Source of the DNA: Minisyncoccota bacterium
GTDB taxonomy: Bacteria; Patescibacteriota; Minisyncoccia; Minisyncoccales; JAQTVQ01
Direction of reading: 5' to 3'
Assembly: GCA_041652155.1 (NCBI GenBank)
Contig: JBAZHV010000001.1
Coordinates: forward strand, 1 to 57,281
Length of the DNA: 57,281 nucleotides
Shown: positions 1 to 57,281 of the stretch, piece by piece
Layout of the letters: the number at the start of each line of letters is the position of its first letter
Position numbering within the stretch: position 1 is the first letter of the stretch
The notes under the pieces: generated by a model
Seen by the model: the letters and a program-made list of their open reading frames with translations, nothing else
What the model was told of the DNA's origin: nothing
The model's database searches: none
Program-made: the position numbers and the translations under genes

Positions 1-143
1 GGGAAGATATCTTGAAGAAAAAGTTATTTAAAATAGCTTTGGATGAATTCATAACATATCCGTAATTTTTAGGCAATGGCAAAAATAGTTATGAATTAAT
101 AGCAAAATTGCTATAAATTTGATAGTATTAAGACGATAAAACT

Positions 144-1163
144 ATGAATCTTGAAAGCGTGAACGACATTTTAATAGGGGAGCCGGTATATCGGGTAAAG
201 CAGATCCAAAAGGCGTTATATAAAGATCTGATCGACGATTGGTCCCAAGCTACGACCCTGCCTCTTTCTTTGCGTGAAAAGATGAATTCACAGTGTCCGT
301 TGTCCATCAACGCCGAGCTTTTTGAATCTTCGGACAAAAAAACAGTGAAAGCTCTGATAACCCTTAAAGACGGCATCAAGATCGAAACGGTTTTGATGAG
401 GCATAATGACAAAAGAAATACCGTTTGCGTTTCTTCCCAGGCAGGCTGCGCCATGGCCTGTGTTTTCTGCGCCACGGGAAAAATGGGATTTAAAAGGAAT
501 TTGACCCAATACGAGATCGCCCAACAGGTTATGCTGTTCGGACGTTATTTGAAAAAGACAGGGGAGAAAGTGACCAATGTCGTTTTTATGGGAATGGGAG
601 AGCCATTCCTCAATTATGAAAATGTTTTGGCCGCCATCAAGTTTTTGAACGATCCGGAAGGATTTGGTTTGGGCGGCAGAAATTTCTCCATTTCCACATC
701 GGGTATAATAGAGGGGATCAGAAAATTATCCCAGGAAAAAATGGAAATAAACTTGGCCATATCCCTGCATGCCCCCAACCAGGAATTGCGCTCCAAAATA
801 ATGCCGGTCAATAGAAAATATCCCATAGGCAAAGTGATGGATGCGGCAAGCGAATACGTCAAAGCAAGGAAAAGAAGAGTAATGTTCGAATATATTATGA
901 TAGACGGTTTTAACGATTCCTTGAAAGACGCTGAAGAATTGGCCAAATTGATGGATAAACCTTTGTATTTCGTCAACCTTATCCCTTGCAATCCGACACC
1001 CGGATTCAGCCCTTCTCCGGCCGAACGCGTTAAAAAGTTCAAGGAATTTTTATTAAAAAAGAGGGTGGACGTCACCCAGCGCTACGGTTTCGGCCGCGAC
1101 ATCGAAGCGGCTTGCGGCCAATTGGCGGCGAAAGAAGAAAATAATTCAAATAACGATTTTTAA
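144..1163 (+). CDS. rlmN: rRNA/tRNA adenine-C2 methyltransferase RlmN (radical SAM)
   Basis: 339-aa ORF. Radical-SAM cluster motif in SSQAGCAMACVFCATG, GMGEPFLNY, and C-terminal catalytic Cys context EAACGQL typical of the RlmN/Cfr family. Confidence 0.9.
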   Translation: MNLESVNDILIGEPVYRVKQIQKALYKDLIDDWSQATTLPLSLREKMNSQCPLSINAELFESSDKKTVKALITLKDGIKIETVLMRHNDKRNTVCVSSQAGCAMACVFCATGKMGFKRNLTQYEIAQQVMLFGRYLKKTGEKVTNVVFMGMGEPFLNYENVLAAIKFLNDPEGFGLGGRNFSISTSGIIEGIRKLSQEKMEINLAISLHAPNQELRSKIMPVNRKYPIGKVMDAASEYVKARKRRVMFEYIMIDGFNDSLKDAEELAKLMDKPLYFVNLIPCNPTPGFSPSPAERVKKFKEFLLKKRVDVTQRYGFGRDIEAACGQLAAKEENNSNNDF

Positions 1164-1169
1164 AAATTT

Positions 1170-1487
1170 ATGGACAATCAATCATTGCTCCTTTATTTGG
1201 GTTTAGCTTCGATAGCGGTTCTGCTTATTTTGATCGTTTATTATTCTCTGCAAGTGGTTGCCAGCCGCAGGAGGCTTAGAAAGGAAACGGAAGAAGCCTT
1301 GTCGGCCCTTTCCCAAAACTTTAAAAGTTTGCGCGATGAATTCGAGAAGGAGATAGCTTATTTGGACGGTAAGGAGGAGCTTTCCTTGCAGGAAAGCTTG
1401 ACCTACAAGAAGTTGAAAGAATCTTTTGACGAATCGGAAAAGTACATCACCAAGGAAATAAAAGATATCGAAAAGGAATTAAAGTAA
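1170..1487 (+). CDS. hypothetical membrane-anchored coiled-coil protein
   Basis: 105-aa ORF 6 nt after rlmN. N-terminal hydrophobic helix (LLLYLGLASIAVLLILIVYY) followed by a charged helical region. No recognised family. Confidence 0.5.
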   Translation: MDNQSLLLYLGLASIAVLLILIVYYSLQVVASRRRLRKETEEALSALSQNFKSLRDEFEKEIAYLDGKEELSLQESLTYKKLKESFDESEKYITKEIKDIEKELK

Positions 1488-1497
1488 TTTGCTTTTA

Positions 1498-1570
1498 GTC
1501 CGCCGTAGCTCCCGCAGCCTGCCTGCCGGCAGGCGGGGAGCGAAGGCGACTTCGTTCCGGGCTTCCGCCA
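1498..1570. repeat. GC-rich REP-like palindromic element
   Basis: Contains the perfect 14-nt palindrome GCCTGCCGGCAGGC (1521-1534) nested in GCTCCC/GGGAGC arms. The same 14-mer recurs at 49580-49593 and a compensated variant at 38736-38749. Confidence 0.55.
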
Positions 1571-1582
1571 AATAAAACAGAC

Positions 1583-1620
1583 AAAAACAAAACACGGCAT
1601 TAAGCCGTGTTTTGTTTTTT
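1583..1620. terminator. bidirectional intrinsic terminator between convergent genes
   Basis: 13-bp stem AAACAAAACACGGC / GCCGTGTTTTGTTT with a 5-nt loop. A-run upstream and T-run downstream. Confidence 0.8.
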
Positions 1621-1646
1621 TAAGGTATCTCACTTCAGGAGATTAG

Positions 1647-2219
1647 CTATTTCCCGACTTCGACCCTTCTGGAATATTCTCCGGTTTCGGTGTTGACCTC
1701 TATCATATCTCCTTCAACCACAAAAAGAGGGACATTGACTTGAACGCCCGTTTCCAATACGGCCATTTTTGTCCCTCCTTGGGCGCGGTCGCCTTTAACT
1801 CCGGGGGATGCTTCCTTAACTTTCAGCTGGACCTTGATCGGCATCATAATGTTTATGAATTCTCCTTCGAATTTTATTCCTTCGATAAGCTGGTTGGATT
1901 TCAAGTATTTCGGGGAGTCTCCCAATTGTTCGGCGGACAGATCGAATCTTTTGCCCGGGTTATCGGCCTCGCAAAAAACATATTTGTCGCGGCTTGAATA
2001 AATGAATTTGATATCCACTTTTTCCAGTTCGGCCTCATCGTAGCGGGCATCCTGGTGGAAGCTCTTGTCCGTTATTTTTCCGGTTATAAGGTTTTTAACC
2101 TTGGCCTTGATAATAAAAACATCTTGAGCCTTTCCGACCGGCTGGGATTCTACGATCTCATACGGCTGGCCCTCCATGATGAACTGGACCCCTCTTTTCA
2201 ATCCGAAATAATTTATCAT
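1647..2219 (-). CDS. efp: elongation factor P
   Basis: 190-aa ORF with typical EF-P length and motifs: GQPYEIVESQPVGKAQ (KOW-like domain) and ASPGVKGDRAQGGTKMAVLETG. Confidence 0.9.
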   Translation of the reverse strand: MINYFGLKRGVQFIMEGQPYEIVESQPVGKAQDVFIIKAKVKNLITGKITDKSFHQDARYDEAELEKVDIKFIYSSRDKYVFCEADNPGKRFDLSAEQLGDSPKYLKSNQLIEGIKFEGEFINIMMPIKVQLKVKEASPGVKGDRAQGGTKMAVLETGVQVNVPLFVVEGDMIEVNTETGEYSRRVEVGK

Positions 2220-2367
2220 ATTCTTCGAATCCTAAACTATAAAAAATTTCAAGCAATGCTTGGTTTGATATTTTTTAAAACTTAGGATCTTTTAACCTGG
2301 AAGCTTGATGCGCTTCCAGGCACCGCTTTTGCCTTGCATAATATCAAGCGGTTGCTGTTTAATAATT

Positions 2368-3039
2368 TTACTTTTTCTCTATTTCCCATTCCATTTCGCT
2401 TTCTTTGCCGGCGAACTCCAGCCACTCTCCGCCGTCGCCTATGACATACCAGCGCTTGCGGGTTTGGGACCATACCATCGGCTTGCCTTGGAAATAAGGC
2501 TTTTTGACCACTTCCTTGGGCTTCAGCCTGTCTAATTCTAACCATTTTTTGAAAACTGTTTCAATAGCATAGTCCAAATTTCTCGATTTTGCCCACTCGG
2601 CCACTTTATCGACAGCTTCTTTGGCTTTTGCTGTCGAACCTGATAATTCCAATAATTGCTTGGCTGGTTTGGTAAAACGCGAATAAACAATTTTTTGTTT
2701 TTTGGCGTTCGCTTTCAACTCGCTCAGATCGACTCCTTTGGTCTCGAAAAAATGGGTGACGATCTGGCGGACGGCGGTTTCTTCGTCGAGATCTTCAAGG
2801 GTCTTTATTTTTTTTGTTTTTAAGAACTCTTCTATCTTTGCGGCTATGCTTTTGCCCACGCCGGGAATTTTTTCAAGCCCTTTTAATCCTTCTTCTTTGT
2901 ATATCTCCCTTACATCTTTGTCCAGGGATTCCAAAGACCGGGCGGCCTTGCGGTAAGCCTTAGGCTTGAAGTCCACTCCTTTTATGTCCAGCAGATAGGC
3001 AAGCTCCAATAAAGATTTTGCTATTTCCTGGTTGGTCAT
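2368..3039 (-). CDS. helix-hairpin-helix protein resembling the PolX N-terminal domain
   Basis: The N-terminus MTNQEIAKSLLELAYLLDIKG...FKPKAYRKAARSL...IPGVGKSIAAKI matches the Pol-beta/PolX 8-kDa HhH region. No polymerase palm domain follows. Start overlaps the padR stop (TAATG). Confidence 0.55.
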   Translation of the reverse strand: MTNQEIAKSLLELAYLLDIKGVDFKPKAYRKAARSLESLDKDVREIYKEEGLKGLEKIPGVGKSIAAKIEEFLKTKKIKTLEDLDEETAVRQIVTHFFETKGVDLSELKANAKKQKIVYSRFTKPAKQLLELSGSTAKAKEAVDKVAEWAKSRNLDYAIETVFKKWLELDRLKPKEVVKKPYFQGKPMVWSQTRKRWYVIGDGGEWLEFAGKESEMEWEIEKK

Positions 3040-3374
3040 TATTTGTTCAATTCGTTCAGAATAAATTGATAAAATTCTTTGGCTTTTTTCAGCTCTTCAG
3101 ATCCTTTATCGGTTATCTTATACACTCTTCTTCTTTGATCGGCTTTGCTTTGGACGAAAGCATCTTCCTCCAGCCGATAGAGCACCCTATAAGGAGTTAT
3201 TTTGCCGGGTTTGAACCCGTATTTTTGTTCGATCATTTTTGGCAGCTCCCAGCCATAAACGTCTTTTTCCTTTAAAAGCAGAAGAATATAGATCCAAAGA
3301 TTGTCTTTTGTGTTAGTTTTTTGAAGATGAAAAAAGGGGAGCATAATTGTTTTCCACACGTAATTCCTTGACAT
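3039..3374 (-). CDS. PadR-family transcriptional regulator
   Basis: 111-aa winged-helix pattern LLLLKEKDVYGWEL...ITPYRVLYRLEEDAFV...RRRVYKITDKG. Confidence 0.8.
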   Translation of the reverse strand: MSRNYVWKTIMLPFFHLQKTNTKDNLWIYILLLLKEKDVYGWELPKMIEQKYGFKPGKITPYRVLYRLEEDAFVQSKADQRRRVYKITDKGSEELKKAKEFYQFILNELNK

Positions 3375-3450
3375 TGTATTTTACGGCGGTAAAATACTTT
3401 AGACGGATAAAACATCCTTCTTTAATAAATAGTAAACAAAACTTTCGAAT

Positions 3451-4575
3451 ATGTCAAAAGAAATTTCAACGGAGAAAAAAGGCATAAAGATCGCGGTCGC
3501 CGGGGTGGGAAACTGTTTTTCAAGCCTTTTGCAGGGCATCTATTTCTATAAAGACGTGAATGACAACGACGAACTGGTGCCCGGGCTGATGCATAACGTC
3601 ATCGGTTCATATAAAATATCGGACATCAAGGTCGTGGCGGCTTTTGACGTGGACAAGCGCAAGATAGGCAAAGATATTTCCGAAGCCATTTTTGCCGAGC
3701 CCAATTGCACTAAAATATTTTTCAAGGATGTTCCCCAAACAGGAGTAAAAGTCAAAATGGGAGAGGTATTGGACGGAATTGCCGGACATATGAAAGATTA
3801 TCTGGAAGACAAAGCTTTCGCGGCTTCCGGCGAGCCATCGGTTAACGTGGCGGAAGAACTGAAAAGATCCGGAGCGGAGATACTGATAAATTATATGCCG
3901 GTAGGCTCGCAGAAGGCCACTGAATTCTATGCAAATGCCGCTCTGGAGGCCGGTTGCGCTTTTATCAACTGTATGCCCGTGTTTATCGTTTCCAACGAGG
4001 AGTGGGCCGAAAAATTCAAGGCAAAAGGCTTGCCTTGCATAGGCGACGATATAAAATCCCAGATCGGAGCGACCATCGTCCACCGCGCGCTAAGCCATTT
4101 GTTCAGCCAGAGAGGGGTGGCCATAGATAAATCTTACCAGCTCAATTTTGGAGGCAATACGGATTTTTTGAACATGCTTTCCCGCGAAAGGCTGAAGTCA
4201 AAAAAAATATCCAAAACAGAAAGCGTGGAATCGCAATTAAGCAAACGTTTAAGCTACGACAATTTACACATCGGGCCGTCGGATTGGATACCTTTTTTGA
4301 AAGACAATAAGATATGCTTTATCAGGATCGAGGGGCGGAAATTCGGCAACGTGCCGGTCGAGCTTGAGCTAAGGCTGTCGGTCGAGGATTCTCCGAACTC
4401 CGCCGGCTGCGTTATAGACGCCATCAGGATGGCTAAGCTGGCTCTGGACCGCAAAGTCGGCGGAGCTTTGATATCTCCCTCCTCTTACTTTATGAAACAC
4501 CCCCCGCAGCAGTTTACGGACGAAAGATGCAGAGAGATAGTAGAGGAGTTTATTGCCGGAAAAAGACAAGTCTAA
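3451..4575 (+). CDS. ino1: myo-inositol-1-phosphate synthase (archaeal/bacterial short type)
   Basis: 374-aa ORF. N-terminal Rossmann motif IKIAVAGVGNCFSSLLQGIYFY and the conserved GDDIKSQIGATIVHR and NFGGNTDF blocks. Confidence 0.85.
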   Translation: MSKEISTEKKGIKIAVAGVGNCFSSLLQGIYFYKDVNDNDELVPGLMHNVIGSYKISDIKVVAAFDVDKRKIGKDISEAIFAEPNCTKIFFKDVPQTGVKVKMGEVLDGIAGHMKDYLEDKAFAASGEPSVNVAEELKRSGAEILINYMPVGSQKATEFYANAALEAGCAFINCMPVFIVSNEEWAEKFKAKGLPCIGDDIKSQIGATIVHRALSHLFSQRGVAIDKSYQLNFGGNTDFLNMLSRERLKSKKISKTESVESQLSKRLSYDNLHIGPSDWIPFLKDNKICFIRIEGRKFGNVPVELELRLSVEDSPNSAGCVIDAIRMAKLALDRKVGGALISPSSYFMKHPPQQFTDERCREIVEEFIAGKRQV

Positions 4576-4581
4576 TTAATC

Positions 4582-4719
4582 GGGCGAATTGCCTATGGAG
4601 AACCGCTATTTTCCCCTTCGAGGAAAATAGCTTTGTCCTCGGCTGGCTCGTCCCGCCCTTTGCGAAGGGCAGGACTCCGTGGCCGCCAGCCTGCGGAGAT
4701 TCTCCATAAGCAATTGCCC
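4582..4719 (+). other. about 140-nt multi-stem structured element (candidate ncRNA or MITE-like repeat)
   Basis: Outer arms GGGCGAATTGCCTATGGAGAA (4582-4602) and TTCTCCATAAGCAATTGCCC (4700-4719) pair over about 20 bp. They enclose a 9-bp hairpin (4606-4630), a 7-bp helix GGCTGGC/GCCAGCC (4641-4647/4685-4691) and an inner hairpin at 4651-4674 with loop TGCG. Confidence 0.4.
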
Positions 4720-4920
4720 TTAAACCATAGAAAAACAGCTTTTTTCGGGTTGGATGGAGCGGGTGATTGGCAGATGGAAAGATATTAATTTTCAAACCTC
4801 CAATTTTTCCTGCCTGCAGGGGAGTTTAAAAATTGAAAATTATCAGCCTGGAGTTCGGCTGTTTTAAGTTTTAAACCGTTGCTTTACATTTTTCGCTTTA
4901 AGTTTTACGCTTATTTATAT

Positions 4921-5511
4921 ATGTTGGATACTCGCAGAGAATCGTTCAGAGGATTGGAAAAGGCGGTCGCTAAGATTTTTTCACGGTTGCCGGTAACTCC
5001 GAACCAGTACAGTTTCAGCTCTGTCCTTTTTGCTTTGGTTTGTTTATATTTTTTAATAAAGCAAGCTGTTGCTTGGGCGATCGTATTTTTTTTACTGGCG
5101 GCTTTTATGGATTTTGTCGACGGGGGAGTGGCCCGTTATAAAAATTTGTCCACAAAAAAAGGCGCCTATCTGGACACCATTTTCGACCGTTACGTGGAAG
5201 GGATAACGATCATTGGGTTTTTGTTTCTGCCTCTGCCTCAAATATTTTTGCCAAACTATATTTTGATATCGCTGGTTCTTTTCGGATCGATGATGACGAC
5301 CTATGCCAAATCGGCGGCGAAAGAAAAAGAGCTGACGTCCGTAGAACTGAAAGGAGGATTAATGTCCCGGGGCGAAAGGGCGATACTCTATTTTTTAATA
5401 ATGCTTTCGGCTATTTTCTGTTCGGAAACAGCGGTTTGGATATTGATGGCGATGGCATTGCTTGCCAATATGACCGCCATTCAAAGGATATTCTCCGCGG
5501 TGAAAAACTGA
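4921..5511 (+). CDS. CDP-alcohol phosphatidyltransferase, phosphatidyl-/archaetidyl-inositol-phosphate synthase-like
   Basis: CDP-alcohol transferase signature DFVDGGVARY...GAYLDTIFDRY, about 196 aa and multi-TM. Start moved to the ATG at 4921. Lies immediately downstream of ino1. Confidence 0.7.
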   Translation: MLDTRRESFRGLEKAVAKIFSRLPVTPNQYSFSSVLFALVCLYFLIKQAVAWAIVFFLLAAFMDFVDGGVARYKNLSTKKGAYLDTIFDRYVEGITIIGFLFLPLPQIFLPNYILISLVLFGSMMTTYAKSAAKEKELTSVELKGGLMSRGERAILYFLIMLSAIFCSETAVWILMAMALLANMTAIQRIFSAVKN

Positions 5512-6177
5512 TTATTTTTTCTTTCTCCAATTCGGAAAAAATAAAGAAGCCAGTCTCGAGACAAGCGGCGCCAGCAAGTAAATACGGTTCAATTTTTTAC
5601 CGAAAGTTTTGGTCTTCTTTCCGATTATGGCCTGCTTGAATTCTTCAATATCAGCTGCTTCGGCTTGAGCATAAGCGCTGCCCGATGTTCTGCCGAAATG
5701 GCTGTCGCTGCCGGCGGTCATGGCCGTACCGCATTTCTCGGCCAGCCGGCGGGCTTTATTGTCGGATGCCAAGAACGGCCCGCGGCTGTTAAAAACTTCT
5801 ATGCCGTCAACGAATTTCAGATATTCTTCCAGCTTTCCTTTGAAATTTTCAGGAAAATGATAAGGATGAGCCACTATGGCGATCCCTCCTTGCGACCTTA
5901 TCTCCGCGGCGGCCTCCAGAAATTTTTTGCTTTTTACTTCCTTTGTCAAGAAAAGACCTAAAAGATCGCATTTTTCAGTCTTTATTTCTTGGCCCAGAAC
6001 TAAAACCGCGTTATGTTTCTTGGCCGCGGCGATGGCTTCGGGCCAGCCTTTGATGGTGTCATGATCGGTCAAAGCGATCCCGTCCAGCCCCTTTTCCAGA
6101 GCAGAAACAATAAGCTTCTCAGGAGAGTCAAACCCGTCATAAGACCAATAACTGTGATTATGCAAGTCTATTTTCAT
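5512..6177 (-). CDS. PHP-domain metal-dependent phosphoesterase
   Basis: MKIDLHNHSYWSYDG...GIALTDHDT...AHPY...GSDSH are the PHP histidine/aspartate motifs. Confidence 0.8.
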   Translation of the reverse strand: MKIDLHNHSYWSYDGFDSPEKLIVSALEKGLDGIALTDHDTIKGWPEAIAAAKKHNAVLVLGQEIKTEKCDLLGLFLTKEVKSKKFLEAAAEIRSQGGIAIVAHPYHFPENFKGKLEEYLKFVDGIEVFNSRGPFLASDNKARRLAEKCGTAMTAGSDSHFGRTSGSAYAQAEAADIEEFKQAIIGKKTKTFGKKLNRIYLLAPLVSRLASLFFPNWRKKK

Positions 6178-6184
6178 AAAAATT

Positions 6185-6242
6185 AAAGAATTTTTATTAT
6201 TTTTGCGAAATTTAGAAAGAATTTTTATTCTCTTTGCAAAAT
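6185..6242. repeat. tandem direct repeat upstream of the PHP gene
   Basis: AAAGAATTTTTATTATTTTTGCGAAAT (6185-6211) and AAAGAATTTTTATTCTCTTTGCAAAAT (6216-6242), period 31 nt, 24/27 identical. Confidence 0.6.
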
Positions 6243-6266
6243 TCCGCGAATTCTTTTCGCGGAATT
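6238..6266 (-). terminator. terminator after the AMMECR1 gene
   Basis: 10-bp stem ATTCCGCGAA / TTCGCGGAAT (6241-6250/6256-6265) with a 5-nt loop. The T-tract on the minus strand is short. Confidence 0.55.
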
Positions 6267-6791
6267 TCAGGAATATTTTTCCACTGTGAATTTATAAATT
6301 TTTATTTGTTCTTTCTCGGAGTCGATCCCTGCTTTTTGGCAGGCAATAGCCAGCTGATCGTCTGCTCTGTCTATCCCCTCTAGCCCGGGCAATAATAAAC
6401 CGGTTTTTTCGCCGTTGCCTTTGGAAGATTTGACTATCACGCCGTATATTTTAGGATCCAGTTCTTCCAAGTTTCTAACAGGATCCGGCCGGTTCAATAT
6501 CGAAACCGTGTATTTCAAATAAGGCAGTTCCGATATATCGATCGGATCGAAACGATAGTCCTGGCTGGCTGCTGCTACCGCGTTTTGAATGGTCTCCACG
6601 GCTACATTCTCATGGCAAGGAAGATAAGTTCCGATACATCCGCGCAGATCGCCTTTTTCCTCTATAGTTACAAACACTCCTGCTTTTCTGGAGATGAATT
6701 CGGATGGAAAATCAAGCGGCACGGTTAAAACCGTGCCGCTTTTGATATGTTCTTCAACTGTTTTTTTCGCCAGTTCGACTAAAATATGCAT
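6267..6791 (-). CDS. AMMECR1-domain protein (AmmeMemoRadiSam system protein A type)
   Basis: 174 aa with the AMMECR1 signature LRGCIGTYLP and GVFVT. Confidence 0.85.
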   Translation of the reverse strand: MHILVELAKKTVEEHIKSGTVLTVPLDFPSEFISRKAGVFVTIEEKGDLRGCIGTYLPCHENVAVETIQNAVAAASQDYRFDPIDISELPYLKYTVSILNRPDPVRNLEELDPKIYGVIVKSSKGNGEKTGLLLPGLEGIDRADDQLAIACQKAGIDSEKEQIKIYKFTVEKYS

Positions 6792-6809
6792 TAACTGATT
6801 TTCACACTT

Positions 6810-8231
6810 TTAGACATCGTAGTAAAGCATGAATTCGGCAGAGCTTGGCCTGGTTCTTATGACGTCATACTCGGCAGTTCTCTTGTAGTCTATCCAAGTA
6901 TTTATCAGGCCCTTGGTAAAGACTCCGTCTCTGGTCAAAAATTCATTGTCTTTTTCCAAAGCGGCCAAACTTTTATCCAATGAGTCCGGGACCTGGGGAA
7001 GTTTATCACTGGCGCCCATTTTGTAAATGTTCCCGTCGATCGGGTCCAGAGGTTTGATCTTGTTCTTTATTCCGTCCAAACCGGCTAACAACATTGCGGA
7101 GAATACGAGATAAGGATTGGCCGAAGGATCCGGCGGGCGGAACTCGATCCTTTTGGATGCAGGACTTGTGGAATAGTTTGGCACCCTGATAGCCGCGGAA
7201 CGGTTTCTGTTGGAATAGACAAGATTCACCGGCGCTTCAAAACCCGGAACCAGTCTTTTGTAAGAATTGGTGGTCGGAGCGGCAAAAGCCAGAATGGCCG
7301 GCGCGTGCTTCAAAAGCCCGCCGATAAAATAGACGGCCAGCTCGCTTAGATTGGCGTAGCCCGACGCGCTGTGGAATAAAGGCGTTCCGTTCTTCCAGAG
7401 AGAAACGTGGACGTGCATGCCCGAACCGTTGTCTCCCCAGATCGGTTTAGGCATAAAAGTAGCGGTTTTGCCGTTGCGAAAAGCGACATTCTTGACCGCG
7501 TATTTGAATTTCATCACATTGTCGGCGATCTTTTTGAGAGTATCGTATTTGATATCTATCTCGGCCTGGCCTCCGGTGGAAACTTCGTGATGCTCTTTCT
7601 CGACTTCTATCCCAAGCTTTTCCATTTCAAAAACCATCTCGCGCCTGATATCCGCAAGCTGATCGGCCGGCGGAACTGGAAAGTATCCTTCTTTATTTCT
7701 TATCTTATAGCCCGAGCCGTTGCCGGGAATGTCTTTATCTTCTTTGGCGTTCCAATTGGCTTCAACGGATCTTATCTCGTGAAAAGAAAAGTTTTGATCG
7801 GCGCCGAAATTTACTTTATCAAAAATGAAAAATTCAGCTTCCGGCCCGAAGTAAGCTTTGTCGGCCACCCCGCTTTTAGTCAGCAGCTCTTCGGCTTTCC
7901 GGGCGACAAATCTCGGATCGTTCTCAAAAGGCGTTTTTTTGGCTCCAGGTTCATAGATATCGCAGATGAAGCTGCCCAGCGGAAACTTGGAAAAAGGATC
8001 GACAGCGAAAGTTTCCAGATCGGGGACCAAAAGCATATCGCTTTCCTGTATTTCTTTGAATCCGCGGATGCTGGAACCGTCAAAACCGAGACCTTCTTCG
8101 AGAACCTTTTTGTCCAAGGCGGAGAGGGGAACGGTAAAGTGCTGCCAAGTTCCCGGCAGATCGCAAAACTTAAAATCAACTAATTTTATGCCGTGTTTTT
8201 CACAAGTCTCAATTATTTCTTCGTAAACCAT
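6810..8231 (-). CDS. glnA: glutamine synthetase type I
   Basis: Conserved GS blocks FDGSSI, YFGPEAEFF, KPIWGDNGSGMHVHVSLW, NSYKRLVPGFEAP and SNRNRSAAIRVP. Start moved to the ATG at 8231 (MVYEEI...), since the upstream part of the ORF covers leader structure. Confidence 0.9.
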   Translation of the reverse strand: MVYEEIIETCEKHGIKLVDFKFCDLPGTWQHFTVPLSALDKKVLEEGLGFDGSSIRGFKEIQESDMLLVPDLETFAVDPFSKFPLGSFICDIYEPGAKKTPFENDPRFVARKAEELLTKSGVADKAYFGPEAEFFIFDKVNFGADQNFSFHEIRSVEANWNAKEDKDIPGNGSGYKIRNKEGYFPVPPADQLADIRREMVFEMEKLGIEVEKEHHEVSTGGQAEIDIKYDTLKKIADNVMKFKYAVKNVAFRNGKTATFMPKPIWGDNGSGMHVHVSLWKNGTPLFHSASGYANLSELAVYFIGGLLKHAPAILAFAAPTTNSYKRLVPGFEAPVNLVYSNRNRSAAIRVPNYSTSPASKRIEFRPPDPSANPYLVFSAMLLAGLDGIKNKIKPLDPIDGNIYKMGASDKLPQVPDSLDKSLAALEKDNEFLTRDGVFTKGLINTWIDYKRTAEYDVIRTRPSSAEFMLYYDV

Positions 8232-8302
8232 AATTTGGAATGTCGATATTCGAAAGTCGAGGGCCGTAACGACATTCGACCTTCTACGCTCGACACTCAA
8301 TT

Positions 8303-8338
8303 AAAAAACAAAACTCCTAGGCCGTAAAAGGCTAGGAG
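8303..8338 (-). terminator. intrinsic terminator in the glnA leader (candidate attenuator)
   Basis: Minus-strand sense reads CTCCTAGCC TTTTAC GGCCTAGGAG TTTTGTTTTTT. It lies 72 nt upstream of the glnA ATG and downstream of the GAF-ANTAR gene. Confidence 0.7.
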
Positions 8339-8375
8339 ACATCAATGTCTATTTCCCAAACTGCTTTGTTTGGAA
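8337..8375 (-). promoter_or_regulatory. candidate ANTAR-binding dual hexaloop hairpins
   Basis: Minus-strand sense. P1 is TTCCAAAC AAAGCA GTTTGGGAA (8353-8375) and P2 is AGAC ATTGAT GTCT (8337-8350). Both loops are 6 nt with A at position 1 and G at position 4. The P2 3-prime arm overlaps the terminator 5-prime arm by 2 nt. Confidence 0.4.
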
Positions 8376-8428
8376 CACGAATCATCATCGAACCGTGCTG
8401 ATGAACTAACTATACTGCATGGAAGCGC

Positions 8429-8554
8429 AAAGTGTAAAGCGAAAAACTAAAAATAACAGTTTAAAGCTTAAACTTGCTTGTTTTCTCCCGGTAATCGGCA
8501 GAAAGATCATTTTAAATTTTACGCTGTTATTTTTAGTTTTTCGCTTTGCGTTTT
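8429..8554. repeat. 31-bp inverted repeat with a 64-nt loop immediately after the ANTAR gene stop
   Basis: 8429-8459 pairs with 8524-8554 (core CGAAAAACTAAAAATAACAG / CTGTTATTTTTAGTTTTTCG). The three non-Watson-Crick positions are G-U on the plus-strand RNA and A-C on the minus. Confidence 0.6.
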
Positions 8555-9266
8555 ACACTCTCTTGAAGTCGCTCGAAATTATTACTGCGCTGGCGACTTC
8601 TTTGATGGATATTCTTTTGTCCATGCTTTTTTTATGCAAAAGCTTGTGGGCTTCTTCTTCGGAAATGTTAAGGTCTTTCATTAAAATGCCCTTGGCTTTC
8701 TCGATCAGTTTGCGGGTTTCCAAAGCTTCTTTTAAAGCTTCTTTCTCGCTGAAAAGCATGGCGTTTTCGATGGCTCCGCCGGTTGCCTGGGCGACAAGTT
8801 CGAACAGGGCTATTTCCGTCTCCGAATATTTGCGCGGCTTTGAATGCTGGACGTTTATCACGCCCAGAACTTTATCGCGATAGATGATCGGAACGGAAAG
8901 GATTCCTTCGAATTTGTCTTCGGGCAAACTGTTAAAAAATTTAAAGCGTTCGTCCTCGTAGGCTTTTTTGGCGATTGCTACGGTTTTTTGTTTTCGGGCC
9001 ACCCAGCCCGTGATCCCTTCGCCGATCTTCATTTTGATGGCACCGATCTCCAGCGGTTTGGGGTTTAAAGAAGCTCTCAAGGTAAGATCTTCGCCGTCGG
9101 TCAAGTATAAAAAGCAAGAATCCGCTTTTGTCACAGAGCTGACTGTTTTTACTATGCGGCTCAATACTTCTTTCAGATCAAGATTATAACTGATGGTCTG
9201 GATTATCTGGCGCAGAAGATCAAGTTCGTTCTCTTTTTTCAATTTGCCGTTTTTCTTTTTTTCCAT
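8553..9266 (-). CDS. GAF-ANTAR RNA-binding antitermination regulator
   Basis: N-terminal GAF (DSCFLYL...GEGITGWVA...LSVPII...LGVINV) and C-terminal ANTAR (ETRKLIEKAKGILMKDLNISEEEAHKLLHKKSMDKRISIKEVA). Confidence 0.85.
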   Translation of the reverse strand: MEKKKNGKLKKENELDLLRQIIQTISYNLDLKEVLSRIVKTVSSVTKADSCFLYLTDGEDLTLRASLNPKPLEIGAIKMKIGEGITGWVARKQKTVAIAKKAYEDERFKFFNSLPEDKFEGILSVPIIYRDKVLGVINVQHSKPRKYSETEIALFELVAQATGGAIENAMLFSEKEALKEALETRKLIEKAKGILMKDLNISEEEAHKLLHKKSMDKRISIKEVASAVIISSDFKRV

Positions 9267-9326
9267 ATTTTTTGAAAGTTATTATTCCTAAATTTTAAGC
9301 CGATCGCAGGCAATAAGCTGCAAATG

Positions 9327-9971
9327 TTATTTGATCGGAAGTTGGGGATCTTTCCCGGACATTATATCCGCCACCAAATATCCTACGCCGAAAGGATATT
9401 CGTAAGAAAGAATTTCCGGCCGGTATTCGATCTTGGCGGCGGCAAGCGCTCCCAAAAGGAAAGAGAAAGAGCGCAGTCCGCATTCGCCGGCGTCAGGATA
9501 TGTATCGTTAAGCTGTAAAATTTTGTCGGTTTCTTTTTTGGCCAAAAATTCCCGCAGGTCTTTATCGAACATCGGGCCTTCCGGGTGGAAACCGTAAGGG
9601 CCTTCTTCTTTCAAACGGTGGGAAGTGTCTCCCGAAGCTATCAGAGCGACTTTTTTGAATTCCGATTCAAGATGGTCTTCGGCATATATCCGCTGGCCTT
9701 CTTGAAAATGAATTTTGGGAGATTCCGTCCCTGTCAAATATGTTTTTATCGGCCCTTGAAAATTGGAAGCTAAAAAATGAAGAGGAACGTTGAATCCCCA
9801 GTCGGCGTGGGGAGAAGAAATGATTATAAGGTCCGGCCTTATCTCCTTAATTTTTTGCCCCAATTTTTCCAGCGCTTCGATCGTGCTCTTCAATAAAGCG
9901 CGATCCGCCTCGGAACCGACCGAAGGCAGCAATATCGGAGGGTGAGGGGAAAAGCAAGCAAAAGTTATCAT
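9327..9971 (-). CDS. class III extradiol-dioxygenase-fold (LigB/Memo-like) protein, AmmeMemoRadiSam partner type
   Basis: N-terminal FACFSPHPPILLP, IIISSPH and SGDTSHRL are motifs of the LigB/Memo fold. This domain is often fused or adjacent to AMMECR1. Confidence 0.55.
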   Translation of the reverse strand: MITFACFSPHPPILLPSVGSEADRALLKSTIEALEKLGQKIKEIRPDLIIISSPHADWGFNVPLHFLASNFQGPIKTYLTGTESPKIHFQEGQRIYAEDHLESEFKKVALIASGDTSHRLKEEGPYGFHPEGPMFDKDLREFLAKKETDKILQLNDTYPDAGECGLRSFSFLLGALAAAKIEYRPEILSYEYPFGVGYLVADIMSGKDPQLPIK

Positions 9972-10125
9972 ATTGTGATTTTATGATAAAAGACCGAAAA
10001 AGTATAGATTCCCGATCTGTAACAAATTCATCAGTTTTACGTCATAGATTGTAAGAGAAATATGTTGTCGAATATATCCCACAATCCAATCGCCGCTATG
10101 GTTCTCGGTTGCGCCACTAAACATG

Positions 10126-10222
10126 ATGGCCGGATTTGGGATTTATTTAAAAAAATTAGCTTATAGATAAGATCAAAAGTTAGATAAAAATTCCAAATCC
10201 GGCCATAAGAGGCCGGTTTTTT
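10126..10222 (+). promoter_or_regulatory. orphan long hairpin overlapping an intrinsic terminator (candidate attenuator or sRNA 3-prime end)
   Basis: 15-bp stem 10126-10140/10192-10206 (ATGGCCGGATTTGGG / TCCAAATCCGGCCAT). Terminator CCGGCC ATAAGA GGCCGG TTTTTT (10199-10222) reuses 10199-10204. No plus-strand gene lies upstream. Confidence 0.45.
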
Positions 10223-10331
10223 GTCCTTTTAAAGACTGGAGATCTCGACCGTTAAATGACGATCCAGATCTCTGCTCTTTATCATTTATCAAGAGCGGAA
10301 GTTCTTTGCACAATAAAAGGGAGAGTAAATA

Positions 10332-10439
10332 ATGAAGCCGACTTCTAAAAAAAGATCAAAGTTTTGCTACAGACCGGAGATAAAAAAGCCGAAATGGAGA
10401 GACGCTGAACTGTTAAAAGTTTGGGGGTTGGGGAGGTAA
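10332..10439 (+). CDS. 35-aa basic peptide (first ORF of the mini-operon)
   Basis: SD GGGAGAG lies 7 nt upstream. Sequence MKPTSKKRSKFCYRPEIKKPKWRDAELLKVWGLGR. Its 3-prime end carries the GGGGAGG SD of the next ORF. Below the ORF-track size cutoff. Confidence 0.35.
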   Translation: MKPTSKKRSKFCYRPEIKKPKWRDAELLKVWGLGR

Positions 10440-10444
10440 TTTCA

Positions 10445-10738
10445 ATGGAAGAAGATGAGACAGAAGAAATAGATCTCAGGGAACTGTTTATACGACAGGA
10501 AGCAATGGATTTGAGAGGCGAAGGAATGGACGTCCAGGTTTTTCCGCCAAGGCAGCTTTTGCCGGCCGACGGAATAAAATGGATAGAAATGGAAGTTTCC
10601 GCTAACGGCAACGGCAGGAAAGAAAAAATATTTTTCATAGACCTGATCTTGCCAAACGGAACCGCAACGATAGGCCTGGGCCGGATAAAAGCCCAGCGCC
10701 TGATGAGAGAATTGAAAAGATTTGCCGAAACTTATTAA
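10445..10738 (+). CDS. hypothetical acidic protein, paralog A
   Basis: ATG at 10445 has SD GGGGAGG. Shares PADG(I/L)xW and F-x-IDL...RL/QL..L..F blocks with the next ORF. Confidence 0.6.
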   Translation: MEEDETEEIDLRELFIRQEAMDLRGEGMDVQVFPPRQLLPADGIKWIEMEVSANGNGRKEKIFFIDLILPNGTATIGLGRIKAQRLMRELKRFAETY

Positions 10739-10754
10739 GGAGAGGTGAAAGAAA

Positions 10755-11063
10755 ATGGCAGCATCCGAGAGAAGCGTTCAAGGAAGCATAGGGGATCCGG
10801 AATTGGAAGAAGAGTTGGCTCTAGTAAGGCTATGCCAAGCGAGGAACGGCTACCTCAATGCGCCGGCAGACGGATTAAGCTGGGGCAGGCAGGATTGCAT
10901 TCTCGCTGACGGCAGCGAAGCGGAGCTTTTCCGTATCGATCTTTATATCGATGGATTCGGAGAAACATTTACCGCTCGCATCGACCAATGCAGGGCCAGG
11001 CAGCTTATAAGCGATTTGCAAGAGTTTATAAATGCCGGCGGCAAGGTTGATGGATATGTGTAG
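10755..11063 (+). CDS. hypothetical acidic protein, paralog B
   Basis: SD AAGGAGAGG. PADGLSW...ELFRIDLYIDGFGETFTARIDQCRARQLISDLQEF parallels PADGIKW...KIFFIDLILPNGTATIGLGRIKAQRLMRELKRF. Visibly higher GC than the neighbours. Confidence 0.6.
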   Translation: MAASERSVQGSIGDPELEEELALVRLCQARNGYLNAPADGLSWGRQDCILADGSEAELFRIDLYIDGFGETFTARIDQCRARQLISDLQEFINAGGKVDGYV

Positions 11064-11233
11064 AACGTCTGGGTTTTCCCTCATCCCGGACAGCAGCTCT
11101 TTATGTTGCGGCCATGCCTATCATCAGACAGGCAATAGCCGCAACCGCATACGCCCATCTCGCGAGTTTAAAAACTTGCGGGATGGGGTTTCAATTTTAT
11201 TACAAAATTATCATCTTTAAGGAAACCAAATTT

Positions 11234-12241
11234 ATGAACGGAAGCGGAAAAGAAAGAGTTCTTGCGGGGATGAGGCCTACCGGGTCTCTTCATTTGGGAC
11301 ACTATGTCGGCGCTTTGGAAAATTGGGTCAAACTGCAAGATAAATGCGACTGTCATTTTTTGATTGCCGATTATCAAGCTCTGGGAGATTATGCCCAGGA
11401 CGTGGATAGGATCAGAAAATCTGTAAGGGCGGTAACTTTGGATTGGCTGTCGGTCGGTTTGGACCCGAGAAAGTCCGCATTTTTAATACAAAGCTATATC
11501 CCGGAATATGCCGAACTGGCAATGCTTTTGAGCATGATCACATCGTTGAATTCCGTAGATAAAAATCCGACGTTAAGGTCGGAAATGAAGAGAAGAAAAA
11601 AAGAAATTTCTTTGGGATTCTACAATTATCCTGCCAGCCAGGCCGCGGACATTCTTTTGTCCAAAGCCAGCTTGGTTCCGGCAGGAGAAGATCAGGTTCC
11701 CCATATTGAATTGGCCGGAGAGGTGGCTAAAAGTTTCAATAAAACGTACGGCTATGTTTTCCCCGAGCCCAAAGCGCTGGTAGGCAGAGTGCCAAGGCTT
11801 ATCGGAACGGATGGAAAAACGAAAATGGGAAAAAGCTCGGGGAACTGCATTTATCTGTCAGATGATCCCAAGACGGTAGCAAAAAAAGTTAAAAAGATGG
11901 CTGTTGTAGAGGAAAACGGGGTCTCTTGTTCCTGCCGAGTGGAAAACAGTATTGCTTTTGCCTATTTGAATGCTTTTTGTCCCGATAGAAATGAAATCGA
12001 AAATTTAAAAGATCTTTGCCATCAGGGAAGAGCAGGGAACGCTGAAGCAAAAGAATTGCTGTTAGTTTCCTTAAATGATTTTCTTGACCCTATCAGGGAA
12101 AGGAGATCTTACTTTGAGTCTCATCCCCAAAAAATTCGGGAAGCTATTATGGAAGGGACTGTCAGAGCCAAAAAAAACGCTCAAGCGGTGCTGGCGGAAA
12201 CGCGCTCGGCGATGAGGATCGCGAATTACGAAAACGTCTGA
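11234..12241 (+). CDS. trpS: tryptophanyl-tRNA synthetase
   Basis: GMRPTGSLHLGHYVGAL (HIGH region) and KMGKSSGN (KMSKS). About 335 aa from the ATG at 11234. Confidence 0.9.
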   Translation: MNGSGKERVLAGMRPTGSLHLGHYVGALENWVKLQDKCDCHFLIADYQALGDYAQDVDRIRKSVRAVTLDWLSVGLDPRKSAFLIQSYIPEYAELAMLLSMITSLNSVDKNPTLRSEMKRRKKEISLGFYNYPASQAADILLSKASLVPAGEDQVPHIELAGEVAKSFNKTYGYVFPEPKALVGRVPRLIGTDGKTKMGKSSGNCIYLSDDPKTVAKKVKKMAVVEENGVSCSCRVENSIAFAYLNAFCPDRNEIENLKDLCHQGRAGNAEAKELLLVSLNDFLDPIRERRSYFESHPQKIREAIMEGTVRAKKNAQAVLAETRSAMRIANYENV

Positions 12242-12266
12242 AAAACCCGGAGATCTTGATCAAAAA

Positions 12267-12297
12267 ATTACCCAGGCCGCAACCTAGGTAATTTTTT
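12267..12297. terminator. bidirectional terminator between trpS and the radical SAM gene
   Basis: Stem ATTACCCAGG / CCTAGGTAAT with one mismatch and loop CCGCAA, flanked by an A-run and a T-run. Confidence 0.7.
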
Positions 12298-12321
12298 ATA
12301 ATATTATTATGCCCGCGTTGA

Positions 12322-13335
12322 TCAATAAACTATCGAAAGTTTTTCTCCGCACTTCGGACAGGCGCCTTTTTTGGCGCAATCTTTAGTGTCGTACCCGACG
12401 CGTTTGATGCAAAGTTCGTTGCACTTCGGACAATAAGTGCTTTCCGAATCGAGCCCGGGGACGTTGCCGATGTAAACATATTTTAATCCGGCTTCTTTGC
12501 CTATATTGTAAGCCATTTGCAATTTCTTGACCGGAGTGTTCGGAAGCTTTTGCAGTTTCCAGGAAATAACGCCGCTGAATTGGCTGACGTGCCAAGGAGT
12601 GTCCTCTCCCAATTCTTTTTTAATGAATTTGGCAAGTTTTTTCAGCATATCCGGAGAATCGCTTTTGGTCGGGATGATCAGGGTCGTGATCTCCAGCCAT
12701 ACTCCGGCTTTTCTCATAAGTTTGGCTGTGCGCAGAACCGGTTCCAAATGAGCGCCGCAATTATTGCGGTAAAATTCTTCGGAGAATCCTTTAATGTCGA
12801 TATTGATGGCGTCTAAATACGGGGTTATGAATTTTGCCGATTCTTCGCTCATAAAACCGTTGGATACCCAAACGTTTTTCAGCTTGGCTTCTCTGGCCAA
12901 TTTCATCGTCTCCATGGCATATTCTAAAAATACCGTCGGTTCGGTATATGTGTAAGAGATCGAAGGAAGGTTGTTTTTTAAGGCGGTTTTGACTATTTCT
13001 TTTGGGGATATCTCTTTACCCGCTATTTCCGGCAACGCTTTGCTGCCTTGGGAGATATCGTAGTTTTGGCAATTCAAGCAGGAAAAATTGCATCCGGCGG
13101 CGGCTACGGATAGAGTGGATGTTCCAGGTAAAAAATGAAACAACGGCTTCTTTTCGATCGGATCAATATTCATAGCAACCGCTTTGCCGTAATTCAACGC
13201 AAAAAGCTTTCCATCTATATTCTCGCGAACGCCGCATATTCCTCTCTTTCCAGGCAGAATGAAGCAGCAATGGGCGCAAGTCTGGCACTGCACATTTTCC
13301 CTCTCAAGCCGTTTATATAAGATAACTTCCTTCAT
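12322..13335 (-). CDS. AmmeMemoRadiSam-type radical SAM enzyme (PFL-activase-like)
   Basis: N-terminal Cys cluster VQCQTCAHCCFILPGKRGICGVREN, radical-SAM GCNFSCLNCQNY, and C-terminal CPKC...CPKC. Confidence 0.85.
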   Translation of the reverse strand: MKEVILYKRLERENVQCQTCAHCCFILPGKRGICGVRENIDGKLFALNYGKAVAMNIDPIEKKPLFHFLPGTSTLSVAAAGCNFSCLNCQNYDISQGSKALPEIAGKEISPKEIVKTALKNNLPSISYTYTEPTVFLEYAMETMKLAREAKLKNVWVSNGFMSEESAKFITPYLDAINIDIKGFSEEFYRNNCGAHLEPVLRTAKLMRKAGVWLEITTLIIPTKSDSPDMLKKLAKFIKKELGEDTPWHVSQFSGVISWKLQKLPNTPVKKLQMAYNIGKEAGLKYVYIGNVPGLDSESTYCPKCNELCIKRVGYDTKDCAKKGACPKCGEKLSIVY

Positions 13336-13460
13336 ACCCGTATCCTAGCACAAAAACCGCCAAAATCCTATTGACAAAAAGAGGTTAATATTTTTTAAGG
13401 TTTAAAATCTCAGCATGTGAGTGTTCCAACCATAAATAATTTATGATAAACTTTCTTTAT

Positions 13461-14078
13461 ATGAACATACACCGACTTTTTATTGCTATAAATATCCCGG
13501 AGAGGATAAAAAACCGTTTTGAGGACTATGAAAACAAGTGGCCGGAATTGCCGGCCAAATGGACAAAACCGGAAAATCTCCACATCACTTTGCTGTTTTT
13601 GGGCAATGTGGCAGAAGGCGATATACCGACGGTTTTAACCGTTGTCAAAGACCTGGCGCGGAAATATCAGCCGTTCTTTTTAAAGCTGAACAAAATATCT
13701 TACGGCCCTCCTAAAAAAATTCCGCCAAGGATGGTTTGGATACTCGCTGAAAAAAATCCCGTTTTGGAGCAATTAAAGAACGAGATCGAAAAAGGATTGG
13801 CCGAAAACAACGTAACTTTTCAGATAGAAGACAGGGGATTCACTCCCCATATCACGTTTGCCAGAATGAATGCCTGGGAATTGCGGGAAATGGAGCAGGA
13901 AGAGGTCCCGCAGATAGACGAGGACATTTCTTATGACTTTGAAGTAAAATCAATGGAAGTGATGGAGTCGGAAATGAAAAAATTCGGAGCGAAATACGAA
14001 GTGCTGGCATCCTGCCGGTTCGGCTCGGAGGGAGAAAAAGAGGCCGGAGAGGAAGGCGAGGATATTGAAGAAGAGTAA
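13461..14078 (+). CDS. thpR: RNA 2',3'-cyclic phosphodiesterase (2H family, ThpR/LigT) with an acidic tail
   Basis: Two H-x-T-x motifs (NLHITLLFLG and TPHITFAR). Start placed at the ATG at 13461. Confidence 0.8.
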   Translation: MNIHRLFIAINIPERIKNRFEDYENKWPELPAKWTKPENLHITLLFLGNVAEGDIPTVLTVVKDLARKYQPFFLKLNKISYGPPKKIPPRMVWILAEKNPVLEQLKNEIEKGLAENNVTFQIEDRGFTPHITFARMNAWELREMEQEEVPQIDEDISYDFEVKSMEVMESEMKKFGAKYEVLASCRFGSEGEKEAGEEGEDIEEE

Positions 14079-14127
14079 CTTTTTAAACTCGGTTCCTGTC
14101 GGAACGGAACGCGAGCAAGCCAATTTT

Positions 14128-15459
14128 ATGAAAATTCATTTTATCGGCATTGGAGGTATCGGGGTCAGCGCGCTGGCCAGACATCATCTCCAAAACGGGG
14201 AGCAGGTGAGCGGTTCTGATCTGTCCGATTCGGAATTGATCTTGGCGCTTAAAAATTCCGGGGTGCAGATAACCGTCGGACCGTCCAGCGCCGATAACCT
14301 TCCCGAAGATATCGATAAAGTTATTTATAGTCCGGCCGTAAAAAAAGGCAATCCGGAGTTTGACGCTGCGATTGCGATGCAGGGTAAAAACCCAAACTTG
14401 GAGATATTAAGCTATCCTCAAGCCTTGGGCCAATTGGTCAGGGACCATTTCACTATCGCCGTTTGCGGCACTCACGGAAAAAGTACCACCACTTCGATGA
14501 TAGGCTTGATGCTTATGGCCGCCGGCTACGACCCGACCATTGTGGTCGGAACGAAATTAAAAGAGCTGGGAAATTCCAACTATCGGAAGGGCGCCAGCAA
14601 ATACCTGGTAATCGAAGCCTGCGAGCACGAAGCTTCTTTTTTGAATTACTGGCCCAAGATCATAGTTTTGACCAATATCGAAGCGGATCACTTGGACTAT
14701 TACAAAAATTTGGAAAATATTTTCAAAAGTTTCAGGGAATTTATAGGGCATCTGCCTTCGGACGGTTTGCTTATCGCGAATGCCGATGACGCGAACACGG
14801 AAAAAGTTTTGGCTTCCCAAAATAACAATTTCAAAATATCTAAATATTCTTTAAGCCAGCCTGAAGCCGAAGAATTGAAAAAAATACTTAAAGTTCCGGG
14901 AGAACATAATATTTCCAACGCTTTATCCGCTTTGAGCGTAGCCAGAGCTATCGGCATCGATGATGCTAAGGCTTTTGAATCTCTTTCGTATTTCAGCGGC
15001 ACTTGGAGGAGGTTTGATATTGAAGAAAAAAAGACGGGAGATAAAAATATAACGCTGATAAGCGATTACGCCCACCATCCCACGGAGATCCGGGCAACGC
15101 TTAAAGCCGGACGGGAAAAATATCCGCAAAAGGATATCGTTTGCGCCTTTCAACCCCATCAATATCAAAGGACTCATTTGCTTTTCGATGATTTTGTCAA
15201 AACATTCCAGGAAGCGCTGGCAAACGGCTGGATAAATAAATTATTGGTCACCGACATTTACGACGTGGCGGGCAGAGAAGATGAGAATATTAAAAAGATG
15301 GTAAGCGCCGAAAAGTTGGTGAATGCCATGGAAAACGATAATGCCGTTTACGCTAAAAAAGAAAATCTGAAAGAAAAAACGATCGCTTCCATAAAAAACG
15401 GTTCCGTTCTGATAATAATGGGGGCGGGAAGTATTTACGGCCTAAAAGATCAACTATGA
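14128..15459 (+). CDS. murC: UDP-N-acetylmuramate--L-alanine ligase
   Basis: MKIHFIGIGGIGVSALA and GTHGKSTTTSM (P-loop) in Mur ligase architecture. Ends in TGA. Confidence 0.9.
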   Translation: MKIHFIGIGGIGVSALARHHLQNGEQVSGSDLSDSELILALKNSGVQITVGPSSADNLPEDIDKVIYSPAVKKGNPEFDAAIAMQGKNPNLEILSYPQALGQLVRDHFTIAVCGTHGKSTTTSMIGLMLMAAGYDPTIVVGTKLKELGNSNYRKGASKYLVIEACEHEASFLNYWPKIIVLTNIEADHLDYYKNLENIFKSFREFIGHLPSDGLLIANADDANTEKVLASQNNNFKISKYSLSQPEAEELKKILKVPGEHNISNALSALSVARAIGIDDAKAFESLSYFSGTWRRFDIEEKKTGDKNITLISDYAHHPTEIRATLKAGREKYPQKDIVCAFQPHQYQRTHLLFDDFVKTFQEALANGWINKLLVTDIYDVAGREDENIKKMVSAEKLVNAMENDNAVYAKKENLKEKTIASIKNGSVLIIMGAGSIYGLKDQL

Positions 15460-15630
15460 ATTGTTTTATCCTTCGCCGGGAGGGTTTTTGTTTTGGGTTT
15501 TCCACAAACGAATTTGCCTCGTCGGGGGCGAGGGCGTAAAATATAATCAATAACTTAAAAATACAATATAGTTTTTCTTTAACTCTGCTTCTCGGAGCGT
15601 TAAAGCGATCCTATTTTGCGCATAGCTAAA

Positions 15631-15774
15631 ATGTCTTTGACAACAGCTGCGATCGTCATTGCGGTAGTTTCCGTAGTAGCCTTGGTCGCTTGGTATATGG
15701 CCAAGAAAGGAGAAAAAACAGAAAAACCGGCCGAAGACAAAGCGTCCAGCGACACGACTCCGAGCCAGCAATAG
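15631..15774 (+). CDS. possible 47-aa membrane-anchored peptide
   Basis: MSLTTAAIVIAVVSVVALVAWYMAKKGEKTEKPAEDKASSDTTPSQQ. One TM helix plus a charged tail. No clear SD. Below the ORF-track cutoff. Confidence 0.3.
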   Translation: MSLTTAAIVIAVVSVVALVAWYMAKKGEKTEKPAEDKASSDTTPSQQ

Positions 15775-15796
15775 ATAAAGCATCCGGCTCAATTTT

Positions 15797-15900
15797 AAAA
15801 CCCCGCTGAATCCGCCAAAATATCCAGCAGATCAAAGCCTATCCCGGGTTTGATGCCGCTAGAAAAAATTTGGGGGCAAATTCAGCGGGGTTTTCATTTT
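15797..15900 (+). terminator. long-range hairpin with a T-tract upstream of valS
   Basis: AAAACCCCGCTGAAT (15797-15811) pairs with ATTCAGCGGGGTTTT (15880-15894) and is followed by TCATTTTT. The 68-nt interior contains ATCAAA...TTTGAT. Confidence 0.4.
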
Positions 15901-15957
15901 TAGCGGATTTATTATATACTTTTTCAAAAGCTTAATTTTAAAGAGGTTTTTTGTTTT

Positions 15958-18120
15958 ATGGAAATAGAATCTCAATACAGTCCCCAAGAAACTGAAAAAA
16001 AGATATATCAATTTTGGATGAAGAACGGTTTTTTCAAGCCGGAGAAAAGCGCCCCCAAAAAGAGCAAAGGCACATACACCGTGGTGTTGCCGCCGCCGAA
16101 CGTTACGGGCTGTTTGCACATGGGCCATACTTTGAATGTTACCATACAGGACGCTTTGATCCGCTGGAAACGGATGCAGGGGTACAAAACCCTTTGGATA
16201 CCGGGCATAGACCACGCCGGTATTGCCGCCCAAAATGTAGTGGAAAAAAATCTGCGCAAGGAAGGCGTCAGCCGTTTCGATCTGGGACGCGAAAAATTCA
16301 TCGAAAAAGTTTGGGAATGGAAACAAAAATACGGAGATATAATCCTGGACCAGTTCAAGCAGATCGGGATTTCGTGCGATTGGTCCCGCACCAGGTTCAC
16401 AATGGATAAAGACTATACCAAGGCCGTAGAAACCGCTTTTGAATATTATTACAATAAAGGGATGGTTTATCGCGGGAAAAGAGTGGTCAATTGGTGCCCC
16501 CGATGCCAGACAAGTTTATCGGAATTGGAGCTTGACCATCAGGAAGAGCAGGGAAGTTTGTGGTATATAAAATACCCTTTGGCTGATGATAAAGATCGGT
16601 ACGTGACCGTAGCGACTACCAGGCCGGAAACAATGTTCGGCGATACCGCGGTAGCAGTCAACCCCTCGGATAAAAGATACGAAAAACTCATCGGAAAAAA
16701 ACTATATATACCGATAATAAATCGGGAAATTCCGATCGTGGCCGATCAGATGATCGACCAAACCTTCGGCACCGGCGCCGTGAAGGTCACTCCGGCCCAC
16801 GATATGGCCGATGCCGAGATCGGACGCAAGCATGATCTGGAGATAATCCAAGTGATAGACGAACGCGCCAAAATGAACCAAAACGCGCCGGTCCAATATC
16901 AGGGGTTGAAAGCCGCCGAAGCGCGCCAAAAAACGATAGAAGAGCTGGCCAATCTCGGATCAATAGAAAAAATAGAACCTTACACCCATCAAATTCCAAA
17001 ATGTTCCCGTTGCAACGCCACTATCGAAAATATGCCTTCCTGGCAATGGTTCGTAAAAATGGAAGGGCCGGCAAAAAAAGCTCTTGCCGCCGTTGAAAAA
17101 GGAAAAATAAAATTCCACCCGAAGCATTGGGAAAATTTATACTTCTCTTGGATGAGGAATGTCAGAGATTGGTGCATCTCGCGCCAGATCTGGTGGGGGC
17201 ACAAGATACCGATCTGGTTCTGCCAGACCGAACCGGAAAAATATTTCCTGTCCGTCAAACCGCCGAAAAAATGCCAGATTTGCAAACACTGCCAGCCCAA
17301 ACAAACCGAAGACGTTCTTGATGTTTGGTTTTCGTCCGCCCTTTGGCCATTTGCCACTTTAGGCTGGCCGAAAAAAACAAAAGATCTAAAAACATTTTAT
17401 CCAACGGACAGCTTAACCACCGGTCACGATATTGTTAACCTTTGGGTCTCCAGAATGATATTTTCTTCATTGGAAATGACGGGAGCCATTCCCTTTAAAG
17501 ATATAGTCATCAATGCCATGGTCAAAACCAAAGACGGCAAAAGAATGTCAAAATCTTTGGGAACGGGTATAGACCCTCTCACGCTGATCGAAAAATACGG
17601 AGCCGATGCCACCCGTTTTGGCCTGGCCTGGCAAATAACGGAACTGCAAGATATGCGTTTTGACGAAGCCAATATCATGGCCGGCAAAAAATTTGCCAAC
17701 AAGATCTGGAACGCCGCCCGTTTCGTGGGCTGGCAGATAGGCAGCGAAAAAATAGATGTTGCCAAAGCTCCGAAGCCGATAACCGATGTGGACAAGCAAG
17801 TTCTTGCCGAACTTAAAGCGTTGGTAAGATCGACCAATGAATTTTTGAAAAATTTTGAATTCGGCAAAGCCATCCAGGACATTTATCATTTTTTCTGGCA
17901 CACCTTCTGCGACATTTATTTGGAAGCAGCCAAAAAGCAGATCAACGAGACCCAGGACAAAAAACTTCAGAGCAATACCAGAAATATTTTAATGTACGTT
18001 TTGGTGAATTCGTTGAAGATGCTTCATATCTTTATGCCTTTCGTAACCGAACAAATATATCAGCTGCTGCCGATAAAGAACAAGAAGAAAGCCTTGATAA
18101 TCGAAAACTGGCCGAAATAA
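15958..18120 (+). CDS. valS: valyl-tRNA synthetase (short form without the C-terminal coiled coil)
   Basis: PPPNVTGCLHMGHTLN (HIGH), KMSKSLGTG, an editing-domain region and the class Ia anticodon-binding domain. 720 aa. Confidence 0.9.
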   Translation: MEIESQYSPQETEKKIYQFWMKNGFFKPEKSAPKKSKGTYTVVLPPPNVTGCLHMGHTLNVTIQDALIRWKRMQGYKTLWIPGIDHAGIAAQNVVEKNLRKEGVSRFDLGREKFIEKVWEWKQKYGDIILDQFKQIGISCDWSRTRFTMDKDYTKAVETAFEYYYNKGMVYRGKRVVNWCPRCQTSLSELELDHQEEQGSLWYIKYPLADDKDRYVTVATTRPETMFGDTAVAVNPSDKRYEKLIGKKLYIPIINREIPIVADQMIDQTFGTGAVKVTPAHDMADAEIGRKHDLEIIQVIDERAKMNQNAPVQYQGLKAAEARQKTIEELANLGSIEKIEPYTHQIPKCSRCNATIENMPSWQWFVKMEGPAKKALAAVEKGKIKFHPKHWENLYFSWMRNVRDWCISRQIWWGHKIPIWFCQTEPEKYFLSVKPPKKCQICKHCQPKQTEDVLDVWFSSALWPFATLGWPKKTKDLKTFYPTDSLTTGHDIVNLWVSRMIFSSLEMTGAIPFKDIVINAMVKTKDGKRMSKSLGTGIDPLTLIEKYGADATRFGLAWQITELQDMRFDEANIMAGKKFANKIWNAARFVGWQIGSEKIDVAKAPKPITDVDKQVLAELKALVRSTNEFLKNFEFGKAIQDIYHFFWHTFCDIYLEAAKKQINETQDKKLQSNTRNILMYVLVNSLKMLHIFMPFVTEQIYQLLPIKNKKKALIIENWPK

Positions 18121-18214
18121 AAATTCAGAGCAGAACAAAAGCAAAAATCCTCCCATCAGAGGATTTTTGCTTGGCTATTATCGAATTTTCAATAATTTGG
18201 TATTATGCAGCCAT

Positions 18215-18532
18215 ATGCTGCAAACTAAAAAATTTCAAAAAAGAATAGAGGATTTCATCTGCGATAGGTGCGGGACCGTCACCAGGGGATCGGACTGCAA
18301 CCATTGTTCCAAGTGCCTTTGGTCAAAACACGTTGATATCAACCCCGGAGACCGCCAATCGACTTGCGGGGGCCTGCTGGAGCCTGTAGCGGCCGAGGTG
18401 AGGAAAAGCGGCCGGGAATACGTTATTCACTATGTATGCCAAAAATGCGGGGATAAGAGCAGGGCAAGAGCGGCAAAAGAAGACAGCTCCGAAGAGCTTA
18501 TAAAATTGATCAACAAACCGATCACGGACTGA
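18215..18532 (+). CDS. RNHCP-domain zinc-ribbon protein
   Basis: FICDRCG...GSDCNHCSKCLWSKHVD...CGG...YVCQKCG matches the RNHCP domain pattern. Start placed at the ATG at 18215. Confidence 0.6.
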   Translation: MLQTKKFQKRIEDFICDRCGTVTRGSDCNHCSKCLWSKHVDINPGDRQSTCGGLLEPVAAEVRKSGREYVIHYVCQKCGDKSRARAAKEDSSEELIKLINKPITD

Positions 18533-18674
18533 CAACTAATCCACAATTGACAAGGACGGAAAAAAGTAAGAAAGTATACCCAATATGAATCGTCCGGAAC
18601 CATTGGAAAACGCGTTCAACCAATTCGAATTCGAGAGAATGATAATTTTAAATTTCGTAAAAAAATAACAAGGA

Positions 18675-18697
18675 CTCCGCCAACGGCGGAGTTTTTT
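18675..18697 (+). terminator. intrinsic terminator 20 nt before the methyltransferase operon
   Basis: CTCCGCC AAC GGCGGAG TTTTTT. Confidence 0.7.
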
Positions 18698-18718
18698 GTT
18701 GGAGGAGATAAAGGATAT

Positions 18719-19423
18719 ATGCTTGATTCGAAATTCTGGGCAAAATATTTTAAGGTTTATGATGTTCTAAATTCGTTGATCACTTACCAAGAGCTGCTAG
18801 ACGCTATTTGCGACGAACTCGATATTAAAAAAGGTGAAAAAATATTAGAAGCTGGCTGCGGAACTGGAAATTTAGCGTTGAAAATGAAAGAACGAGGAGC
18901 CGACGTGACAGGAATAGACAATTGCCAAGAAGCTTTAGGCATCTATCTTGAAAAAGATCCGAGCGCCAAGGTATTTTTAGCCGATTTGAAAGAGAAATTA
19001 CCTTTTCCAGATAACTATTTTAATAAAATAGCGTCGAACAATACTTTATACGCTCTCTCTGGAGAAAAACAGTTAAAAACGATGGAAGAATTATATAGGA
19101 TATTAAAAAAAGAAGGACAGATATTGATTTCAAATCCGTTAAAAAATAGTCGGCCGGTCTATATCTATTTTGATGAGATAGCAAAGGGCTGTAAAAGGAA
19201 TGGGTTCATTCGAACCATGATAAGAAGTCTAAAAATGATAAAGCCAACCGTTGAATTAATCTATTATAACAGCCTGATTGTTAAAGAGGCTAAAAATGGT
19301 TATTTTAATTTTTTCGAAATAGGCGACCAAAAAAAAATGTTAGAACGCGCCAACTTTAGAAATATATCCAATAATAAAATTGTTTACTCTGGCCAGGCTG
19401 TTCTAAACAAAGCAGCGAAATAG
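18719..19423 (+). CDS. class I SAM-dependent methyltransferase
   Basis: Motif I ILEAGCGTGNLALKM, acidic loop VTGIDN and motif post-II LKKEGQILISNP. SD GGAGGAG upstream. Confidence 0.8.
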   Translation: MLDSKFWAKYFKVYDVLNSLITYQELLDAICDELDIKKGEKILEAGCGTGNLALKMKERGADVTGIDNCQEALGIYLEKDPSAKVFLADLKEKLPFPDNYFNKIASNNTLYALSGEKQLKTMEELYRILKKEGQILISNPLKNSRPVYIYFDEIAKGCKRNGFIRTMIRSLKMIKPTVELIYYNSLIVKEAKNGYFNFFEIGDQKKMLERANFRNISNNKIVYSGQAVLNKAAK

Positions 19424-19426
19424 AAT

Positions 19427-20074
19427 ATGATAGGAAAAATAAATTTACCATTTTTTATAAAATCATTCTTAATAAATCTCTTGTTATTAAGAGAACATAT
19501 AGAAATAAAAATTGCCAAAACTGAAGAAGAAAAGAATAAAGCGATATCTTTAGTTTTTGATATTTATAAAAAAGAGGGGTACATTGATTTAAATTTTTTT
19601 AACGATTTTAATGATTTCAAAGATGAATTTGACGATAATTCTGTATATTTTTTAGCATTTTTAAAAAATAATTTGATTGGAGCTCTTAGGATTATTCTCC
19701 CGTCTAAAATCGGATTTCCCTCTGAAAAATTTTTTAATTATGTAAGCTTACCGGTTGATAAAAAAGACGTAGCTGAAATATCTAGACTAGCGATATTGAA
19801 TAATCATAGAAAAAATATAATAACATTGGGATTGTTTAAAAAATGCCTTGATTATAGTAAGAATAAAGGGTTAAAATATTGGTGCATGGTTGTGCCAGAA
19901 AAACTAAAATCTCATTTTGAAAAATTTAAGATAAAATTTTATAAATTTAATCTAGACGAATCAAAAAATCAGAATCAGGAAGCCATAAGACCTCATAGAT
20001 TCTATTTCGAGAAAAACCAACCAAAACTTTATTTGATAGAGTTAAGAGAAATCGAAACATATTTTATCCTATGA
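19427..20074 (+). CDS. GNAT-fold N-acyltransferase resembling N-acyl amino acid synthases (FeeM/OlsB/LuxI-like)
   Basis: IKIAKTEEEKNKAISLVFDIYKKEGYI, GALRIILPS...FPSEKFF, AEISRLAILNNHR, and LKYWCMVVPEKLKSHFEKFKI. Layout as in Acetyltransf_5 or exosortase-associated acyltransferases. Starts 3 nt after the methyltransferase stop and has an ATGA overlap with the kinase. Confidence 0.5.
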   Translation: MIGKINLPFFIKSFLINLLLLREHIEIKIAKTEEEKNKAISLVFDIYKKEGYIDLNFFNDFNDFKDEFDDNSVYFLAFLKNNLIGALRIILPSKIGFPSEKFFNYVSLPVDKKDVAEISRLAILNNHRKNIITLGLFKKCLDYSKNKGLKYWCMVVPEKLKSHFEKFKIKFYKFNLDESKNQNQEAIRPHRFYFEKNQPKLYLIELREIETYFIL

Positions 20075-21636
20075 ATTCAATTTTTTCTTTCGATAGCTTA
20101 CTTGTTCCTATTCTAATCTTTAATTTAGGGCTGGGACTTTTTGTATATCTAACCAATAAAAGTGATCTCAAAAATAATTTATTTTTGGGATTGGCGACAG
20201 GGACGAGCCTTTGGATTGGAGGGTTATTACTTATAGGGTTGACTTCTTATGAAATCGGGGGGCGTCTTTCTTTTTCTGGGGCCTTAATTTCCGCATGGTT
20301 TTTTCTTCTTTTTACTTTCCAATTTCCAAAACCACTACACTCTGGAAAAAATAATATATTCAAAAAATTAGGATGGTTTGTGACCGTAGCTATCGTTATC
20401 CTTTCTCTACTCACACCGCTCGTTGTCAAAAAAGAATTTTCTGAAGAAACAACTTTTGGGGTTAGTGGAGAATTTGGGGTTTTATATCCGATTTGGAGCA
20501 TCTATTTTATTTTTTTAATGGGCTACGGATTGGTCAACTTGTTTAAGGAGCTGATAACTCCTAGGGAAAACAAGTTAGAAAAAAAACAGCTAAAATATTT
20601 TTTTTTAGGGGCTTCGTCGACAATTTTGATAACGGCAACGACTAATCTAATTCTTCCTTTATTTGGACTTTATCAATATTCAAAATTAGGACCGCTTGGA
20701 ACTATTTTTTTGATTTCATTTACTGGTCTTGCCATCCTTCGTTATCACCTTTTTGAAATAAAAGTTATTTTGACGGAGATTTTGGTCGCATTGATGGGCA
20801 TTACCCTGATGATTCTTATCTTCTTTATGCCCAGCGTACCTCTTAGATTATTAACCGGATCAATTTTGTTCCTGTTTTTGATCTTTGGATTTTTATTGAT
20901 CAAAGCTACCCACGAAGAAGTCAAAAGGAAGGAGGAGGCTGAAAGGCTTCTTAAGGCTAAGTCGGAATTTCTTTCCATTGCTTCACACCAATTGAGAACC
21001 CCTTTAACCGCTATAGCCGGATATATCTCAATGTTAAAAGAAGGGGACTATGGGCGGATACCGGAGGAAGGTGATAAAGCCATCAACAAGGTCTATGATT
21101 CTTCCCAAAGAATGATCAAACTGGTCAATGACTTTTTGAACGTTTCCAGGGTGGAAACGGGAAGAGTAGTCTTAAATCTATCGCGCGTATCCCTGGACGA
21201 AATTATCCTGCAAATTATTGCCGAAACCGAATTGAAAGTAAAACAAAAAGGGCTCTTCATAAAATGGAACAAGCCTTCGCTGGAACCGATAGTGAACGTT
21301 GATCCTGAAAAAATAAAAGAAGCAATAAGCAATATAGTGGACAATGCTATCCACTATACCGACCAAGGAGGGATAACTATTTCCGCTAAAATAGATCCCG
21401 TAAAAACAACTCTTATGATCTCCGACACGGGCGCTGGTATGGACCGTATTGAAATAGCTAAAATATTTGAAAGCTTTTCCCGCGGTTCCGCAGGGAACAA
21501 ACTCTACACTCAAGGGTCGGGCCTTGGACTGTACATAGCCAAAAAATTCGTCGAACTGCACGGCGGAAGAATATGGGTCGAATCGCAAGGGAAAGGCACA
21601 GGATCGGCTTTCTATATAGAATTGTCAAACAGATAA
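20071..21636 (+). CDS. sensor histidine kinase with an N-terminal 7TM sensing domain
   Basis: About 7 TM helices ending in AILRYHLFEIKVILTE. H-box SIASHQLRTPL, N-box DNAIHYT, G1 DTGAGM and G2 GSGLGLYIAK. Confidence 0.9.
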   Translation: MNSIFSFDSLLVPILIFNLGLGLFVYLTNKSDLKNNLFLGLATGTSLWIGGLLLIGLTSYEIGGRLSFSGALISAWFFLLFTFQFPKPLHSGKNNIFKKLGWFVTVAIVILSLLTPLVVKKEFSEETTFGVSGEFGVLYPIWSIYFIFLMGYGLVNLFKELITPRENKLEKKQLKYFFLGASSTILITATTNLILPLFGLYQYSKLGPLGTIFLISFTGLAILRYHLFEIKVILTEILVALMGITLMILIFFMPSVPLRLLTGSILFLFLIFGFLLIKATHEEVKRKEEAERLLKAKSEFLSIASHQLRTPLTAIAGYISMLKEGDYGRIPEEGDKAINKVYDSSQRMIKLVNDFLNVSRVETGRVVLNLSRVSLDEIILQIIAETELKVKQKGLFIKWNKPSLEPIVNVDPEKIKEAISNIVDNAIHYTDQGGITISAKIDPVKTTLMISDTGAGMDRIEIAKIFESFSRGSAGNKLYTQGSGLGLYIAKKFVELHGGRIWVESQGKGTGSAFYIELSNR

Positions 21637-21655
21637 CAATTTTCTCTGAGAAACA

Positions 21656-22681
21656 ATGGATTTTTTAACAATTTCTACCTCCATCTTCATTGTCTTCACT
21701 CTATTCATAGGATTTTCCGTCTATTTTAGCAGGAAAAACAAACTTTCACTGACTTTTCTTTTTTTCTGCTTATCAACAGTTATTTGGATGATTGGCGTTC
21801 TGTTAGCTAACACTAGCCACGCGTCTTATATCTCCGGTAATTTCGGCTTTAGATTGTCGTTCTTTGGGATTTCATTATTATCCACGATTTTCATATATTT
21901 TGTTCAGATTTTTCCGGAAGAAAAACATCTTCCCAGAACAATAAATATATTGTTTATAGGATTATTAGTTATTATAGGATCGCTATCTATTTCAACTAAT
22001 TTGATAGCAGATGAGATAACTTATCTGAACGGCGCGATAGTTGATAAAAGATATGGTCCTTTATATCCTTTTTTTTCGCTTCTTCTGCTCTCTTCGCTCG
22101 CTTTGTCTATATTTTTTTCAGCGTTTAAATATAAATCCTTGGAAAATGCGATAAAAAAACAACAAGCTAAATACTTTTTGACTGGAATTTTTTTATCATT
22201 CATGTTCACCATATCTACCAATTTAATATCTCCATTATTTAAATTGGGATCATATAAAATCCCTCAATATGGACCATTTGGCTTCATATTTTTTATAGTT
22301 TTTTCTGCTTTTGCGATTCTCAAATACCGCCTTTTTGACATCAAAGTCATTATGACTGAAATATTGGTGGTGATCATGGGAATGGTTTTACTGTTTTTCC
22401 CGTTTTTGATGCCTACAAATACTCATCGAGTGTTGGCCGTTATAGTATTTTTGGCTTTTTGTCTGATCGGCTATCTATTGGTAAGAGCGAATTTAAAAGA
22501 AGTAAAAAATAGCGAACTATTGGAAAACAAAGTGAAAGAAAGGACCGCTGAACTTTCTAAAGCCTACGAAGAACTTAAAATCAGGCAAGAAGAGATCGAG
22601 AGATGGTACAGTCTTACCATCGGGCGCGAGCTGCGCATGGCCGAATTGAAACAAAAAATAAAGGAAATAGAGAAGAAATAG
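21656..22681 (+). CDS. kinase-less 7TM sensor paralog ending in a conserved coiled coil
   Basis: Same 7TM core (AILKYRLFDIKVIMTE) as the kinase. Ends after KERTAELSKAYEELKIRQEEIERWYSLTIGRELRMAELKQKIKEIEKK with no HATPase domain. Confidence 0.75.
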   Translation: MDFLTISTSIFIVFTLFIGFSVYFSRKNKLSLTFLFFCLSTVIWMIGVLLANTSHASYISGNFGFRLSFFGISLLSTIFIYFVQIFPEEKHLPRTINILFIGLLVIIGSLSISTNLIADEITYLNGAIVDKRYGPLYPFFSLLLLSSLALSIFFSAFKYKSLENAIKKQQAKYFLTGIFLSFMFTISTNLISPLFKLGSYKIPQYGPFGFIFFIVFSAFAILKYRLFDIKVIMTEILVVIMGMVLLFFPFLMPTNTHRVLAVIVFLAFCLIGYLLVRANLKEVKNSELLENKVKERTAELSKAYEELKIRQEEIERWYSLTIGRELRMAELKQKIKEIEKK

Positions 22682-22756
22682 CGCGCTTATCGACCGGATA
22701 TCGTTCGCGCCGAAAAATTTATGACAGCGGATAATACGCTTTTTTGATCTTTCAAA

Positions 22757-22785
22757 TTGTAAATCCGGCTGGAACATTATATAAT
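22757..22785 (+). promoter_or_regulatory. sigma-70-like promoter for lysRS
   Basis: TTGTAA, 17-nt spacer, TATAAT. Confidence 0.55.
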
Positions 22786-22824
22786 TTACTTAGCTTACGA
22801 TTAAACATCTAATAACAAAAAGAT

Positions 22825-24438
22825 ATGCAAAAATCTGAAACTGAATCGCAAAATCAGCATTGGAGCAGAGTGATAGCCGAAAAAGTACTGAAAAATTTTC
22901 CCGATAAAGAAATCTATACCTGCGCCGCGGGCATCAGCCCTTCGGGGATAGTCCATTTCGGCAATTTCCGCGATGTAATGACTTCTTTCGCTGTTTGCGA
23001 ACAGCTCAAGAAGGCCGGTAAAAAAAGCAGGCTGATATTTTCTTGGGACGATTTCGACCGTTTTAGGAAAGTGCCGCTAGGCATTGATCCGTCTTTTTCA
23101 AAGTATATCGGATTGCCTCTGACCGCTGTCCCTGATCCAAAAGGGGAGTACGAATCTTATGCCCAAAGATTCGAAAAAGAATTTGAACAATCGATGAAAG
23201 ATGCGGGCATCGAGCTCGAATACCGCTATCAAACAAGAGAATACAAATCGGGATGTTACGATAAGTTGATTATTCATGCCCTGCGGCACCGCTTGGAAAT
23301 AGCGGATATTTTGCTTTCTTTTATGTCCGAAAAAGGAAAAGAAGAAAAGGGGATAGATCCGCAAGAATTCAGAGAGAATTACTATCCGATATCGCTTTAT
23401 TCAAACTTCAGCGGAAAGGATAAGGTTAAGATCATAGGCTACGACGGCGAGAACAAGATAAAATATCAATGCTTGGAAACGGACAAAACGGAAGAGATTG
23501 ATATTACAAAAGACCATATCGTTAAGCTGGCCTGGAAGACAGACTGGCCTATGCGCTGGAGCGTGGAGCAGGTCGTTTTCGAGCCGGGGGGAGAAGACCA
23601 TGCTTCTCCGGGCGGCAGTTATGACGTTTCAAGCGCTATTTCCAAAAAAATATTCTCAAATGAGCCGCCGGTTTTTGCCGGTTATCAATTCGTAGGATTA
23701 AGAGGCCTTGATGGAAAAATGTCCGGCTCCAAAGGCAATGCGGTTTCTCCGGCCCAGCTTTTGGAAATATACGAGCCGTCGTTGTTGAGATGGCTTTACC
23801 TAAGCAAAAGCCCGGGCAGTGTTTTTAATTTGGCTTTCGACAGCGAAATCTACCGCCAATACAGCGAATTGGACGCCGAAGCGCAGGGTTGCAGAGGAGG
23901 AAGCCTTGATAATGTCAGAAAGGAGACTTTTGAATTGAGCACGAACGGAGGGGAATTTTATAATGATCCGATCCCTTTCCGCCAAGCAGTGGCGTTGGGA
24001 CAGATCACGCAGTGGAATATCCAAAAAATGCAAAAATTATTGGAAGAGCTTAAACTGAATTACGATGAAAATTCGGTAATATCACGCTTCGCGAAAGCTC
24101 GCAGATGGCTGGAGGCATATAATCCCGAACAAATGATAGCCTTGAGAAGCGAAATTAACGAAGAATATCTAAAGCAAATGCCTCCCGAAACTGTTGGCCA
24201 TATCCGTTCGCTGAAAAAAGAATTGGAAACAGAAATAACTTCGATCGAAAAGCTGGAAGAAATAGTCTACGGTATTCCTAAAAATCTTTCACTTGGCCCA
24301 AAAGAAAATTCAGCTCTGCAGAAATCTTTCTTTAAAGATGTTTACAATATGCTTATCGGCAAAGACCAAGGCCCCCGTTTGGCAACTTTTTTATGGGCAA
24401 GCGACAAAAAAACAATATTAAAACTTTTGGATGTTTAG
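22825..24438 (+). CDS. lysK: lysyl-tRNA synthetase, class I
   Basis: GISPSGIVHFGNFRDV (class I LysRS HIGH region) and KMSGSKGN. Confidence 0.9.
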   Translation: MQKSETESQNQHWSRVIAEKVLKNFPDKEIYTCAAGISPSGIVHFGNFRDVMTSFAVCEQLKKAGKKSRLIFSWDDFDRFRKVPLGIDPSFSKYIGLPLTAVPDPKGEYESYAQRFEKEFEQSMKDAGIELEYRYQTREYKSGCYDKLIIHALRHRLEIADILLSFMSEKGKEEKGIDPQEFRENYYPISLYSNFSGKDKVKIIGYDGENKIKYQCLETDKTEEIDITKDHIVKLAWKTDWPMRWSVEQVVFEPGGEDHASPGGSYDVSSAISKKIFSNEPPVFAGYQFVGLRGLDGKMSGSKGNAVSPAQLLEIYEPSLLRWLYLSKSPGSVFNLAFDSEIYRQYSELDAEAQGCRGGSLDNVRKETFELSTNGGEFYNDPIPFRQAVALGQITQWNIQKMQKLLEELKLNYDENSVISRFAKARRWLEAYNPEQMIALRSEINEEYLKQMPPETVGHIRSLKKELETEITSIEKLEEIVYGIPKNLSLGPKENSALQKSFFKDVYNMLIGKDQGPRLATFLWASDKKTILKLLDV

Positions 24439-24489
24439 CATAATAAAAGCTGAATAAAAAGAAGAACCAGAAAAAAAGTTAAAACAATT

Positions 24490-25509
24490 ATGTCATTTTT
24501 TGCCTTCTCCGGCTTATTCAATTTTATCGTAAGTTTTTTCCTTGGAGCTTTCATTGGCGCGAGGACTAAAAACAGGGAAACTCTGATCTTCAGCCTTTGC
24601 GCTTTTTCGGTGGCTTTTTGGAGCTTCGGATATTATATGTGGCAAGAACAGCAATCTTCCGGTACGGAAGAACTGGCTTTGTCGTGGTGCAGATTTTTGA
24701 TGGCTGGAGCGATTTTCATACCGATCACTTATTTCCATTACATAGTAGCTTTTGTAAATTCGATAAAGAGGCATAAGGCGTATATCTTAACTTTTTATCT
24801 TATCGGCTTGGTTTTTTTATATTTTGATATTTTTACGAATTATTTCATATCCGGAATGGAGCAGCAGGCGATGTTTAGATTTTGGCCGATGGCCGGACCG
24901 TTGTTCTTGCCGTTTCTTATCACTTGGTTCGGATCTATATGCTATGGAGGGTATTTGGCTCTTGGCTATTACAGAAAAACAGATTCCAAAGAAAAAAAGG
25001 AGCAAATCAAGTTTTTAATATTGGGCACGATCATCAGCTATGCCGGAGGAGCGACAAATTATTTTTTGTGGTACGGCATCCCGATATTGCCATACGGCAA
25101 TATTTTAGTGTTCGTTTACGTCGCCATGATAGCTTTTGCCATCCTTAGATACGGCTTGTTCGATGCCAAGATGATTTTGACCGAATTTTTGGTGGGAGTT
25201 ATGGGCTTTGCCCTGATAATCCTCCCGATCGTGATCCCTGAAACGAAATTCAAGATCGCGACCGCTCTCATGTTCGCCTTTTTTTGCTTTATCGGATATA
25301 TGCTGATAAAAACCACTTCCAGAGAGATAAAAGCCAAAGAGCATCTTGAAGAAAGAGTTGCGGAGAGGACTCAAGAATTGCAAACGGCCTATGAAGATAT
25401 AAAAAAACAGAAAGAAGAGCTGGAGAAATGGTATAATCTGACCATCGGCAGGGAATTAAAAATGGCGGAGTTGAAGAAGAAAATAGGGGAGCTGGAGGAG
25501 AAAAAATAA
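24490..25509 (+). CDS. kinase-less 7TM sensor paralog ending in a conserved coiled coil
   Basis: 7TM core AILRYGLFDAKMILTE. C-terminus AERTQELQTAYEDIKKQKEELEKWYNLTIGRELKMAELKKKIGELEEKK. Confidence 0.75.
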   Translation: MSFFAFSGLFNFIVSFFLGAFIGARTKNRETLIFSLCAFSVAFWSFGYYMWQEQQSSGTEELALSWCRFLMAGAIFIPITYFHYIVAFVNSIKRHKAYILTFYLIGLVFLYFDIFTNYFISGMEQQAMFRFWPMAGPLFLPFLITWFGSICYGGYLALGYYRKTDSKEKKEQIKFLILGTIISYAGGATNYFLWYGIPILPYGNILVFVYVAMIAFAILRYGLFDAKMILTEFLVGVMGFALIILPIVIPETKFKIATALMFAFFCFIGYMLIKTTSREIKAKEHLEERVAERTQELQTAYEDIKKQKEELEKWYNLTIGRELKMAELKKKIGELEEKK

Positions 25510-25524
25510 CTAAAAATTTATGGA

Positions 25525-25548
25525 AAACGGGCTTTTTGCCCGTTTGTT
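25525..25548 (+). terminator. intrinsic terminator
   Basis: AAACGGGC TTTTT GCCCGTTT, then GTT. Confidence 0.6.
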
Positions 25549-25584
25549 GTAAACGTTTACAACAAAAGGGCAATAAACTATAAT
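25546..25584 (+). promoter_or_regulatory. promoter with an 18-bp perfect palindrome over the -35
   Basis: GTTGTAAACGTTTACAAC (25546-25563). TTTACA (25556-25561), 17-nt spacer, TATAAT (25579-25584). Lies 25 nt before the receiver gene. Confidence 0.45.
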
Positions 25585-25608
25585 AGGCTTAAGCTTTTTA
25601 GCTAAATT

Positions 25609-25974
25609 ATGTCCAAAATACTTATCATCGAAGACGAAAAAATCTTATCGGAGATGTATCAGGATAAATTTGAGAAAGAAGGTTTTGAAATCGTTGTGGC
25701 TATGGATACCAAGGAGGGTATGGAGCTTCTCAAGAGCTGGAAGCCGGACCTGGTCCTTTTGGATATCCTTTTGCCCAACGAAAACGGGATCGAATTTTTA
25801 AAAAGAAAAAATTTGGATTCCGAAATATCTTCTTTGCCGGTCATAGTTTTTTCAAACTTTGACGATCCTGATACTAAAGAGGAAACTCTTTCTTTGGGCG
25901 TGAAAGAATATTTGATAAAATCGAACCACGACCCGAAAGAAATAGTCGCCGTATTAAGAAAACACACTAGATAG
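25609..25974 (+). CDS. single-domain response regulator receiver (CheY-like)
   Basis: IIEDE acidic pocket, phospho-acceptor context DLVLLDILLP, and VFSN...K in LIKS. No output domain. Confidence 0.9.
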   Translation: MSKILIIEDEKILSEMYQDKFEKEGFEIVVAMDTKEGMELLKSWKPDLVLLDILLPNENGIEFLKRKNLDSEISSLPVIVFSNFDDPDTKEETLSLGVKEYLIKSNHDPKEIVAVLRKHTR

Positions 25975-26021
25975 AAAGAGAAACTGCTTAATTTTAAATT
26001 TTTAATTTAATATTTTTATCT

Positions 26022-27395
26022 ATGGAAAGAACACTCTCAAAGGAAATACCGGGCCTTGTGGGCCAAAAAGTGAAAATGTGCGGATGGGTTGATACGATCA
26101 GAGCTCATGGAAAGATCGTCTTTTTTGACTTAAGGGACAGAAGCGGAATCGCCCAAGCCATTTTTATGTTAAGCAAGCAAGAACAAGATGCGGAAATGAA
26201 CGAAATGGCCAAAAAGCTGACTCCCGAGTGCGCGATAGAAATAGAAGGGTTGATAAAGGAAAGGCCTCAAGGAATGGAGAATAAAAAAATAGAAACAGGC
26301 GGAGTGGAAGTGCAGGTTGAAAAGATCAAGCTGGTAGGAAAGGCCGAGATATTGCCTTTTGATATCAAGGACCTTAACTCTGGCCTGCCGATAGTTTTAG
26401 ATCATAGGCCTCTGACCTTGAGAAATGAAAAGGTAAAAGCTGTTTTCAAACTGCAGGAAGAAATGATAGCTTCTTTTAGGAGAGCTCTTTCCAGCTTGGA
26501 TTTTACGGAATTTCAATCGCCCAGCATAATTCCTCAGGCCTCCGAAGGCGGGTCCGAGGTTTTTCATATCGATTATTTTGACTATAGCGCTTATCTCGCC
26601 CAAAGCCCGCAATTCTATAAACAAATACTAGTCGGCGTTTTTGAAAGAGTTTTCACTGTAAATCAGGCTTACAGAGCGGAACCGAGCATGACCACAAGGC
26701 ATCTCTGCGAATATACCAGCTTGGATGCCGAGATGGGATGCATTAATTCATGGGAAGAGTTGATGGACACCGCGGAATTGGTCACTAAGAACATACTTAC
26801 AGATATGCAAAAGAACCGCGCTAAAGAGCTGGCCATTTTTAACCCGCAGATATCGGATCTGAACGTTAAGTTTCCAAGAATAAAAATGCGCGAAGCGCAA
26901 AAAATAGTTTTGGAGAGGACCGGCAGGGACAACACAAAAGAACCTGATCTCCAGCCGGACGACGAAAAAGAACTTTGCAAATATGCCAAAGAAAAATACG
27001 GTTCTGACTTCATATTCATAACTCATTATCCTACTAAAAAAAGGCCGTTCTACACTTTTGCCGATCCGAACGATCCTGAATACACTTTGAGCTTCGATCT
27101 CTTGTATAATGGCCTAGAATTGATCAGCGGAGGGCAAAGGATTAACGACTATCAAACGCTCGTTGAAAATATCAAAAAATGGGGGAATAACCCCGAAAAT
27201 TTTGAATTTTATCTGCAAGCGTTCAAATACGGCATGCCGATGGAAGGAGGTTTTGCTTTCGGCGCCGAAAGGATGATAAAGCAGCTGCTAGGCTTGGAGA
27301 ATATCAGAGAAGCGACTCTTTTTCCCAGAGATATGGAACGCATCGATCAAAGGCTCTCCATTCTGCAGGGAGAAAAAAAGAAAGATAAAAACTAA
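26022..27395 (+). CDS. aspS: aspartyl-tRNA synthetase, archaeal/eukaryal-type (possibly non-discriminating)
   Basis: OB-fold N-terminus GWVDTIRAHGKIVFFDLRD. Class II motifs YRAEPSMTTRHLCEYTSLDAEM, GGQRI and GFAFGAERM. Confidence 0.85.
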   Translation: MERTLSKEIPGLVGQKVKMCGWVDTIRAHGKIVFFDLRDRSGIAQAIFMLSKQEQDAEMNEMAKKLTPECAIEIEGLIKERPQGMENKKIETGGVEVQVEKIKLVGKAEILPFDIKDLNSGLPIVLDHRPLTLRNEKVKAVFKLQEEMIASFRRALSSLDFTEFQSPSIIPQASEGGSEVFHIDYFDYSAYLAQSPQFYKQILVGVFERVFTVNQAYRAEPSMTTRHLCEYTSLDAEMGCINSWEELMDTAELVTKNILTDMQKNRAKELAIFNPQISDLNVKFPRIKMREAQKIVLERTGRDNTKEPDLQPDDEKELCKYAKEKYGSDFIFITHYPTKKRPFYTFADPNDPEYTLSFDLLYNGLELISGGQRINDYQTLVENIKKWGNNPENFEFYLQAFKYGMPMEGGFAFGAERMIKQLLGLENIREATLFPRDMERIDQRLSILQGEKKKDKN

Positions 27396-27409
27396 TTGCA
27401 AAACAGGCA

Positions 27410-28387
27410 ATGAACGGACAAGCTCGCAATCTTAAATTTTTTTTGTTCTTTGCGCTGATCTTTTTTATCTCTTTTTGGGCTGTAAGCTGGCTTCAAAAAG
27501 AAAAAACTCCTTACGGCTCTTTGACGGCTCAATTGGGAGAGGAGGGAACGGCGATGCGGCCAAACCGGGACGAGAAAACAACAGAAGCAAGAGATATCTC
27601 CAGCTCTACGTCCAGCGCCGCTCTTTCCTTTGATACGGATGCGAAAGCGGCGATAGCTGTTGCCGTTGCCCTCGACGAAAAGGAGGAAGAGGAGGTAAAA
27701 ATATTATTCGAAAAAGACGCGGATAAAAAACTTCCCATAGCCTCTCTGACCAAATTGATGACTGCCGCTATCGCGCTGGAAAATTATTCCCTTGAAGAAG
27801 AAATGGCGATAACCCAAAAAACGGCGGAGACGTCCTCTATGTCTCTTGATTTTTCCGGGGAAAAATTTACCGTCGAGAACGTTCTCCGCGTTATGCTGAT
27901 AGAATCGAACAATGATGCCGCCACTTCTTTAGCGGAAAGAATGGGCGAGAAAAAATTTATCGAGCTAATGAATTTTAAAGCCGCCGAACTAGGTATGGAC
28001 AGCACTTTATTCGTAAACCCGAACGGTTTGGACGAAAGCGATTCTTCGTTTAATATTTCCTCGGCTCTCGACCTGTCCAAGCTAGTCGTTTACATAGAAA
28101 ATAACTTTCCGTTTATCGGGCAAACACTTTCCAACAAAAAATTTACTGTGGTTTCGTCGGGCGGAAGATCTTACGATCTGGTGAATACGAACGTGCTTTT
28201 ATACGACCGCCAAACTGCTTGGGGAAAAACTGGCTACACTAAAAAAGCTAACGGCTGTATTATTAATATTGTTAAGCCGCAAGCAAAGAGCGGATACGCG
28301 ATAATAAATATAGTACTGGGCGCCGACGATCGTTTTTATGAGGCGCAAAGGCTTACCGATTGGATAAATAATTATTTTATTTGGTAA
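27410..28387 (+). CDS. D-alanyl-D-alanine carboxypeptidase (peptidase S11 / PBP5-like)
   Basis: Signal/anchor helix, SxxK (ASLTK), SxN (ESNND) and KTG (GKTGYT). Confidence 0.8.
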   Translation: MNGQARNLKFFLFFALIFFISFWAVSWLQKEKTPYGSLTAQLGEEGTAMRPNRDEKTTEARDISSSTSSAALSFDTDAKAAIAVAVALDEKEEEEVKILFEKDADKKLPIASLTKLMTAAIALENYSLEEEMAITQKTAETSSMSLDFSGEKFTVENVLRVMLIESNNDAATSLAERMGEKKFIELMNFKAAELGMDSTLFVNPNGLDESDSSFNISSALDLSKLVVYIENNFPFIGQTLSNKKFTVVSSGGRSYDLVNTNVLLYDRQTAWGKTGYTKKANGCIINIVKPQAKSGYAIINIVLGADDRFYEAQRLTDWINNYFIW

Positions 28388-28390
28388 AAA

Positions 28391-29494
28391 ATGAACACCG
28401 CTAATTTCGACGATCCCGTTTTTGGAGTCATCAGAATGCTGTTGTTGGCCGCATCGTCCTCCATATTGGCGATGATCCTGGCTCCGTTTCTGATAAAATT
28501 TTTGAATAAAATAAACTTCTGCAAAAAGAACGCCAGAACGAAAACCATTGACGGAAAGGACGCGGAATTCGTGAATTCGATCAATAAAGATAATGAGGTG
28601 TCCGTACCGCGGGGAGGAGGGGTTCTGATCTGGGGCACCGTCCTTATAGTAACGGCTTTTTTCTATCTGTTGTCTTTTGTCGGAGACCCCTGGTGGTTCA
28701 AAGAATTTAATTTTTTCTCAAGGAACCAAACCTGGCTGCCTTTGTTCACTTTGGTCGCCGCTTCCATCCTCGGACTCGTCGACGACGCTCTGACAGTTTA
28801 CGGAAAAGGCAAATATATCGGAGGGGGATTAAGCTTCTGGCGGAGACTGGCGGTGGTTTCCATTATCGGATTGGTGGGCGGATGGTGGTTCTATAATAAT
28901 CTTGGACACGCGACGATACATTTCCCTCTACTCTTCAATTTTCCGGAGGGAGCGAATATCTCGATCGGAATATTCTTTATTCCCTTGTTCGTCTTCGTAA
29001 TGCTGGCGAGCTGGGCGGGAGGAGTGATCGACGGCATAGACGGATTGTCGGGCGGAGTGTTCGCTTCGATCTTCGGGGCTTTTACGATCATTTCTTTCGC
29101 GCAAGGCAGTTATGATCTGGCTGCTTTCTGTGCCATCATCTGCGGAACCTTATTCGCTTTCTTATGGTTCAATATTCCTCCAGCCAAATTCTATATGGGA
29201 GAAACCGGAAGCCTTGGGCTCACTTCAACAATGGCAGTAATAGCATTTTTGACCGATTCCGTAACGGTTCTTCCGATCATAGCGGGATTGCTGGTGATAG
29301 AGGTAGGATCCATAATTTTACAGCTTCTTTCAAAAAAAATACGCCACAAAAAAATATGGATAGCCACTCCGATCCATCACCACTTCCAAGCTAAAGGATG
29401 GCACTCATGCCAAGTGACAATGAGATTTTGGATCATTGGCATTGTGCTTGCGATACTCGGAACAGTTCTCAGGCTGATGAGCATTTTAAAGTAA
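28391..29494 (+). CDS. mraY: phospho-N-acetylmuramoyl-pentapeptide transferase
   Basis: Multi-TM protein with VPRGGGV, GLVDDAL and IDGIDGLSGG motifs. Confidence 0.9.
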   Translation: MNTANFDDPVFGVIRMLLLAASSSILAMILAPFLIKFLNKINFCKKNARTKTIDGKDAEFVNSINKDNEVSVPRGGGVLIWGTVLIVTAFFYLLSFVGDPWWFKEFNFFSRNQTWLPLFTLVAASILGLVDDALTVYGKGKYIGGGLSFWRRLAVVSIIGLVGGWWFYNNLGHATIHFPLLFNFPEGANISIGIFFIPLFVFVMLASWAGGVIDGIDGLSGGVFASIFGAFTIISFAQGSYDLAAFCAIICGTLFAFLWFNIPPAKFYMGETGSLGLTSTMAVIAFLTDSVTVLPIIAGLLVIEVGSIILQLLSKKIRHKKIWIATPIHHHFQAKGWHSCQVTMRFWIIGIVLAILGTVLRLMSILK

Positions 29495-29559
29495 TATTTT
29501 CTTTCTCGGACAGGCGATCTAATCAAGATAAAACCGTGAACGCGATAAGCCTATTCCTA

Positions 29560-30972
29560 ATGTCTACTTTTCTCACGCTAAGAAAAAAACATCCTAAATT
29601 TATCTACAAAAAATATGACTGGACGATCTCAGATCAAGGATTGGAGATCTCTTTTGATTTTTTACTGGAACCGGATATCATCTTCCGGCCGAACATTCTG
29701 ATAGAAAAAGTTTCGCGGGAGCAGACAGAAAAGATAGGGGATGAGTCTTTGAACAATTTGATCTTTAATCTCGGTTTGATAGAGATGGCGAGCTATTGGA
29801 AGGCCGCTTGCTCGCCGGAAATAGTTATCGAAGCCGGGACGCTTTCGCTTCGGCAAAGAAAATGGTGGGAATGGCTGATCCTGAACGGCTTGGGCCAATT
29901 TTTTTATGAAAATAAAATAGACTTCACAAAGCCGGGGCTGTTTAAAATAACTAGCCCGAAAAATTCGGAAGGCGACGCGATAAAAAACGCAGGGACCTTT
30001 CCCAACCAAGACGACAAGACAATGCTGCCGATAGGCGGAGGGAAAGATTCGGCCGTAACCCTGGAGATTTTCAAAAGATCGGGCAAAAAGATGGTTTGCT
30101 TTGCCTTGAATCCCAGCAAAGACAGCCGGGCGGTGATGGCCGCGGCGGGATGCGATAATTTCATTGCCGTCAAACGCACGATCGACAAAAAACTGCTTAA
30201 GCTTAACAGACAGGGATATTTGAACGGGCACACCCCTTTTTCGGCTTACTTGGCGTTCTTGACCACGCTGACCGCCGCTTTATTCGATTGCCGGTACATT
30301 GCCGTTTCCAACGAAAGAAGTTCCAATGAAGCGACCCTGGACTATTTGGGTAAAAAAATAAATCACCAGTGGTCAAAAACTTTTTCTTTTGAGGAAAGAT
30401 TCCAGACTTACAGCAAAAAATATTTAAACAAAGGAATTCTTTATTTCAGTTTCCTCCGGCCGTTCTACGAATTGCAGATAGCCAAAATATTCAGCGGCTT
30501 CAAAAAATATTTCAATTCTTTTTTAAGCTGCAACGAAGCCTATAAAATTTACTCCGGCCAAAAGACTCCCGCCGGCCAATGGTGCTGTAATTGTTCCAAG
30601 TGCTTGTTCGCCTTCATTATTCTTTATCCTTTCCTGGGTAAAGAAAAAATGACCGGCATCTTTGGCCAGGATCTTTTTGCAAATGCCGATCTTCTAGAAA
30701 CAGTAAAAGAACTAACGGGGGAAAAACCGTCAAAGCCGCTGGAATGCGTAGGGGAGAGAAAAGAAAGCCTCGCAGCCTTTTATTTAAGCCTGATCAAGGC
30801 TAAAGAAGGATCAGAGAAAAAAATGCCGGTCCTGTTGGAATATTTTGAACGAAAGATAATGCCGAAACACAAAAATTTAGCGCGGCAGGCAAAAAAAATA
30901 CTGTCATCATGGAATAAAAAAAATTCTTTGCCCGAAGAATTCGAAAAAATACTTTTGCGAAAAAAAGCGTGA
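29560..30972 (+). CDS. PP-loop ATP-pyrophosphatase-like protein, candidate MurL-type UDP-MurNAc-L-Ala-L-Glu epimerase
   Basis: PP-loop-like LPIGGGKDSAVT, SNERSSNEAT and Cys cluster WCCNCSKC. Inserted between mraY and murD. Start placed at the ATG at 29560, after the mraY stop. Confidence 0.45.
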   Translation: MSTFLTLRKKHPKFIYKKYDWTISDQGLEISFDFLLEPDIIFRPNILIEKVSREQTEKIGDESLNNLIFNLGLIEMASYWKAACSPEIVIEAGTLSLRQRKWWEWLILNGLGQFFYENKIDFTKPGLFKITSPKNSEGDAIKNAGTFPNQDDKTMLPIGGGKDSAVTLEIFKRSGKKMVCFALNPSKDSRAVMAAAGCDNFIAVKRTIDKKLLKLNRQGYLNGHTPFSAYLAFLTTLTAALFDCRYIAVSNERSSNEATLDYLGKKINHQWSKTFSFEERFQTYSKKYLNKGILYFSFLRPFYELQIAKIFSGFKKYFNSFLSCNEAYKIYSGQKTPAGQWCCNCSKCLFAFIILYPFLGKEKMTGIFGQDLFANADLLETVKELTGEKPSKPLECVGERKESLAAFYLSLIKAKEGSEKKMPVLLEYFERKIMPKHKNLARQAKKILSSWNKKNSLPEEFEKILLRKKA

Positions 30973-31086
30973 GACTAGCTATATCAGATAAAAAAACGCC
31001 CTGCCGGGCGTTTTTTGTATCATCAGAATGATCAGCCTTTAATATCAACTTTGACGCGAACTGGTTTTAAAAATATAATCAATCTA

Positions 31087-32433
31087 ATGAAACTCTCCGA
31101 ATTAAAAGGGAAAAAGGTGCTGATCCTGGGTTTTGGAAGGGAAGGCCGGGATACTTTGAAATTTCTCAAAAAAACATTCCCAAAAAACACCTTTGGGATA
31201 GCGGATAGAATAAAAACCGCTGTTTTTAACGAAAAATTTCTAAAACTGGGGGCGGATAAAAATTTGAACAGGCATTTGGGGGAGGAATATCTAAGTTCGG
31301 TTGCCGAGTATGAGATCATCGTAAAAACTCCGGGCATCCCATTGACCGCTATTAAACCGTTCCTTAAAAAAGGAACAAAGATCACCAGCCAAACCGAGCT
31401 ATTTTTAGATAATTGCCCTGGACGGGTGGTTGGCATAACCGGCACCAAAGGCAAAAGCACTACCAGCTCTTTGATCTATAAAGTTTTGAAAACCGGAGGT
31501 AAAAAAGCTTATCTGGCGGGCAATATCGGGATCCCGGCCCTTTCTTATCTGGCCAAAGCAAAAAAAGGGGATATTTATGTCTTTGAAATGTCCTGCCACC
31601 AGCTGGCTGAATTGAAAACAAGCCCGGATGTCGCGGTTTTTCTCAATCTTTATCCCGAACATCTCGATTACTACAAAAATTTTTCCGCTTACGCTAAAGC
31701 GAAGGCTAATATAACCCTCTGGCAAGATAAAAAAGACTGCCTGATCTATAATCCCGACGATAAAAAAGTGAGCAGATTCGCGGCGGCCAGCCTGGCTAAA
31801 AAAATAAAAATAGATACCGCTGGAGTCGAAAAAACGATAATTTTGGAAGACATTCCTTTGAAAGGGGATTTCAATCTTATAAATGTTTCCGCCGCCATCA
31901 AAACGGGGGAAATATTCGGCATACCTAGAACAAAAATAGCCCAAGCGATAAAAAAATTCAAAACGCTGGATCACCGCCTGGAAAAGATCGGCCCGTATAA
32001 AGGAATAACTTTCTACAACGATTCTCTTTCAACCATAGAGCAAAGCGCCATCGCCGCAATCGAAGCTTTGGGCAACAACGTAGAAACGATATTCCTTGGC
32101 GGTTTTGACAGGGGACTGACTTTTAAGCATCTCTCGAAAAAGATCCTGTCCAGCGGCAATATTAAAACTTTGATCCTTTTTCCGACAACAGGCCGGAAGA
32201 TATGGAAAGAAATAAAAAGACAAAGCAAAGGAAGAATCAAGACTCCTCAAGCTTTTTTCGCAGACAATATGTCCGATGCGGTAAAACTTGGATATGAACA
32301 TACCTCAAAAGGAAAGATATGTTTGATGTCCTGCGCCTCGACAAGTTTTGGAATGTTTAGGGATTATCAGGAAAGAGGGGAATTATTTAAAAAATATATT
32401 AAAGAATTCGGCGAAAATGAAAAAAATAATTGA
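31087..32433 (+). CDS. murD: UDP-N-acetylmuramoyl-L-alanine--glutamate ligase (MurD; GREG-type N-terminus suggests MurD2)
   Basis: GKKVLILGFGREGRD, P-loop GTKGKSTTSS and Mur ligase C-terminal domain. Start at the ATG at 31087. Confidence 0.85.
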   Translation: MKLSELKGKKVLILGFGREGRDTLKFLKKTFPKNTFGIADRIKTAVFNEKFLKLGADKNLNRHLGEEYLSSVAEYEIIVKTPGIPLTAIKPFLKKGTKITSQTELFLDNCPGRVVGITGTKGKSTTSSLIYKVLKTGGKKAYLAGNIGIPALSYLAKAKKGDIYVFEMSCHQLAELKTSPDVAVFLNLYPEHLDYYKNFSAYAKAKANITLWQDKKDCLIYNPDDKKVSRFAAASLAKKIKIDTAGVEKTIILEDIPLKGDFNLINVSAAIKTGEIFGIPRTKIAQAIKKFKTLDHRLEKIGPYKGITFYNDSLSTIEQSAIAAIEALGNNVETIFLGGFDRGLTFKHLSKKILSSGNIKTLILFPTTGRKIWKEIKRQSKGRIKTPQAFFADNMSDAVKLGYEHTSKGKICLMSCASTSFGMFRDYQERGELFKKYIKEFGENEKNN

Positions 32434-33526
32434 AAGAAAAAAAATAGTTGAAATCAAACACCAGCCGGACTTTATTTTGCTGGGAACATTCGTTCTTCTG
32501 ATCTTGATCGGGATATTGGTCCTGGCGACCGCTTCGACCCCTTATTCCCTGCGAATGACCGACAGCCCGAATTATTTTTTGTTTAAACAACTGGCCGCGA
32601 TCTTTATAGGATCAATCTTGGGATTTATAGTTTACAAAATTCCTTTGGAAACGGTTAAAAAATACGGCAGCTGGGCTTTTTTCGGAGCTTTGGCCCTGAT
32701 GTTTTTGGTGTTTTTCCCCGTTTTCGGCAATGAGGTCAACGGCGCCACAAGGTGGATAAAAATAGGCGGTCTTTCCATATTGCAGCCCGCGGAACTGTTA
32801 AAAATAACCGCTATCATCTATTTAGCCAACTTGGTGAGCAAGCTTAATAAAAAGAAAAGTTTTTGGCCGTTCGCGGGGATAGTCGGGACGATCGCTTTAT
32901 CCTTATTACTGCAAAAAGATCTAAGCACCCTGATAATACTATGCTCCGCGGCCGGAGTGATCTACTTTTGCGGCAACGCTTCCTTGAAAAATATTTTTCT
33001 GCTTTTTGCGGCCGGAGTGATAGCCGTTGGCGCCTTCATTATGATCGAACCCTACCGCGTACAAAGGATACAAAACCTTTTTAATTCAAGCCGCGATTTG
33101 CTTGGAGCGGGATACCATCCGCAGCAAGCATTGATCTCGATAGGCTCGGGCCAAATGTTCGGTTCCGGTCTCGGACTAAGCGTGCAAAAGTTCGGTTTTT
33201 TGCCGGAATCCATAACCGATTCCATTTTTGCCATATTCGCGGAAGAAACAGGGTTTATAGGCTGTATCTTATTGATCGGTCTTTTTATGTTTTTTGCGTT
33301 CAGGGTGTTCTCTTTGGGCAAAAAAGTAAACGACGCGCCTTGCAAGCTGATCTCTTACGGAATCGGTTTTTGGATAATAGCTCAAACTCTGGTAAATATG
33401 GCTTCCATGACCGGGATGATCCCGGTCAGCGGCGTTCCGATGCCGTTCATAAGCTATGGAGGGTCGCATATAATATCAGAGTTTATTGCCGTGGGCGTAC
33501 TTTTAAATATATCTAAAAAAGCTTAG
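32417..33526 (+). CDS. ftsW: SEDS-family peptidoglycan polymerase FtsW/RodA
   Basis: 10-TM SEDS pattern with PAELLK, TDSIFAIFAEETGFIG and VPMPFISYGGS. Sits between murD and murG and overlaps the murD end. Confidence 0.85.
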   Translation: MKKIIERKKIVEIKHQPDFILLGTFVLLILIGILVLATASTPYSLRMTDSPNYFLFKQLAAIFIGSILGFIVYKIPLETVKKYGSWAFFGALALMFLVFFPVFGNEVNGATRWIKIGGLSILQPAELLKITAIIYLANLVSKLNKKKSFWPFAGIVGTIALSLLLQKDLSTLIILCSAAGVIYFCGNASLKNIFLLFAAGVIAVGAFIMIEPYRVQRIQNLFNSSRDLLGAGYHPQQALISIGSGQMFGSGLGLSVQKFGFLPESITDSIFAIFAEETGFIGCILLIGLFMFFAFRVFSLGKKVNDAPCKLISYGIGFWIIAQTLVNMASMTGMIPVSGVPMPFISYGGSHIISEFIAVGVLLNISKKA

Positions 33527-33624
33527 AATATATTTATAACTTTATTAAATTAAAATTTCCCGCATTATAAATACGGGGACAGCCTATAGCGGAGCTCTTC
33601 GCTCCGCGATCAAAAAAGTTTGCT

Positions 33625-34749
33625 ATGCCGAAAATAATATTTACCGGCGGAGGAACCGGAGGACACGTTTTTCCGATCGTTGCCGTTGCCAGGGAGATCA
33701 AAAAAAATTTTCCTGACGAAAAAATAAAAATGTATTACGTCGGGGCCAAAGATGATTTTTCTTCGGTCTTTTTGCCGCAGGAAGGAATAAAAACGATTTT
33801 TGTCCTGAGCGGAAAAGCCAGAAGGTATTTGACCTTCGGATCTTTTTTCCAAAATATTTTTGATATATTCGTAAAGGTCCCCTTGGGATTTTTCCAGTCG
33901 TTCTTTTTTCTTTTCTTTCTGATGCCGGATGCGATATTCAGCAAGGGAGGGTACGGATCGGTGGGAACGGTGATCGCCGGATCAATTCTGGCGGTGCCTG
34001 TCGTCATGCACGAGTCAGACATAACCCCCGGGCTGGCCAATAAGATCTGCAGCAATTTTTCCTCTAAAATATTCGTCTCTTTTCCACCCAAAGAAACAGA
34101 GTATTTTCCTTTAAAAAAAATGATTTACTCCGGCAACCCCGTCAGAGAAGACTTGGCGCGGGGAAGCAGAGAGGAAGCTGCTGAAATTTTCGGCCTGCAT
34201 TCCGATAAACCGGTTATCTTGATCTTGGGCGGATCTCAAGGAAGCGAGAGAATAAATGAAACCGTTATGGCCATCCTTCCGAATATGATCGCCGATTTCG
34301 AGGTCGTACATCAATCGGGGGACAAAAACATCAAACAAATAAAAGAAGAGTCTGAAGCGTTTCTTACCCCTCAAGCCAAAGAATATTATCACCTTTATCC
34401 TTTTTTGGCCGAAACTCAATTGAAACACGCGTATGCCGCCGCCGATTTCATAGTCGCGCGAAGCGGAGCGGGATCGATCTTCGAAATCGCCGCAGCCGGC
34501 AAGCCGAGCCTTTTGGTACCGCTATCGGAATCGGCGCAGAATCATCAGCTGAAAAATGCTTACAACTTTGCGAGAGCAGGGGCATGTATCGTGCTGGAAG
34601 AGGGGAATATGACGCCGCATTTCTTTTTAGAAAAGATCAAAGACAGCTTTTTATCGGAACAAACGGAAACAATGGCTCAAAAAGCCAAAGAATTCGCCAG
34701 GCCGAACGCCGCTAATCAAATCTCAAATTTTCTGCTAGAATATCTCTAA
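33625..34749 (+). CDS. murG: undecaprenyldiphospho-muramoylpentapeptide beta-N-acetylglucosaminyltransferase
   Basis: FTGGGTGGHVFP, GGSQGS, RSGAGSIFE and QNHQLKNA. Confidence 0.9.
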   Translation: MPKIIFTGGGTGGHVFPIVAVAREIKKNFPDEKIKMYYVGAKDDFSSVFLPQEGIKTIFVLSGKARRYLTFGSFFQNIFDIFVKVPLGFFQSFFFLFFLMPDAIFSKGGYGSVGTVIAGSILAVPVVMHESDITPGLANKICSNFSSKIFVSFPPKETEYFPLKKMIYSGNPVREDLARGSREEAAEIFGLHSDKPVILILGGSQGSERINETVMAILPNMIADFEVVHQSGDKNIKQIKEESEAFLTPQAKEYYHLYPFLAETQLKHAYAAADFIVARSGAGSIFEIAAAGKPSLLVPLSESAQNHQLKNAYNFARAGACIVLEEGNMTPHFFLEKIKDSFLSEQTETMAQKAKEFARPNAANQISNFLLEYL

Positions 34750-34750
34750 T

Positions 34751-36325
34751 ATGACAAGCGATAATACCAAGAAAATATCAGGCGTAAGAACAAGATTTGC
34801 GCCTTCGCCGACAGGACCGCTGAATCCGGGGGGAGTCCGGACAGCTCTTTTTGCTTATCTTTTTGCCAAAAAATACGGGGGCAGTTTGGTCTTAAGGATA
34901 GAAGACACCGACGTTGAAAGGTCTAAAAAAGAATGGGAACAGGATCTTTTTGAAAGCATGAAATGGATGGGTTTGTTATGGGACGAAGGACCGGACCCCG
35001 ATGATCCGTCAAAATACATAGGCCAATACGGACCATACCGCCAAAGCGAACGCAAAGATATCTACGCCGGATATCTGAAAAAACTTATCGACGAAAAGAA
35101 AGCCTATTATTGTTTCTGCTCGAAAGAAGAGCTGGAAGCATACAAACAATACGCCATGTCGCAAGGATTGCCGCCGGTCTATCCGGGCAAATGCCGGGAT
35201 ATGGATCAAGCAACGATCCAAAAATACCTCGATGAAAAAAGGCCGTTTTTGATCAGATTCAAAACCCCGAAAGGCCAAAAAATAATTTTCGATGATGCCG
35301 TGAGGGGAAAAGTGGAATTCGATTCGACCCTATTGGGAGACTTCTCTTTATCTAAAGGATTCGACAATCCACTGTATAATTTCGTTGTCGTGGTAGACGA
35401 TTACGAAATGAAGATCACCGATGTTGTCAGAGGAGAGGACCATATATCGAACACTCCAAAACAAATTTTACTGCAGGAAGCTTTAGGTTTCTCAAAAGTA
35501 AGGTATGCCCATCTGCCGCTGATCCTTAACGAAAAAAAGCAAAAGCTATCAAAAAGGGACAATGTCTTGCCTATTAGCGCCTATAAAAAAGACGGCTATT
35601 CTCCCGAGGCATTGAATAATTTTGTCGCATTACTTGGATGGAACCCGGGAACGGATGAAGAAATATTTTCTTTGGAACAATTGGCCAAAGAATTTTCCGT
35701 TGAAAAAATACAAAAAGGCGGAGCAGTATTCAACCCCCAAAAATTGGATTGGATCAATGGTTTTTACATCAGGCAAAGATCGTTAAAAGAATTGGCCGAT
35801 TTGTGCCTGCCATATCTGCAAGAAAAGGGGATGATCAAAAAAAATGAAAAGATGATACGTCCGGAGAACGAACTTTTGCCGGAAAATTCATATTCCGTGA
35901 TCGCCACAGGGGAGATCATCTCTCAAAGCCGATTGGAAGGAATGCTCGCGCTGTACAAAGAAAGGATCAAAAAGCTTTCCGAGATGGCTGATCTTGTTGA
36001 TTTCTTTTTCGCGGGGGAGTTGTCTTACCCCAAAGAAACTCTTAAATGGAAAAATATGGAAAGCGATCAGGAAGCGATCGATTCTCTCAACAAAGTTTAC
36101 AATTTACTGTCTTCTTTGGAAGAAAAAGACTTTACAAAAATAAAACTTGAACCGATACTCCTAAAAGAAGCAGAAACCATGCCAGACAGAGGATATATCC
36201 TTTGGCCGTTGCGCGTAGCTTTAACAGGCAAGATGAACTCAGCCGGTCCTATCGACATAACTGCCGCAATGGGAAAAGAGAAAACCCTGATCAGAATAAA
36301 AGAAGCCATAAATAAGTTTAAATAA
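34751..36325 (+). CDS. gltX: glutamyl-tRNA synthetase (variant HIGH motif)
   Basis: RTRFAPSPTGPLNPGGVRTAL, LRIEDTD and KLSKRD. LNPG sits where H(I/V)G(G/H) is expected. Confidence 0.9.
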   Translation: MTSDNTKKISGVRTRFAPSPTGPLNPGGVRTALFAYLFAKKYGGSLVLRIEDTDVERSKKEWEQDLFESMKWMGLLWDEGPDPDDPSKYIGQYGPYRQSERKDIYAGYLKKLIDEKKAYYCFCSKEELEAYKQYAMSQGLPPVYPGKCRDMDQATIQKYLDEKRPFLIRFKTPKGQKIIFDDAVRGKVEFDSTLLGDFSLSKGFDNPLYNFVVVVDDYEMKITDVVRGEDHISNTPKQILLQEALGFSKVRYAHLPLILNEKKQKLSKRDNVLPISAYKKDGYSPEALNNFVALLGWNPGTDEEIFSLEQLAKEFSVEKIQKGGAVFNPQKLDWINGFYIRQRSLKELADLCLPYLQEKGMIKKNEKMIRPENELLPENSYSVIATGEIISQSRLEGMLALYKERIKKLSEMADLVDFFFAGELSYPKETLKWKNMESDQEAIDSLNKVYNLLSSLEEKDFTKIKLEPILLKEAETMPDRGYILWPLRVALTGKMNSAGPIDITAAMGKEKTLIRIKEAINKFK

Positions 36326-36378
36326 ATATTTTTATGCCCGTCCGATCAAGGCCGGAAATATCAATTTTTTCCAAAATT

Positions 36379-36666
36379 ATGACCCAAAAAATAATTATCT
36401 CTACTGCTATTTTTACCCTTGGATCGGCTTTATGTTTTGTGGCTTTTCCATCCGAGACCAGCGCGGCTCTCGCTGAAGTGCAACAGCAGATCGATGCTGT
36501 CGGGCAGACAGTAGACACCGTTGATCAACAAGCGCAAAGCGTAAAAGAAAAAGGATTGGTCCAAACTATCTGGGACAATACGATAGGCCAAACAATTTCG
36601 GCTATATGGCAGCAGATAACGGGGATATGGAGCCAAATAATGTCCATCTTCGGGGCGAAAGCTTAA
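36379..36666 (+). CDS. small secreted Trp-rich amphipathic protein
   Basis: Signal peptide MTQKIIISTAIFTLGSALCFVAFPSETSA, then a Q-rich helix and TIWDNTIGQTISAIWQQITGIWSQIMSIFG. Confidence 0.55.
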   Translation: MTQKIIISTAIFTLGSALCFVAFPSETSAALAEVQQQIDAVGQTVDTVDQQAQSVKEKGLVQTIWDNTIGQTISAIWQQITGIWSQIMSIFGAKA

Positions 36667-36688
36667 TAAAAATAAAGGAGAAAACAAT

Positions 36689-37075
36689 ATGTCTCCAAGA
36701 AAAAAATTCATCTTGATATTTATAAATATTCTTCTGATTTTTGCCTTTTTGATCGGATATAAACCTGCTCTGGCGGTGCAGACAGCGGGAGAGGGTGGAA
36801 TTGATCGGAGAACTGTAACAGCGGAGCAGGCATCGATTTTTGGAAGCGGAGGACTGGCAAGCAATGCCTGGCAATGGATAAAAGATGCTTGGAAGACAAC
36901 CTGCAAAATTCTAACAAGCATTTGGAACCAGATAATATCTCTTTTTAACTGGCAGAATATCAGCGCGGAAGGGCAAAGAGAGTTCGACAATTTTAAAAGA
37001 GATCTGCCCGGATTTCTTAAATGGATTTTTTCAGGAATAGGCGCGGCCGCTAAATGGGCTAGAGAACTATTCTAA
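36689..37075 (+). CDS. small secreted Trp-rich amphipathic protein (paralog-like)
   Basis: SD AAGGAG. Signal/anchor FILIFINILLIFAFLIGYKPALA. NAWQWIKDAWKTTCKILTSIWNQIISLFNW shares the IW-x-QI-x-S-(I/L)-F block with the preceding ORF. Confidence 0.55.
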   Translation: MSPRKKFILIFINILLIFAFLIGYKPALAVQTAGEGGIDRRTVTAEQASIFGSGGLASNAWQWIKDAWKTTCKILTSIWNQIISLFNWQNISAEGQREFDNFKRDLPGFLKWIFSGIGAAAKWARELF

Positions 37076-37125
37076 AAAAAGCCGCCATCATCGGTGAAAA
37101 AAATACTATGACGGATAGAACATAA

Positions 37126-37308
37126 CGGATAAGAGACAAAGAAAACCTTGAACAAAAGGTTCAGGAGCGTACAAAGGAGTTGCAAGGCGCCTACGATAAC
37201 ATAAAGAGCCAGAAAAACGAGCTGGAGCGCTGGTATAATCTGACCATTGGCAGAGAGTTAAAAATGGCCGAGCTTAAAGACAAGATCAAATATCTCGAGC
37301 AAAAATAA
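37126..37308 (+). pseudogene. orphan C-terminal fragment of a 7TM/coiled-coil sensor paralog
   Basis: In-frame translation LEQKVQERTKELQGAYDNIKSQKNELERWYNLTIGRELKMAELKDKIKYLEQK* matches the tails of 21656..22681 and 24490..25509. A stop codon lies immediately upstream and no start or TM region is present. Confidence 0.6.
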
Positions 37309-37343
37309 ATTTAATAAAAAATAATTTTGAATAAAGGGGATGG

Positions 37344-37376
37344 AATATTTATAAATAATTATTATTTATAAATATT
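37344..37376. repeat. perfect 33-nt AT palindrome
   Basis: AATATTTATAAATAAT T ATTATTTATAAATATT. Each arm contains the self-complementary 12-mer TATTTATAAATA. Confidence 0.8.
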
Positions 37377-37779
37377 TTAAATATATTTCTGCAGAAGAGA
37401 ACCTGCGAATCACAGGAGAACAAGGCATAGAGAAGGGCTTGACGCAGACGTTAGTCTTGCGATATCATAGTCTTAGTTAGTGAGTATAATGTCCCTAACA
37501 CTCGCTAAAGCCTAGAGAAAACCCAGTAAACGCCTGTAGCTGTTCCATATATGTTTGAAAAGGGCCAAAAACCCCTCTCTCGGCGGCCGAACACTTCCCC
37601 GGCCATATTATACAAATTTTTACAATTAAATTATTTTTATTTTTCTCCGCACTATTTTCTTTTTTCTTGTATAAATTATAAAATCATATTCGAAAGAGGT
37701 TTTCCCTTCTATGAAACGCTAATGAAACTCGCTTGACTCCGCGGCCTCTAATCTAACCAATTTACTTCAAAATCATCAA

Positions 37780-38718
37780 ATGCTAGATCACCTCGAAGAT
37801 TTCCTTCTTCACATACAAACCAATAACTATTCGCCCGAAACGCTGTATAACTACGAGCGTGATTTAAGAACTTTCGAAAATTTCCTCGATAGCGATCTCA
37901 AAATGCCTTTCGAGCAGGTAAACAAAAAAAGTATCGAGCAATATAAGGCTTATTTGGTATCCAGAGACCGTAAAACATCGCTGAAAAAGGATCCTGTGAA
38001 GAATTTATCAGCCGGTTCCATAAACCGCACGCTGTCCAGCCTTAGAGGTTTTTTGAAGTATCTTATAAAAATGGATCACAAGGCGCCCGTAGCGCCCGAT
38101 GTGATAGAGATGCTCAAGACCGAAAAAAAACACGGCCGGGTCGGGGAATTCGACGAAATAGTAAAACTCATCGAGTCCCCTTTAACTTTGGAAAAAAATA
38201 AAAAGGTGGGCCTGCGCAACCGCGCGATGCTTGAAATGGTTTTCTCTACCGGTATGAGAATTTCGGAGCTGGTAAGCATAAAAACCGTCCAGATAGACAA
38301 AACCGGCCGCATATTCATCCGCGGCAAAGGACGCAAGGAAAGGTTCGTTTATTTGACCCCAAGAGCCCACAAATGGATCCAGACGTACATACAGGAGGCC
38401 CGAGGCGATGATCCGTCCCCTTATTTGTTCATTCCCGCCAAAGGCAGGAGTATCAATAAGAAAGATAAGAAAGTTTCCACCAACTACTTGCAGGAAAGGA
38501 TCAAGCGCTACCGCGAGCTTCTGGGCTTTAATATCCCGACGTCCTGCCACTCGATCAGGCACGCTTTTGCCACCTATTTGGCCGAAAATGGGGCCAATCC
38601 GGCAGCAATACAAATACTGCTCGGCCACGAGTCATTGGACACCACCACGCGCTACGTACACGCTTCAGACCGCTACGCCGAAAAGAGCCACCACGATTTC
38701 CACCCATTAAAAGACTAG
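37780..38718 (+). CDS. tyrosine recombinase (XerC/XerD/integrase family)
   Basis: SAM-like N-domain. Catalytic region LRNRAMLEMVFSTGMRISEL, HSIRHAFATYL and LLGHESLDTTTRYVH. Confidence 0.85.
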   Translation: MLDHLEDFLLHIQTNNYSPETLYNYERDLRTFENFLDSDLKMPFEQVNKKSIEQYKAYLVSRDRKTSLKKDPVKNLSAGSINRTLSSLRGFLKYLIKMDHKAPVAPDVIEMLKTEKKHGRVGEFDEIVKLIESPLTLEKNKKVGLRNRAMLEMVFSTGMRISELVSIKTVQIDKTGRIFIRGKGRKERFVYLTPRAHKWIQTYIQEARGDDPSPYLFIPAKGRSINKKDKKVSTNYLQERIKRYRELLGFNIPTSCHSIRHAFATYLAENGANPAAIQILLGHESLDTTTRYVHASDRYAEKSHHDFHPLKD

Positions 38719-38723
38719 GAGTC

Positions 38724-38766
38724 AGCTTGTAGTCTGTCTGTCGGCAGACAGGCTGGTAGCTTGTAG
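38724..38766. repeat. two direct AGCTTGTAG 9-mers flanking a REP-like hairpin
   Basis: 9-mers at 38724-38732 and 38758-38766. Hairpin core GTCTGTCGGCAGAC at 38736-38749. Confidence 0.7.
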
Positions 38767-38770
38767 GATC

Positions 38771-38796
38771 AAAAAACTGGCTTTTGCCAGTTTTTT
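38771..38796. terminator. bidirectional terminator
   Basis: AAAAAA CTGGC TTTT GCCAG TTTTTT. Confidence 0.8.
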
Positions 38797-38832
38797 AATT
38801 ATAATTTTCTGCAGAGATCTAATCTCTGCACA

Positions 38833-39090
38833 TTAACAAATAGACCCAGGAGGACAGCCTGGGTAGATCATTTTTAGAATAAAAACTATAAAGATGGCTA
38901 ACGATAAAAGCAAGACAGCAATCCAGGAACCGTTTAAAATAATTTTAAATATTTTCCTTCCTCTTGCTGATCCCCAACGACTAATAACGGTCTTGTTCAG
39001 CAATAAAAGAACTAAACTTAAAAGAAGAAAAGGAATTATTAAGAAAAAAGAATGAAAAAATTGTTCGATCTGTGCCTCTAATGTGATCAT
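38833..39090 (-). CDS. hypothetical small membrane protein
   Basis: 85 aa with two hydrophobic helices. Abuts the upstream NTPase gene with no gap. Confidence 0.45.
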   Translation of the reverse strand: MITLEAQIEQFFHSFFLIIPFLLLSLVLLLLNKTVISRWGSARGRKIFKIILNGSWIAVLLLSLAIFIVFILKMIYPGCPPGSIC

Positions 39091-39642
39091 CTATAATTTT
39101 TTTATTTTATTATCTTTATAAAAACCGTCTTCTGCGGCGATCTGTATCAGCGCATTTCTCAAAGATTCTTTGAGACTGGCGGCCCTTGTTATAACCCCTC
39201 CGGAATAGATGCCCCAAGTATCATTCGGCGTTTTTCCATACTCTTTTTCTATTATGGCCATTACGCTACTGTGTTCCATTTTTAATTTTTTCATCTGATC
39301 CAACACCAGGTCAGGGACTTTTAATCCGCTTGAATATCCAAAAAATTCCCTGCCTTCTTTGTCTATAACCGCGGCCCAAGCTTCTTCATAAGTATCGCCG
39401 TATCTTTCTACCAGCCCGCTTTCTAAACCTATATAAAAATCAGCTACTATCTGCGATTTTGAATTTAACGCTCTATTTCTAGCCCCATCGAATGTTTGCC
39501 TGCCGTAAGGGGTCTCCGGCATTCCGGAAAAAGCGGAATACCCTTCAACGATAGCTCTTCTGTCTTTGAACAGATCAAAAATGACCTCTTGAGCTGTTTT
39601 TATCTTTCTTTCGCTTATAGACCCAACAACAAGTTTTATCAT
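39091..39642 (-). CDS. inosine/xanthosine triphosphatase-like NTPase (YjjX/DUF84 family)
   Basis: VGSISERKIKTAQE, SGMPETPYGRQTFDGARNRA, IGLESG and ITRAASLKESL parallel the YjjX motifs. Confidence 0.65.
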   Translation of the reverse strand: MIKLVVGSISERKIKTAQEVIFDLFKDRRAIVEGYSAFSGMPETPYGRQTFDGARNRALNSKSQIVADFYIGLESGLVERYGDTYEEAWAAVIDKEGREFFGYSSGLKVPDLVLDQMKKLKMEHSSVMAIIEKEYGKTPNDTWGIYSGGVITRAASLKESLRNALIQIAAEDGFYKDNKIKKL

Positions 39643-39729
39643 CCTCTCAATTATTTTATTAACTCTCTTTTTATCAGGTTCGGATTTTCTATGTTTTCTT
39701 TATCCCCAATACTTTTGCCTTCACCACTC

Positions 39730-39759
39730 CTACAAGCTACAAGCTAATTCCTACAAGCT
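39730..39759. repeat. three CTACAAGCT 9-mers (reverse complement of AGCTTGTAG)
   Basis: Copies at 39730-39738, 39738-39745 (overlapping, 8 nt) and 39751-39759. Confidence 0.7.
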
Positions 39760-39762
39760 AGT

Positions 39763-40479
39763 TTATGCGCCTTTTCTTCTTTCTCTTTGATTAAAGTCTT
39801 CTATCGCTTGGGCGAACTTTTCCGGGCCGAAATCCGGAAAAAGGATATCTGTAAAATATAGCTGGGAATAAGCGGTGTCCCACATCATAAATCCGGCCGA
39901 GTTGTGCGGATCGCCGCCAGCTCCGGTCCTAATGACCAGATCCACCGGAGGCAGGTCTTTGGACCATAAACTCTGTTTGATAACTCCCCCGTCTATTTTT
40001 GAAATTTTTCCATCCTTGTATTGCTCGGCTATCTTTTTGACGCAATCAACCATCTCATCGTCTCCGTTATAAGCGACCATAAAGGTCAGATAGTGTTTGT
40101 CGTAGCCTTTGGTCTTTTCCATTATATTCTCCATCACTTCCTGGGTGGACTTCGGGAAAATATCCCTCCAGCGTCCCAAAAATTGGACCCTGACCTTGCT
40201 TCCGTGTATCTCCTTGTTATCCAGCGCTTTGCGGAAAAATTCATCGAAAATTCTGAATAAAAAGTTTACTTCCTGTTCATTTCTTTTGGTCAAATTGTCC
40301 CAGGAAGCGCACCAAAAAGTAAAACAATAAAGGTCCATATCAAGGGCTTTCTGCAGAAGCTTGGTTAAGGTTTGGGCCCCTTCCTGATGTCCGATCCAGG
40401 GCGGAAGGTTCCTGTTTTTGGCCCAGCGGCGATTGCCGTCCGGAATGACGGCCGCGTGTTTACAAAGGTTGTTGTCCAT
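39763..40479 (-). CDS. uppS: undecaprenyl diphosphate synthase (cis-isoprenyl transferase)
   Basis: HAAVIPDGNRRWA, GH..G, LVIRTGAGGDPHNSAGFMMW and YSQLYFTDILFPDF. Confidence 0.9.
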   Translation of the reverse strand: MDNNLCKHAAVIPDGNRRWAKNRNLPPWIGHQEGAQTLTKLLQKALDMDLYCFTFWCASWDNLTKRNEQEVNFLFRIFDEFFRKALDNKEIHGSKVRVQFLGRWRDIFPKSTQEVMENIMEKTKGYDKHYLTFMVAYNGDDEMVDCVKKIAEQYKDGKISKIDGGVIKQSLWSKDLPPVDLVIRTGAGGDPHNSAGFMMWDTAYSQLYFTDILFPDFGPEKFAQAIEDFNQRERRKGA

Positions 40480-40633
40480 AACTGGTTTGCTCGAATTTTA
40501 TCGATTGTTTATCTTCCATTTTAGCGGTTATGTAGCCTAAAGCAAAAGCAAGCAAGGTAACCAAAAGAACCGCCACGAATAATATTATATCCGATTGCCA
40601 ATCTTTGACAAATTTAACGATTTTTGATAACAT
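40460..40633 (-). CDS. possible 57-aa membrane peptide overlapping the uppS start
   Basis: MLSKIVKFVKDWQSDIILFVAVLLVTLLAFALGYITAKMEDKQ... has one TM helix. No SD. Below the ORF-track cutoff. Confidence 0.3.
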   Translation of the reverse strand: MLSKIVKFVKDWQSDIILFVAVLLVTLLAFALGYITAKMEDKQSIKFEQTSYGQQPL

Positions 40634-40662
40634 TTTACTGTTAATTAAAGCAAATTACTATT

Positions 40663-41007
40663 ATGGCATCAACTACTTCAATAAGCATCGGCAGAGATTC
40701 CCAGCCCAAATTCCTTGGCGTTAAACGCTACGAAGGACAGATCGTCAAAACCGGCGAGGTTTTGGTCAGACAAAGAGGTACCAAGATCATCCCCGGACTG
40801 AACGTCAAAGAAGGTTCGGACAATACTTTGTACTCTATGAAAGACGGCAAGGTATATTTTACCACTAAAAGAAAATTGGGATTCAACGGCGCCCAGAAAA
40901 AAGTTAAGGTTATAAATGTCGGCGACAAACCGACCAAGACCCAGGAAGTTAAGAAGGTCGCAAGAGCTACAAGAGCCGCAAAAGTTGCCAAGGCCGCAAA
41001 GAAATAA
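40663..41007 (+). CDS. rpmA: 50S ribosomal protein L27 (divergent N-terminus, basic C-terminal extension)
   Basis: [54 protein letters not shown]. Confidence 0.85.
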
Positions 41008-41034
41008 CCTAAAATCTCAAAGAACTTTCTGAAA

Positions 41035-41060
41035 GACCGTGATACAAGTCACGGTTTTTC
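41035..41060 (+). terminator. rpmA terminator
   Basis: GACCGTGA TACAAG TCACGGT TTTT. Confidence 0.75.
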
Positions 41061-41064
41061 TTTG

Positions 41065-41090
41065 CCCTCCGTAGCTTTAGCGAAGGCGGG
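41065..41090. repeat. REP-like GC element
   Basis: CCCTCCGTAGCTTTAGCGAAGGCGGG shares CCGTAGCT...AGCGAAGGCG with the 1498-1570 element. Confidence 0.4.
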
Positions 41091-41167
41091 TTTTACCCTT
41101 TATCGCCCCCCCCACGAACTCGCGGAACAGAGGCGGATTGATTATTTAATTATGGCTGGAATAAGAA

Positions 41168-41575
41168 TCACGGTTTTTTGTTGGCCTTTTTCGCTAGGAC
41201 AATCAATCCGACCGTTAGGCCTATAACGACGGCTAAAGGTAAAAGGATTCCAAGGATAGATAAGAAAAGAACCGAAATAAGGGTTGCGAATGATAGTACT
41301 CCGAAAATAAGGCAGCCAACTATGTCGGCCAATATGAATATCAAGAAGCTGCCTGCCAGCAATTTCCAATAATTAGTGCCCGTTCCTTTATCATCATTTA
41401 AAAAAAGTTTTATGCTGTACCACAGTAATAAAAAAGAAAATATCGCTATCCCCAACTGATCAAGAAAATTGCCGCTCGAAGTAAACACCAATATCAAAAC
41501 AAGGACGGCCGGATAAAAAACGGCAAAGACAACAACAGCCAAGACGGCCAGCAATTTCTTTTTAAGGCTTACCAT
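41168..41575 (-). CDS. hypothetical 4-TM membrane protein
   Basis: 135 aa and almost entirely hydrophobic helices. No recognised family. Confidence 0.55.
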   Translation of the reverse strand: MVSLKKKLLAVLAVVVFAVFYPAVLVLILVFTSSGNFLDQLGIAIFSFLLLWYSIKLFLNDDKGTGTNYWKLLAGSFLIFILADIVGCLIFGVLSFATLISVLFLSILGILLPLAVVIGLTVGLIVLAKKANKKP

Positions 41576-41581
41576 AATGGT

Positions 41582-43207
41582 TTACTTCTTGCCTTCTATC
41601 GCCGCTCTCACAAACTCCCTGAATAGCGGTTGCGGGTTGAGCGGTCTGGTTTTGAATTCCGGGTGGAATTGGACGCCTACGAAGAACGGGTGGTTTTTGA
41701 GTTCTACGATCTCAACCAGGTCTTTTTCGGGGTTTACTCCCGCCATAACCAGGCCGTTCTGTTCCAATAGCGGTCTATAGGCGTTATTAAGCTCGTAGCG
41801 GTGTCTGTGGCGCTCGGAGATAGTTGGAGTCGCATAAGCCGCAAAAGCCTTGGTTTCGGGCTTTAAAGCGCAATTATACGCCCCCAAGCGCATCGTGCCT
41901 CCGTACTTCTTTTCGCTTATGAGATCCTTCTGTTCGGACATAACGTCGATGACCGGATCTTTAGCGTCTTTTATAAATTCGGTGGAAGTCGCCTCTTTTA
42001 TGCTGCAGACGTTCCTGGCAAACTCGATGGTCGCCAATTGCATTCCAAGGCATAATCCGAAAAATGGAATATTATTTTCTCTCAAGAATTGGATGGCTTT
42101 TATCTTGCCTTCGACTCCCCTGTTGCCGAATCCGCCCGGAACGATGATGCCGTCGTAGTTTCTCAACTCTTCCAAAGCTTTCGGATCGTTTTCGTAATTT
42201 TCAGCCGACAGCCATGTTATCTCCGGCTTTCTTTTGTGATACCAGCAAGCATGTTTGATCGATTCGATGACGGAGATGTAAGAATCTGTCAAAATAAATT
42301 TGCCGCTTTCGAAATATTTTCCAACAATTCCGATCTTGACCGGATCTTCAACCGTGTTGATCGTTTGCACCAGTTCCTCCCATTCTTTAAGATCATCCTC
42401 TTTGCCTTTCAATCCGAATTTATCCATTATCCTTTCTCCCAAATTTTCAAGCTTTAAATACATCGGCACTTCATAGATCGATTTCGCATCAAGCGCGGAG
42501 ATCACGTCTTCCGGGGCCACGTTGCAAAAAACGGAAAGTTTTCTTTTGCGCGGTTCGTCCAGCATATAGCTGGACCTGGCGAAAATGATGTCGGGCTGGA
42601 TGCCGGCTTCGTTCAACAGTCTGGCCGCCATCTGGGTCGGTTTCGTTTTCATCTCTCCCAGCATCGCCGGTATGGGCAGGTAGGAAACCAAAACAAAAAG
42701 CACGTCTTTCGGGCTTTTCAGCTTCAAAAGACGCGCCGCTTCCAAGAATATTAAATTTTGGTATTCGCCGACAGTCCCGCCGATCTCGATGAGAATAAAA
42801 TCCGCCCCGGATTTTTGGGCGAGCATTTCTATTTTCGCGATGACTTCGTTAGGTATGTCCGGGACAACTTCAACACAGCGGCCGTTATATTCCAAATTTC
42901 TCTCTTTTTGAATAACGGTTTGATAAACCCGGCCGGTTGTGAGGTAATTGTCTTCCGTTAAACTGATATCCAAGAACCTCTCATAGTTGCCAACGTCTTG
43001 ATCGCACTCCAGGCCGTCATCGGTCACAAAGACCTCGCCGTGTTCCATCGGATTCATTGTCCCGGCGTCAACGTTGATGTAGGGATCGATCTTTATGGCG
43101 GACACTTTAAAACCCTTGGACTGAAGGATTTTTCCTACCGACGCTGTCGATATTCCTTTGCCTATGCCTGACATTACTCCGCCGGCAATAAAGATATACT
43201 TGGCCAT
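41582..43207 (-). CDS. pyrG: CTP synthase
   Basis: GGVMSGIGKGI, the synthetase domain, and glutaminase GLCLGMQ with HRHRYE. Confidence 0.95.
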   Translation of the reverse strand: MAKYIFIAGGVMSGIGKGISTASVGKILQSKGFKVSAIKIDPYINVDAGTMNPMEHGEVFVTDDGLECDQDVGNYERFLDISLTEDNYLTTGRVYQTVIQKERNLEYNGRCVEVVPDIPNEVIAKIEMLAQKSGADFILIEIGGTVGEYQNLIFLEAARLLKLKSPKDVLFVLVSYLPIPAMLGEMKTKPTQMAARLLNEAGIQPDIIFARSSYMLDEPRKRKLSVFCNVAPEDVISALDAKSIYEVPMYLKLENLGERIMDKFGLKGKEDDLKEWEELVQTINTVEDPVKIGIVGKYFESGKFILTDSYISVIESIKHACWYHKRKPEITWLSAENYENDPKALEELRNYDGIIVPGGFGNRGVEGKIKAIQFLRENNIPFFGLCLGMQLATIEFARNVCSIKEATSTEFIKDAKDPVIDVMSEQKDLISEKKYGGTMRLGAYNCALKPETKAFAAYATPTISERHRHRYELNNAYRPLLEQNGLVMAGVNPEKDLVEIVELKNHPFFVGVQFHPEFKTRPLNPQPLFREFVRAAIEGKK

Positions 43208-43323
43208 TTGTTTTTCAGTTTAACAAAAACGTATTAAGTTTTCGGATTAAGATCTGCCTTTTGCCTGCTGTTTTCTTAACGGCAGATCGGCAGCGTTCTT
43301 TTCGCTTTTAGAATTAAAGAAGA

Positions 43324-43773
43324 TTATTCCTCTTTGGCAGAAACGATAACTTTTATTTCCGCCTCCAAATTATGGTCCAATTTTAATTTCAAAGGATATT
43401 CTCCCTGCTCTTTAATGGGTTCGGCCAATTCGATCTGGCTTTTCTTTATTTCAAAACCAAGTTCCTCAAGCTTATCAACGATCTTCTGCGCGCTGACCGC
43501 GGAGAAAAGCTGGCCCTCTTCGCCAACCGTCACGTCAATGATCACTTCACAGCCGTCCAATTTGGAGGCTAATTCTTGAGCTTGTTTTAATTCTTGCTCG
43601 GCATTTTTCTCCATATTTGCTTTTTGACATTCGAGCCACTTTAACGAATCTTTAGCGGCTACTTTTACTAAATTATTAGGAATTAAAAAATTTCTGGCGA
43701 AACCGTCGTTGACATCTTTGACATCGTATTTTTTCCCTAAGTTTTCTATATCTTGTAAGAGTATAACTTTCAT
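43324..43773 (-). CDS. rplI: 50S ribosomal protein L9
   Basis: MKVILLQDIENLGKKYDVKDVNDGFARNFLIPNNL. Start placed at the ATG at 43773. Confidence 0.85.
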   Translation of the reverse strand: MKVILLQDIENLGKKYDVKDVNDGFARNFLIPNNLVKVAAKDSLKWLECQKANMEKNAEQELKQAQELASKLDGCEVIIDVTVGEEGQLFSAVSAQKIVDKLEELGFEIKKSQIELAEPIKEQGEYPLKLKLDHNLEAEIKVIVSAKEE

Positions 43774-43840
43774 ACATTTGAACAGGCTGCCGGCCCTTTC
43801 CAACGAGGCTGGCTTGCTGCGTTTAACCTTATTATAATAT

Positions 43841-45058
43841 TTAAATCTCTGATGAAATGATCTCCATCGCTTTGTCCATCTGGGGGTCTTTCTTCTGTTC
43901 GTAATCGTCGGCGGTCATTTTGACCTCGAGGTCCGGCTTTATGCCTTGGCCGTCAATAGCTTTGCCTTCGGGCGTCAGCCATTTGGCTATGGTTATTTTT
44001 ATGCTGGATCCGTCATACAGATCAAATAACTGCTGAACAGACCCTTTTCCGAAAGAAGTTTCCCCTATTATAGCTATATTCCGGTTATCATGCAATGCCG
44101 CCATAAGTATCTCCGAAGCCGAAGCGCTTCCTTTGTTCGACAGAATGGCCACAGGGATCGAAGAAAAATAAGAAGGTCCGTTAGACTTGTATTCTTTTAT
44201 ATCGCCGCTGCGGAGCTTCTCCTTCAATATGATGGAATTTTTGTCCAGGAACCATCCGGCAATATTCTGGGCTTGGTTCACGAGACCGCCCGGGTTGTTT
44301 CTTAGATCTAAAATAATACCCTGGACTTTATTGTTTGATATGTCTTGAGCGGATTTTTGAAAATCATTATAAACCACGTCGGAAAATTGAAGAATTGTGA
44401 GATGGGCTATTTTCTTGCCGTTGATCTCTTTATACTCCAGCTCAACGCTTGGCAAATTTATCGTGTCTCTAACCAATTTGAAATCTTTCGTTTCTTTCCA
44501 GCCCTCTCTGAATATAGTCAAAATAACTTCCGTGCCCTTCGGCCCTTTTATCAAGGTTACCGCTTTATTGGCGCTCATTCCTATTGTGGACGTTCCATTA
44601 ACTTTGAGGACCTGGTCTCCCGCGAGGATGCCTCCCTTCCATGCCGGCGTGTCTTTTATGGGAGCCACCACCGTTAACCGTTCATTTTTAACTTCCACTT
44701 GCATTCCAACCCCGTCAAAAGAACCCGCTATGTCTTCCTGAAAAGATTTGGTCTCGTCTGGGTCAAAAAAAGTAGTATAAGCATCCCCCGAAGCTTCGAC
44801 CATTCCCCTCGCCGCCCCATAAATCAATTTATTTTGGTCTATATCCTGAGGATTGACGAAATTGCCCTCAAGCTTGGTCAAAACTTCGTCAAGATAAGAA
44901 AAATCCAAACTCGCCTGCGCGGCTTGCTGCTGTTGCAGAAAAATTCTTTCCGCCGGTTCTTTGGCTAAAAATCCGAAGGCAAAAGCTGCCACCAAATACA
45001 ATGCCGCCAAAAGATATTTAAGAGATTTGCCTTCCTTGCCGGTATCTTGTTGTTCCAT
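43841..45058 (-). CDS. carboxy-terminal processing protease (S41) with PDZ domain
   Basis: N-terminal anchor, PDZ (GILAGDQVLKVNG), LDLRNNPGG and GSASASEI. Confidence 0.85.
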   Translation of the reverse strand: MEQQDTGKEGKSLKYLLAALYLVAAFAFGFLAKEPAERIFLQQQQAAQASLDFSYLDEVLTKLEGNFVNPQDIDQNKLIYGAARGMVEASGDAYTTFFDPDETKSFQEDIAGSFDGVGMQVEVKNERLTVVAPIKDTPAWKGGILAGDQVLKVNGTSTIGMSANKAVTLIKGPKGTEVILTIFREGWKETKDFKLVRDTINLPSVELEYKEINGKKIAHLTILQFSDVVYNDFQKSAQDISNNKVQGIILDLRNNPGGLVNQAQNIAGWFLDKNSIILKEKLRSGDIKEYKSNGPSYFSSIPVAILSNKGSASASEILMAALHDNRNIAIIGETSFGKGSVQQLFDLYDGSSIKITIAKWLTPEGKAIDGQGIKPDLEVKMTADDYEQKKDPQMDKAMEIISSEI

Positions 45059-45090
45059 GAATAATAAAAATTAAATTATTTTTTGATCTG

Positions 45091-45672
45091 TTAGTATTCC
45101 TCTGATTTGCGCTGGTAAAAAGACTGCTCGTGATCGCAAGAAGGACACCTCATTGGGGCCTCTTTCCCGGTAAAGACGTAACCGCATTCGCGGCAAACCC
45201 AGGATATCTCTTCCTCTTTTTTAAATACAGTTCCAGCCTCAACCTCTTTAAGCAATTTCTCGAACCTTTCCTCGTGATGCTCTTCGGCCTTGGCGATCGC
45301 TCTCAACCTTTGGGCAATCTCAACCAAGCCTTCTTTTTGAGCTTCATCGGCAAATTCCGGATACATCTTAACGTATTCATAATTTTCACCGGCGATCGCC
45401 GCTTTTAAATTTTGCGCTGTGGTTCCTCTGATCGTCGGAACTTCCGCTTCGATGCGGATAACATCATAATCACCGCCTTTTTCCTTAAGCTGGCCTATCA
45501 TTTTCATCAGCCAGCTGGCATGCTCTCTTTCGTTGTCAGCGGTAGTCAAGAATATCTCGGCAATCTGCTGGAAACCTTCATTTCTGGCGATTTTTGAATA
45601 AAACGTATAACGGTTGCGGGCCTGGCTCTCGCCGACAAAAGCCCTAGCCAAATTTTTTATAGTATTTTCCAT
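45091..45672 (-). CDS. rbr: rubrerythrin
   Basis: Di-iron ferritin-like E..H motifs (GESQARNRY, NEREHA, AEEHHEERF) plus a C-terminal rubredoxin CRECG...CPSC. Confidence 0.9.
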   Translation of the reverse strand: MENTIKNLARAFVGESQARNRYTFYSKIARNEGFQQIAEIFLTTADNEREHASWLMKMIGQLKEKGGDYDVIRIEAEVPTIRGTTAQNLKAAIAGENYEYVKMYPEFADEAQKEGLVEIAQRLRAIAKAEEHHEERFEKLLKEVEAGTVFKKEEEISWVCRECGYVFTGKEAPMRCPSCDHEQSFYQRKSEEY

Positions 45673-45720
45673 AGATTTGTCCCATTTTTAAACTTATAGA
45701 ACCATTATACCAAAAAAACA

Positions 45721-45757
45721 AAAACCCTGTAAGCTCTGGAGAACTTGCAGGGTTTTT
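45721..45757 (-). terminator. terminator after the secreted-protein gene
   Basis: CCCTGTAAG / CTTGCAGGG stem with one G-U pair, flanked by A- and T-runs. Confidence 0.7.
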
Positions 45758-45768
45758 AAAAGCGATTT

Positions 45769-46281
45769 TTATCTCTTTATCGTCCGATTAAAAAGATAAA
45801 GGGTTTCAGGAAAATTATCCCTGAAACCTTCGAAGCCGAAATAACAAGAATAGAAAAGGTCAGATTTTAATTCTTCGATATATCCGGCCTCTTTTTCTGT
45901 CAAGACGCTATTTTTTTCGATGATATAACGGAATGGCTCATCGCCAAATTCTTCGAGATATTCCATCTTTCCGTTCAAATCTTTAACTATTGCTTCCCTC
46001 AACTCCGGGAATGAGATATCCCTTAGATAATAATAGCCCATTCCGCGCACGATCGCTCCCTCTGCTTCTTCGGAAGTAAGATCTTTCTGGATATAAACTA
46101 CCTTTGCTTCTAAATTTATACATCCATTTTCAAATTCGATATTATCCAGGCAGATACTGCTAATTTCCGAAGAGTTTTTCAAAACAAACGTAAGATCGTT
46201 AACACTTTTGGCTTGGACGGCCAAAGGAGAGCCTGACATCAAAGAAAGCAAAAAAGCTAGGACTATCAATTTTTTTATCAT
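45769..46281 (-). CDS. hypothetical secreted protein
   Basis: Signal peptide MIKKLIVLAFLLSLMSGSPLAVQA. No recognised domain. Confidence 0.5.
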   Translation of the reverse strand: MIKKLIVLAFLLSLMSGSPLAVQAKSVNDLTFVLKNSSEISSICLDNIEFENGCINLEAKVVYIQKDLTSEEAEGAIVRGMGYYYLRDISFPELREAIVKDLNGKMEYLEEFGDEPFRYIIEKNSVLTEKEAGYIEELKSDLFYSCYFGFEGFRDNFPETLYLFNRTIKR

Positions 46282-46390
46282 ATAGAATAAAAGAACCTTA
46301 ATTTAGATCTTCGCAACCGATCGCCACCTCCAGACAGCGACCCGAAGAACTTTGATACTATAAAACAAAGGCTATGCTATGTCAACCACC

Positions 46391-46420
46391 CAAAAAACAA
46401 AACCCCCTAAAAAGGGGGTT
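46391..46420 (-). terminator. terminator overlapping the stop codon of the upstream gene
   Basis: Minus-strand sense AACCCCC TTTTTA GGGGGTT TTGTTTTTT. The stop codon lies in the loop. Confidence 0.7.
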
Positions 46421-46853
46421 GGCGCAGGAAAAATTCTTTCTCTGCTTTGTTGATATTCCTTTGGACCGTAAGAAGATTGAAAACCGGTTCGGCTCTCTGC
46501 ACGTCCAGAGAAGTAAAGCCTCCGTTGAGGCAGCGGTGGCCGACATTCTTTGGCTGCATGACCACGATAGCGTCTCCTTCTTCCAGCCTTACAAAAGGCT
46601 TGGAATAAGGAATTTCCACTTCTATCCCGAGCCTTCTCAACATTTCTATGCTGAAATTATGCGCAGGGTTGATCGCTGTGGCGACTCCTCTTTTGACCAG
46701 ATATTTTACCTGATCAAGATCAAGCCCTATCTTGGAAATGATGCAATCTTTCTCCCCGAATATCTTGGGCGAAGCTGACAGCCCGAAATAAACGACCGGG
46801 CTCAATGCGGGAAGCTCAAACCTGTTCCCGATCCTCATTTTTGTTTTACTCAT
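46407..46853 (-). CDS. hypothetical protein, weak resemblance to DUF1874/B116-like fold
   Basis: GVATAINPAHNFSIEMLRRLGIEVEIPYSKPFVRLEEGDAIVVMQ resembles the AIGH..TA..L..LG.EV..NR....L..GD..LV.Q pattern. Start moved to the ATG at 46853 because an intrinsic terminator lies inside the longer ORF. Confidence 0.35.
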   Translation of the reverse strand: MSKTKMRIGNRFELPALSPVVYFGLSASPKIFGEKDCIISKIGLDLDQVKYLVKRGVATAINPAHNFSIEMLRRLGIEVEIPYSKPFVRLEEGDAIVVMQPKNVGHRCLNGGFTSLDVQRAEPVFNLLTVQRNINKAEKEFFLRQPPF

Positions 46854-46914
46854 TTTAAGGTTTGCCCAAAGGGATATTAGTGTAAAGCTCGACAAAGCTT
46901 TTTCCGTTTTAGAC

Positions 46915-46946
46915 AAAAATCCGCTCTTTGAGCGGTTATCTTTTTT
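46915..46946. terminator. bidirectional hairpin terminator inside the annotated 213-aa ORF
   Basis: AAAAAT CCGCTC TTT GAGCGG TTATCTTTTTT. Confidence 0.55.
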
Positions 46947-47038
46947 AAAAGAAACTTCAAACGGCTTGCTTGAAACTATTTTAGTCAAATTAAAATTTTT
47001 GTAAAGTTTCCTTAAAAAAACTTCTTCTCTACGCGCTA

Positions 47039-47067
47039 TTGACAACATCCGGCTTCTGGCTTAAAGT
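47039..47067 (+). promoter_or_regulatory. sigma-70-like promoter
   Basis: TTGACA (47039-47044), 17-nt spacer, TAAAGT (47062-47067). Confidence 0.4.
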
Positions 47068-47073
47068 ATTTCT

Positions 47074-47330
47074 TACACGCTTCGTTCTTTTATATCAGGA
47101 CTTAGCGGACAGGACATTGACCGGTTCTAAAAGCGGTCAGCGTCTTGTTCGTTAGGACCCTATCCTGGCTGCGGCTGGGATAGAAAGCGAACTAAAAAGT
47201 TTTGTCCGAGGTCTAAATCTTTGATACAAGGCCCTAAGACGGCCGCCTCTAAAAGCGTTAACCCGCTTTTATGCATCGAACAAAGGATAAAACTTCATCA
47301 AGCTCCACATGGATAATGGGAGCTTTTTGC
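47074..47330 (+). ncRNA. candidate structured RNA of about 250 nt, class unassigned
   Basis: ORF-free interval between the promoter and terminator AGCTCC..GGAGCT TTTT (47301-47328). Internal hairpins TGACCG/CGGTCA, CTATCC/GGATAG and AAAAGCG/CGCTTTT. Confidence 0.3.
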
Positions 47331-47455
47331 TTTTATAGCGATATTGACATATAGGCTATAATATTTTATATATATTCCAAGCTCGTTTATAACTCCCGTT
47401 TTTCTGAATTGGTTGTCGAACCAATAAGTAATTTAATTTAGAAAAACGGATACAA

Positions 47456-47950
47456 ATGGCAATATTAACCAAAAAGGAACGACCAAGGTTGCTCTTCGCC
47501 AAAAGACAAAAAAGGTTTGTTTTCGAACGCGTAGAAGGGACCCCGACACTTTTTCAAAGTGACGGGAAGCTATCTACGTATTTCGATAACATTCGGGAGG
47601 AATGCGGCAATTTGATCTTTTCCGTTAACGGCCACAAGGTCTTTACGGATAAAAGGAAATTGTTGTACAAAAATGGCGGAGAGATAAGGGACCGGATGAA
47701 TGGATACAATGGATTCCGCTTGGAGAGAGATGCCGAATTTCAAGCCATCTTCCAGGAAAAATGTGAAGGGCTGATCGTGGGGTATCTGAAAGATAACCAA
47801 ATCAAGATCACTCTCGAAAGTTTTTCTTACTCGGTCGAAATAAACCCGTTGCCTGTAGCAGGAACGAATTTCCAAAAAGGGAATATCGAAGCTCCTGCGG
47901 AACGGCAAAGGGTCTTGGAAAAGTTGTTCCAAATTAAAAACTGCGCTTAA
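47456..47950 (+). CDS. hypothetical protein
   Basis: 164-aa ORF with a TATAAT box about 90 nt upstream and a terminator at its stop. No recognised motif. Confidence 0.55.
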   Translation: MAILTKKERPRLLFAKRQKRFVFERVEGTPTLFQSDGKLSTYFDNIREECGNLIFSVNGHKVFTDKRKLLYKNGGEIRDRMNGYNGFRLERDAEFQAIFQEKCEGLIVGYLKDNQIKITLESFSYSVEINPLPVAGTNFQKGNIEAPAERQRVLEKLFQIKNCA

Positions 47951-47962
47951 CGGCGCAGTTTT
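47936..47962. terminator. bidirectional terminator shared by convergent genes
   Basis: AAAAA CTGCGC TTAACG GCGCAG TTTT. Confidence 0.75.
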
Positions 47963-48551
47963 ATGTTTCTTTGGATATTACTATCTCTTCCAGAGAAACC
48001 AGATCGCGTTCCAGCTCTTTAACAATATCTTCTCGGCCGATCCTTTCCTGTATCACCTTAAAAGCTTCCCTGTAAAACCAAACTTGGTCTTGAGGGGAAC
48101 CGACAAAACGTTTCCAAAATTTATCTCCCACTTCATTGTACGCTCCGATCATGGATCGCAAATTGTGAATTTTATCGGCCGCCGCCACCAAAATAGACTC
48201 TTTGGGGGCGGCTCTAAGATTATCAAGGTATCCTTGTTTTGATTCCCTCCAATATAATTTCCCGGCGGTTTTGAATCTGGATATTTTCGGTTCGGTAACT
48301 CCCTTGACGATATCCGCTATCTTTTTCCCGAAATCGCGGACCATATCATGATAAGAATAGCCTTCCACGTCTTCCAGAATATCATGAAGAAAAGCTGCCG
48401 CTATTGTATCCTGATCATCGCAATGATCGGATAGTATCCAAGCCACGGAAAAAGGATGGACTATGAACGGCAATTTATCATTGCGTTTTTGCCGGCAATG
48501 TTTTTTTGCGGAAAAATTAATGGCCCGCTGTATCTGCGGCGTTAACTGCAT
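47961..48551 (-). CDS. HD-domain (p)ppGpp hydrolase-like protein (small alarmone hydrolase type)
   Basis: AINFSAKKHCRQKR...PFIVHPFSVAWIL...AAFLHDILEDV is the RelA/SpoT-type HD motif. No synthetase domain. Confidence 0.75.
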   Translation of the reverse strand: MQLTPQIQRAINFSAKKHCRQKRNDKLPFIVHPFSVAWILSDHCDDQDTIAAAFLHDILEDVEGYSYHDMVRDFGKKIADIVKGVTEPKISRFKTAGKLYWRESKQGYLDNLRAAPKESILVAAADKIHNLRSMIGAYNEVGDKFWKRFVGSPQDQVWFYREAFKVIQERIGREDIVKELERDLVSLEEIVISKET

Positions 48552-48683
48552 AATATTTTAACATCAAAAAATATTTAAAAACTTTAATTGATTATATAAA
48601 AAAAATAAATACTTTGCACGTTTTTTAAAATGTTTAAGCAAAGCATCTGTTTCGCAGGGTTGGATTTTTCCCGCCGCTTCAAA

Positions 48684-48719
48684 TTAAAAAAGCGCTCCCG
48701 CCGATCGGCGGGAGCGCTT
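48684..48719 (-). terminator. strong intrinsic terminator
   Basis: 13-bp stem AAGCGCTCCCGCC / GGCGGGAGCGCTT, loop GATC, T-run on the minus strand. Confidence 0.8.
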
Positions 48720-48724
48720 GGCTG

Positions 48725-48991
48725 TCAAGCTTTTTCTCCTATTTTCGTTTTCATTCCGAACACCGTCCCCACTGCTATTCCAAGCGAATAAATAACCATG
48801 CCGAGCAGGCTCCGCTGGCTGTCCAGTTCGGTTAGTATGTTATAGAGTACTATCATCGACACTATAGTAACGATGAAGGAGAAAAATGCCGCGGGAACGA
48901 CTTTTTCTCTGGCGACAAAACGCCAATTAAGAGTAAGGAGAAAATCCTGCAAAACTCCAGCCAAAAAATAAGCGATCAGGTAGGCGATCAT
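48725..48991 (-). CDS. small 3-TM membrane protein
   Basis: 88 aa and hydrophobic. Possibly a UPF0316/DUF2179-like N-terminal region. Confidence 0.5.
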   Translation of the reverse strand: MIAYLIAYFLAGVLQDFLLTLNWRFVAREKVVPAAFFSFIVTIVSMIVLYNILTELDSQRSLLGMVIYSLGIAVGTVFGMKTKIGEKA

Positions 48992-49336
48992 AGGCTGTTA
49001 AATATTAAAACAGATTAGTTATTTTTCTTGCAAAAAATATCAAACAAAAAATTAGAAATTTTTTGAATTTTTTGAAATTTCCGCAAGATGGCTGATCGCG
49101 TACATGCGGCCAAATAAGCTTCGCGCCATAAAAACGCAACAGTTTATAAGATCAGAGCAGCCAGCCTATTGAAACAAATCTCTTAAGGGAATATTTTCAG
49201 AGCCGGCAGCCAAGGTGTCTGCTAGAGGCGGACGAAGCCGGGTGGATAGTTAGCCAAGATCGTCGGAAAAATCTTAAGCGATTCTCTGAAAGAGGTTTGA
49301 TTCAACTTTTCGTTTCCAATGGGTATGCGCCAAGTC

Positions 49337-49366
49337 TTGACTTAGCTGTCCGGCGATCCGTATAAT
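49337..49366 (+). promoter_or_regulatory. sigma-70-like promoter inside an ORF-free region
   Basis: TTGACT, 18-nt spacer, TATAAT. The spacer and -10 lie within the hairpin GTCCGGC...GCCGGAC. Confidence 0.35.
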
Positions 49367-49489
49367 GCCGGACAAACCTTTTTAGGAAACATTTATCCTT
49401 ACTCGTTATAAAATTCGGGCCAGACAGAATTAACCATCGGACCCGATCAACCGGCACCCCGCGTGGTGCCGGATCAACTTTCTGGATTG

Positions 49490-49562
49490 TGCCCCCAACA
49501 GGACTCGAACCTGTAACTCACAGCTTAAAAGGCTGTTACTCTACCAATTGAGTTATGGAGGC
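49490..49562 (-). tRNA. tRNA-Lys (anticodon UUU)
   Basis: Minus-strand sense GCCTCCATAACTCAATTGGTAGAGTAACAGCCTTTTAAGCTGTGAGTTACAGGTTCGAGTCCTGTTGGGGGCA. The cloverleaf folds by hand with a 7-bp acceptor stem, anticodon loop CTTTTAA and T-loop TTCGAGT. CCA is not encoded. Confidence 0.95.
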
Positions 49563-49612
49563 GTATTAGGCTGCCAATTGCCTGCCGGCAGGCAGGAGTT
49601 ATGGAGGCGTAT
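49550..49612. repeat. 17-nt direct repeat duplicating the tRNA-Lys 5-prime end around a REP palindrome
   Basis: GAGTTATGGAGGCGTAT at 49550-49566 and 49596-49612. CCAATTG is also duplicated (49544 and 49574). GCCTGCCGGCAGGC lies at 49580-49593. Confidence 0.75.
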
Positions 49613-49682
49613 ATTGCCGTTTATCAACAAACGACAATATCAAAAATACCAAATTTTCGCAAAAGAATCAAGAGAACAGGCT

Positions 49683-50786
49683 TTATAATCCTTCCTGGCG
49701 TAATTTTTCCAAGATCTCTTTTTGCTTTTTGCTAACCTTCTTAGGCGTTTTTATTTCCAAAATCACATAAAGATTGCCGGATCCGTAACCGGAGAAATGA
49801 GGCAATCCTTTGCTGGATATTCTCAATATTTTACCGGACTCGCTTCCCGCGGCTACTTTAAGCACAATATTTTTTCCTCCCAATGTCTGGACTTCGACCT
49901 CTCCTCCCAGTACAGCCTGCGAAAAAGATATCGGCAAGACCAAGTACAGATCGTCTCCTTTGCGCTTAAAGGAAGGGTGGTCTTTGACGAATATTCTTAT
50001 ATAAAGGTCTCCCGGCTTTCCGCCCCTTCTGCCAGCCTCTCCTTTTCCTTCCAATCTGATAACTTGATTTGTATCCACTCCGGCGGGAACGGATATTTTT
50101 ATTTCCTCTTCCTCTTTTACCCGTCCTTCGCCTTTGCAAACATTGCAAGGTTTTTTAGGTTTGTATCCTTCTCCTTTGCATTCAGGACAAACAGTATACT
50201 TGGTAAAAGACCCGAAGACGCTCTTTTTTATTTGCTGGACCTGGCCCGTGCCGCGGCAGGAAAAACACTCCTCTACCTGGCTGCCGGGCTCGGCGCCGGT
50301 TCCTTGGCATCGGCCGCAAGAAGCATATTTTTCGATATTGATCTTTTTTTCAAAAGTTTTCAAAACATCTTCAAGAGGGATCTCCATATCTATTTCTATA
50401 TCCTTTCCCCTTTTCAGATCTTGTTTTTTTCTGGATTGCTGCTGAGGAGAACCGAAGCCAAACATCTCTTCAAAGATATCTCCCAAGTTGTCGAAACCAA
50501 ATTCAAAATCAAACCCCGGAGGAGGATTCCCTCCCGGAAAACCGCCGAAACCGCCTTGCTGGCCGCCGCCGTTTGGGCTGCCCTCGAAAACACGCCCGAA
50601 TTGATCGTATTGCGCCCGCTTGCCAGAGTCCGAAAGGACCTGATATGCTTCGTTGATCTCTTTGAACTTACTTTCATCGCCGCCTTTATCGGGATGATAT
50701 TTATGGGCCAGCTTATAATAGGCTTTTTTTATCTCGTCAGCCGAAGCATTGCGAGCTATTCCTAAAATTTCATAATAATCTTTCAT
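49683..50786 (-). CDS. dnaJ: molecular chaperone DnaJ
   Basis: J-domain HPD (YHPDKGG), G/F-rich linker and four CxxCxGxG zinc motifs. Confidence 0.95.
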
Positions 50787-50892
50787 TTTTGGGTAACCTT
50801 TGAATTAAAAACTTTTAAATTCATTAGCGCAAAGCGCGCCCGACAAACCGATATTTTCTAACCAGCTGATGGGCGCGCCTGCCTTTAAAATT

Positions 50893-52827
50893 CTATTTTT
50901 CCTTGTACTCCCCTTCTTCGGCGGCTGGACCTTTCTGGTCTTTATCTCCGCCTTGGTCTTGCTGTTCCGGCTGCTGCTGTCCGGGTTGAGAGCCCGGTTG
51001 CTGCTGTTGATAAGCTTGGGCGCCGATCTTTTGCAGAGACTGGGATAAATCCTGGGTTTTTGATTTCAACAAATCAATGTTATCACCGTCTTTAACTTTT
51101 TTCAATTCGTCTATCTTCTGGTTAACTTCCTGCTTTATATCAGCCGGAGCTTTGTCTCCCAGGTCTCTTAAAGTCTTTTCGGCGGTATAAAGCATATTTT
51201 CGGCCAAATTTTTGGCTTCGATCAATTCCCTTTTCTTCTGGTCCTGCGCCGCATATGTTTCAGCCTCGCGCTTCATTTTTTCGACTTCCTGCTTGTCCAG
51301 TCCGATCGATCCTTGAACCTTGATGGATTGAACTCTGCCGGTGGCTTTATCCTTGGCGGTTGTCGTTAACGTGCCGTTAGCGTCTATATCAAAAGTAACT
51401 TCTATCTGCGGTAAACCGCGCGGAGCCGGAAGAATGCCGTCAAGGATGAACTTACCCAAAGAACGATTATCGGAAGCCATCGGCCTTTCACCCTGCAGAA
51501 CGTTTATTTCCACGGATGTTTGGCTGTCGGCCGCGGTCGAGAACACTTGCGACTTGGCGGTCGGAATAGTGGTATTTTTGGATATCACGATAGTATCGAT
51601 CCCTCCCATTGTTTCGATGCCGATAGACAGAGGCAAAACATCCAGCAAAAGGACGCTCTTTATGTCTCCCTCCGGAGCGCGGCCTTCCGAACGGGCTTTT
51701 AATATCTCCGCTTCGATGGCCGCTCCCATCGCCACAACTTCTTCGGGATTGATGGATCTGTTCGGGTCTTTGCCGAAATATTCTTTGACCCTGTCCCTGA
51801 CCTGCGGTATCAAAGTTGTCCCTCCCACCAACACGATATCGTCTATCTGATCTTTGGAAACTTTCGCCTCGGCCAAGGTTTTCTCGACCCTCTCGATCGA
51901 TCTTTCGACCAAATCGCGGTTCATATTGTCAAATTGAGCTCTGGTGATCTTGATATCAAGATGTTTTGGACCATTCGCGTCGGCGGAGATGAACGGTAAG
52001 TTGATCACTGTCTCTCCGGCGGTTGAAAGCTCTATCTTGGCTTTCTCGGCCGCCTCTTTTAGCCTCTGCAAAGCCAAATTATCTTTAGTCAGATCAACCC
52101 CTTGTTCTTTCTTAAAATCTTCGATGATCATATTCATTATTCTCTGGTCGAAATCTTCTCCTCCCAAATGCGCCTCTCCGCCGGTGGATAAAACCTCCAC
52201 CGTGTCGGGAGAAACGTCAAGAACGGTGACGTCAAAAGTTCCTCCTCCAAAATCATAGACCAAAACTTTTTCCGCGTTCTTGCGGCCGAAACCGTAAGCC
52301 AAAGCGGCGGCGGTAGGTTCGTTAATGATCCTTAAAACATTGAACCCCGCGATCTCTCCGGCGGTCTGGGTTGCTTTTCTTTGGGAGTCGTCAAAATTCG
52401 CCGGGCAAGTGATGACCGCGTCCGTTATTTTCTCTCCAAGCTTTTCCTCGGCATCCATTTTTATTTTTTGCAAGATCATCGAAGATATCTCTATGGGCGT
52501 GTAATATTTATCGCCCATTTTGACCTCGACGCTTCCGTCGGATCTTTCTCTGGCCTCGTAAGGCATCCTCTTCATTTCTTTCTGAACCTCCGGATCGGAA
52601 AATTTGCGGCCGATGAATCTTTTAACGGCAAAGATCGTGTTTTGAGGATTGGCGATGGCCTGTCTTTGGGCCAAGATGCCAACCAGCCTTTCGCCGCTCT
52701 TGGTCATCGCGACATATGACGGCGTTAGTTTGGATCCTTCGCGGTTATCAAAAGCTTTAGGCTCTCCGTCCAATATGCTGGCCATTTTTGTAATGGAAGT
52801 TCCAAGATCGATTCCCATGATTTTCAT
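50893..52827 (-). CDS. dnaK: molecular chaperone DnaK (Hsp70)
   Basis: GIDLGTS, VYDFGGGTFDV, LVGGTTLIPQV and a Q/E-rich C-terminal tail. Confidence 0.95.
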   Translation of the reverse strand: MKIMGIDLGTSITKMASILDGEPKAFDNREGSKLTPSYVAMTKSGERLVGILAQRQAIANPQNTIFAVKRFIGRKFSDPEVQKEMKRMPYEARERSDGSVEVKMGDKYYTPIEISSMILQKIKMDAEEKLGEKITDAVITCPANFDDSQRKATQTAGEIAGFNVLRIINEPTAAALAYGFGRKNAEKVLVYDFGGGTFDVTVLDVSPDTVEVLSTGGEAHLGGEDFDQRIMNMIIEDFKKEQGVDLTKDNLALQRLKEAAEKAKIELSTAGETVINLPFISADANGPKHLDIKITRAQFDNMNRDLVERSIERVEKTLAEAKVSKDQIDDIVLVGGTTLIPQVRDRVKEYFGKDPNRSINPEEVVAMGAAIEAEILKARSEGRAPEGDIKSVLLLDVLPLSIGIETMGGIDTIVISKNTTIPTAKSQVFSTAADSQTSVEINVLQGERPMASDNRSLGKFILDGILPAPRGLPQIEVTFDIDANGTLTTTAKDKATGRVQSIKVQGSIGLDKQEVEKMKREAETYAAQDQKKRELIEAKNLAENMLYTAEKTLRDLGDKAPADIKQEVNQKIDELKKVKDGDNIDLLKSKTQDLSQSLQKIGAQAYQQQQPGSQPGQQQPEQQDQGGDKDQKGPAAEEGEYKEK

Positions 52828-52981
52828 AAAATTTATAAAGCCAGGAAAGCTCGATCATTCGTTTTTGGAACAGACTATCTTCTGTCGGTCCAACGAACAT
52901 ACGGCTTAGGCCGGCTTGTTAATTTATATAGTTTATATCTTACAGATCTAATTCTGTGTTATTTTTACTTGTCCTGTCTCT

Positions 52982-53025
52982 ATTATATAAATTATGGATT
53001 AGCAGTCAAGTGCCGACACTGCTAA
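52982..53025 (-). promoter_or_regulatory. dnaK promoter overlapping a CIRCE-like inverted repeat
   Basis: TTAGCAGT N11 ACTGCTAA (52999-53025). Minus-strand TTGACT (53005-53010), 17-nt spacer, TATAAT (52982-52987). Confidence 0.6.
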
Positions 53026-53084
53026 TCGAAAAAATACAGAGAAAGACCCTTATTTTTCGGGTCAAAATTTTAGAAAAGCCAAAC

Positions 53085-53117
53085 AAAAATCCGGCAAACG
53101 CCGGATTTTTGTTTTTT
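53085..53117. terminator. bidirectional terminator after the surface-protein gene
   Basis: AAAAATCCGGC AAAC GCCGGATTTTTGTTTTTT. Confidence 0.8.
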
Positions 53118-53125
53118 AAATATCT

Positions 53126-55180
53126 CTACTTGAGATTTTCTCTGTCGCGGATCTCGTTGATCTTTTGGTCTAAAAGCTTTTGGCTGCGATAAGTCCTGTT
53201 CTCCGCGCCTCTCAAAACCAACAATTTGTCCAGTTTGAAAAGCTGATTTCTGAATATGAACACGCCCAACATTGCCAATAGAACCGGGATCAACAAATAA
53301 TCCATAAGATCATCTTTCAAGCCTGTTTCGACTTCGGTGGCCGCGCCGGCAACCGCTTTTCTGTTAACGACCACTGTCGCGGAATCGATCTTGGAATTGT
53401 TATTGGCGGTAGCGGTAGCGATATTGACCAGGCTGGTCAATCCGAATAAGAAGTTGGATTCCGAGGCGACTTGAGCTTCAAAGGTGACTATCTTCGTCTG
53501 ATTTGTCGTAAGAGTCCCTATATTTATACCGTTAACTATGTCGCCGCTGATGGCATAATTGTCTACCTTGATATTTCCCAAAAGGATGATGCTTGAAGGA
53601 ATAGTGTCCTTTACTACCACATTGTTCAAAACAGTGCTGCCTGTGTTGTTAACTCTGATATAGTATTCCACTCTCTCTCCGGGATAAGCCTCCACCGAAT
53701 TTTGCCAAATGCTTTCGTTCCTGGTCAAATTGCGAACCAGCTTATCGATAGCAAACAATTGAGCGGTTGCTGCCCCCTGCACATTAACAGTGGCGGAATC
53801 TTCCTTTTGATAAACGTTGTCGGCGTAAGCGATAGCGCGATTGACGAAATAAGTCGTTGTTCCGTAATTGGCGGGAATCTGGGCTTCAAAAACAATGCTT
53901 CTGGTCTGGCCGCCGTACATCGACCCCAAATTTATTCCGCTTACGATATTGCTGGAAGAATAAGAGTTGTCGATATGCACGTTGCCGACATATGTAAGGT
54001 CTGTGGGCAAAATGTCTCTAGCTATAACATTTTGGGCGGCGCCGGTGCCGATCGATCCGATATCTATTCTGAAGCCTAATCTGTCTCCGGCGTTGGCGCT
54101 CGTTGAATCAGTCCAAGAGGTCTGGCCGGCGGTAATATTTCTAACGGTCTTGGATATGGACAAATTAGGAGATGTTGTGACGGTTCCGGACAAGCTGGCC
54201 TGGAAAACCACATGGCCTTGGCAATTTTGAACATTGCCCAAATTTATTTCCACAACTCCATAGCTTTTCTGGATCGTAACCGTCTGCGCCGCGGCACTGG
54301 AATTCGCGTACCAAAGAGCCGTATCGGCAAAAGTCAAATAAGATGACGCGTTGCTGACGGTAACGGTTGCCGGATCATTTACGGTTGTGGCGTTATCGGA
54401 CAGGAAATAAACGGTCGGCACGATATAATTTTGGGCGGCGGTGGGAAAAGTGATCCTCAATCTGCCGTTGGTCGCGGTCGAGTTCAAAGCTGTGTTCTCG
54501 TAAGAAACGTCGAATTTAACAGTGTCTCCGGCATTGGCGCTGACTGATTCGGACCAAGTCGTGTCTCCGCGGGTCAAATTGGCCGCTTTCATTTGAGTTG
54601 TGAGAACCGGGGTTTGGCTTCCTCCTCCCGAAATTTGGGAAACGGTTCCCTGAAAAACCACGAAACCGCACTGGCTCATAGTCGAATTGGTGATATTGAC
54701 CAACGCGCTATGGGTATAAGGAAAACTTACGTTCAATTGAGTCCCGGTTCCTCCTTGCGCCGGATACCAGGTAGCTTGGCTGTCGAAAGCGAAAGTAAGC
54801 AACTGGCTTGAGCTCAAGGAAACATAAGACGTGTCGGAAACGGTGTCTGCATTATCGGCTCTGGCTTGGGACTTAAAACGCAGCTGGGAATTCTGATTGC
54901 TTTCAAGATCAAGTCTGACCTGGGCATTCTGGGCTGTTGTTCCGCTTACGGTGTTGCAGTAATAAACGGAAAGCTTGACGGTATCTCCGGGATTAACGGA
55001 AGAAATGCTGTCCTGCCAAGTCGTGTCTCCGCGGGTCTTATCTACGACCTTAAGATCCGTGCTGAAGATCGGATAAACTCCGGCCAAAGCTACGTCGGCA
55101 AAAAAAGCTTGGCTCAATAAAGCAAATCCGAAAAACGCTGCGAATATCTTTTTTATGGTTTGTTTTGTCTTGCTGTTCAT
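53126..55180 (-). CDS. large surface protein with four Ig-like/DUF11-type repeats and a C-terminal TM anchor
   Basis: Signal peptide FFGFALLSQAFFADVALA. Repeats are marked by TRGDTTW..S.S.N(P/A)GDTVK and by NAGDRLGFRI / YPGERVEYYIRVNNTGS...VKDTIP. C-terminal VETG, then TM, then a charged tail. Confidence 0.7.
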   Translation of the reverse strand: MNSKTKQTIKKIFAAFFGFALLSQAFFADVALAGVYPIFSTDLKVVDKTRGDTTWQDSISSVNPGDTVKLSVYYCNTVSGTTAQNAQVRLDLESNQNSQLRFKSQARADNADTVSDTSYVSLSSSQLLTFAFDSQATWYPAQGGTGTQLNVSFPYTHSALVNITNSTMSQCGFVVFQGTVSQISGGGSQTPVLTTQMKAANLTRGDTTWSESVSANAGDTVKFDVSYENTALNSTATNGRLRITFPTAAQNYIVPTVYFLSDNATTVNDPATVTVSNASSYLTFADTALWYANSSAAAQTVTIQKSYGVVEINLGNVQNCQGHVVFQASLSGTVTTSPNLSISKTVRNITAGQTSWTDSTSANAGDRLGFRIDIGSIGTGAAQNVIARDILPTDLTYVGNVHIDNSYSSSNIVSGINLGSMYGGQTRSIVFEAQIPANYGTTTYFVNRAIAYADNVYQKEDSATVNVQGAATAQLFAIDKLVRNLTRNESIWQNSVEAYPGERVEYYIRVNNTGSTVLNNVVVKDTIPSSIILLGNIKVDNYAISGDIVNGINIGTLTTNQTKIVTFEAQVASESNFLFGLTSLVNIATATANNNSKIDSATVVVNRKAVAGAATEVETGLKDDLMDYLLIPVLLAMLGVFIFRNQLFKLDKLLVLRGAENRTYRSQKLLDQKINEIRDRENLK

Positions 55181-55287
55181 ATTTGTTTTTCGTCGAGCCC
55201 CAAAAAATCCGGAGCCCGATAGTTAATTATGATCTTTAAATTTAACGACCATCTCGCTGATCTATTGCTTATTATTTAATATTCTAT

Positions 55288-55316
55288 ATTGTACGTCTTT
55301 TCCAATATTTTGTCAA
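55288..55316 (-). promoter_or_regulatory. strong sigma-70-like promoter for the surface-protein gene
   Basis: Minus-strand TTGACA, 17-nt spacer, TACAAT. The block TTCCAAYATTT(T)GTCAAGG recurs at 56751-56769. Confidence 0.6.
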
Positions 55317-55373
55317 GGAGTTGCAAATGCGAATGTTCCCGCTCCTCAAAAACTAGACCGCTAAAAATATAAT

Positions 55374-55402
55374 AAAAAAAGGCGACACCCGTCGCCTTTT
55401 TT
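55374..55402. terminator. bidirectional terminator
   Basis: AAAAAAAGGCGAC ACCC GTCGCCTTTTTT. Confidence 0.8.
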
Positions 55403-55413
55403 ACTTTTGAGCT

Positions 55414-56517
55414 TTAGATCGGCGGCGCGACGATCGATCCTCCAACTGGAGGAACGAACGTCCCGCAATTACCTCCGGTGCAACCTGTCGGCGGAGTGAA
55501 CGTACCGCAATTCGCACCGGTACAAGTACCCACCGGAACAGTGAATGCACCGCACGTTCCTGTCGTCGCACAATTAGAGGCGAGGTTCTGGTCCACCGGG
55601 GCCGAGAACGAAGTCCCTGTATGCGATTCTTGCGCGATTGGCTGTTGCGTAGTAGCAACAGGTTGCTGAGACTGGGTTTGTGACTGCGACACGTTCACAG
55701 TCACATTCACAGTGGTCGGCGTTGCCGCAACAGTGGACTGAGACGACTGCTGAGACGAACATCTGTTGCCGTTACAACCGTAGCTGCAGGAATCTTGATA
55801 TCTCCAGGTTGTCCTGGAGTAACAAGATGAGTTCTCACACCCCCTTTCAACGTATTTGCGTTGAAGGGTGTCGCTGCCATCACACCTATAAGTTTCCTCA
55901 TAGGTGCTATTGCCACAATCTTGGACCAGCCTCCCCATGGCTCCGTTTACGTATTCGTAAACATCGCCATTGTAGCAGCGATTCTCAGTCCGCTGTTGCT
56001 GGCGAATACAGGAACCGCTTGAGCAATACTCATTGCTCGCGCAGTTTTGAGTGGCTTGCCACTTATAGCAAGCTCCCTCTAAACCGCAGGTTTGAACCTG
56101 GCTACCTACGCATTGCTTTGCACCGAATGTGCAAGCACTTATGCAGGTAAGAGTCGGGACAGGAATATATGCCTGTTTTTGGGCAGGAACGTATGCCTCT
56201 TTCTTGGCGCTGCAAGGCTTTTTATCCTCGCAGTTACCGTTTCCGCAACAGCTGACGTTGACTGGATTGTCAGCAGTGTTATCGATGGTAACCTTCCCTT
56301 TAACCGGTATAGGGTTGGCATCAGTGTTGTCCACCGTGATCTTACCTCCAACCACAACTACTTGTAGAGGGGCGTTGGTTGCGACAGGAGTTGTCGAAAC
56401 CTGATTTTTGCTATTAAGCCAAAAATAGACAACAGCACCTACCAATAAGATAATAACTATCGCAACAACTAGGCGGCCACTAAAGCTCTTCTTCTTTTCA
56501 TTTTCATTCTTTTCCAT
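55414..56517 (-). CDS. membrane-anchored Cys-rich extracellular protein
   Basis: N-terminal TM LVVAIVIILLVGAVVYFWL. Many Cys occur in repeated C..G.C / YxC contexts. C-terminal tandem CxG(A/G)NCGTF(T/V)PP repeats. Higher GC than the window average. Confidence 0.6.
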   Translation of the reverse strand: MEKNENEKKKSFSGRLVVAIVIILLVGAVVYFWLNSKNQVSTTPVATNAPLQVVVVGGKITVDNTDANPIPVKGKVTIDNTADNPVNVSCCGNGNCEDKKPCSAKKEAYVPAQKQAYIPVPTLTCISACTFGAKQCVGSQVQTCGLEGACYKWQATQNCASNEYCSSGSCIRQQQRTENRCYNGDVYEYVNGAMGRLVQDCGNSTYEETYRCDGSDTLQRKYVERGCENSSCYSRTTWRYQDSCSYGCNGNRCSSQQSSQSTVAATPTTVNVTVNVSQSQTQSQQPVATTQQPIAQESHTGTSFSAPVDQNLASNCATTGTCGAFTVPVGTCTGANCGTFTPPTGCTGGNCGTFVPPVGGSIVAPPI

Positions 56518-56738
56518 TTATTTGCAACGGACAAATTTTTAATGCCGTTGTTTTTAAAATGGTTCCATTTTTCGACGTTTTTTTGAAAACGTTGTTGTAA
56601 AAGGAACATGCCATCGAAAATTGACATTCTCGATAACAATCTTTCCGCCGCTGTCTGCCCAATGACTGAAAGGCTGTTATCGAATCTCTTTGAACGATTC
56701 CCTTTTCCCCTGTTCCTGCGCCTTTATTGTATATTTAT

Positions 56739-56766
56739 ATAATAACACATTTCCAACATTTGTCAA
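56739..56766 (-). promoter_or_regulatory. promoter for the Cys-rich protein gene
   Basis: Minus-strand TTGACA (56761-56766), 16-nt spacer, TATTAT. Implies a 5-prime UTR of about 220 nt. Confidence 0.4.
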
Positions 56767-56852
56767 GGTGAACGGGGATCCTAAGCCAAGAGGGCTGCCA
56801 ATGGTCTTCGTCTCCGTCCATATATAGGTATGCCGCAAAGATTGTAAAATTA

Positions 56853-57281
56853 TTACCGGCTTGCTTCTATAATGATCCTTTTCACTCCTGTTTCCGGCGG
56901 CCAGCATGTGCTTAAGAATAAGACGTTCTCGGAATTTGTCAACGCCTCGGAAGAAGGTTCGAGCTTGGCTCCCGGATCGACCAAAAACTGCCTGGTCACA
57001 GTGTATTTATATTCATGGTTGTCGAAATAGACCAGAATCTCATCCCCTTTCTGCAATTTATCGATATGATTGAATAACCCGTAAAAATTAACTTTGAGCC
57101 AGCCAGAGGGAGCCGTATGTCCCAAAATAATGGTCACTCCTTTTTCGGAAGGCAAAACGGAACTGGGAAAGATCAGCACTCCCTTTTCCAAAGAACTATT
57201 TATATCTTTATCGCTGCCGCTGGGACTTTGAACCAAGGGCGCGTCAACGCTGATCTTTCCTATTACCAAACTGTCTTTTTT
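56853..57281 (-). CDS. sortase (partial; N-terminus beyond the window edge)
   Basis: TIILGHTAP (catalytic His), LFLSTCWPP (catalytic Cys, TLxTC-like) and KRIIIEASR (Arg). The reading frame is open to position 57281. Confidence 0.75.
   Translation of the reverse strand, partial: KKDSLVIGKISVDAPLVQSPSGSDKDINSSLEKGVLIFPSSVLPSEKGVTIILGHTAPSGWLKVNFYGLFNHIDKLQKGDEILVYFDNHEYKYTVTRQFLVDPGAKLEPSSEALTNSENVLFLSTCWPPETGVKRIIIEASR

Follow-up and report, generated by a model that had tools for sequence, protein, structure and literature searches.

In the genome of a Minisyncoccota bacterium, a gene for a protein with a GAF and an ANTAR domain is followed on the same strand by glnA, the gene for glutamine synthetase. 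This arrangement raises the question whether the leader between the two genes is a target of the GAF-ANTAR protein and whether the formation of glutamine synthetase is controlled by transcription antitermination. Control of this kind, in which two hexaloop hairpins precede an intrinsic terminator, is already known from EutV, NasR and AmiR (PMC3369931, PMC8934654). Predicted ANTAR targets before glutamine synthetase are mentioned 25 times in Table S2 of Ramesh et al. 2012 (PMC3369931; commentary PMC3369936), including glnA with an adjacent ANTAR gene; examples are Alkaliphilus metalliredigens (Amet_3386/3385) and Caldicellulosiruptor, both Firmicutes. An experimental test of these glutamine synthetase cases was not found in the searched literature, and neither was a characterised GAF-ANTAR protein in the literature that could be searched. 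Ramesh et al. 2012 referred to GAF-ANTAR proteins as uncharacterised (PMC3369931), and a 2025 review lists GAF-ANTAR only as a domain architecture.

The DNA analysed here, in the following called the window, is a stretch of 57,281 nt (contig JBAZHV010000001.1 of assembly GCA_041652155.1), and all positions refer to it. An initial annotation, made from the letters of the window, had tentatively read the glnA leader as an ANTAR target composed of two tandem hexaloop hairpins and a terminator. Here, the elements of the leader were re-examined by folding, promoter scans and alignment with related leaders, a covariance model was built from other genera and phyla, and the regulator protein as well as the distribution of the motif across phyla were analysed.

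Organization of the locus

The features of the locus are compiled in Table 1. ORF and Pfam calls agreed with the gene order of the initial annotation, i.e. GAF-ANTAR gene, leader and glnA on the minus strand. The glnA product matched TIGR00653 with 631 bits, and the ATG at 8231 is in line with the start codons of relatives in the alignment. The host genome has a size of 876 kb in 37 contigs and is 98% complete; near-identical proteins and neighbouring loci carry the label Candidatus Paceibacterota (Patescibacteria/CPR). The leader was given as 320 nt before; it is present, but was counted as one nucleotide longer. Direct reading of the letters showed the sequences and coordinates previously given for the hairpins and the terminator to be exact. 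The earlier inventory was correct in its two hexaloops and the terminator, but lacked a further upstream hairpin (P1up), the promoter and two palindromic elements (hpA and hpB), which together occupy most of the spacer.

Table 1. Features of the regulator-glnA locus in the window
Feature	Position	Strand	Size or description	Basis
GAF-ANTAR regulator gene	9266-8553	minus	237 aa	ORF and Pfam calls
Spacer between regulator gene and glnA	8552-8232	minus	321 nt	
hpA	8547-8436	minus	long palindromic element	fold
glnA promoter	8438-8409	minus	predicted, sigma-70-like	promoter scan
P1up	8397-8376	minus	upstream hexaloop hairpin	covariation in congeners
Pmid (P1 of the initial annotation)	8375-8353	minus	extra hexaloop hairpin	direct reading and fold
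P2	8350-8337	minus	hexaloop hairpin adjoining the terminator	direct reading and conservation
Terminator	8338-8303	minus	intrinsic	folds and conservation
hpB	8298-8238	minus	second palindromic element	folds
glnA	8231-6810	minus	type I glutamine synthetase; predicted regulated gene	Pfam Gln-synt_N and Gln-synt_C

The promoter predicted upstream of the hairpins, which would place them in a 5′ leader, reads TTTACA-18 nt-TATAGT (10/12 matches). At the equivalent place TTGAC-N17/18-TATAAT was found in the aligned spacers of the four other genomes of the genus, in the following called congeners, so that each of the five genomes has such a promoter; the same sequence precedes the motif at six further loci (L014, L015, L016, L018, L067 and L069). 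In the region from the terminator to the glnA ATG (8303-8232), neither the promoter scan nor the alignment gave a promoter-like site. Since the conserved promoter is located upstream of the hairpins, the terminator appears to be an attenuator within the leader and not the 3′ end of the regulator transcript. A separate glnA promoter downstream of the terminator, which the initial annotation had named as an observation that would speak against its reading, was not seen.

The element hpA has a perfect outer stem of 24 bp and follows directly after the stop codon of the regulator gene; it may represent the 3′ end or an insulator of the regulator transcript. Contigs C11, C19 and C32 contain related palindromes and C4 a partial match; in the congeners this position is taken by long hairpins whose sequence is unrelated. 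The element hpB is built of TCGA-type units and sits between the terminator and the start of glnA. It is missing from the aligned spacers of all four congeners, a similar insert is present in L105, and related copies occur on contigs C3, C7, C9, C11 and C13; by this distribution hpB appears to be a recent insertion and a member of a dispersed repeat family.

Hexaloop hairpins of the leader

Three hexaloop hairpins stand in tandem in this leader; the ANTAR targets of Ramesh et al. 2012 are characterised by two tandem stem-loops with loops of six nucleotides. Pmid reads UUCCAAAC-AAAGCA-GUUUGGGAA with a C-G closing pair and a folding energy of -8.6 kcal/mol, while P2 reads AGAC-AUUGAU-GUCU and is weak by itself (-2.4 kcal/mol); the loops of both carry the A at position 1 and the G at position 4 (A1/G4) of ANTAR targets. 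P1up was read as CACGGUUC-GAUGAUG-AUUCGUG, with the register CACGGUUC / GAUGAU / GAUUCGUG; its loop has G1 and G4 and is closed by a C-G pair, the stem contains a single U-U mismatch, and the helix of 8 bp shows five compensatory pairs among the five genomes of the genus. The hairpins are separated by 0-2 nt (P1up to Pmid) and by 2-6 nt (Pmid to P2, depending on the outer pairs formed), and P1up and P2 are approximately 25 nt apart. In relatives with two hairpins the spacing is 3-14 nt. For comparison, the linker between the hairpins of eut leaders comprises 5-12 nt, linkers of 3 or 14 nt impair induction by EutV, and a linker extended by 20 nt abolishes antitermination by EutV.

Conservation of the loop positions was examined among homologous leaders. 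G4 proved invariant throughout the hexaloop hairpins recognised in the leaders examined; A1 is kept in the P2 loop of all congeners and most distant homologues, and the loop of the upstream P1 begins with A or G. The A1/G4 conservation expected by the initial annotation therefore holds for G4 throughout and for A1 in P2. In the EutV-RNA structure, A1 is without direct contact to the protein and G4 stacks on Tyr164 (Walshe et al., PMC8934654). The sequence GAC-A[AU]UGAU-GUC of P2 is invariant in all congeners, and across phyla P2 is conserved as GAC-N3GN2-GUC(UCC). The short stem of P2, previously given as only 4 bp and regarded as a reason for caution, was confirmed at 3-4 bp, but this length is the norm for the clade and for some distant homologues.

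The loop of P1up is AAUGGC, AUUGAC or AACGAU in the congeners. The loop GAUGAU of the window is also the loop of the sole P1 in L104 and L013, whose leaders have two hairpins, and therefore G1 seems to be tolerated in this family; the G1 variant recurs in L104, L013, L095 and L069. In all genomes with three hairpins (window, L002, L004 and L105) P1up is intact and has its 8 bp, G4 and the C-G closing pair.

Pmid has a narrower distribution. It occurs in the window, L002, L004/L012 and L105, and leader comparison showed it to be missing from L003, L005, L103, L104 and all more distant homologues. Where present, it keeps the core AC-A[AG]AGCA-GU, with covariation between CC..GG and GG..CC in the lower stem. 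Pmid and P2, which had been regarded as the hairpin pair, are thus both present with A1/G4, but Pmid is a lineage-specific addition found in part of the genus only. The conserved P1 is not Pmid, as had been assumed; congener and distant leaders place the ancestral P1 in P1up, 5′ of Pmid. In L002, L004 and L105 Pmid reads GGAC...GUCU(CC) and resembles P2, from which we suspect that it arose by duplication of P2. The array of three hexaloops in part of the genus may offer two overlapping dual-hairpin registers.

Terminator and energetics

The terminator, reported as a canonical intrinsic terminator at 8303-8338, was borne out by the folds and by its conservation in relatives. Its stem (8338-8314) consists of 9 bp and one bulged C with -12.9 kcal/mol, its loop is UUUUAC, and the U-tract UUUUGUUUUUU is located at 8313-8303. 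The five genomes of the genus share the terminator, with two compensatory pairs among them. A simple terminator scan gave no call at this terminator because of the bulge.

P2 and the terminator share 2 nt (C8338 and U8337), in agreement with the overlap noted before and with the terminator overlap of ANTAR targets. In relatives the overlap ranges from 2 to 5 nt; L013, L015, L093 and L094 have 2-3 shared nucleotides, L016 has three, and L018 and L028 have five each. Judged by these leaders, the small overlap appears to be usual in the clade and a family trait and not a defect of the locus in the window.

Since P2 is weak and the terminator is strong, termination would be the default state. With P2 enforced, a truncated terminator of 7 bp could still be formed at a total of -11.6 kcal/mol, compared with -12.9 kcal/mol; mutual exclusion of P2 and terminator is therefore weak in terms of base pairing, and antitermination would have to depend on the loss of the two basal pairs together with steric hindrance by the bound protein. 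Basal stem pairs matter for intrinsic termination. The energies fit an antiterminator that is stabilised by protein, as the ANTAR model requires. The backbone contacts of EutV involve the closing three pairs of the hairpin (Walshe et al., PMC8934654).

Conservation within the genus and covariance analysis

The arrangement of regulator gene and glnA is kept in the four congeners, with regulator identities of 82-86%. The promoter, P1up, P2 and the terminator were all found in the aligned spacers of the five genomes, and three further near-genus leaders agree with this pattern. In the genus alignment 96.6% of the cells were paired, compared with approximately 40% when the partners were slid; the structure was written after the sequences had been viewed, which somewhat favours this comparison. 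Regulator and close glnA co-occur in exactly five genomes, those of the genus, among 41 of the order, and besides the genome of the window the regulator was found in none of 400 sampled Patescibacteria genomes; regulator and glnA therefore seem to behave as a single unit that is rare in CPR.

In order to search for the motif independently of the genus, a covariance model (R1) was built from ten instances from other genera and phyla and none from the genus of the window. The instances were trimmed to a linker of 3 nt because MAFFT split the 3′ arm of P1 where linkers are short; R1 accordingly penalises long linkers. As the P1 hairpins were picked for pairing, the P1 covariation statistic of the model is partly circular. 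With filters off, the top match of R1 in the window was 8372-8335, comprising Pmid and P2, with 15.9 bits (E 0.034), followed by a match of 8.8 bits. The same site was the best match genome-wide, there with an E value of only 0.5 because R1 is small. The covariance scan suggested together with the initial annotation thus placed the glnA leader at the top for both the window and the genome. Among the loci with GAF-ANTAR homologues searched with R1 (88 loci), all 21 matches with E<1 lie on the strand of the regulator gene, 12 of them within 200 nt of its stop codon.

A loose pattern of two hexaloops and a T-run occurred 52 times in the 876-kb genome, and the bare pattern is therefore weak evidence. 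Apart from the glnA leader, none of these occurrences resembles a real ANTAR site. The runner-up of R1 in the genome (C30:1279-1311) has a Shine-Dalgarno sequence and a start codon after a terminator, and was rejected as its P2 stem is unformed. In the pattern and R1 scans no other convincing ANTAR target was found in the genome for its single ANTAR protein. An Rfam scan of 7800-9400 with E values up to 10 revealed no riboswitch or glnA RNA motif and nothing at the hairpins; matches to plant miRNAs on the long palindrome were spurious.

The GAF-ANTAR regulator and its presumed signal

The regulator consists of a GAF domain (Pfam GAF_2, residues 29-167) and an ANTAR domain (residues 176-229). 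The ANTAR domain (PF03861) scored 77.3 bits against a cut-off of 27.3 and is full-length, covering profile positions 1-54 of 54. It matches EutV (6wsh, E 1.3e-10), Rv1626 and NasR, and a profile search with one match identified the regulator as the sole ANTAR gene of the genome. The residues Tyr164, Arg168, Met172, Asn173, Arg175 and Arg177, which contact the RNA in the EutV-RNA structure, were compared. Met172, the Met plug, and Arg175 correspond to Met215 and Arg218 of the regulator and are invariant in 12 family members. Tyr164 is replaced by His207; among the 12 aligned family members this position is Tyr in nine, His in two and Phe in one. Moreover, the regulator has Asp for Asn173, His for Arg168 and Ser for Arg177.

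The best named PDB match of the GAF domain was the GAF domain of PtsP (3ci6, E 7e-22; also 3trc), surpassed overall by an unnamed GAF protein (3e0y, E 1.8e-24). The best NCBIfam match was PRK11061 (positions 4-159) with the GAF domain of NifA next, and by sequence the domain belongs to the lineage of N-terminal PtsP GAF domains. [quoted passage not shown] On the grounds of the PtsP-like GAF domain and the nitrogen-related target genes, the signal is therefore most likely nitrogen status in the form of glutamine and/or 2-oxoglutarate. Most likely glutamine turns RNA binding off, which is the physiologically sensible sign.

Further nitrogen genes were searched in the genome. No PII protein was found with the Pfam P-II profile, which in a control search detected PII in 13 of 14 reference genomes, and tblastn with proteins from the other loci gave no homologue of amtB, GOGAT-like genes, glutamate dehydrogenase or nadE.

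Distribution across phyla

A scan with one genome per species gave 80 loci with GAF-ANTAR homologues in many phyla. The gene directly 3′ of the regulator gene is glnA in Paceibacterota (L012, L014), Anaerolineales (L016, L037), Gottesmanbacteria (L018), a further genome of Patescibacteria (L019), a MAG with the label Gammaproteobacteria (L015) and Omnitrophota (L070). Most of these leaders contain a promoter, a P1 hexaloop and the hairpin (A)GAC-N3GN2-GUC(UCC), which a terminator overlaps. The leader of L019 is without an evident terminator, that of L037 has variant loops without evident overlap, and in that of L070 the motif was not found. At three loci (L013, L093 and L094) a distance of 0.8-2.4 kb separates the regulator gene from glnA; there the motif is located directly before glnA and not behind the regulator gene.

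In other phyla, the same motif or variants of it, such as GGC-AAUGAA-GCC, were found 3′ of the regulator gene and 5′ of nitrogen-related genes. The motif precedes amtB in L026 and L028, nadE (glutamine-dependent NAD synthase) in L031, L035 and L061, GOGAT-like genes in L052 and L089, and the glutamate dehydrogenase gene gdhA in L067, L069 and L079.

Discussion

With good confidence, the leader of glnA can be regarded as an ANTAR-type, protein-dependent transcription attenuator. The ANTAR-target reading of the initial annotation gains support from the covariance model, the conserved P2 and terminator, the position of the promoter and the association of motif and regulator gene across phyla. Counted against it are the P2 stem of 3-4 bp, the overlap of 2 nt, the His at the position that stacks on G4, and the G1 and U-U mismatch of P1up. 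Transcription would start from the conserved promoter at approximately position 8402 and, with P2 alone unable to compete, would by default stop at the terminator at 8338-8303. In its RNA-binding state the GAF-ANTAR protein, presumably as a dimer, would clamp two adjacent hexaloops, one of them P2, and hold G8340-U8337 in the P2 stem. The basal terminator pairs C8338-G8314 and U8337-A8315, which abut the U-tract, would be lost, and protein on the closing three pairs of P2 would block access to the base of the terminator. With the basal pairs removed, RNA polymerase would read into glnA. Glutamine synthetase would be made when glutamine is scarce, and RNA binding would be switched off when glutamine is present.

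A terminator between two genes on the same strand could also simply end the regulator transcript or insulate the genes, with a glnA promoter further downstream and the hairpins incidental, and the AT-rich DNA 3′ of the terminator in the congeners could hide a weak promoter. This is hardly credible in view of the -35/-10 promoter, which all congeners and several phyla have kept upstream of the hairpins, and of the region 8303-8232, in which no promoter-like site was seen; furthermore, P2 and G4 are conserved far beyond the needs of a plain terminator, and at L013, L093 and L094 the motif stays with the target gene even at a distance from the regulator gene. Glutamine-binding RNAs precede nitrogen genes in cyanobacteria and provide a precedent for an attenuator that works without protein or a riboswitch not yet recognised, for instance a glutamine-sensing one, with the GAF-ANTAR protein acting elsewhere. 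We consider this very unlikely, as spurious miRNA matches aside no Rfam family was matched at E values up to 10, conservation is seen in two or three small hexaloop hairpins with variable stems, which is the signature of ANTAR targets and not that of a ligand pocket, GAF-ANTAR genes accompany the motif across phyla, and the genome offers its single ANTAR protein no other convincing target. Control mainly at the level of translation or RNA stability via hpB, with the ANTAR motif secondary, is likewise of very low probability: hpB is absent from the four congeners and by its membership in a dispersed repeat family looks like a recent insertion instead of a conserved regulator, and the conserved features of the leader are the hairpins and the terminator. 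This holds even though hpB ends 7 nt 5′ of the ATG of a leader that has no Shine-Dalgarno sequence, is very stable in the fold of the full leader and spans the nucleotides shortly before the start codon, and ANTAR RNAs acting on translation have been described in actinobacteria.

The question which hairpins are used concerns the attenuator itself. Possibly only Pmid and P2 serve in a real switch, and P1up, moved approximately 25 nt away from P2 by the inserted hairpin, is vestigial. The Pmid-P2 spacing of 2-6 nt set beside the EutV linker range of about 5-12 nt, the choice of Pmid and P2 by the covariance model, and the G1 and U-U mismatch of P1up in the window point in this direction. Nevertheless, we regard it as rather unlikely, because all genomes with three hairpins have kept P1up as an intact hexaloop hairpin of 8 bp, including G4 and the closing C-G pair, GAUGAU serves as the only P1 loop in L104 and L013, and an array of three sites that binds more than one dimer is equally possible. 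Such an array is part of a wider, tentative and rather unlikely picture of the attenuator, in which the locus would form a complete minimal nitrogen homeostat: one glutamine-sensing PtsP-like GAF domain would gate the terminator of the only nitrogen-assimilation gene found, and three hexaloops, apparently formed by duplication of P2, may bind more than one dimer cooperatively and give a steeper response.

Among the known systems, the EutV/EutW targets of Enterococcus faecalis (leaders of eutP, eutG, eutS and eutA; PMC3369931, PMC8934654) resemble the leader in their tandem A1/G4 hexaloops, in a downstream intrinsic terminator that shares nucleotides with P2, and in an antiterminator, predicted here to be protein-dependent, that is weaker than the terminator; the Met plug and the Arg contact of EutV are kept in the ANTAR domain encoded in the window. 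In contrast to EutV, the sensor is a GAF domain and not a phospho-receiver domain, the target is glnA, three hexaloops stand in a row, His takes the place of the Tyr that stacks on G4, and P1 tolerates G1 in its loop. In eutP, P2 is embedded in the terminator (PMC8934654), whereas the overlap is 2 nt here. The predicted targets of Table S2 mentioned above likewise have a dual hexaloop and an overlapping terminator before glutamine synthetase, and in some cases an ANTAR regulator gene lies next to them; the two examples named belong to Firmicutes, while a GAF-ANTAR protein in a CPR genome is concerned here. In Geobacter sulfurreducens, the ANTAR regulator of the GnfK/GnfR system overrides leader terminators of nitrogen genes (PMC2995071). 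The GnfR site CAGGCAANGGCGCC holds a hexaloop GGC-AANGGC-GCC, which resembles the P1up sequence GGCGC-AAUGGC-GCGCC of congeners; GnfR, however, is a response regulator activated by a kinase and has a regulon of nif, glnK and amtB, compared with the single glnA here. The GAF domain of PtsP (EI-Ntr; 3ci6, 3trc; PMC4848567) is similar in the sequence of the sensor domain, binds glutamine and reports nitrogen status, but its output is PEP-dependent autophosphorylation, as opposed to the RNA binding predicted for the regulator.

The mechanism itself is not new, and the locus probably represents a conventional, well conserved on/off switch for nitrogen. With one regulator, one RNA site, one target and a plausible ligand, it is a very simple test case for GAF-ANTAR signalling, in which the coupling of a small-molecule sensor to ANTAR antitermination could be examined directly. 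The pattern across phyla points to GAF-ANTAR proteins as widespread nitrogen regulators in uncultured phyla. Gene regulation in CPR is almost unstudied, and the locus offers an entry point to it.

Regulator, glnA start region and flanking repeats

The aromatic residue that stacks on the guanine at loop position 4 of the hexaloop hairpin is Tyr164 in the reference ANTAR protein EutV (PMC8934654), whereas the counterpart in the GAF-ANTAR regulator studied here is His207. Histidine is shared by P0005, the closest relative of this regulator among the 12 aligned, and the position is occupied by Tyr or Phe in the remaining 10 of 12. Before glnA, no Shine-Dalgarno sequence was recognisable in any of the five genomes of the genus (8232-8245 in the window and the equivalent segments of L002-L005), and the 15-20 nt preceding the ATG are A/U-rich in all five. 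Long palindromic intergenic repeats are dispersed in the genome containing the window (G000) and comprise two families, one with units of the AAAGCG/GTAAAG type and the other with short units ending in TCGA (ATGTCGA, GGGTCGA and similar). The copies fold into hairpins of 20-35 bp, and one copy from each family flanks the glnA leader. At the position of the copy hpA the congeners also carry long hairpins, but of unrelated sequence.

Coordinates of the regulator codon and of the palindromic repeat copies
Feature	Location	Strand	Remark
Regulator residue 207 codon	window 8644-8646	-	counterpart of EutV Tyr164
Repeat copy hpA	window 8436-8547		
Repeat copy hpB	window 8238-8298		
Repeat copy	C11:22186-22313		G000
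Repeat copy	C19:1575-1765		G000
Repeat copy	C32:2851-3038		G000
Repeat copy	C3:28864-28960		G000
Repeat copy	C11:21059-21143		G000

Related leaders in other genomes

In a more distant Paceibacterota locus (L095:3214-4220), the regulator is followed by a promoter, a dual hexaloop and a terminator, after which a small Cys-rich ORF (~70 aa, MNSCPFSGNCLTG...), located within a 1-kb stretch without a called gene, takes the place of glnA. In L031, L035 and L061 (Syntrophorhabdus and another MAG), nadE, encoding glutamine-dependent NAD synthetase, lies downstream of a GAF-ANTAR motif and terminator, with the motif ~60-90 nt past the regulator gene; nadE was not found named as a target class in the passages of the ANTAR literature consulted. 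The Patescibacteria glnA leader of L019 (3850-3910) contains a GAC-UACGAG-GUC hairpin ~30 nt 5′ of the start codon, with no evident terminator. The loop and 3′ arm of this hairpin contain a GAGG that could belong to a ribosome-binding site, an arrangement suggesting that glnA control in L019 is translational rather than transcriptional.

Follow-up and report, generated by a model that had tools for sequence, protein, structure and literature searches.

Synthase genes lying beside those of polytopic membrane kinases that bind hydrophobic autoinducers are known from LuxM/LuxN, AinS/AinR and CqsA/CqsS, where the ligand site is in the membrane domain of the kinase. LuxN is reported to have nine helices and an N-out topology. 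In the signal-receptor cassettes agr (AgrB-AgrD-AgrC) and comQXP a hypervariable signal-making gene and the receptor sensor domain lie between conserved flanks. The OlsB and GlsB enzymes of aminolipid synthesis are longer than 200-250 aa. The logic of the aminolipid pathways (OlsB/OlsA, GlsB/GlsA) is set out in PMC12971839, and OlsG is described there as a relative of phospholipid N-methyltransferases. For the CPR, 18 "LuxI homologue / sensory kinase" pairs from Giovannonibacteria, WWE3, Kerfeldbacteria and others are listed by Bernard et al. 2020 (PMC7567580). They were proposed there as candidate complete quorum-sensing systems, and a CqsS sensory-domain profile matched one of the kinases.

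The window analyzed here is a DNA stretch of 57,281 nucleotides. It contains a methyltransferase (MT), an acyltransferase of the GNAT fold (GNAT) and a histidine kinase (HK) encoded in succession (Table 1). The MT stop codon TAG (19421-19423) is followed by AAT and then by the GNAT ATG at 19427. The GNAT stop codon TGA (20072-20074) overlaps the HK ATG (20071-20073) as ATGA; HK and GNAT are translationally coupled. The three ORFs, the 3-nt gap and the overlap were confirmed as described in an earlier note on this DNA. The 4-nt overlap of GNAT and HK was also present in four related loci (L001, L011, L016, L018); in L015 the two genes share 1 nt, and in L017 and L020 they are 3 nt apart. As the tight junction is found again in relatives, the arrangement is not a chance juxtaposition.

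Table 1. Features of the MT-GNAT-HK locus and its surroundings, in window coordinates
Feature	Coordinates	Strand	Details
27-codon ORF, probably not a gene	18585..18668	+	no Pfam match
Hairpin and T-run, terminator-like, at upstream edge of AT-rich block	18674..18700	+	8 bp, 6 GC
AT-rich block: MT, GNAT and most of sensor domain	18700..20750		GC3 steps at both edges
MT, class I SAM-dependent methyltransferase, dedicated acyltransferase partner	18719..19423	+	234 aa
GNAT, LuxI/FeeM-superfamily N-acyltransferase, GNAT fold	19427..20074	+	215 aa
HK, histidine kinase (sensor domain and core)	20071..21636	+	521 aa
HK sensor domain, HisKA_7TM type plus two helices	20071..20925	+	nine predicted transmembrane helices
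HK core, HisKA and HATPase_c	20956..21636	+	phospho-acceptor His306 at 20986-20988
Kinase-less HisKA_7TM paralogue with C-terminal coiled coil	21656..22681	+	PF16927, 47 bits
Second kinase-less HisKA_7TM and coiled-coil paralogue	24490..25509	+	PF16927, 46.7 bits
Single-domain response regulator (RR)	25609..25974	+	Response_reg, 77.9 bits

Checked for synteny, the trio proved to be shared across very divergent relatives. A 7TM-type kinase followed the GNAT in 16/16 independent loci, with GNAT identities spanning 72% to about 22%; one of these loci has the MT between GNAT and kinase. The MT adjoined the GNAT in 7/8 GNAT-anchored loci, both GNAT and kinase were present in 8/9 loci found through the MT alone, and the MT was adjacent in nearly all module loci. 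The arrangement is a conserved operon in an ultra-small CPR/Paceibacterota bacterium. Like the pairs of Bernard et al., it comes from the same organism clade and has a GNAT or LuxI-like gene with a kinase immediately downstream on the same strand. The methyltransferase goes unmentioned in the searched text and tables of the survey; nor was a PlsC fusion, a response regulator or mosaic evolution found reported in those parts of the paper (PMC7567580).

The best-scoring family for the GNAT was Pfam PF21926 FeeM, a family of N-acyl amino acid synthases (48 bits, cut-off 27). Among the families that the earlier note had proposed, Acetyltransf_5 was matched (24.7 bits, cut-off 22.4), TIGR03694 was reached below its cut-off and Autoind_synth was not matched by the window GNAT in the Pfam search. 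TIGR03694, which covers PEP-CTERM/exosortase-associated acyltransferases, was the best NCBIfam match, but its score of 60.7 bits is well under the cut-off of 112, and no exosortase or PEP-CTERM gene was found near the module. The module GNATs of four relatives (L022, L023, L024, L026) passed the Pfam cut-offs of both Autoind_synth and FeeM. The window GNAT did not score best against an aminoglycoside or ribosomal-protein acetylase. The AF2 model of the GNAT had a pLDDT of 95.1. In the Foldseek search it was matched best by FeeM 2g0b (E = 1.2e-9) and LasI (1.7e-8). The FeeM match had a TM score of 0.60-0.68 with only 14-17% identity in the structural alignment, and FeeM sits in a natural-product cluster, not in a two-component system. 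In a search of the PDB with the GNAT family profile AHL synthases ranked first, BjaI (9e-10) and RpaI (1.7e-6) scoring ahead of FeeM (5e-4); both are CoA-dependent.

The GNAT resembles these LuxI-type synthases in size as well as in fold. Conserved residues of the family are Y47, Y52, D66, D69, R88, S93, E117 and S119, and the LuxI signature positions are retained as D66-x-x-D69, R88 and E117-x-S119-R120. The motifs IYKKEGYI, GALRIILPS and AEISRLAI, which had drawn attention to this protein, are at aa 46-53, 85-93 and 116-123. Differences from LuxI were also found. Position 43 is Val in the window, whereas Arg (LuxI Arg24) occurs in most family members and in LuxI enzymes; Tyr replaces LuxI Phe28, Trp34 has no clear counterpart, and the GNAT family has a conserved hydrophobic helix at the N-terminus. 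Where LuxI enzymes are paired with a LuxR-type receptor, the GNAT is paired with a membrane histidine kinase, and the unit also includes a dedicated methyltransferase.

The window HK itself was below Pfam HisKA_7TM reporting at E<=1. Its sensor domain shares 34% identity (E = 6e-38) with the paralogue at 21656..22681, which matches PF16927, and orthologous kinases match PF16927 directly; the HK is therefore assigned to the 7TM type. The 7TM identification made earlier thus holds by way of the paralogue and orthologues and not by a direct Pfam match. Hydropathy and the positive-inside rule predicted an N-out, C-in topology, which, with the nine predicted helices, is like that of LuxN. The kinase core scored 67.6 bits for HisKA and 85.8 bits for HATPase_c, and the H, N, G1 and G2 boxes were all found. 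Unlike LuxN, AinR and CqsS, the sensor belongs to the HisKA_7TM family, and the HK is non-hybrid, with a free-standing receiver as the regulator; the synthase is of LuxI/FeeM type, which sets it apart from LuxM, AinS and CqsA. No ligand was found for the HisKA_7TM family in two papers that mention it.

The first paralogue starts 19 nt after the kinase, is without a HisKA or HATPase_c domain and is named "histidine kinase N-terminal 7TM domain-containing protein" by NCBI. The two kinase-less paralogues are 31% identical to each other. The RR has an intact Asp52 and acidic pocket and shares 50-57% identity with the regulators encoded after the kinase in L018, L101 and L102. In the window it has been shifted by about 4 kb through an insertion comprising a 7TM paralogue, a class I LysRS and a 7TM paralogue. 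On these comparisons the RR is probably the cognate partner of the HK.

The GC content was 0.25 in the GNAT and 0.276 at 19-20 kb, compared with 0.429 in the whole window. GC3 fell from 0.52-0.62 in the RNHCP gene upstream to 0.33-0.35 across the MT and 0.15-0.25 across the GNAT. Within the HK it stayed at 0.22-0.40 as far as about nt 20730 and was 0.38-0.53 beyond. These steps coincide with the boundaries at which the closest relative of the window switches. Inside the AT-rich block the nearest relatives of the window are L001 and L011, while its kinase core and RR are closest to the syntenic relatives L018, L101 and L102. Percent identities to L001 were 62 (MT), 56 (GNAT), 59 (sensor), 45 (core) and 34 (RR), and those to L018, L101 and L102 were 53-60, 24-44, 33-42, 51-52 and 50-57, respectively. 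The window, L018 and L102 have a neighborhood in common, with LigT and MurC upstream and RR, an AspRS-type synthetase, Peptidase_S11 and MraY downstream, which argues that the module locus is ancestral. The AT-richness that had been taken as a sign of acquired DNA is real and sharp, but only the MT-GNAT-sensor segment (about 18.7-20.75 kb) looks replaced, probably as a recombined or swapped allele.

Over 13 loci the mean pairwise identity was 49% for the MT, 41% for the kinase core and 28% for both the GNAT and the sensor domain. The GNAT and sensor domain are thus the fast-evolving center between a conserved MT and kinase core. Divergence of the GNAT was correlated with that of the sensor (r = 0.43, or 0.45 as a partial r controlling for the kinase core; Mantel p about 7e-4; 13 loci) but not with that of the kinase core (r = 0.01). 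The Spearman correlation was only 0.26. For the first 10 loci the GNAT-sensor r was 0.67. L101 is one clear exception, having a clade-B GNAT with a clade-A-like sensor. The pattern resembles that of agr and comQXP, the conserved flanks here being the MT on one side and the kinase core with its regulator on the other, and it includes evidence of allele replacement. It differs in that co-variation is only moderate and in that an acyl amine is expected where those cassettes use peptide signals.

We consider an autoinducer-type make-and-sense circuit for a methylated N-acyl amine the leading reading, at a probability of roughly 0.45. The GNAT would transfer a fatty acyl group from an activated donor to an amine, perhaps an amino acid or, as happens when homoserine lactones are made, SAM. 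The likelier donor is acyl-CoA, since CPR bacteria are reported to be incapable of making membrane lipids (bioRxiv 10.1101/465690). The MT would methylate the substrate or product of the GNAT. The hydrophobic product would partition into the membrane and be bound by the membrane domain of the kinase, changing phosphorylation of the receiver protein, which may act through protein-protein contact because it has no DNA-binding domain. We infer the product, its role as kinase ligand, the acyl donor and the output from the FeeM/LuxI family and fold, the synteny, the joint GNAT-sensor divergence and the mosaic pattern, together with the LuxM/LuxN-type precedent and the CPR pairs of PMC7567580. Against this reading count the missing Autoind_synth match and V43 of the window GNAT, the imperfect GNAT-sensor co-variation, the lipid-making inability of the CPR as it bears on the source of the acyl donor, and an MT acceptor that the comparisons did not narrow down. 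The general interpretation of the earlier note, a lipid-signal or aminolipid module, stood in family, fold and synteny, and three of its side claims had to be changed or failed.

The aminolipid branch of that interpretation, synthesis of a membrane lipid with sensing of membrane state, is the main rival and is less likely than the make-and-sense circuit. An OlsB/GlsB-like GNAT would N-acylate an amino acid to give a lyso-aminolipid, the PlsC-type enzyme of many relatives would add a second acyl chain in the manner of OlsA/GlsA, the MT would methylate the head group as OlsG does, and the kinase would monitor membrane composition and not a diffusible signal. The MT matches Pfam Methyltransf_11/25/23/31 (E values 1e-13 to 1e-16), has an AF2 model with a pLDDT of 91 and belongs to a well-conserved orthologous family (40-84% identity, 532 matches at E<=1e-10). 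In favor of the aminolipid reading, the MT has phosphoethanolamine N-methyltransferases as its best PDB sequence matches (1.6e-8) and also reaches the model of CMAS lipid methyltransferases, and OlsG is itself described as related to phospholipid N-methyltransferases. Acetyltransf_5, which the GNAT reaches, is the OlsB-type domain. A PlsC-family gene (PF01553) adjoins the module in eight loci (L016, L017, L018, L022, L024, L025, L026, L103), giving the same combination of N-acyltransferase superfamily, O-acyltransferase and methyltransferase as in the OlsB/OlsA(/OlsG) and GlsB/GlsA pathways. In L026 the PlsC-type acyltransferase is fused to the MT in a single 460-aa protein. This adjacency and fusion suit a diacylated membrane lipid more than they do a diffusible signal and so also count against the leading reading. 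In L015 an AMP-binding acyl-activating enzyme and a hydrolase lie just upstream of the module, and CPR cells must remodel scavenged lipids. However, a PlsC-like gene is absent from the locus in the window and in L001, L015, L023, L027, L101 and L102, and no PlsC-like homologue was found within the whole 57-kb window. The kinase, not PlsC, is the invariant partner (16/16). The GNAT is nearer to FeeM and LuxI, in models as in structures, than to the OlsB-type model, and its 200-250 aa fall short of the length of OlsB/GlsB enzymes. From a housekeeping lipid enzyme one would expect neither the fastest evolution in the operon nor co-variation with a sensor domain. Nor does the review of these pathways mention a histidine kinase or two-component system (PMC12971839), in contrast to the constant coupling seen here.

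It is improbable that the GNAT has no fatty-acyl transferase activity and instead acetylates or acylates a protein or small polar metabolite, with the kinase co-regulated or modulated. The generic GNATs SACOL1063, PaiA and GCN5 are among the top fold matches with similar E-values, Acetyltransf_1 is matched (25.3 bits), and the NCBI annotation goes no further than "GNAT family N-acetyltransferase". Its best sequence models are nevertheless FeeM, TIGR03694 and, in relatives, Autoind_synth, the PDB profile search is topped by AHL synthases, it shares the conserved D-x-x-D, R and E-x-S-R motifs with the LuxI/NAS group, and relatives have the acyl-handling PlsC-like and AMP-binding neighbors.

The small ORF and hairpin upstream exist as the earlier note described them, but their suggested role as a leader was unsupported. 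The GC-rich hairpin (18674-18692; folding energy -12.2 kcal/mol) lies 140 nt behind the RNHCP gene. Next come TTTTTTGTT and, immediately after it, the GGAGGAG ribosome-binding site of the MT (18701-18707). Two points favor a leader: hairpin and ribosome-binding site leave no promoter room between them, so transcripts entering the operon must cross the hairpin, and Rfam gave sub-threshold matches to Phe_leader (20.6 bits) and Trp_leader (17.4 bits). Control of the operon by a leader-peptide attenuator is nevertheless very improbable. No Rfam family was matched in the leader region, since these two scores, with E values of about 0.4-0.5, are far short of the respective gathering scores (55 and 41). 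Folding of the region is nothing out of the ordinary (z = -1.56). In 14 related loci the sequence ahead of the module contained neither the peptide or its DNA nor the hairpin, and several of them have a TATAAT-like box instead. The hairpin is adequately explained as the RNHCP terminator at the edge of the recombined block.

The earlier note had regarded such a module as unexpected in a reduced genome. The pairing of GNAT and kinase was itself already known from the 2020 survey with its 18 pairs (PMC7567580), and the families found here appear to be those of these pairs. The MT family has more than 530 close cluster representatives, with named sources that include Gribaldobacteria, Roizmanbacteria, Vogelbacteria, Ryanbacteria and Paceibacterota. 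The module is widespread in, and typical of, the CPR/Patescibacteria.

The earlier note had described three translationally coupled genes, and ORFs for a class I SAM methyltransferase (MT), a GNAT-type N-acyltransferase (GNAT) and a histidine kinase were found at exactly the positions it gave. The coupling was also as described. The MT stop codon (TAG, 19421-19423) lies just before the GNAT start at 19427, and the GNAT stop and kinase start overlap as ATGA (20071-20074). The best-supported reading of this module is a make-and-sense circuit for a methylated N-acyl amine, to which a probability of roughly 0.45 was given. Related loci in other genomes and contigs are designated L001-L027 and L101-L103.

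Coordinates of the module and of other features in the window
Feature	Coordinates	Strand	Description
Myo-inositol-1-phosphate synthase gene	3451-4575		
CDP-alcohol phosphatidyltransferase gene	4879-5511		
Glutamine synthetase	6810-8300	-	
GAF-ANTAR regulator	8553-9266	-	RNA-binding
RNHCP-domain protein	18167-18532		Zinc-ribbon protein; PF12647, 81.6 bits
MT	18719-19423	+	Class I SAM methyltransferase
GNAT	19427-20074	+	LuxI/FeeM-superfamily N-acyltransferase
Kinase	20071-21636	+	Histidine kinase
Kinase sensor	20071-20925	+	Membrane domain
Kinase core	20956-21636	+	HisKA and HATPase_c
Insertion	21656-25509		7TM paralogue, class I lysyl-tRNA synthetase (PF01921), second 7TM paralogue
7TM paralogue, first	21656-22681		Full-length HisKA_7TM protein; 7TM and two more helices, without kinase domain
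7TM paralogue, second	24490-25509		Full-length HisKA_7TM protein; 7TM and two more helices, without kinase domain
Promoter-like site	25556-25584		Ahead of response regulator
Response regulator	25609-25974	+	Single domain, without effector domain
7TM paralogue, third copy	37129-37305		C-terminal part only; 59-71% identical over 59 aa; non-coding DNA
Integrase gene	37780-38718		

GNAT passed the Pfam FeeM family (PF21926) with 48 bits (cut-off 27, E=1.5e-12, residues 39-160). The match to the OlsB/GlsB-type domain Acetyltransf_5 (PF13444) was marginal at 24.7 bits (cut-off 22.4) and lower than the FeeM match. TIGR03694, the PEP-CTERM/exosortase-associated acyltransferase family, scored 60.7 bits, under the NCBIfam cut-off of 111.95, and no exosortase or PEP-CTERM family was matched among the window ORFs scanned against Pfam. 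The window GNAT had no match at E<=1 to the LuxI-type AHL synthase family Autoind_synth (PF00765). The module GNATs of L022, L023, L024 and L026 passed PF00765 at 24.4-39.7 bits against a cut-off of 24, and exceeded the FeeM cut-off as well. Because these four relatives pass both, the family is placed by its profile matches between the N-acyl amino acid synthases and the AHL synthases.

The AlphaFold model of GNAT, built on a 36-sequence alignment, had a pLDDT of 95.1 and a pTM of 0.91. Foldseek ranked FeeM (2g0b) first with E=1.2e-9 and TM scores of 0.60 (query) and 0.68 (target), followed by LasI at 1.7e-8 and by BjaI, TofI and RpaI at about 1e-6. A family profile searched against the PDB returned, in order, BjaI (9e-10), RpaI (1.7e-6), MesI, LasI, FeeM (5e-4), TofI and EsaI. 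The profile was required, as a single-sequence search gave noise and a weak BjaI match at E=2. The LuxI signature, which we take to be R24, F28, W34, D45, D48, R68/70, E101, S103 and R104 in LasI numbering, is kept in part in GNAT, at D66 and D69 (D-x-x-D), R88, E117, S119 and R120. The F28 position is Tyr47, and W34 aligns with Ile53, with Tyr52 beside it. The R24 position is Val43 in the window and Arg in most family members. The GNAT segments GALRIILP and AEISRLAI match the LuxI-family blocks around R68/70 and E101-S103-R104. Use of the N-terminal helix as a membrane anchor was considered and rejected; its hydropathy is under the transmembrane threshold and the model packs it onto the domain. 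From family and fold, the making of N-acyl amines is a candidate activity of GNAT.

When 1.84 billion representatives were searched exhaustively, 502 GNAT relatives were obtained at E<=1e-3, of which 72 reached E<=1e-10; most are 200-250 aa long. The family is so divergent that a word-indexed search found few of these (4 proteins, then 13). Its most distant match, P0004 (252 aa, 31% identity), is encoded within L012:6328-8759, in translational coupling with a gene for a B12-binding radical SAM enzyme, which is another partnership for the same enzyme superfamily. Its surroundings (TrmB, a KaiC-like ATPase, V4R) are archaeal-looking. A GTDB genome scan seeded with GNAT alignment A4 matched 391 stretches, of which 0 encoded a relative; the scan yielded loci once MT served as the seed.

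MT matched Pfam Methyltransf_11 with 60.5 bits and carries a GxGxG-type SAM motif (EAGCGTGN). Pfam classifies it generically as a class I SAM methyltransferase, and other Pfam and NCBIfam equivalog matches were generic or far below threshold (UbiE, BioC, CpaM). The orthologous family is sharply defined and well conserved, with 532 matches at E<=1e-10; identity is 45-62% for most. Source names included Gribaldobacteria, Roizmanbacteria, Paceibacterota and 'Patescibacteria group'. The AF2 model had a pLDDT of 91 and its top fold matches were all class I methyltransferases, with near-equal scores for sugar O-methyltransferases (AtmM, RebM), C-methyltransferases (CysG, BelI, Coq5) and phosphoethanolamine N-methyltransferases. 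The best PDB sequence matches were phosphoethanolamine N-methyltransferases (1.6e-8), limited to the SAM-binding core.

The kinase core matched HisKA with 67.6 bits and HATPase_c with 85.8 bits. The H, N, G1 and G2 boxes are present as His306, DNAIHYT, DTGAGM and GSGLGL. Nine membrane helices were predicted from hydropathy and the positive-inside rule, with the N-terminus out. The window kinase did not match Pfam HisKA_7TM (PF16927) directly. Its identity to the adjoining paralogue, which itself scores 47 bits against PF16927, is 34% (E=6e-38), and the orthologous kinases in L015, L017, L018, L023 and L101-L103 match the family directly. By way of the paralogue and orthologues, the sensor is assigned to the HisKA_7TM type. 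Kinases of about 740 aa are encoded in the clade-B loci L022 (3552-5765) and L023 (7399-9642). In the L023 protein an extra Pfam GAF domain separates 7TM sensor and core, and the length of the L022 kinase suggests that it carries one too. Several relatives have two histidine kinases, the second either in tandem behind the first or divergent upstream (L016:4225-5841, L103:8068-9687, L027:3484-5151). The L016 copy matches HisKA_7TM and the L027 copy resembles the window 7TM paralogues. Such relatives would have one synthase and two receptors.

Synteny of the trio in related genomes, a point raised by the earlier note, was found in nearly all loci. Loci were anchored on GNAT (identity to the window GNAT: L011 72%, L001 55%, L018 44%, L019, L015 35%, L020, L016 32%, L017 28%) or on MT (L021-L027 and L101-L103, from GTDB genomes and long metagenome contigs). 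GNAT is followed by the 7TM kinase in 16/16 loci with downstream sequence, usually with a 4-nt overlap at the junction. MT lies directly upstream of GNAT in seven of the eight GNAT-anchored loci, and GNAT and kinase are present in eight of nine informative MT-anchored loci, the exception being L025. The gene order in L027 is GNAT-MT-kinase. The module is widespread in CPR, contrary to the expectation that it would be missing from a reduced genome. A full CPR-type PlsC-MT-GNAT-kinase module with an MT 51% identical to that of the window was found in L022 (JAACEG010000008.1), a contig labelled as belonging to a 'Lysobacteraceae bacterium' MAG. The label is probably a binning error rather than evidence of a proteobacterial copy.

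A PlsC-family acyltransferase adjoins the module in 8 loci. In L026 (438-1820), from Candidatus Paceibacter sp., a PlsC-type acyltransferase and MT are fused in one 460-aa protein (PF01553 at residues 26-164, methyltransferase at 263-370), followed by GNAT and kinase. The frequent PlsC neighbor, this fusion and the weak resemblance of MT to head-group N-methyltransferases all favor the main rival reading, aminolipid synthesis of the OlsB/OlsA/OlsG or GlsB/GlsA type with sensing of membrane state. That reading is considered somewhat unlikely; the window and six further loci lack a PlsC-like gene, and no counterpart of the kinase link appears in the aminolipid literature searched. An MprF-like link to the flanking aminoacyl-tRNA synthetases was rejected, these neighbors not being conserved in L001, L015, L016, L022-L027 and L103.

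The AT-rich composition reported earlier for the block was borne out, with a GC of 0.248 and GC3 of 0.21 for GNAT and a GC3 of 0.35 for MT. Kinase GC3 is 0.22-0.40 over the first ~220 codons and 0.38-0.53 in the core, and that of flanking genes is 0.47-0.56. Across 13 loci the mean pairwise identity was 49% for MT, 41% for the kinase core, 28% for GNAT and 28% for the sensor. The module thus has a variable center, the synthase and the receptor sensor, between conserved flanks. GNAT and sensor distances were correlated (Pearson 0.43; partial 0.45 given the kinase core; Mantel p ~7e-4), whereas the correlation of GNAT with kinase-core distances was 0.01 and that of MT with kinase-core distances was 0.61. 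The GNAT-sensor correlation was 0.67 in the first ten loci (leave-one-locus-out range 0.47-0.81). This signal is moderate, with a Spearman value of 0.26, and in L101 the GNAT belongs to clade B whereas the sensor is clade-A-like.

The window is also a mosaic in its identity to relatives. Identity to L001 was 62/56/59% for MT/GNAT/sensor and 45/34% for core/response regulator. The corresponding values for L018, L101 and L102 were 53-60/24-44/33-42% and 51-52/50-57%. Steps in GC3 at ~18.7 kb and 20.73 kb coincide with the identity boundaries of the mosaic. The GC content of L001 is 31% and that of L011 is 28%. Three kinds of evidence, concordant but from a small sample, suggest that the MT-GNAT-sensor segment was replaced by an allele from an AT-richer relative. 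The block had been taken for acquired DNA, which would apply only to this apparently swapped segment. Recent horizontal acquisition of the whole operon was rejected, as L018 and L102 have the same flanking gene order, with LigT and MurC upstream and the response regulator, an AspRS-type synthetase, Peptidase_S11 and MraY downstream.

A single-domain response regulator comes after the kinase in L001, and immediately after it in L018 and L102; in L101 the regulator gene is 1 kb downstream of it. Because of the gene order that L018 and L102 have in common with the window and an identity of 50-57% to the regulators of syntenic relatives, the window regulator is likely the partner of the kinase. 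Relative to L018 and L102, an insertion of ~3.9 kb separates the two genes in the window. The promoter-like site ahead of the regulator had 11/12 matches and was called strong. The scan overall gave 22 promoter-like sites compared to 21.2 in shuffled sequence, and no operon promoter is claimed. The 7TM paralogues end in a conserved C-terminal coiled coil of ~60 aa with the motif WY.LTIGRELKMAELK, and the third copy lies upstream of an integrase gene. The kinase-less paralogues may act as co-receptors or decoys for the kinase. In L015 (6600-9994; GCA_034680565.1) the kinase gene overlaps, at its stop codon, the start of a gene for a PilB-like pilus ATPase that has an MshEN domain, and a PilC-like gene is next; this hints at a link between module output and type IV pili. 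Just upstream of the L015 module are genes for an AMP-binding acyl-activating enzyme and an alpha/beta hydrolase.

A 27-codon ORF and hairpin upstream of MT had been put forward as a possible leader. Neither is conserved upstream of any related module, no Rfam family matched the region and its fold was unremarkable. The simplest reading of the hairpin is as terminator of the RNHCP gene, at the edge of the apparently swapped block. The RNHCP gene lies between ValRS and the module, at the place occupied by a PlsC-like gene in L018.

The window is otherwise a typical CPR/Patescibacteria segment with aminoacyl-tRNA synthetases, DnaK/DnaJ, ribosomal proteins and a peptidoglycan cluster (Mur ligases, MraY, FtsW, MurG). 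The same proteins are found in NCBI under 'Candidatus Paceibacterota bacterium'. The myo-inositol-1-phosphate synthase gene adjoins the CDP-alcohol phosphatidyltransferase gene, which suggests an inositol phospholipid head-group pathway in an organism of a group reportedly not making its own lipids. The GAF-ANTAR regulator is encoded near glutamine synthetase (6810-9266).

The pairing of GNAT and kinase was partly anticipated by Bernard et al. 2020 (PMC7567580), who listed 36 CPR LuxI homologues, 18 of them adjoining a putative sensory kinase. The pairs were proposed as candidate complete quorum-sensing systems, and the same gene order appears in Table S4. In those parts of the text and tables of Bernard et al. 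2020 (PMC7567580) that were searched, the methyltransferase is not mentioned. Not found in the literature searched were MT as a dedicated partner, the link to PlsC with its PlsC::MT fusion, the likely cognate regulator, assignment of the sensor to HisKA_7TM with a nine-helix topology, the hypervariable recombining synthase-sensor center, and experimental work on the module.

The make-and-sense circuit is preferred on four grounds: coupling to the kinase never varied among the loci, synthase and sensor share a fast evolution, GNAT belongs to the LuxI/FeeM type, and synthase-kinase pairs have a precedent. LuxM/LuxN and CqsA/CqsS are such pairs of a synthase and a membrane kinase. GNAT and MT would produce a methylated N-acyl amine, which would partition into the membrane and be bound by the nine-helix sensor. 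The ligand-bound kinase would then alter phosphorylation of the stand-alone receiver. The aminolipid and signal readings agree that the kinase reads the product of the enzymes in the membrane; they differ in its nature, a structural lipid in the former and a signal in the latter.

A more far-reaching version was judged improbable. It holds that CPR/Patescibacteria, ultra-small symbionts reportedly not making their own lipids, run a native strain-specific chemical 'dialect' system. Nine-helix HisKA_7TM kinases would directly sense the molecules of this system, and cassettes of synthase and sensor domain would be swapped by recombination, like agr and comQXP pherotypes. In Roseovarius the biosynthetic genes for the compound class that this version envisages are still unknown (PMC11580390). 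If true, the dialect version would give the HisKA_7TM sensor domain its first ligand class and episymbiotic bacteria their first autoinducer circuit.

CPR bacteria account for a large part of bacterial diversity, are host-attached, and almost none have been cultured. We know of no mechanism by which they sense their partners or their own density. The module is small, at three to five genes, and very widespread in CPR. It could supply a ligand for HisKA_7TM, an orphan class of membrane sensor, and could reveal a LuxI/FeeM-type product in organisms reportedly not making their own lipids. It could also explain the conserved pairing with MT and, in many genomes, with a PlsC-type acyltransferase. 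Should the aminolipid reading be right, the module would point to amino-acid lipids and their sensor in bacteria thought to depend on scavenged lipids.

Follow-up and report, generated by a model that had tools for sequence, protein, structure and literature searches.

A conserved C-terminal helix of kinase-less 7TM sensors and its candidate partner in signalling output proteins

Two 7TM sensors and their neighbourhood

The window, that is, the whole stretch of 57,281 nucleotides analysed here from a Minisyncoccota bacterium, contains two ORFs on its forward strand that both begin with ATG and encode 7TM sensors: paralog 1 (21656..22681, 341 aa) and paralog 2 (24490..25509, 339 aa). They matched the Pfam HisKA_7TM family (PF16927) with 47.0 and 46.7 bits, respectively (gathering cut-off, 28.6 bits), the domain covering aa 11-229 of paralog 1. 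Paralog 1 starts 19 nt past the gene of a conventional 7TM histidine kinase (20071..21636, forward strand; 7TM, HisKA and HATPase_c), with which it shares 35% identity. An earlier note on this DNA had described both ORFs as full-length and as sharing the 7TM core of this kinase; their coordinates, lengths and family assignment were confirmed, and the core strings and tail consensus that it quoted proved correct. The sensor domain of the kinase is also 43% identical (E = 1e-68) to P0004, a relative's protein that bears the tail, meaning that the same type of sensor is found with either output.

Neither ORF contains a HisKA or HATPase_c domain according to Pfam and NCBIfam, and the Pfam HisKA model gave no match at E ≤ 0.1. 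As the note had proposed, a phospho-acceptor histidine is absent: the tail has the sequence G-R-E-L-R/K, and none occurs in the last 60 residues. Intact unrelated genes follow both ORFs and leave no space for a kinase domain downstream. Paralog 1 is followed by a class I LysRS gene starting at 22825. Paralog 2 is followed, 99 nt downstream, by a single-domain receiver (REC, 25609..25974, forward strand), at which the pathway may end; the order tail gene then REC also occurs at locus L014.

Both proteins stop about 55 aa past their last TM helix, with near-identical tails, as had been noticed before. The tail of paralog 1 (22589..22678, forward strand) is EEIERWYSLTIGRELRMAELKQKIKEIEKK, directly followed by the stop codon, and scored 64 bits against our tail profile A2; that of paralog 2 (25414..25506, forward strand) is EELEKWYNLTIGRELKMAELKKKIGELEEKK, with 62.6 bits. 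Their consensus is ELE[KR][WF]YxLT[IV]GREL[RK]MAELK..I.ELE, and 9-10 residues separate the motif from the C-terminus. In the AF2 model of paralog 1 (pLDDT 81.6), aa 255-340 form one unbroken helix without a hairpin, along which the last membrane helix is succeeded by an ERT signalling-helix motif and then by the tail. When 22 homologues were aligned, R296, T297, G323, R324, E325, M328, E330, L331 and K332 (paralog 1 numbering) were invariant, and an invariant E-R-T lies about 25 residues N-terminal of the tail.

The earlier note had counted three tail copies, which is too few, as nine full-length tail proteins and two tail-only remnants are encoded in the 876 kb genome. A six-frame genome search with one tail recovered the other two tails of the window with E = 6.5e-17 and 2.6e-16, a likeness well above what chance would give. 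One full-length copy (C8:28667-29782) will be of importance below. The tail-only copy in the window (37126..37308, forward strand) is real; it comprises 60 codons with no ATG and an in-frame TAA just upstream. It had been called decayed, and it is indeed a remnant, but one left by a clean deletion: it is what remains, at the 3' end, of the orthologue of P0038, an intact protein of 333 aa encoded at the syntenic position in a relative (FtsW-MurG-GluRS-2 small ORFs-[gene]-Xer-UppS-L27), and about 821 bp (codons 1-274, encoding the 7TM part) have been lost. The remnant and P0038 are 80% identical in amino acids, with 21 synonymous versus 12 nonsynonymous codon differences. A second tail-only remnant lies at C10:34216-34329, and both remnants retain all the invariant residues. 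Among the genome's own tail copies only 30-60% of third codon positions are identical, meaning that selection acts at the protein level; gene conversion as the origin of the tail identity is ruled out by the same figure. The conserved intergenic stretch 37309-37623, next to the window remnant, matched no Rfam family (folding z-score -1.2), and a tRNA/tmRNA scan found neither.

The tail as a module across prokaryotes

A tail is defined here as ELE[KR][FW]..L.[VI]GRE.[RK]M.ELK lying no more than about 40 aa before the stop, a description that fits both window ORFs. At 80 genome loci from CPR, DPANN, Methanoperedens, Bacteroidota, Desulfobacterota, Verrucomicrobiota, Nitrospirota, Planctomycetota and Proteobacteria, each ORF with a tail had it 8-39 aa away from the stop. 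Two protein searches together yielded 165 motif-bearing proteins, and in all of them the last tail occurrence was at most 60 aa from the C-terminus (at most 30 aa in 159). About 30 homologues of 334-359 aa share the same ending. The idea of a dedicated sensor family without enzymatic output, put forward in the earlier note, is thus borne out. The carriers are diverse: 7TM proteins with or without an extra domain, HAMP proteins, PAS arrays, REC-PAS and REC-GAF proteins.

Within the tail, G, M, E and L are conserved at 96, 95, 97 and 98%, respectively; for R, E and K at three more positions the search pattern dictated the residue in this count, but they proved invariant in the full-length alignment A4, too. 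The C-terminal half is a canonical heptad repeat resembling designed coiled-coil peptides. When the tail, together with the LN unit described below, was compared with Pfam, NCBIfam and, by sequence and by profile, with the PDB, no known family was found beyond weak matches, namely the linker of a REC-HD-GYP family (NCBIfam, 19 bits) and, as the sole PDB matches, designed K-coil-type coiled-coil peptides. A full-text literature search with the motif strings and descriptions of both elements returned nothing relevant, and word-indexed protein searches with the internal motif of P0157 or the N-terminus of P0182 returned essentially the queries alone. The tail is a portable, previously unannotated module and not the product of truncation or of an assembly error.

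The note had also called the tail DHp-like. Membership in the DHp family is not supported by an hhalign comparison with 45 DHp domains, in which the tail profile A2 aligned over 20 columns, and to helix 2, with P = 0.13, and the LN profile A3 over 8 columns with P = 0.028, neither being significant.

The LN unit, gene order and natural fusions

A second unannotated helix, which we call the LN unit (xLExTQRAxLN[IM]LEDxxEEK), precedes several kinds of output: HisKA kinases, a HisKA_2/HWE kinase (L082) and HD-GYP enzymes (L052, L043, L088). The ERTxEL signalling-helix pattern is found before both tails and LN units, and the charges of the two elements are complementary (+2.3 for the tail, -1.9 for the LN unit). 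The LN unit is repeated one to five times, without relation to the number of tail genes. The single LN unit of this genome (C8:29844-29906) lies inside a PAS-HisKA-HATPase kinase (C8:29787-30965), the gene of which is followed by two receivers and preceded, after a gap of 5 nt, by the full-length tail paralog C8:28667-29782.

This proximity is frequent elsewhere. An LN-bearing gene occurred within the next three genes at 29 of the 63 evaluable tail loci and directly followed the tail gene at 19, where the two genes were spaced by -16 to +116 nt and overlapped in most cases. A relaxed LN pattern, for which the open frames of this genome (335,075 residues) give a background of only two occurrences, raised the count to 37 of 80 loci. 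Among 301 Patescibacteria genomes, 29 contained both tail and LN unit, 5 the tail only, 4 the LN unit only and 263 neither, which gives an odds ratio of 381 (Fisher p = 5e-31, a statistic uncorrected for phylogeny). In about 25 of the 29 genomes with both (coordinates read by eye), a tail was followed on its own strand by an LN unit at a distance of 0.2-2.5 kb. The relation is many-to-one: nine tails and two remnants for one LN kinase in this genome, and 23 tails for one LN kinase in two related Paceibacterota genomes. With the LN profile, the unit was not detected in 5 of the 34 tail-positive CPR genomes, and a Methanoperedens genome with seven tails gave zero matches. Since the profile missed the variants ALVNIVED and ALLNLIED, calls of presence or absence are noisy.

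The setting of the two window copies is a contrary one. Both lie away from the LN kinase, which is on another contig, their downstream neighbours being LysRS and REC genes instead of an LN gene, and the kinase that paralog 1 follows by 19 nt has no LN unit. A REC gene adjoins a tail gene at L023 and L040 as well as at L014.

Tail and LN unit also occur in one polypeptide. P0182 has the order TM - degenerate tail - 19 aa loop - AMLNILED - PAS - HisKA - HATPase. In a sample of the Bacteroidota phylum, nine Chlorobia-type hybrid kinases of about 850-1050 aa carry the tail ahead of the H-box in one open frame, and a recognisable LN unit is found 55-76 aa past the tail in eight of them. The LN profile detected no LN units outside the seed genome in this sample; as the fused proteins carry the variant ALLNLIEDAN, below the profile threshold, this search measures the sensitivity of the profile and not absence. 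The AF2 model of P0182 has a secondary structure compatible with a helix-loop-helix, but pLDDT is 39-71 from the tail helix across the linker to the LN helix, so that the packing of tail and LN unit cannot be read from it. The earlier note had considered that the motif might be a linker always preceding further domains. It does precede them in P0182 and the fused Chlorobia-type kinases, but the split form is conserved across many phyla, which argues for gene fission followed by association in trans, and not for error.

A putative two-helix connector and its relation to known systems

We think it rather probable, judging from the sequences, that the tail is the docking helix of a split sensor/output system. 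The only cytoplasmic part of the window sensors is one long helix ending in the conserved tail of about 30 residues, and this tail would be one half of a two-helix connector, the LN unit before the catalytic part being the other. The order in the fused proteins is sensor, tail, linker of 19 to 76 aa, LN unit and kinase. In most lineages the gene is split within the tail-LN linker, leaving a sensor that ends in the tail and a kinase or HD-GYP enzyme that begins with or contains the LN unit. The basic coiled coil of the tails in a sensor dimer may then pack on the acidic coiled coil of the LN units in an output dimer and so pass the signal. In this genome the nine tail sensors, including the two of the window, would converge on the PAS kinase C8:29787-30965, which would phosphorylate its two adjoining single-domain receivers and the REC 25609..25974. 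Direct binding of tail to LN unit, its geometry and its activating or inhibiting effect are what we infer. The earlier note had named the adjacent 7TM kinase as one possible partner; this kinase has no matching motif, and output proteins with an LN unit are the likely partners.

That the tail is a mere terminal homodimerising zipper and the LN link an operon by-product, the sensors working via the membrane domains and serving the neighbouring 7TM kinase, for instance, as heteromeric partners or decoys, as the earlier note had suggested, appears unlikely. The closeness, common fold and 35% identity of paralog 1 and that kinase would fit, as would the canonical heptad repeat of the C-terminal half and the plain continuous helix predicted by AF2. 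However, the tail is shared by PAS, REC, HAMP and GAF carriers without a membrane domain that could pair with a 7TM kinase, a plain zipper would not need the invariant G-R-E and E-L-K, and this reading accounts neither for the joint occurrence with LN units nor for the specific gene order or the fusions. The same evidence as that for a docking helix could also be read as inhibition, many sensors competing to switch the LN kinase off by pairing with single kinase chains in mixed coiled coils or by capping the LN helix. Mixed pairing is conceivable given the ERTxEL pattern before both elements, and the tail-only remnants retain all invariant residues. The evidence here does not distinguish the sign of regulation. 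In the fused proteins the tail just belongs to the usual path of the input, and we hold this alternative to be distinctly unlikely.

The tail might also be taken for a DHp helix 1 that has degenerated and lost its His yet continues to dock receivers, which would make the sensors adaptors or sinks for the REC 25609..25974; this is very improbable. The local likeness of G-R-E-L-R-M-A to S-H-E-L-R-T-P, with ELExF upstream in both, needs a one-residue shift, the hhalign result is not significant and lies off the H-box, Pfam HisKA does not match, and there is no second helix for a DHp bundle; REC genes do stand beside tail genes here and at L014, L023 and L040, but this adjacency is much weaker than that of LN genes. 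Finally, fused forms exist and this genome contains the remnants 37126..37308 and C10:34216-34329, from which one might take all tail proteins for non-functional leftovers of broken sensor kinases, or for assembly artefacts. This is hardly credible in view of a length and stop position conserved across phyla, evident purifying selection, 9-23 intact copies in genomes of about 0.9 Mb and the intact unrelated genes immediately downstream.

Returning to the docking helix, we tentatively extend it to a general plug-and-socket pair of prokaryotic signalling, in which any tail-bearing input might reach any LN-bearing output in trans. Were this so, it would account for the many bacterial and archaeal PAS and REC-PAS proteins that are 'output-less', and the ultra-small Paceibacterota would obtain a convergence like that of receptor arrays, with 9-23 membrane sensors on one kinase. 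If the pair does link inputs to outputs, partners become predictable from sequence alone, the expansion of the family to 1-3% of the genes in some CPR genomes of about 0.9 Mb is accounted for, and a natural portable connector is at hand for the synthetic rewiring of two-component systems. For annotation, the tail and the LN unit, both unmodelled, could become family models. Altogether, the data suggest a helix-based wiring of separate sensors to a kinase, in bacteria and archaea, that has not been described previously.

Compared with known systems, the window ORFs have the same 7TM input domain as HisKA_7TM kinases (PF16927) such as 20071..21636, but a single helix with a tail replaces DHp, phospho-acceptor histidine and ATPase. 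The S-helix joins two domains of one chain. Its ERT motif was reportedly described by Anantharaman, Balaji and Aravind in 2006. The long helix that leaves the sensor in the window ORFs resembles it by its conserved ERT, and the same pattern precedes LN units; however, this helix is terminal here and in nearly all other carriers, being internal in the fused forms only, and the GRELRMxELK block of the tail is outside the S-helix motif.

Separately encoded sensor/kinase pairs are known, such as H-NOX with its kinase, LuxP-LuxQ and YycH/I-WalK. There too input and transmitter are separate polypeptides, often from adjacent genes, but the interfaces are globular and system-specific, whereas one short portable helix pair apparently serves many inputs and several outputs in both prokaryotic domains. 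In chemoreceptor arrays many MCPs feed one CheA via a conserved tip. The tail system is likewise many-to-one (9:1 here, 23:1 in relatives), with membrane receptors that have a conserved cytoplasmic helical end, but it lacks the MCP signalling domain, CheW and CheA, and the kinase it feeds is a HisKA PAS kinase of the ordinary kind. In docking domains of modular synthases and in designed E-coil/K-coil pairs, separate modules are joined through short complementary C- and N-terminal helices, much as a basic tail and an acidic LN unit might do; the biological context differs.

Many prokaryotic sensors have no recognisable output, and their mode of signalling has been acknowledged as a gap (Galperin et al. 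2018, PMC5847659). The output-less archaeal REC-(PAS/GAF)n proteins discussed in that paper, which, as it concludes, must act via protein-protein interaction, have the same architecture as the tail carriers P0076, L057 and L088. The passages of PMC5847659 that deal with them name neither a terminal motif nor a partner, and the tail/LN pair would supply both.

The tail of the kinase-less 7TM sensors

The 7TM histidine kinase of the window (20071..21636, + strand, 521 aa; Pfam HisKA_7TM, HisKA and HATPase_c) is followed after 19 nt by paralog 1 (21656..22681, + strand, 341 aa). Paralog 2 (24490..25509, + strand, 339 aa) lies beyond a class I LysRS gene of the same strand, and 99 nt after it begins a single-domain receiver (25609..25974, + strand). 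Both short ORFs are HisKA_7TM sensors (47.0 and 46.7 bits, for a Pfam cut-off of 28.6 bits), HisKA and HATPase_c being confined, among these two ORFs and the kinase, to the latter. Their membrane parts align with the kinase at 35% and 24% identity, and a three-protein alignment indicated that the tail, a conserved C-terminal helix of about 30 residues, is common to both and absent from the kinase. When the whole genome was searched in six frames with one tail as the query, the other two copies were found with E values of 6.5e-17 and 2.6e-16. Pfam, alignment and six-frame search confirm what the earlier note had described, namely kinase-less 7TM ORFs with near-identical tails and a third copy reduced to the tail. 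The 7TM domain of the kinase is nearer to the tail-bearing protein P0004 of a relative (43% identity, E = 1e-68) than to the in-genome paralogs, meaning that tail and kinase core are alternative endings on one sensor type. A methyltransferase gene, a FeeM-like N-acyl synthase (GNAT) gene and the 7TM kinase gene are closely packed (18719-21636), the GNAT stop overlapping the kinase start at 20071-20074, and paralog 1 may belong to their transcript.

A protein search returned about 30 homologues of 334-359 aa from Candidatus Paceibacterota, every one ended by the same tail, and an exhaustive search of 1.84 billion representatives with a 62-residue tail query gave 289 proteins at E <= 0.001. When both sets were pooled, the last motif lay at most 60 aa from the C-terminus in all 165 motif-bearing proteins and at most 30 aa in 159 of them. 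The consensus is ELE[KR][FW][YN]xLT[VI]GREL[RK]MxELKxxIxELE; conservation of G, M, E and L in the motif-bearing proteins is 95-98%, and R, E and K, which the search pattern had fixed beforehand in this count, are also invariant in a full-length alignment of 22 homologues. Among the genome's own copies, identity at third codon positions is no more than 30-60%, so that tail identity is kept at the protein level; gene conversion as its source was ruled out on the same ground. In an AF2 model built on a 22-sequence alignment (mean pLDDT 81.6), residues 255-340 form a single unbroken helix that leads from the last membrane helix past the invariant ERT motif to the end, without a kink at T-I-G. The motif is absent from Pfam, NCBIfam and PDB, and from the literature by full-text string search.

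Tail-only remnants

The third copy (37126..37308) has an in-frame TAA upstream and no ATG. Its syntenic place in a relative is occupied by the gene of the intact P0038 (333 aa), the shared neighbours being FtsW, MurG, GluRS and two small ORFs upstream and a Xer recombinase, UppS and L27 downstream. DNA homology to the relative extends from 37129 to 37623 and is found again upstream at 37052-37078; the remnant has lost about 821 bp on the 5' side, the part coding for residues 1-274, and the Xer recombinase and intergenic stretch are conserved beside the intact gene as well. Identity to the relative is 80% for the remnant, 82% for GluRS and 88% for Xer. The remnant differs from its orthologue by 21 synonymous and 12 nonsynonymous codons and its frame is undisrupted; either the loss happened recently or the sequence is still under constraint. 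A TTG at 37180, lacking a good start context, would yield a putative product of 42 aa. Another remnant of 37 codons (C10:34216-34329), also with an in-frame stop upstream and no ATG, sits between a YchF-like GTPase gene and the end of contig C10, and short tail-only frames occur in two other genomes, G314 and G112.

The non-coding stretch 3' of the third copy (37309-37623) shares 75% identity with the relative's intergenic region; no Rfam family, tRNA or tmRNA was found in it, and its folding energy was unremarkable. The two small ORFs (36334-36666 and 36689-37075) have N-terminal hydrophobic segments, and the relative has them at the same position, between its GluRS and sensor genes. Identity to these counterparts is just 54% and 31%, compared with 82-88% for the neighbours; judged from sequence, the two ORFs encode fast-evolving, small, predicted secreted or membrane proteins.

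The LN unit beside tail genes and in fused proteins

Besides 7TM sensors, the tail ends 7TM proteins with an extra domain of about 170 aa (P0034, P0035, C23:8639, C23:10196), a periplasmic-domain/HAMP protein (C8:26675), another multi-TM protein (C8:28667), PAS arrays (P0083, P0113, P0138, L041, L037, L049), a REC plus PAS array (P0076, 1474 aa), REC alone (L057) and REC-GAF (L088). A scan for the pattern GRE[LV][RK]MxELK that took a single genome from each species gave more than 598 matches; the 343 confirmed belong to CPR phyla, DPANN archaea, Methanoperedenaceae, Thermoplasmata, Bacteroidota, Desulfobacterota, Verrucomicrobiota, Nitrospirota, Planctomycetota, Proteobacteria and others. Every tail-bearing ORF of 80 fetched loci has the motif 8-39 residues before its stop. 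Tails outside CPR and DPANN (L032, L036, L053, L077, L085) often show ...LL.xLG..P.Y... before the stop, and the linker of the fused protein P0182 contains Y..P....YPP; stretches of this type may form a turn that is conserved in the connector.

Beside tail genes of unrelated phyla recurs a second element, the LN unit (xLExTQRA[LVI]LN[IM]LEDxxEEK, N and D invariant), a putative partner helix on output proteins that no entry in Pfam, NCBIfam or PDB covers. CPR and archaeal kinases have a single unit ahead of a PAS or DHp domain, and short sensor-less kinases of Bacteroidota, Proteobacteria and Planctomycetota have 2-5 tandem 21-residue repeats at the N-terminus. Those of L037, L041, L042, L062, L074, L082 and L084 open with 3-5 repeats (ENTQRAxLNILDDYSxEKxxL); repeat number does not follow the genome's number of tail genes, and the LvrA hybrid kinase model, in its C-terminal part, is the best NCBIfam match of such kinases. 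Downstream sequence sufficed for a count in 63 loci: the three same-strand genes that follow the tail include a kinase in 38 cases and an LN-bearing gene in 29, the unit being in the directly following gene in 19 (stop-to-start -16 to +116 nt, mainly overlaps). A relaxed pattern, which recovers for example ALVNIVED, matched 31 of 63 kinase ORFs and 7 more ORFs directly after tail genes, or 37 of 80 loci overall, for a background of 2 occurrences per 335,075 residues in this genome's long open frames. The unit precedes more than one output type: directly after tail proteins are encoded PAS-LN-HD-GYP (HD_5) proteins in L052 (3949-5079) and L043 (4112-5353) and a REC-LN-HD-GYP (HD_5) protein in L088 (2623-3711), and L082 joins five units to a HisKA_2/HWE kinase. 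The HD-GYP outputs suggest that the connector may also feed c-di-GMP turnover.

Tail and LN profiles were both run on the same 301 Patescibacteria genomes. Of these, 34 have the tail and 33 the LN unit: 29 have both, 5 the tail only, 4 the LN unit only and 263 neither (odds ratio 381, Fisher p = 5e-31, over many families and uncorrected for phylogeny). Two of the four LN-only genomes have weak matches, and in one the match is at a contig start. In about 25 of the 29 genomes, as read by eye from coordinates, a tail is followed on the same strand by the LN unit at a distance of 0.2-2.5 kb.

Both elements also occur in one chain. P0182 (487 aa), encoded by a genome of the window's order (G101), has a TM anchor, a coiled coil, a degenerate tail (LTVERELRLAELKK), a 19-residue loop, AMLNILED, PAS, HisKA and HATPase; AF2 gave, at low confidence, helices 2-100 and 120-152 joined by a loop. 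In a 201-genome sample from the phylum of one Bacteroidota tail match, 17 further genomes carry the tail, in 16 of them inside open frames of 849-1049 aa. One inspected frame reads PAS, DLERFNRxMVGRExRNIELK, linker, QRxALLNL[IV]EDANxARNEL, DHp, ATPase, REC, Hpt. The tail is ahead of the H-box in nine fetched frames, eight of which have a recognisable LN unit 55-76 residues past the tail, with the H-box 51 residues from the start of the unit. The LN profile missed these variants, and its negative calls elsewhere (e.g. Methanoperedens) are thus weak evidence. The fused copies have a relaxed tail (M to N or L, G to E), which would fit a weaker demand on a putative interface once its two sides are tethered. 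Taken together, fused and split forms indicate a single element of which the tail is one half and the LN unit the other, present in cis or split at the linker.

This genome (876 kb, 98% complete) contains 9 intact tail proteins, 2 remnants, 5 histidine kinases and 4 receivers, and just one of the kinases has an LN unit. It is a soluble PAS-HisKA-HATPase protein (C8:29787..30965) whose N-terminus reads ...LRQARSALLNILDDTEAARK..., encoded 5 nt after the multi-TM tail protein (C8:28667..29782). The cluster, outside the window, opens at C8:26675 with the HAMP sensor, whose tail is the variant LMVDRELRMIELK; an FAD-type oxidoreductase-like ORF separates it from the multi-TM protein, and two single-domain receivers follow the kinase. 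This cluster (C8:26675-31849) is probably the hub for all tail sensors of the genome. Each of the other 300 sampled Patescibacteria genomes has at most 6 tails. Two related Paceibacterota genomes of 0.8-1.0 Mb (G313, G314) have 23 tail genes each and one LN kinase each, adjoining one tail gene, and in one of the two six 7TM-tail genes stand in tandem within 6.3 kb (L011, 970-7260, Paceibacterota SO_2017_LW1_35).

A proposed connector split between sensor and output

The tail coiled coil is basic (net charge +2.3) and the LN coiled coil acidic (-1.9). The basic coiled coil of a sensor dimer would pack on the acidic one of an output dimer and so supply in trans the helical continuity of the fused proteins; a single kinase would serve many sensors in Paceibacterota. 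Such packing across split sensor and output is the most economical reading and, in our judgement, a reasonably probable one. Anatomy, distribution, gene order, co-occurrence, fusions and ratios were observed; that the two helices touch, in what geometry and with which sign of regulation, is inference.

A single unbroken helix would also suit a plain zipper or a decoy, which we consider unlikely beside the co-occurrence with the LN unit and the fused forms. Slightly less likely again are tail proteins that inhibit through the same packing, a variant for which the same observations speak. The earlier note had called the tail DHp-like, and a pseudo-DHp docking receivers would recall the receiver next to paralog 2. 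Compared profile to profile, 68 tails and 45 DHp domains drawn from the same loci showed no significant similarity (P = 0.13), the tail was paired with DHp helix 2 and not the H-box, and the likeness of GRELR to SHELR, seen by eye, holds only when the two are shifted by one residue against the ELExF upstream. The DHp-like module was dropped on these three grounds, and receiver docking of this kind is improbable. That the tail genes are broken genes is scarcely credible: remnants do exist, but the simple truncation against which the earlier note had weighed its reading does not fit an ending shared by homologues across Candidatus Paceibacterota and a motif close to the C-terminus in all 165 motif-bearing proteins of the protein searches.

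The pairing idea is cheap to test. Separate sensors controlling kinases are already known, and a fused protein with the two helices is an ordinary hybrid kinase. Three points appear to be new: two conserved helices without a family model are recognised as a matched pair, genes are widely split exactly between them, and sensors have expanded many-to-one in CPR genomes.
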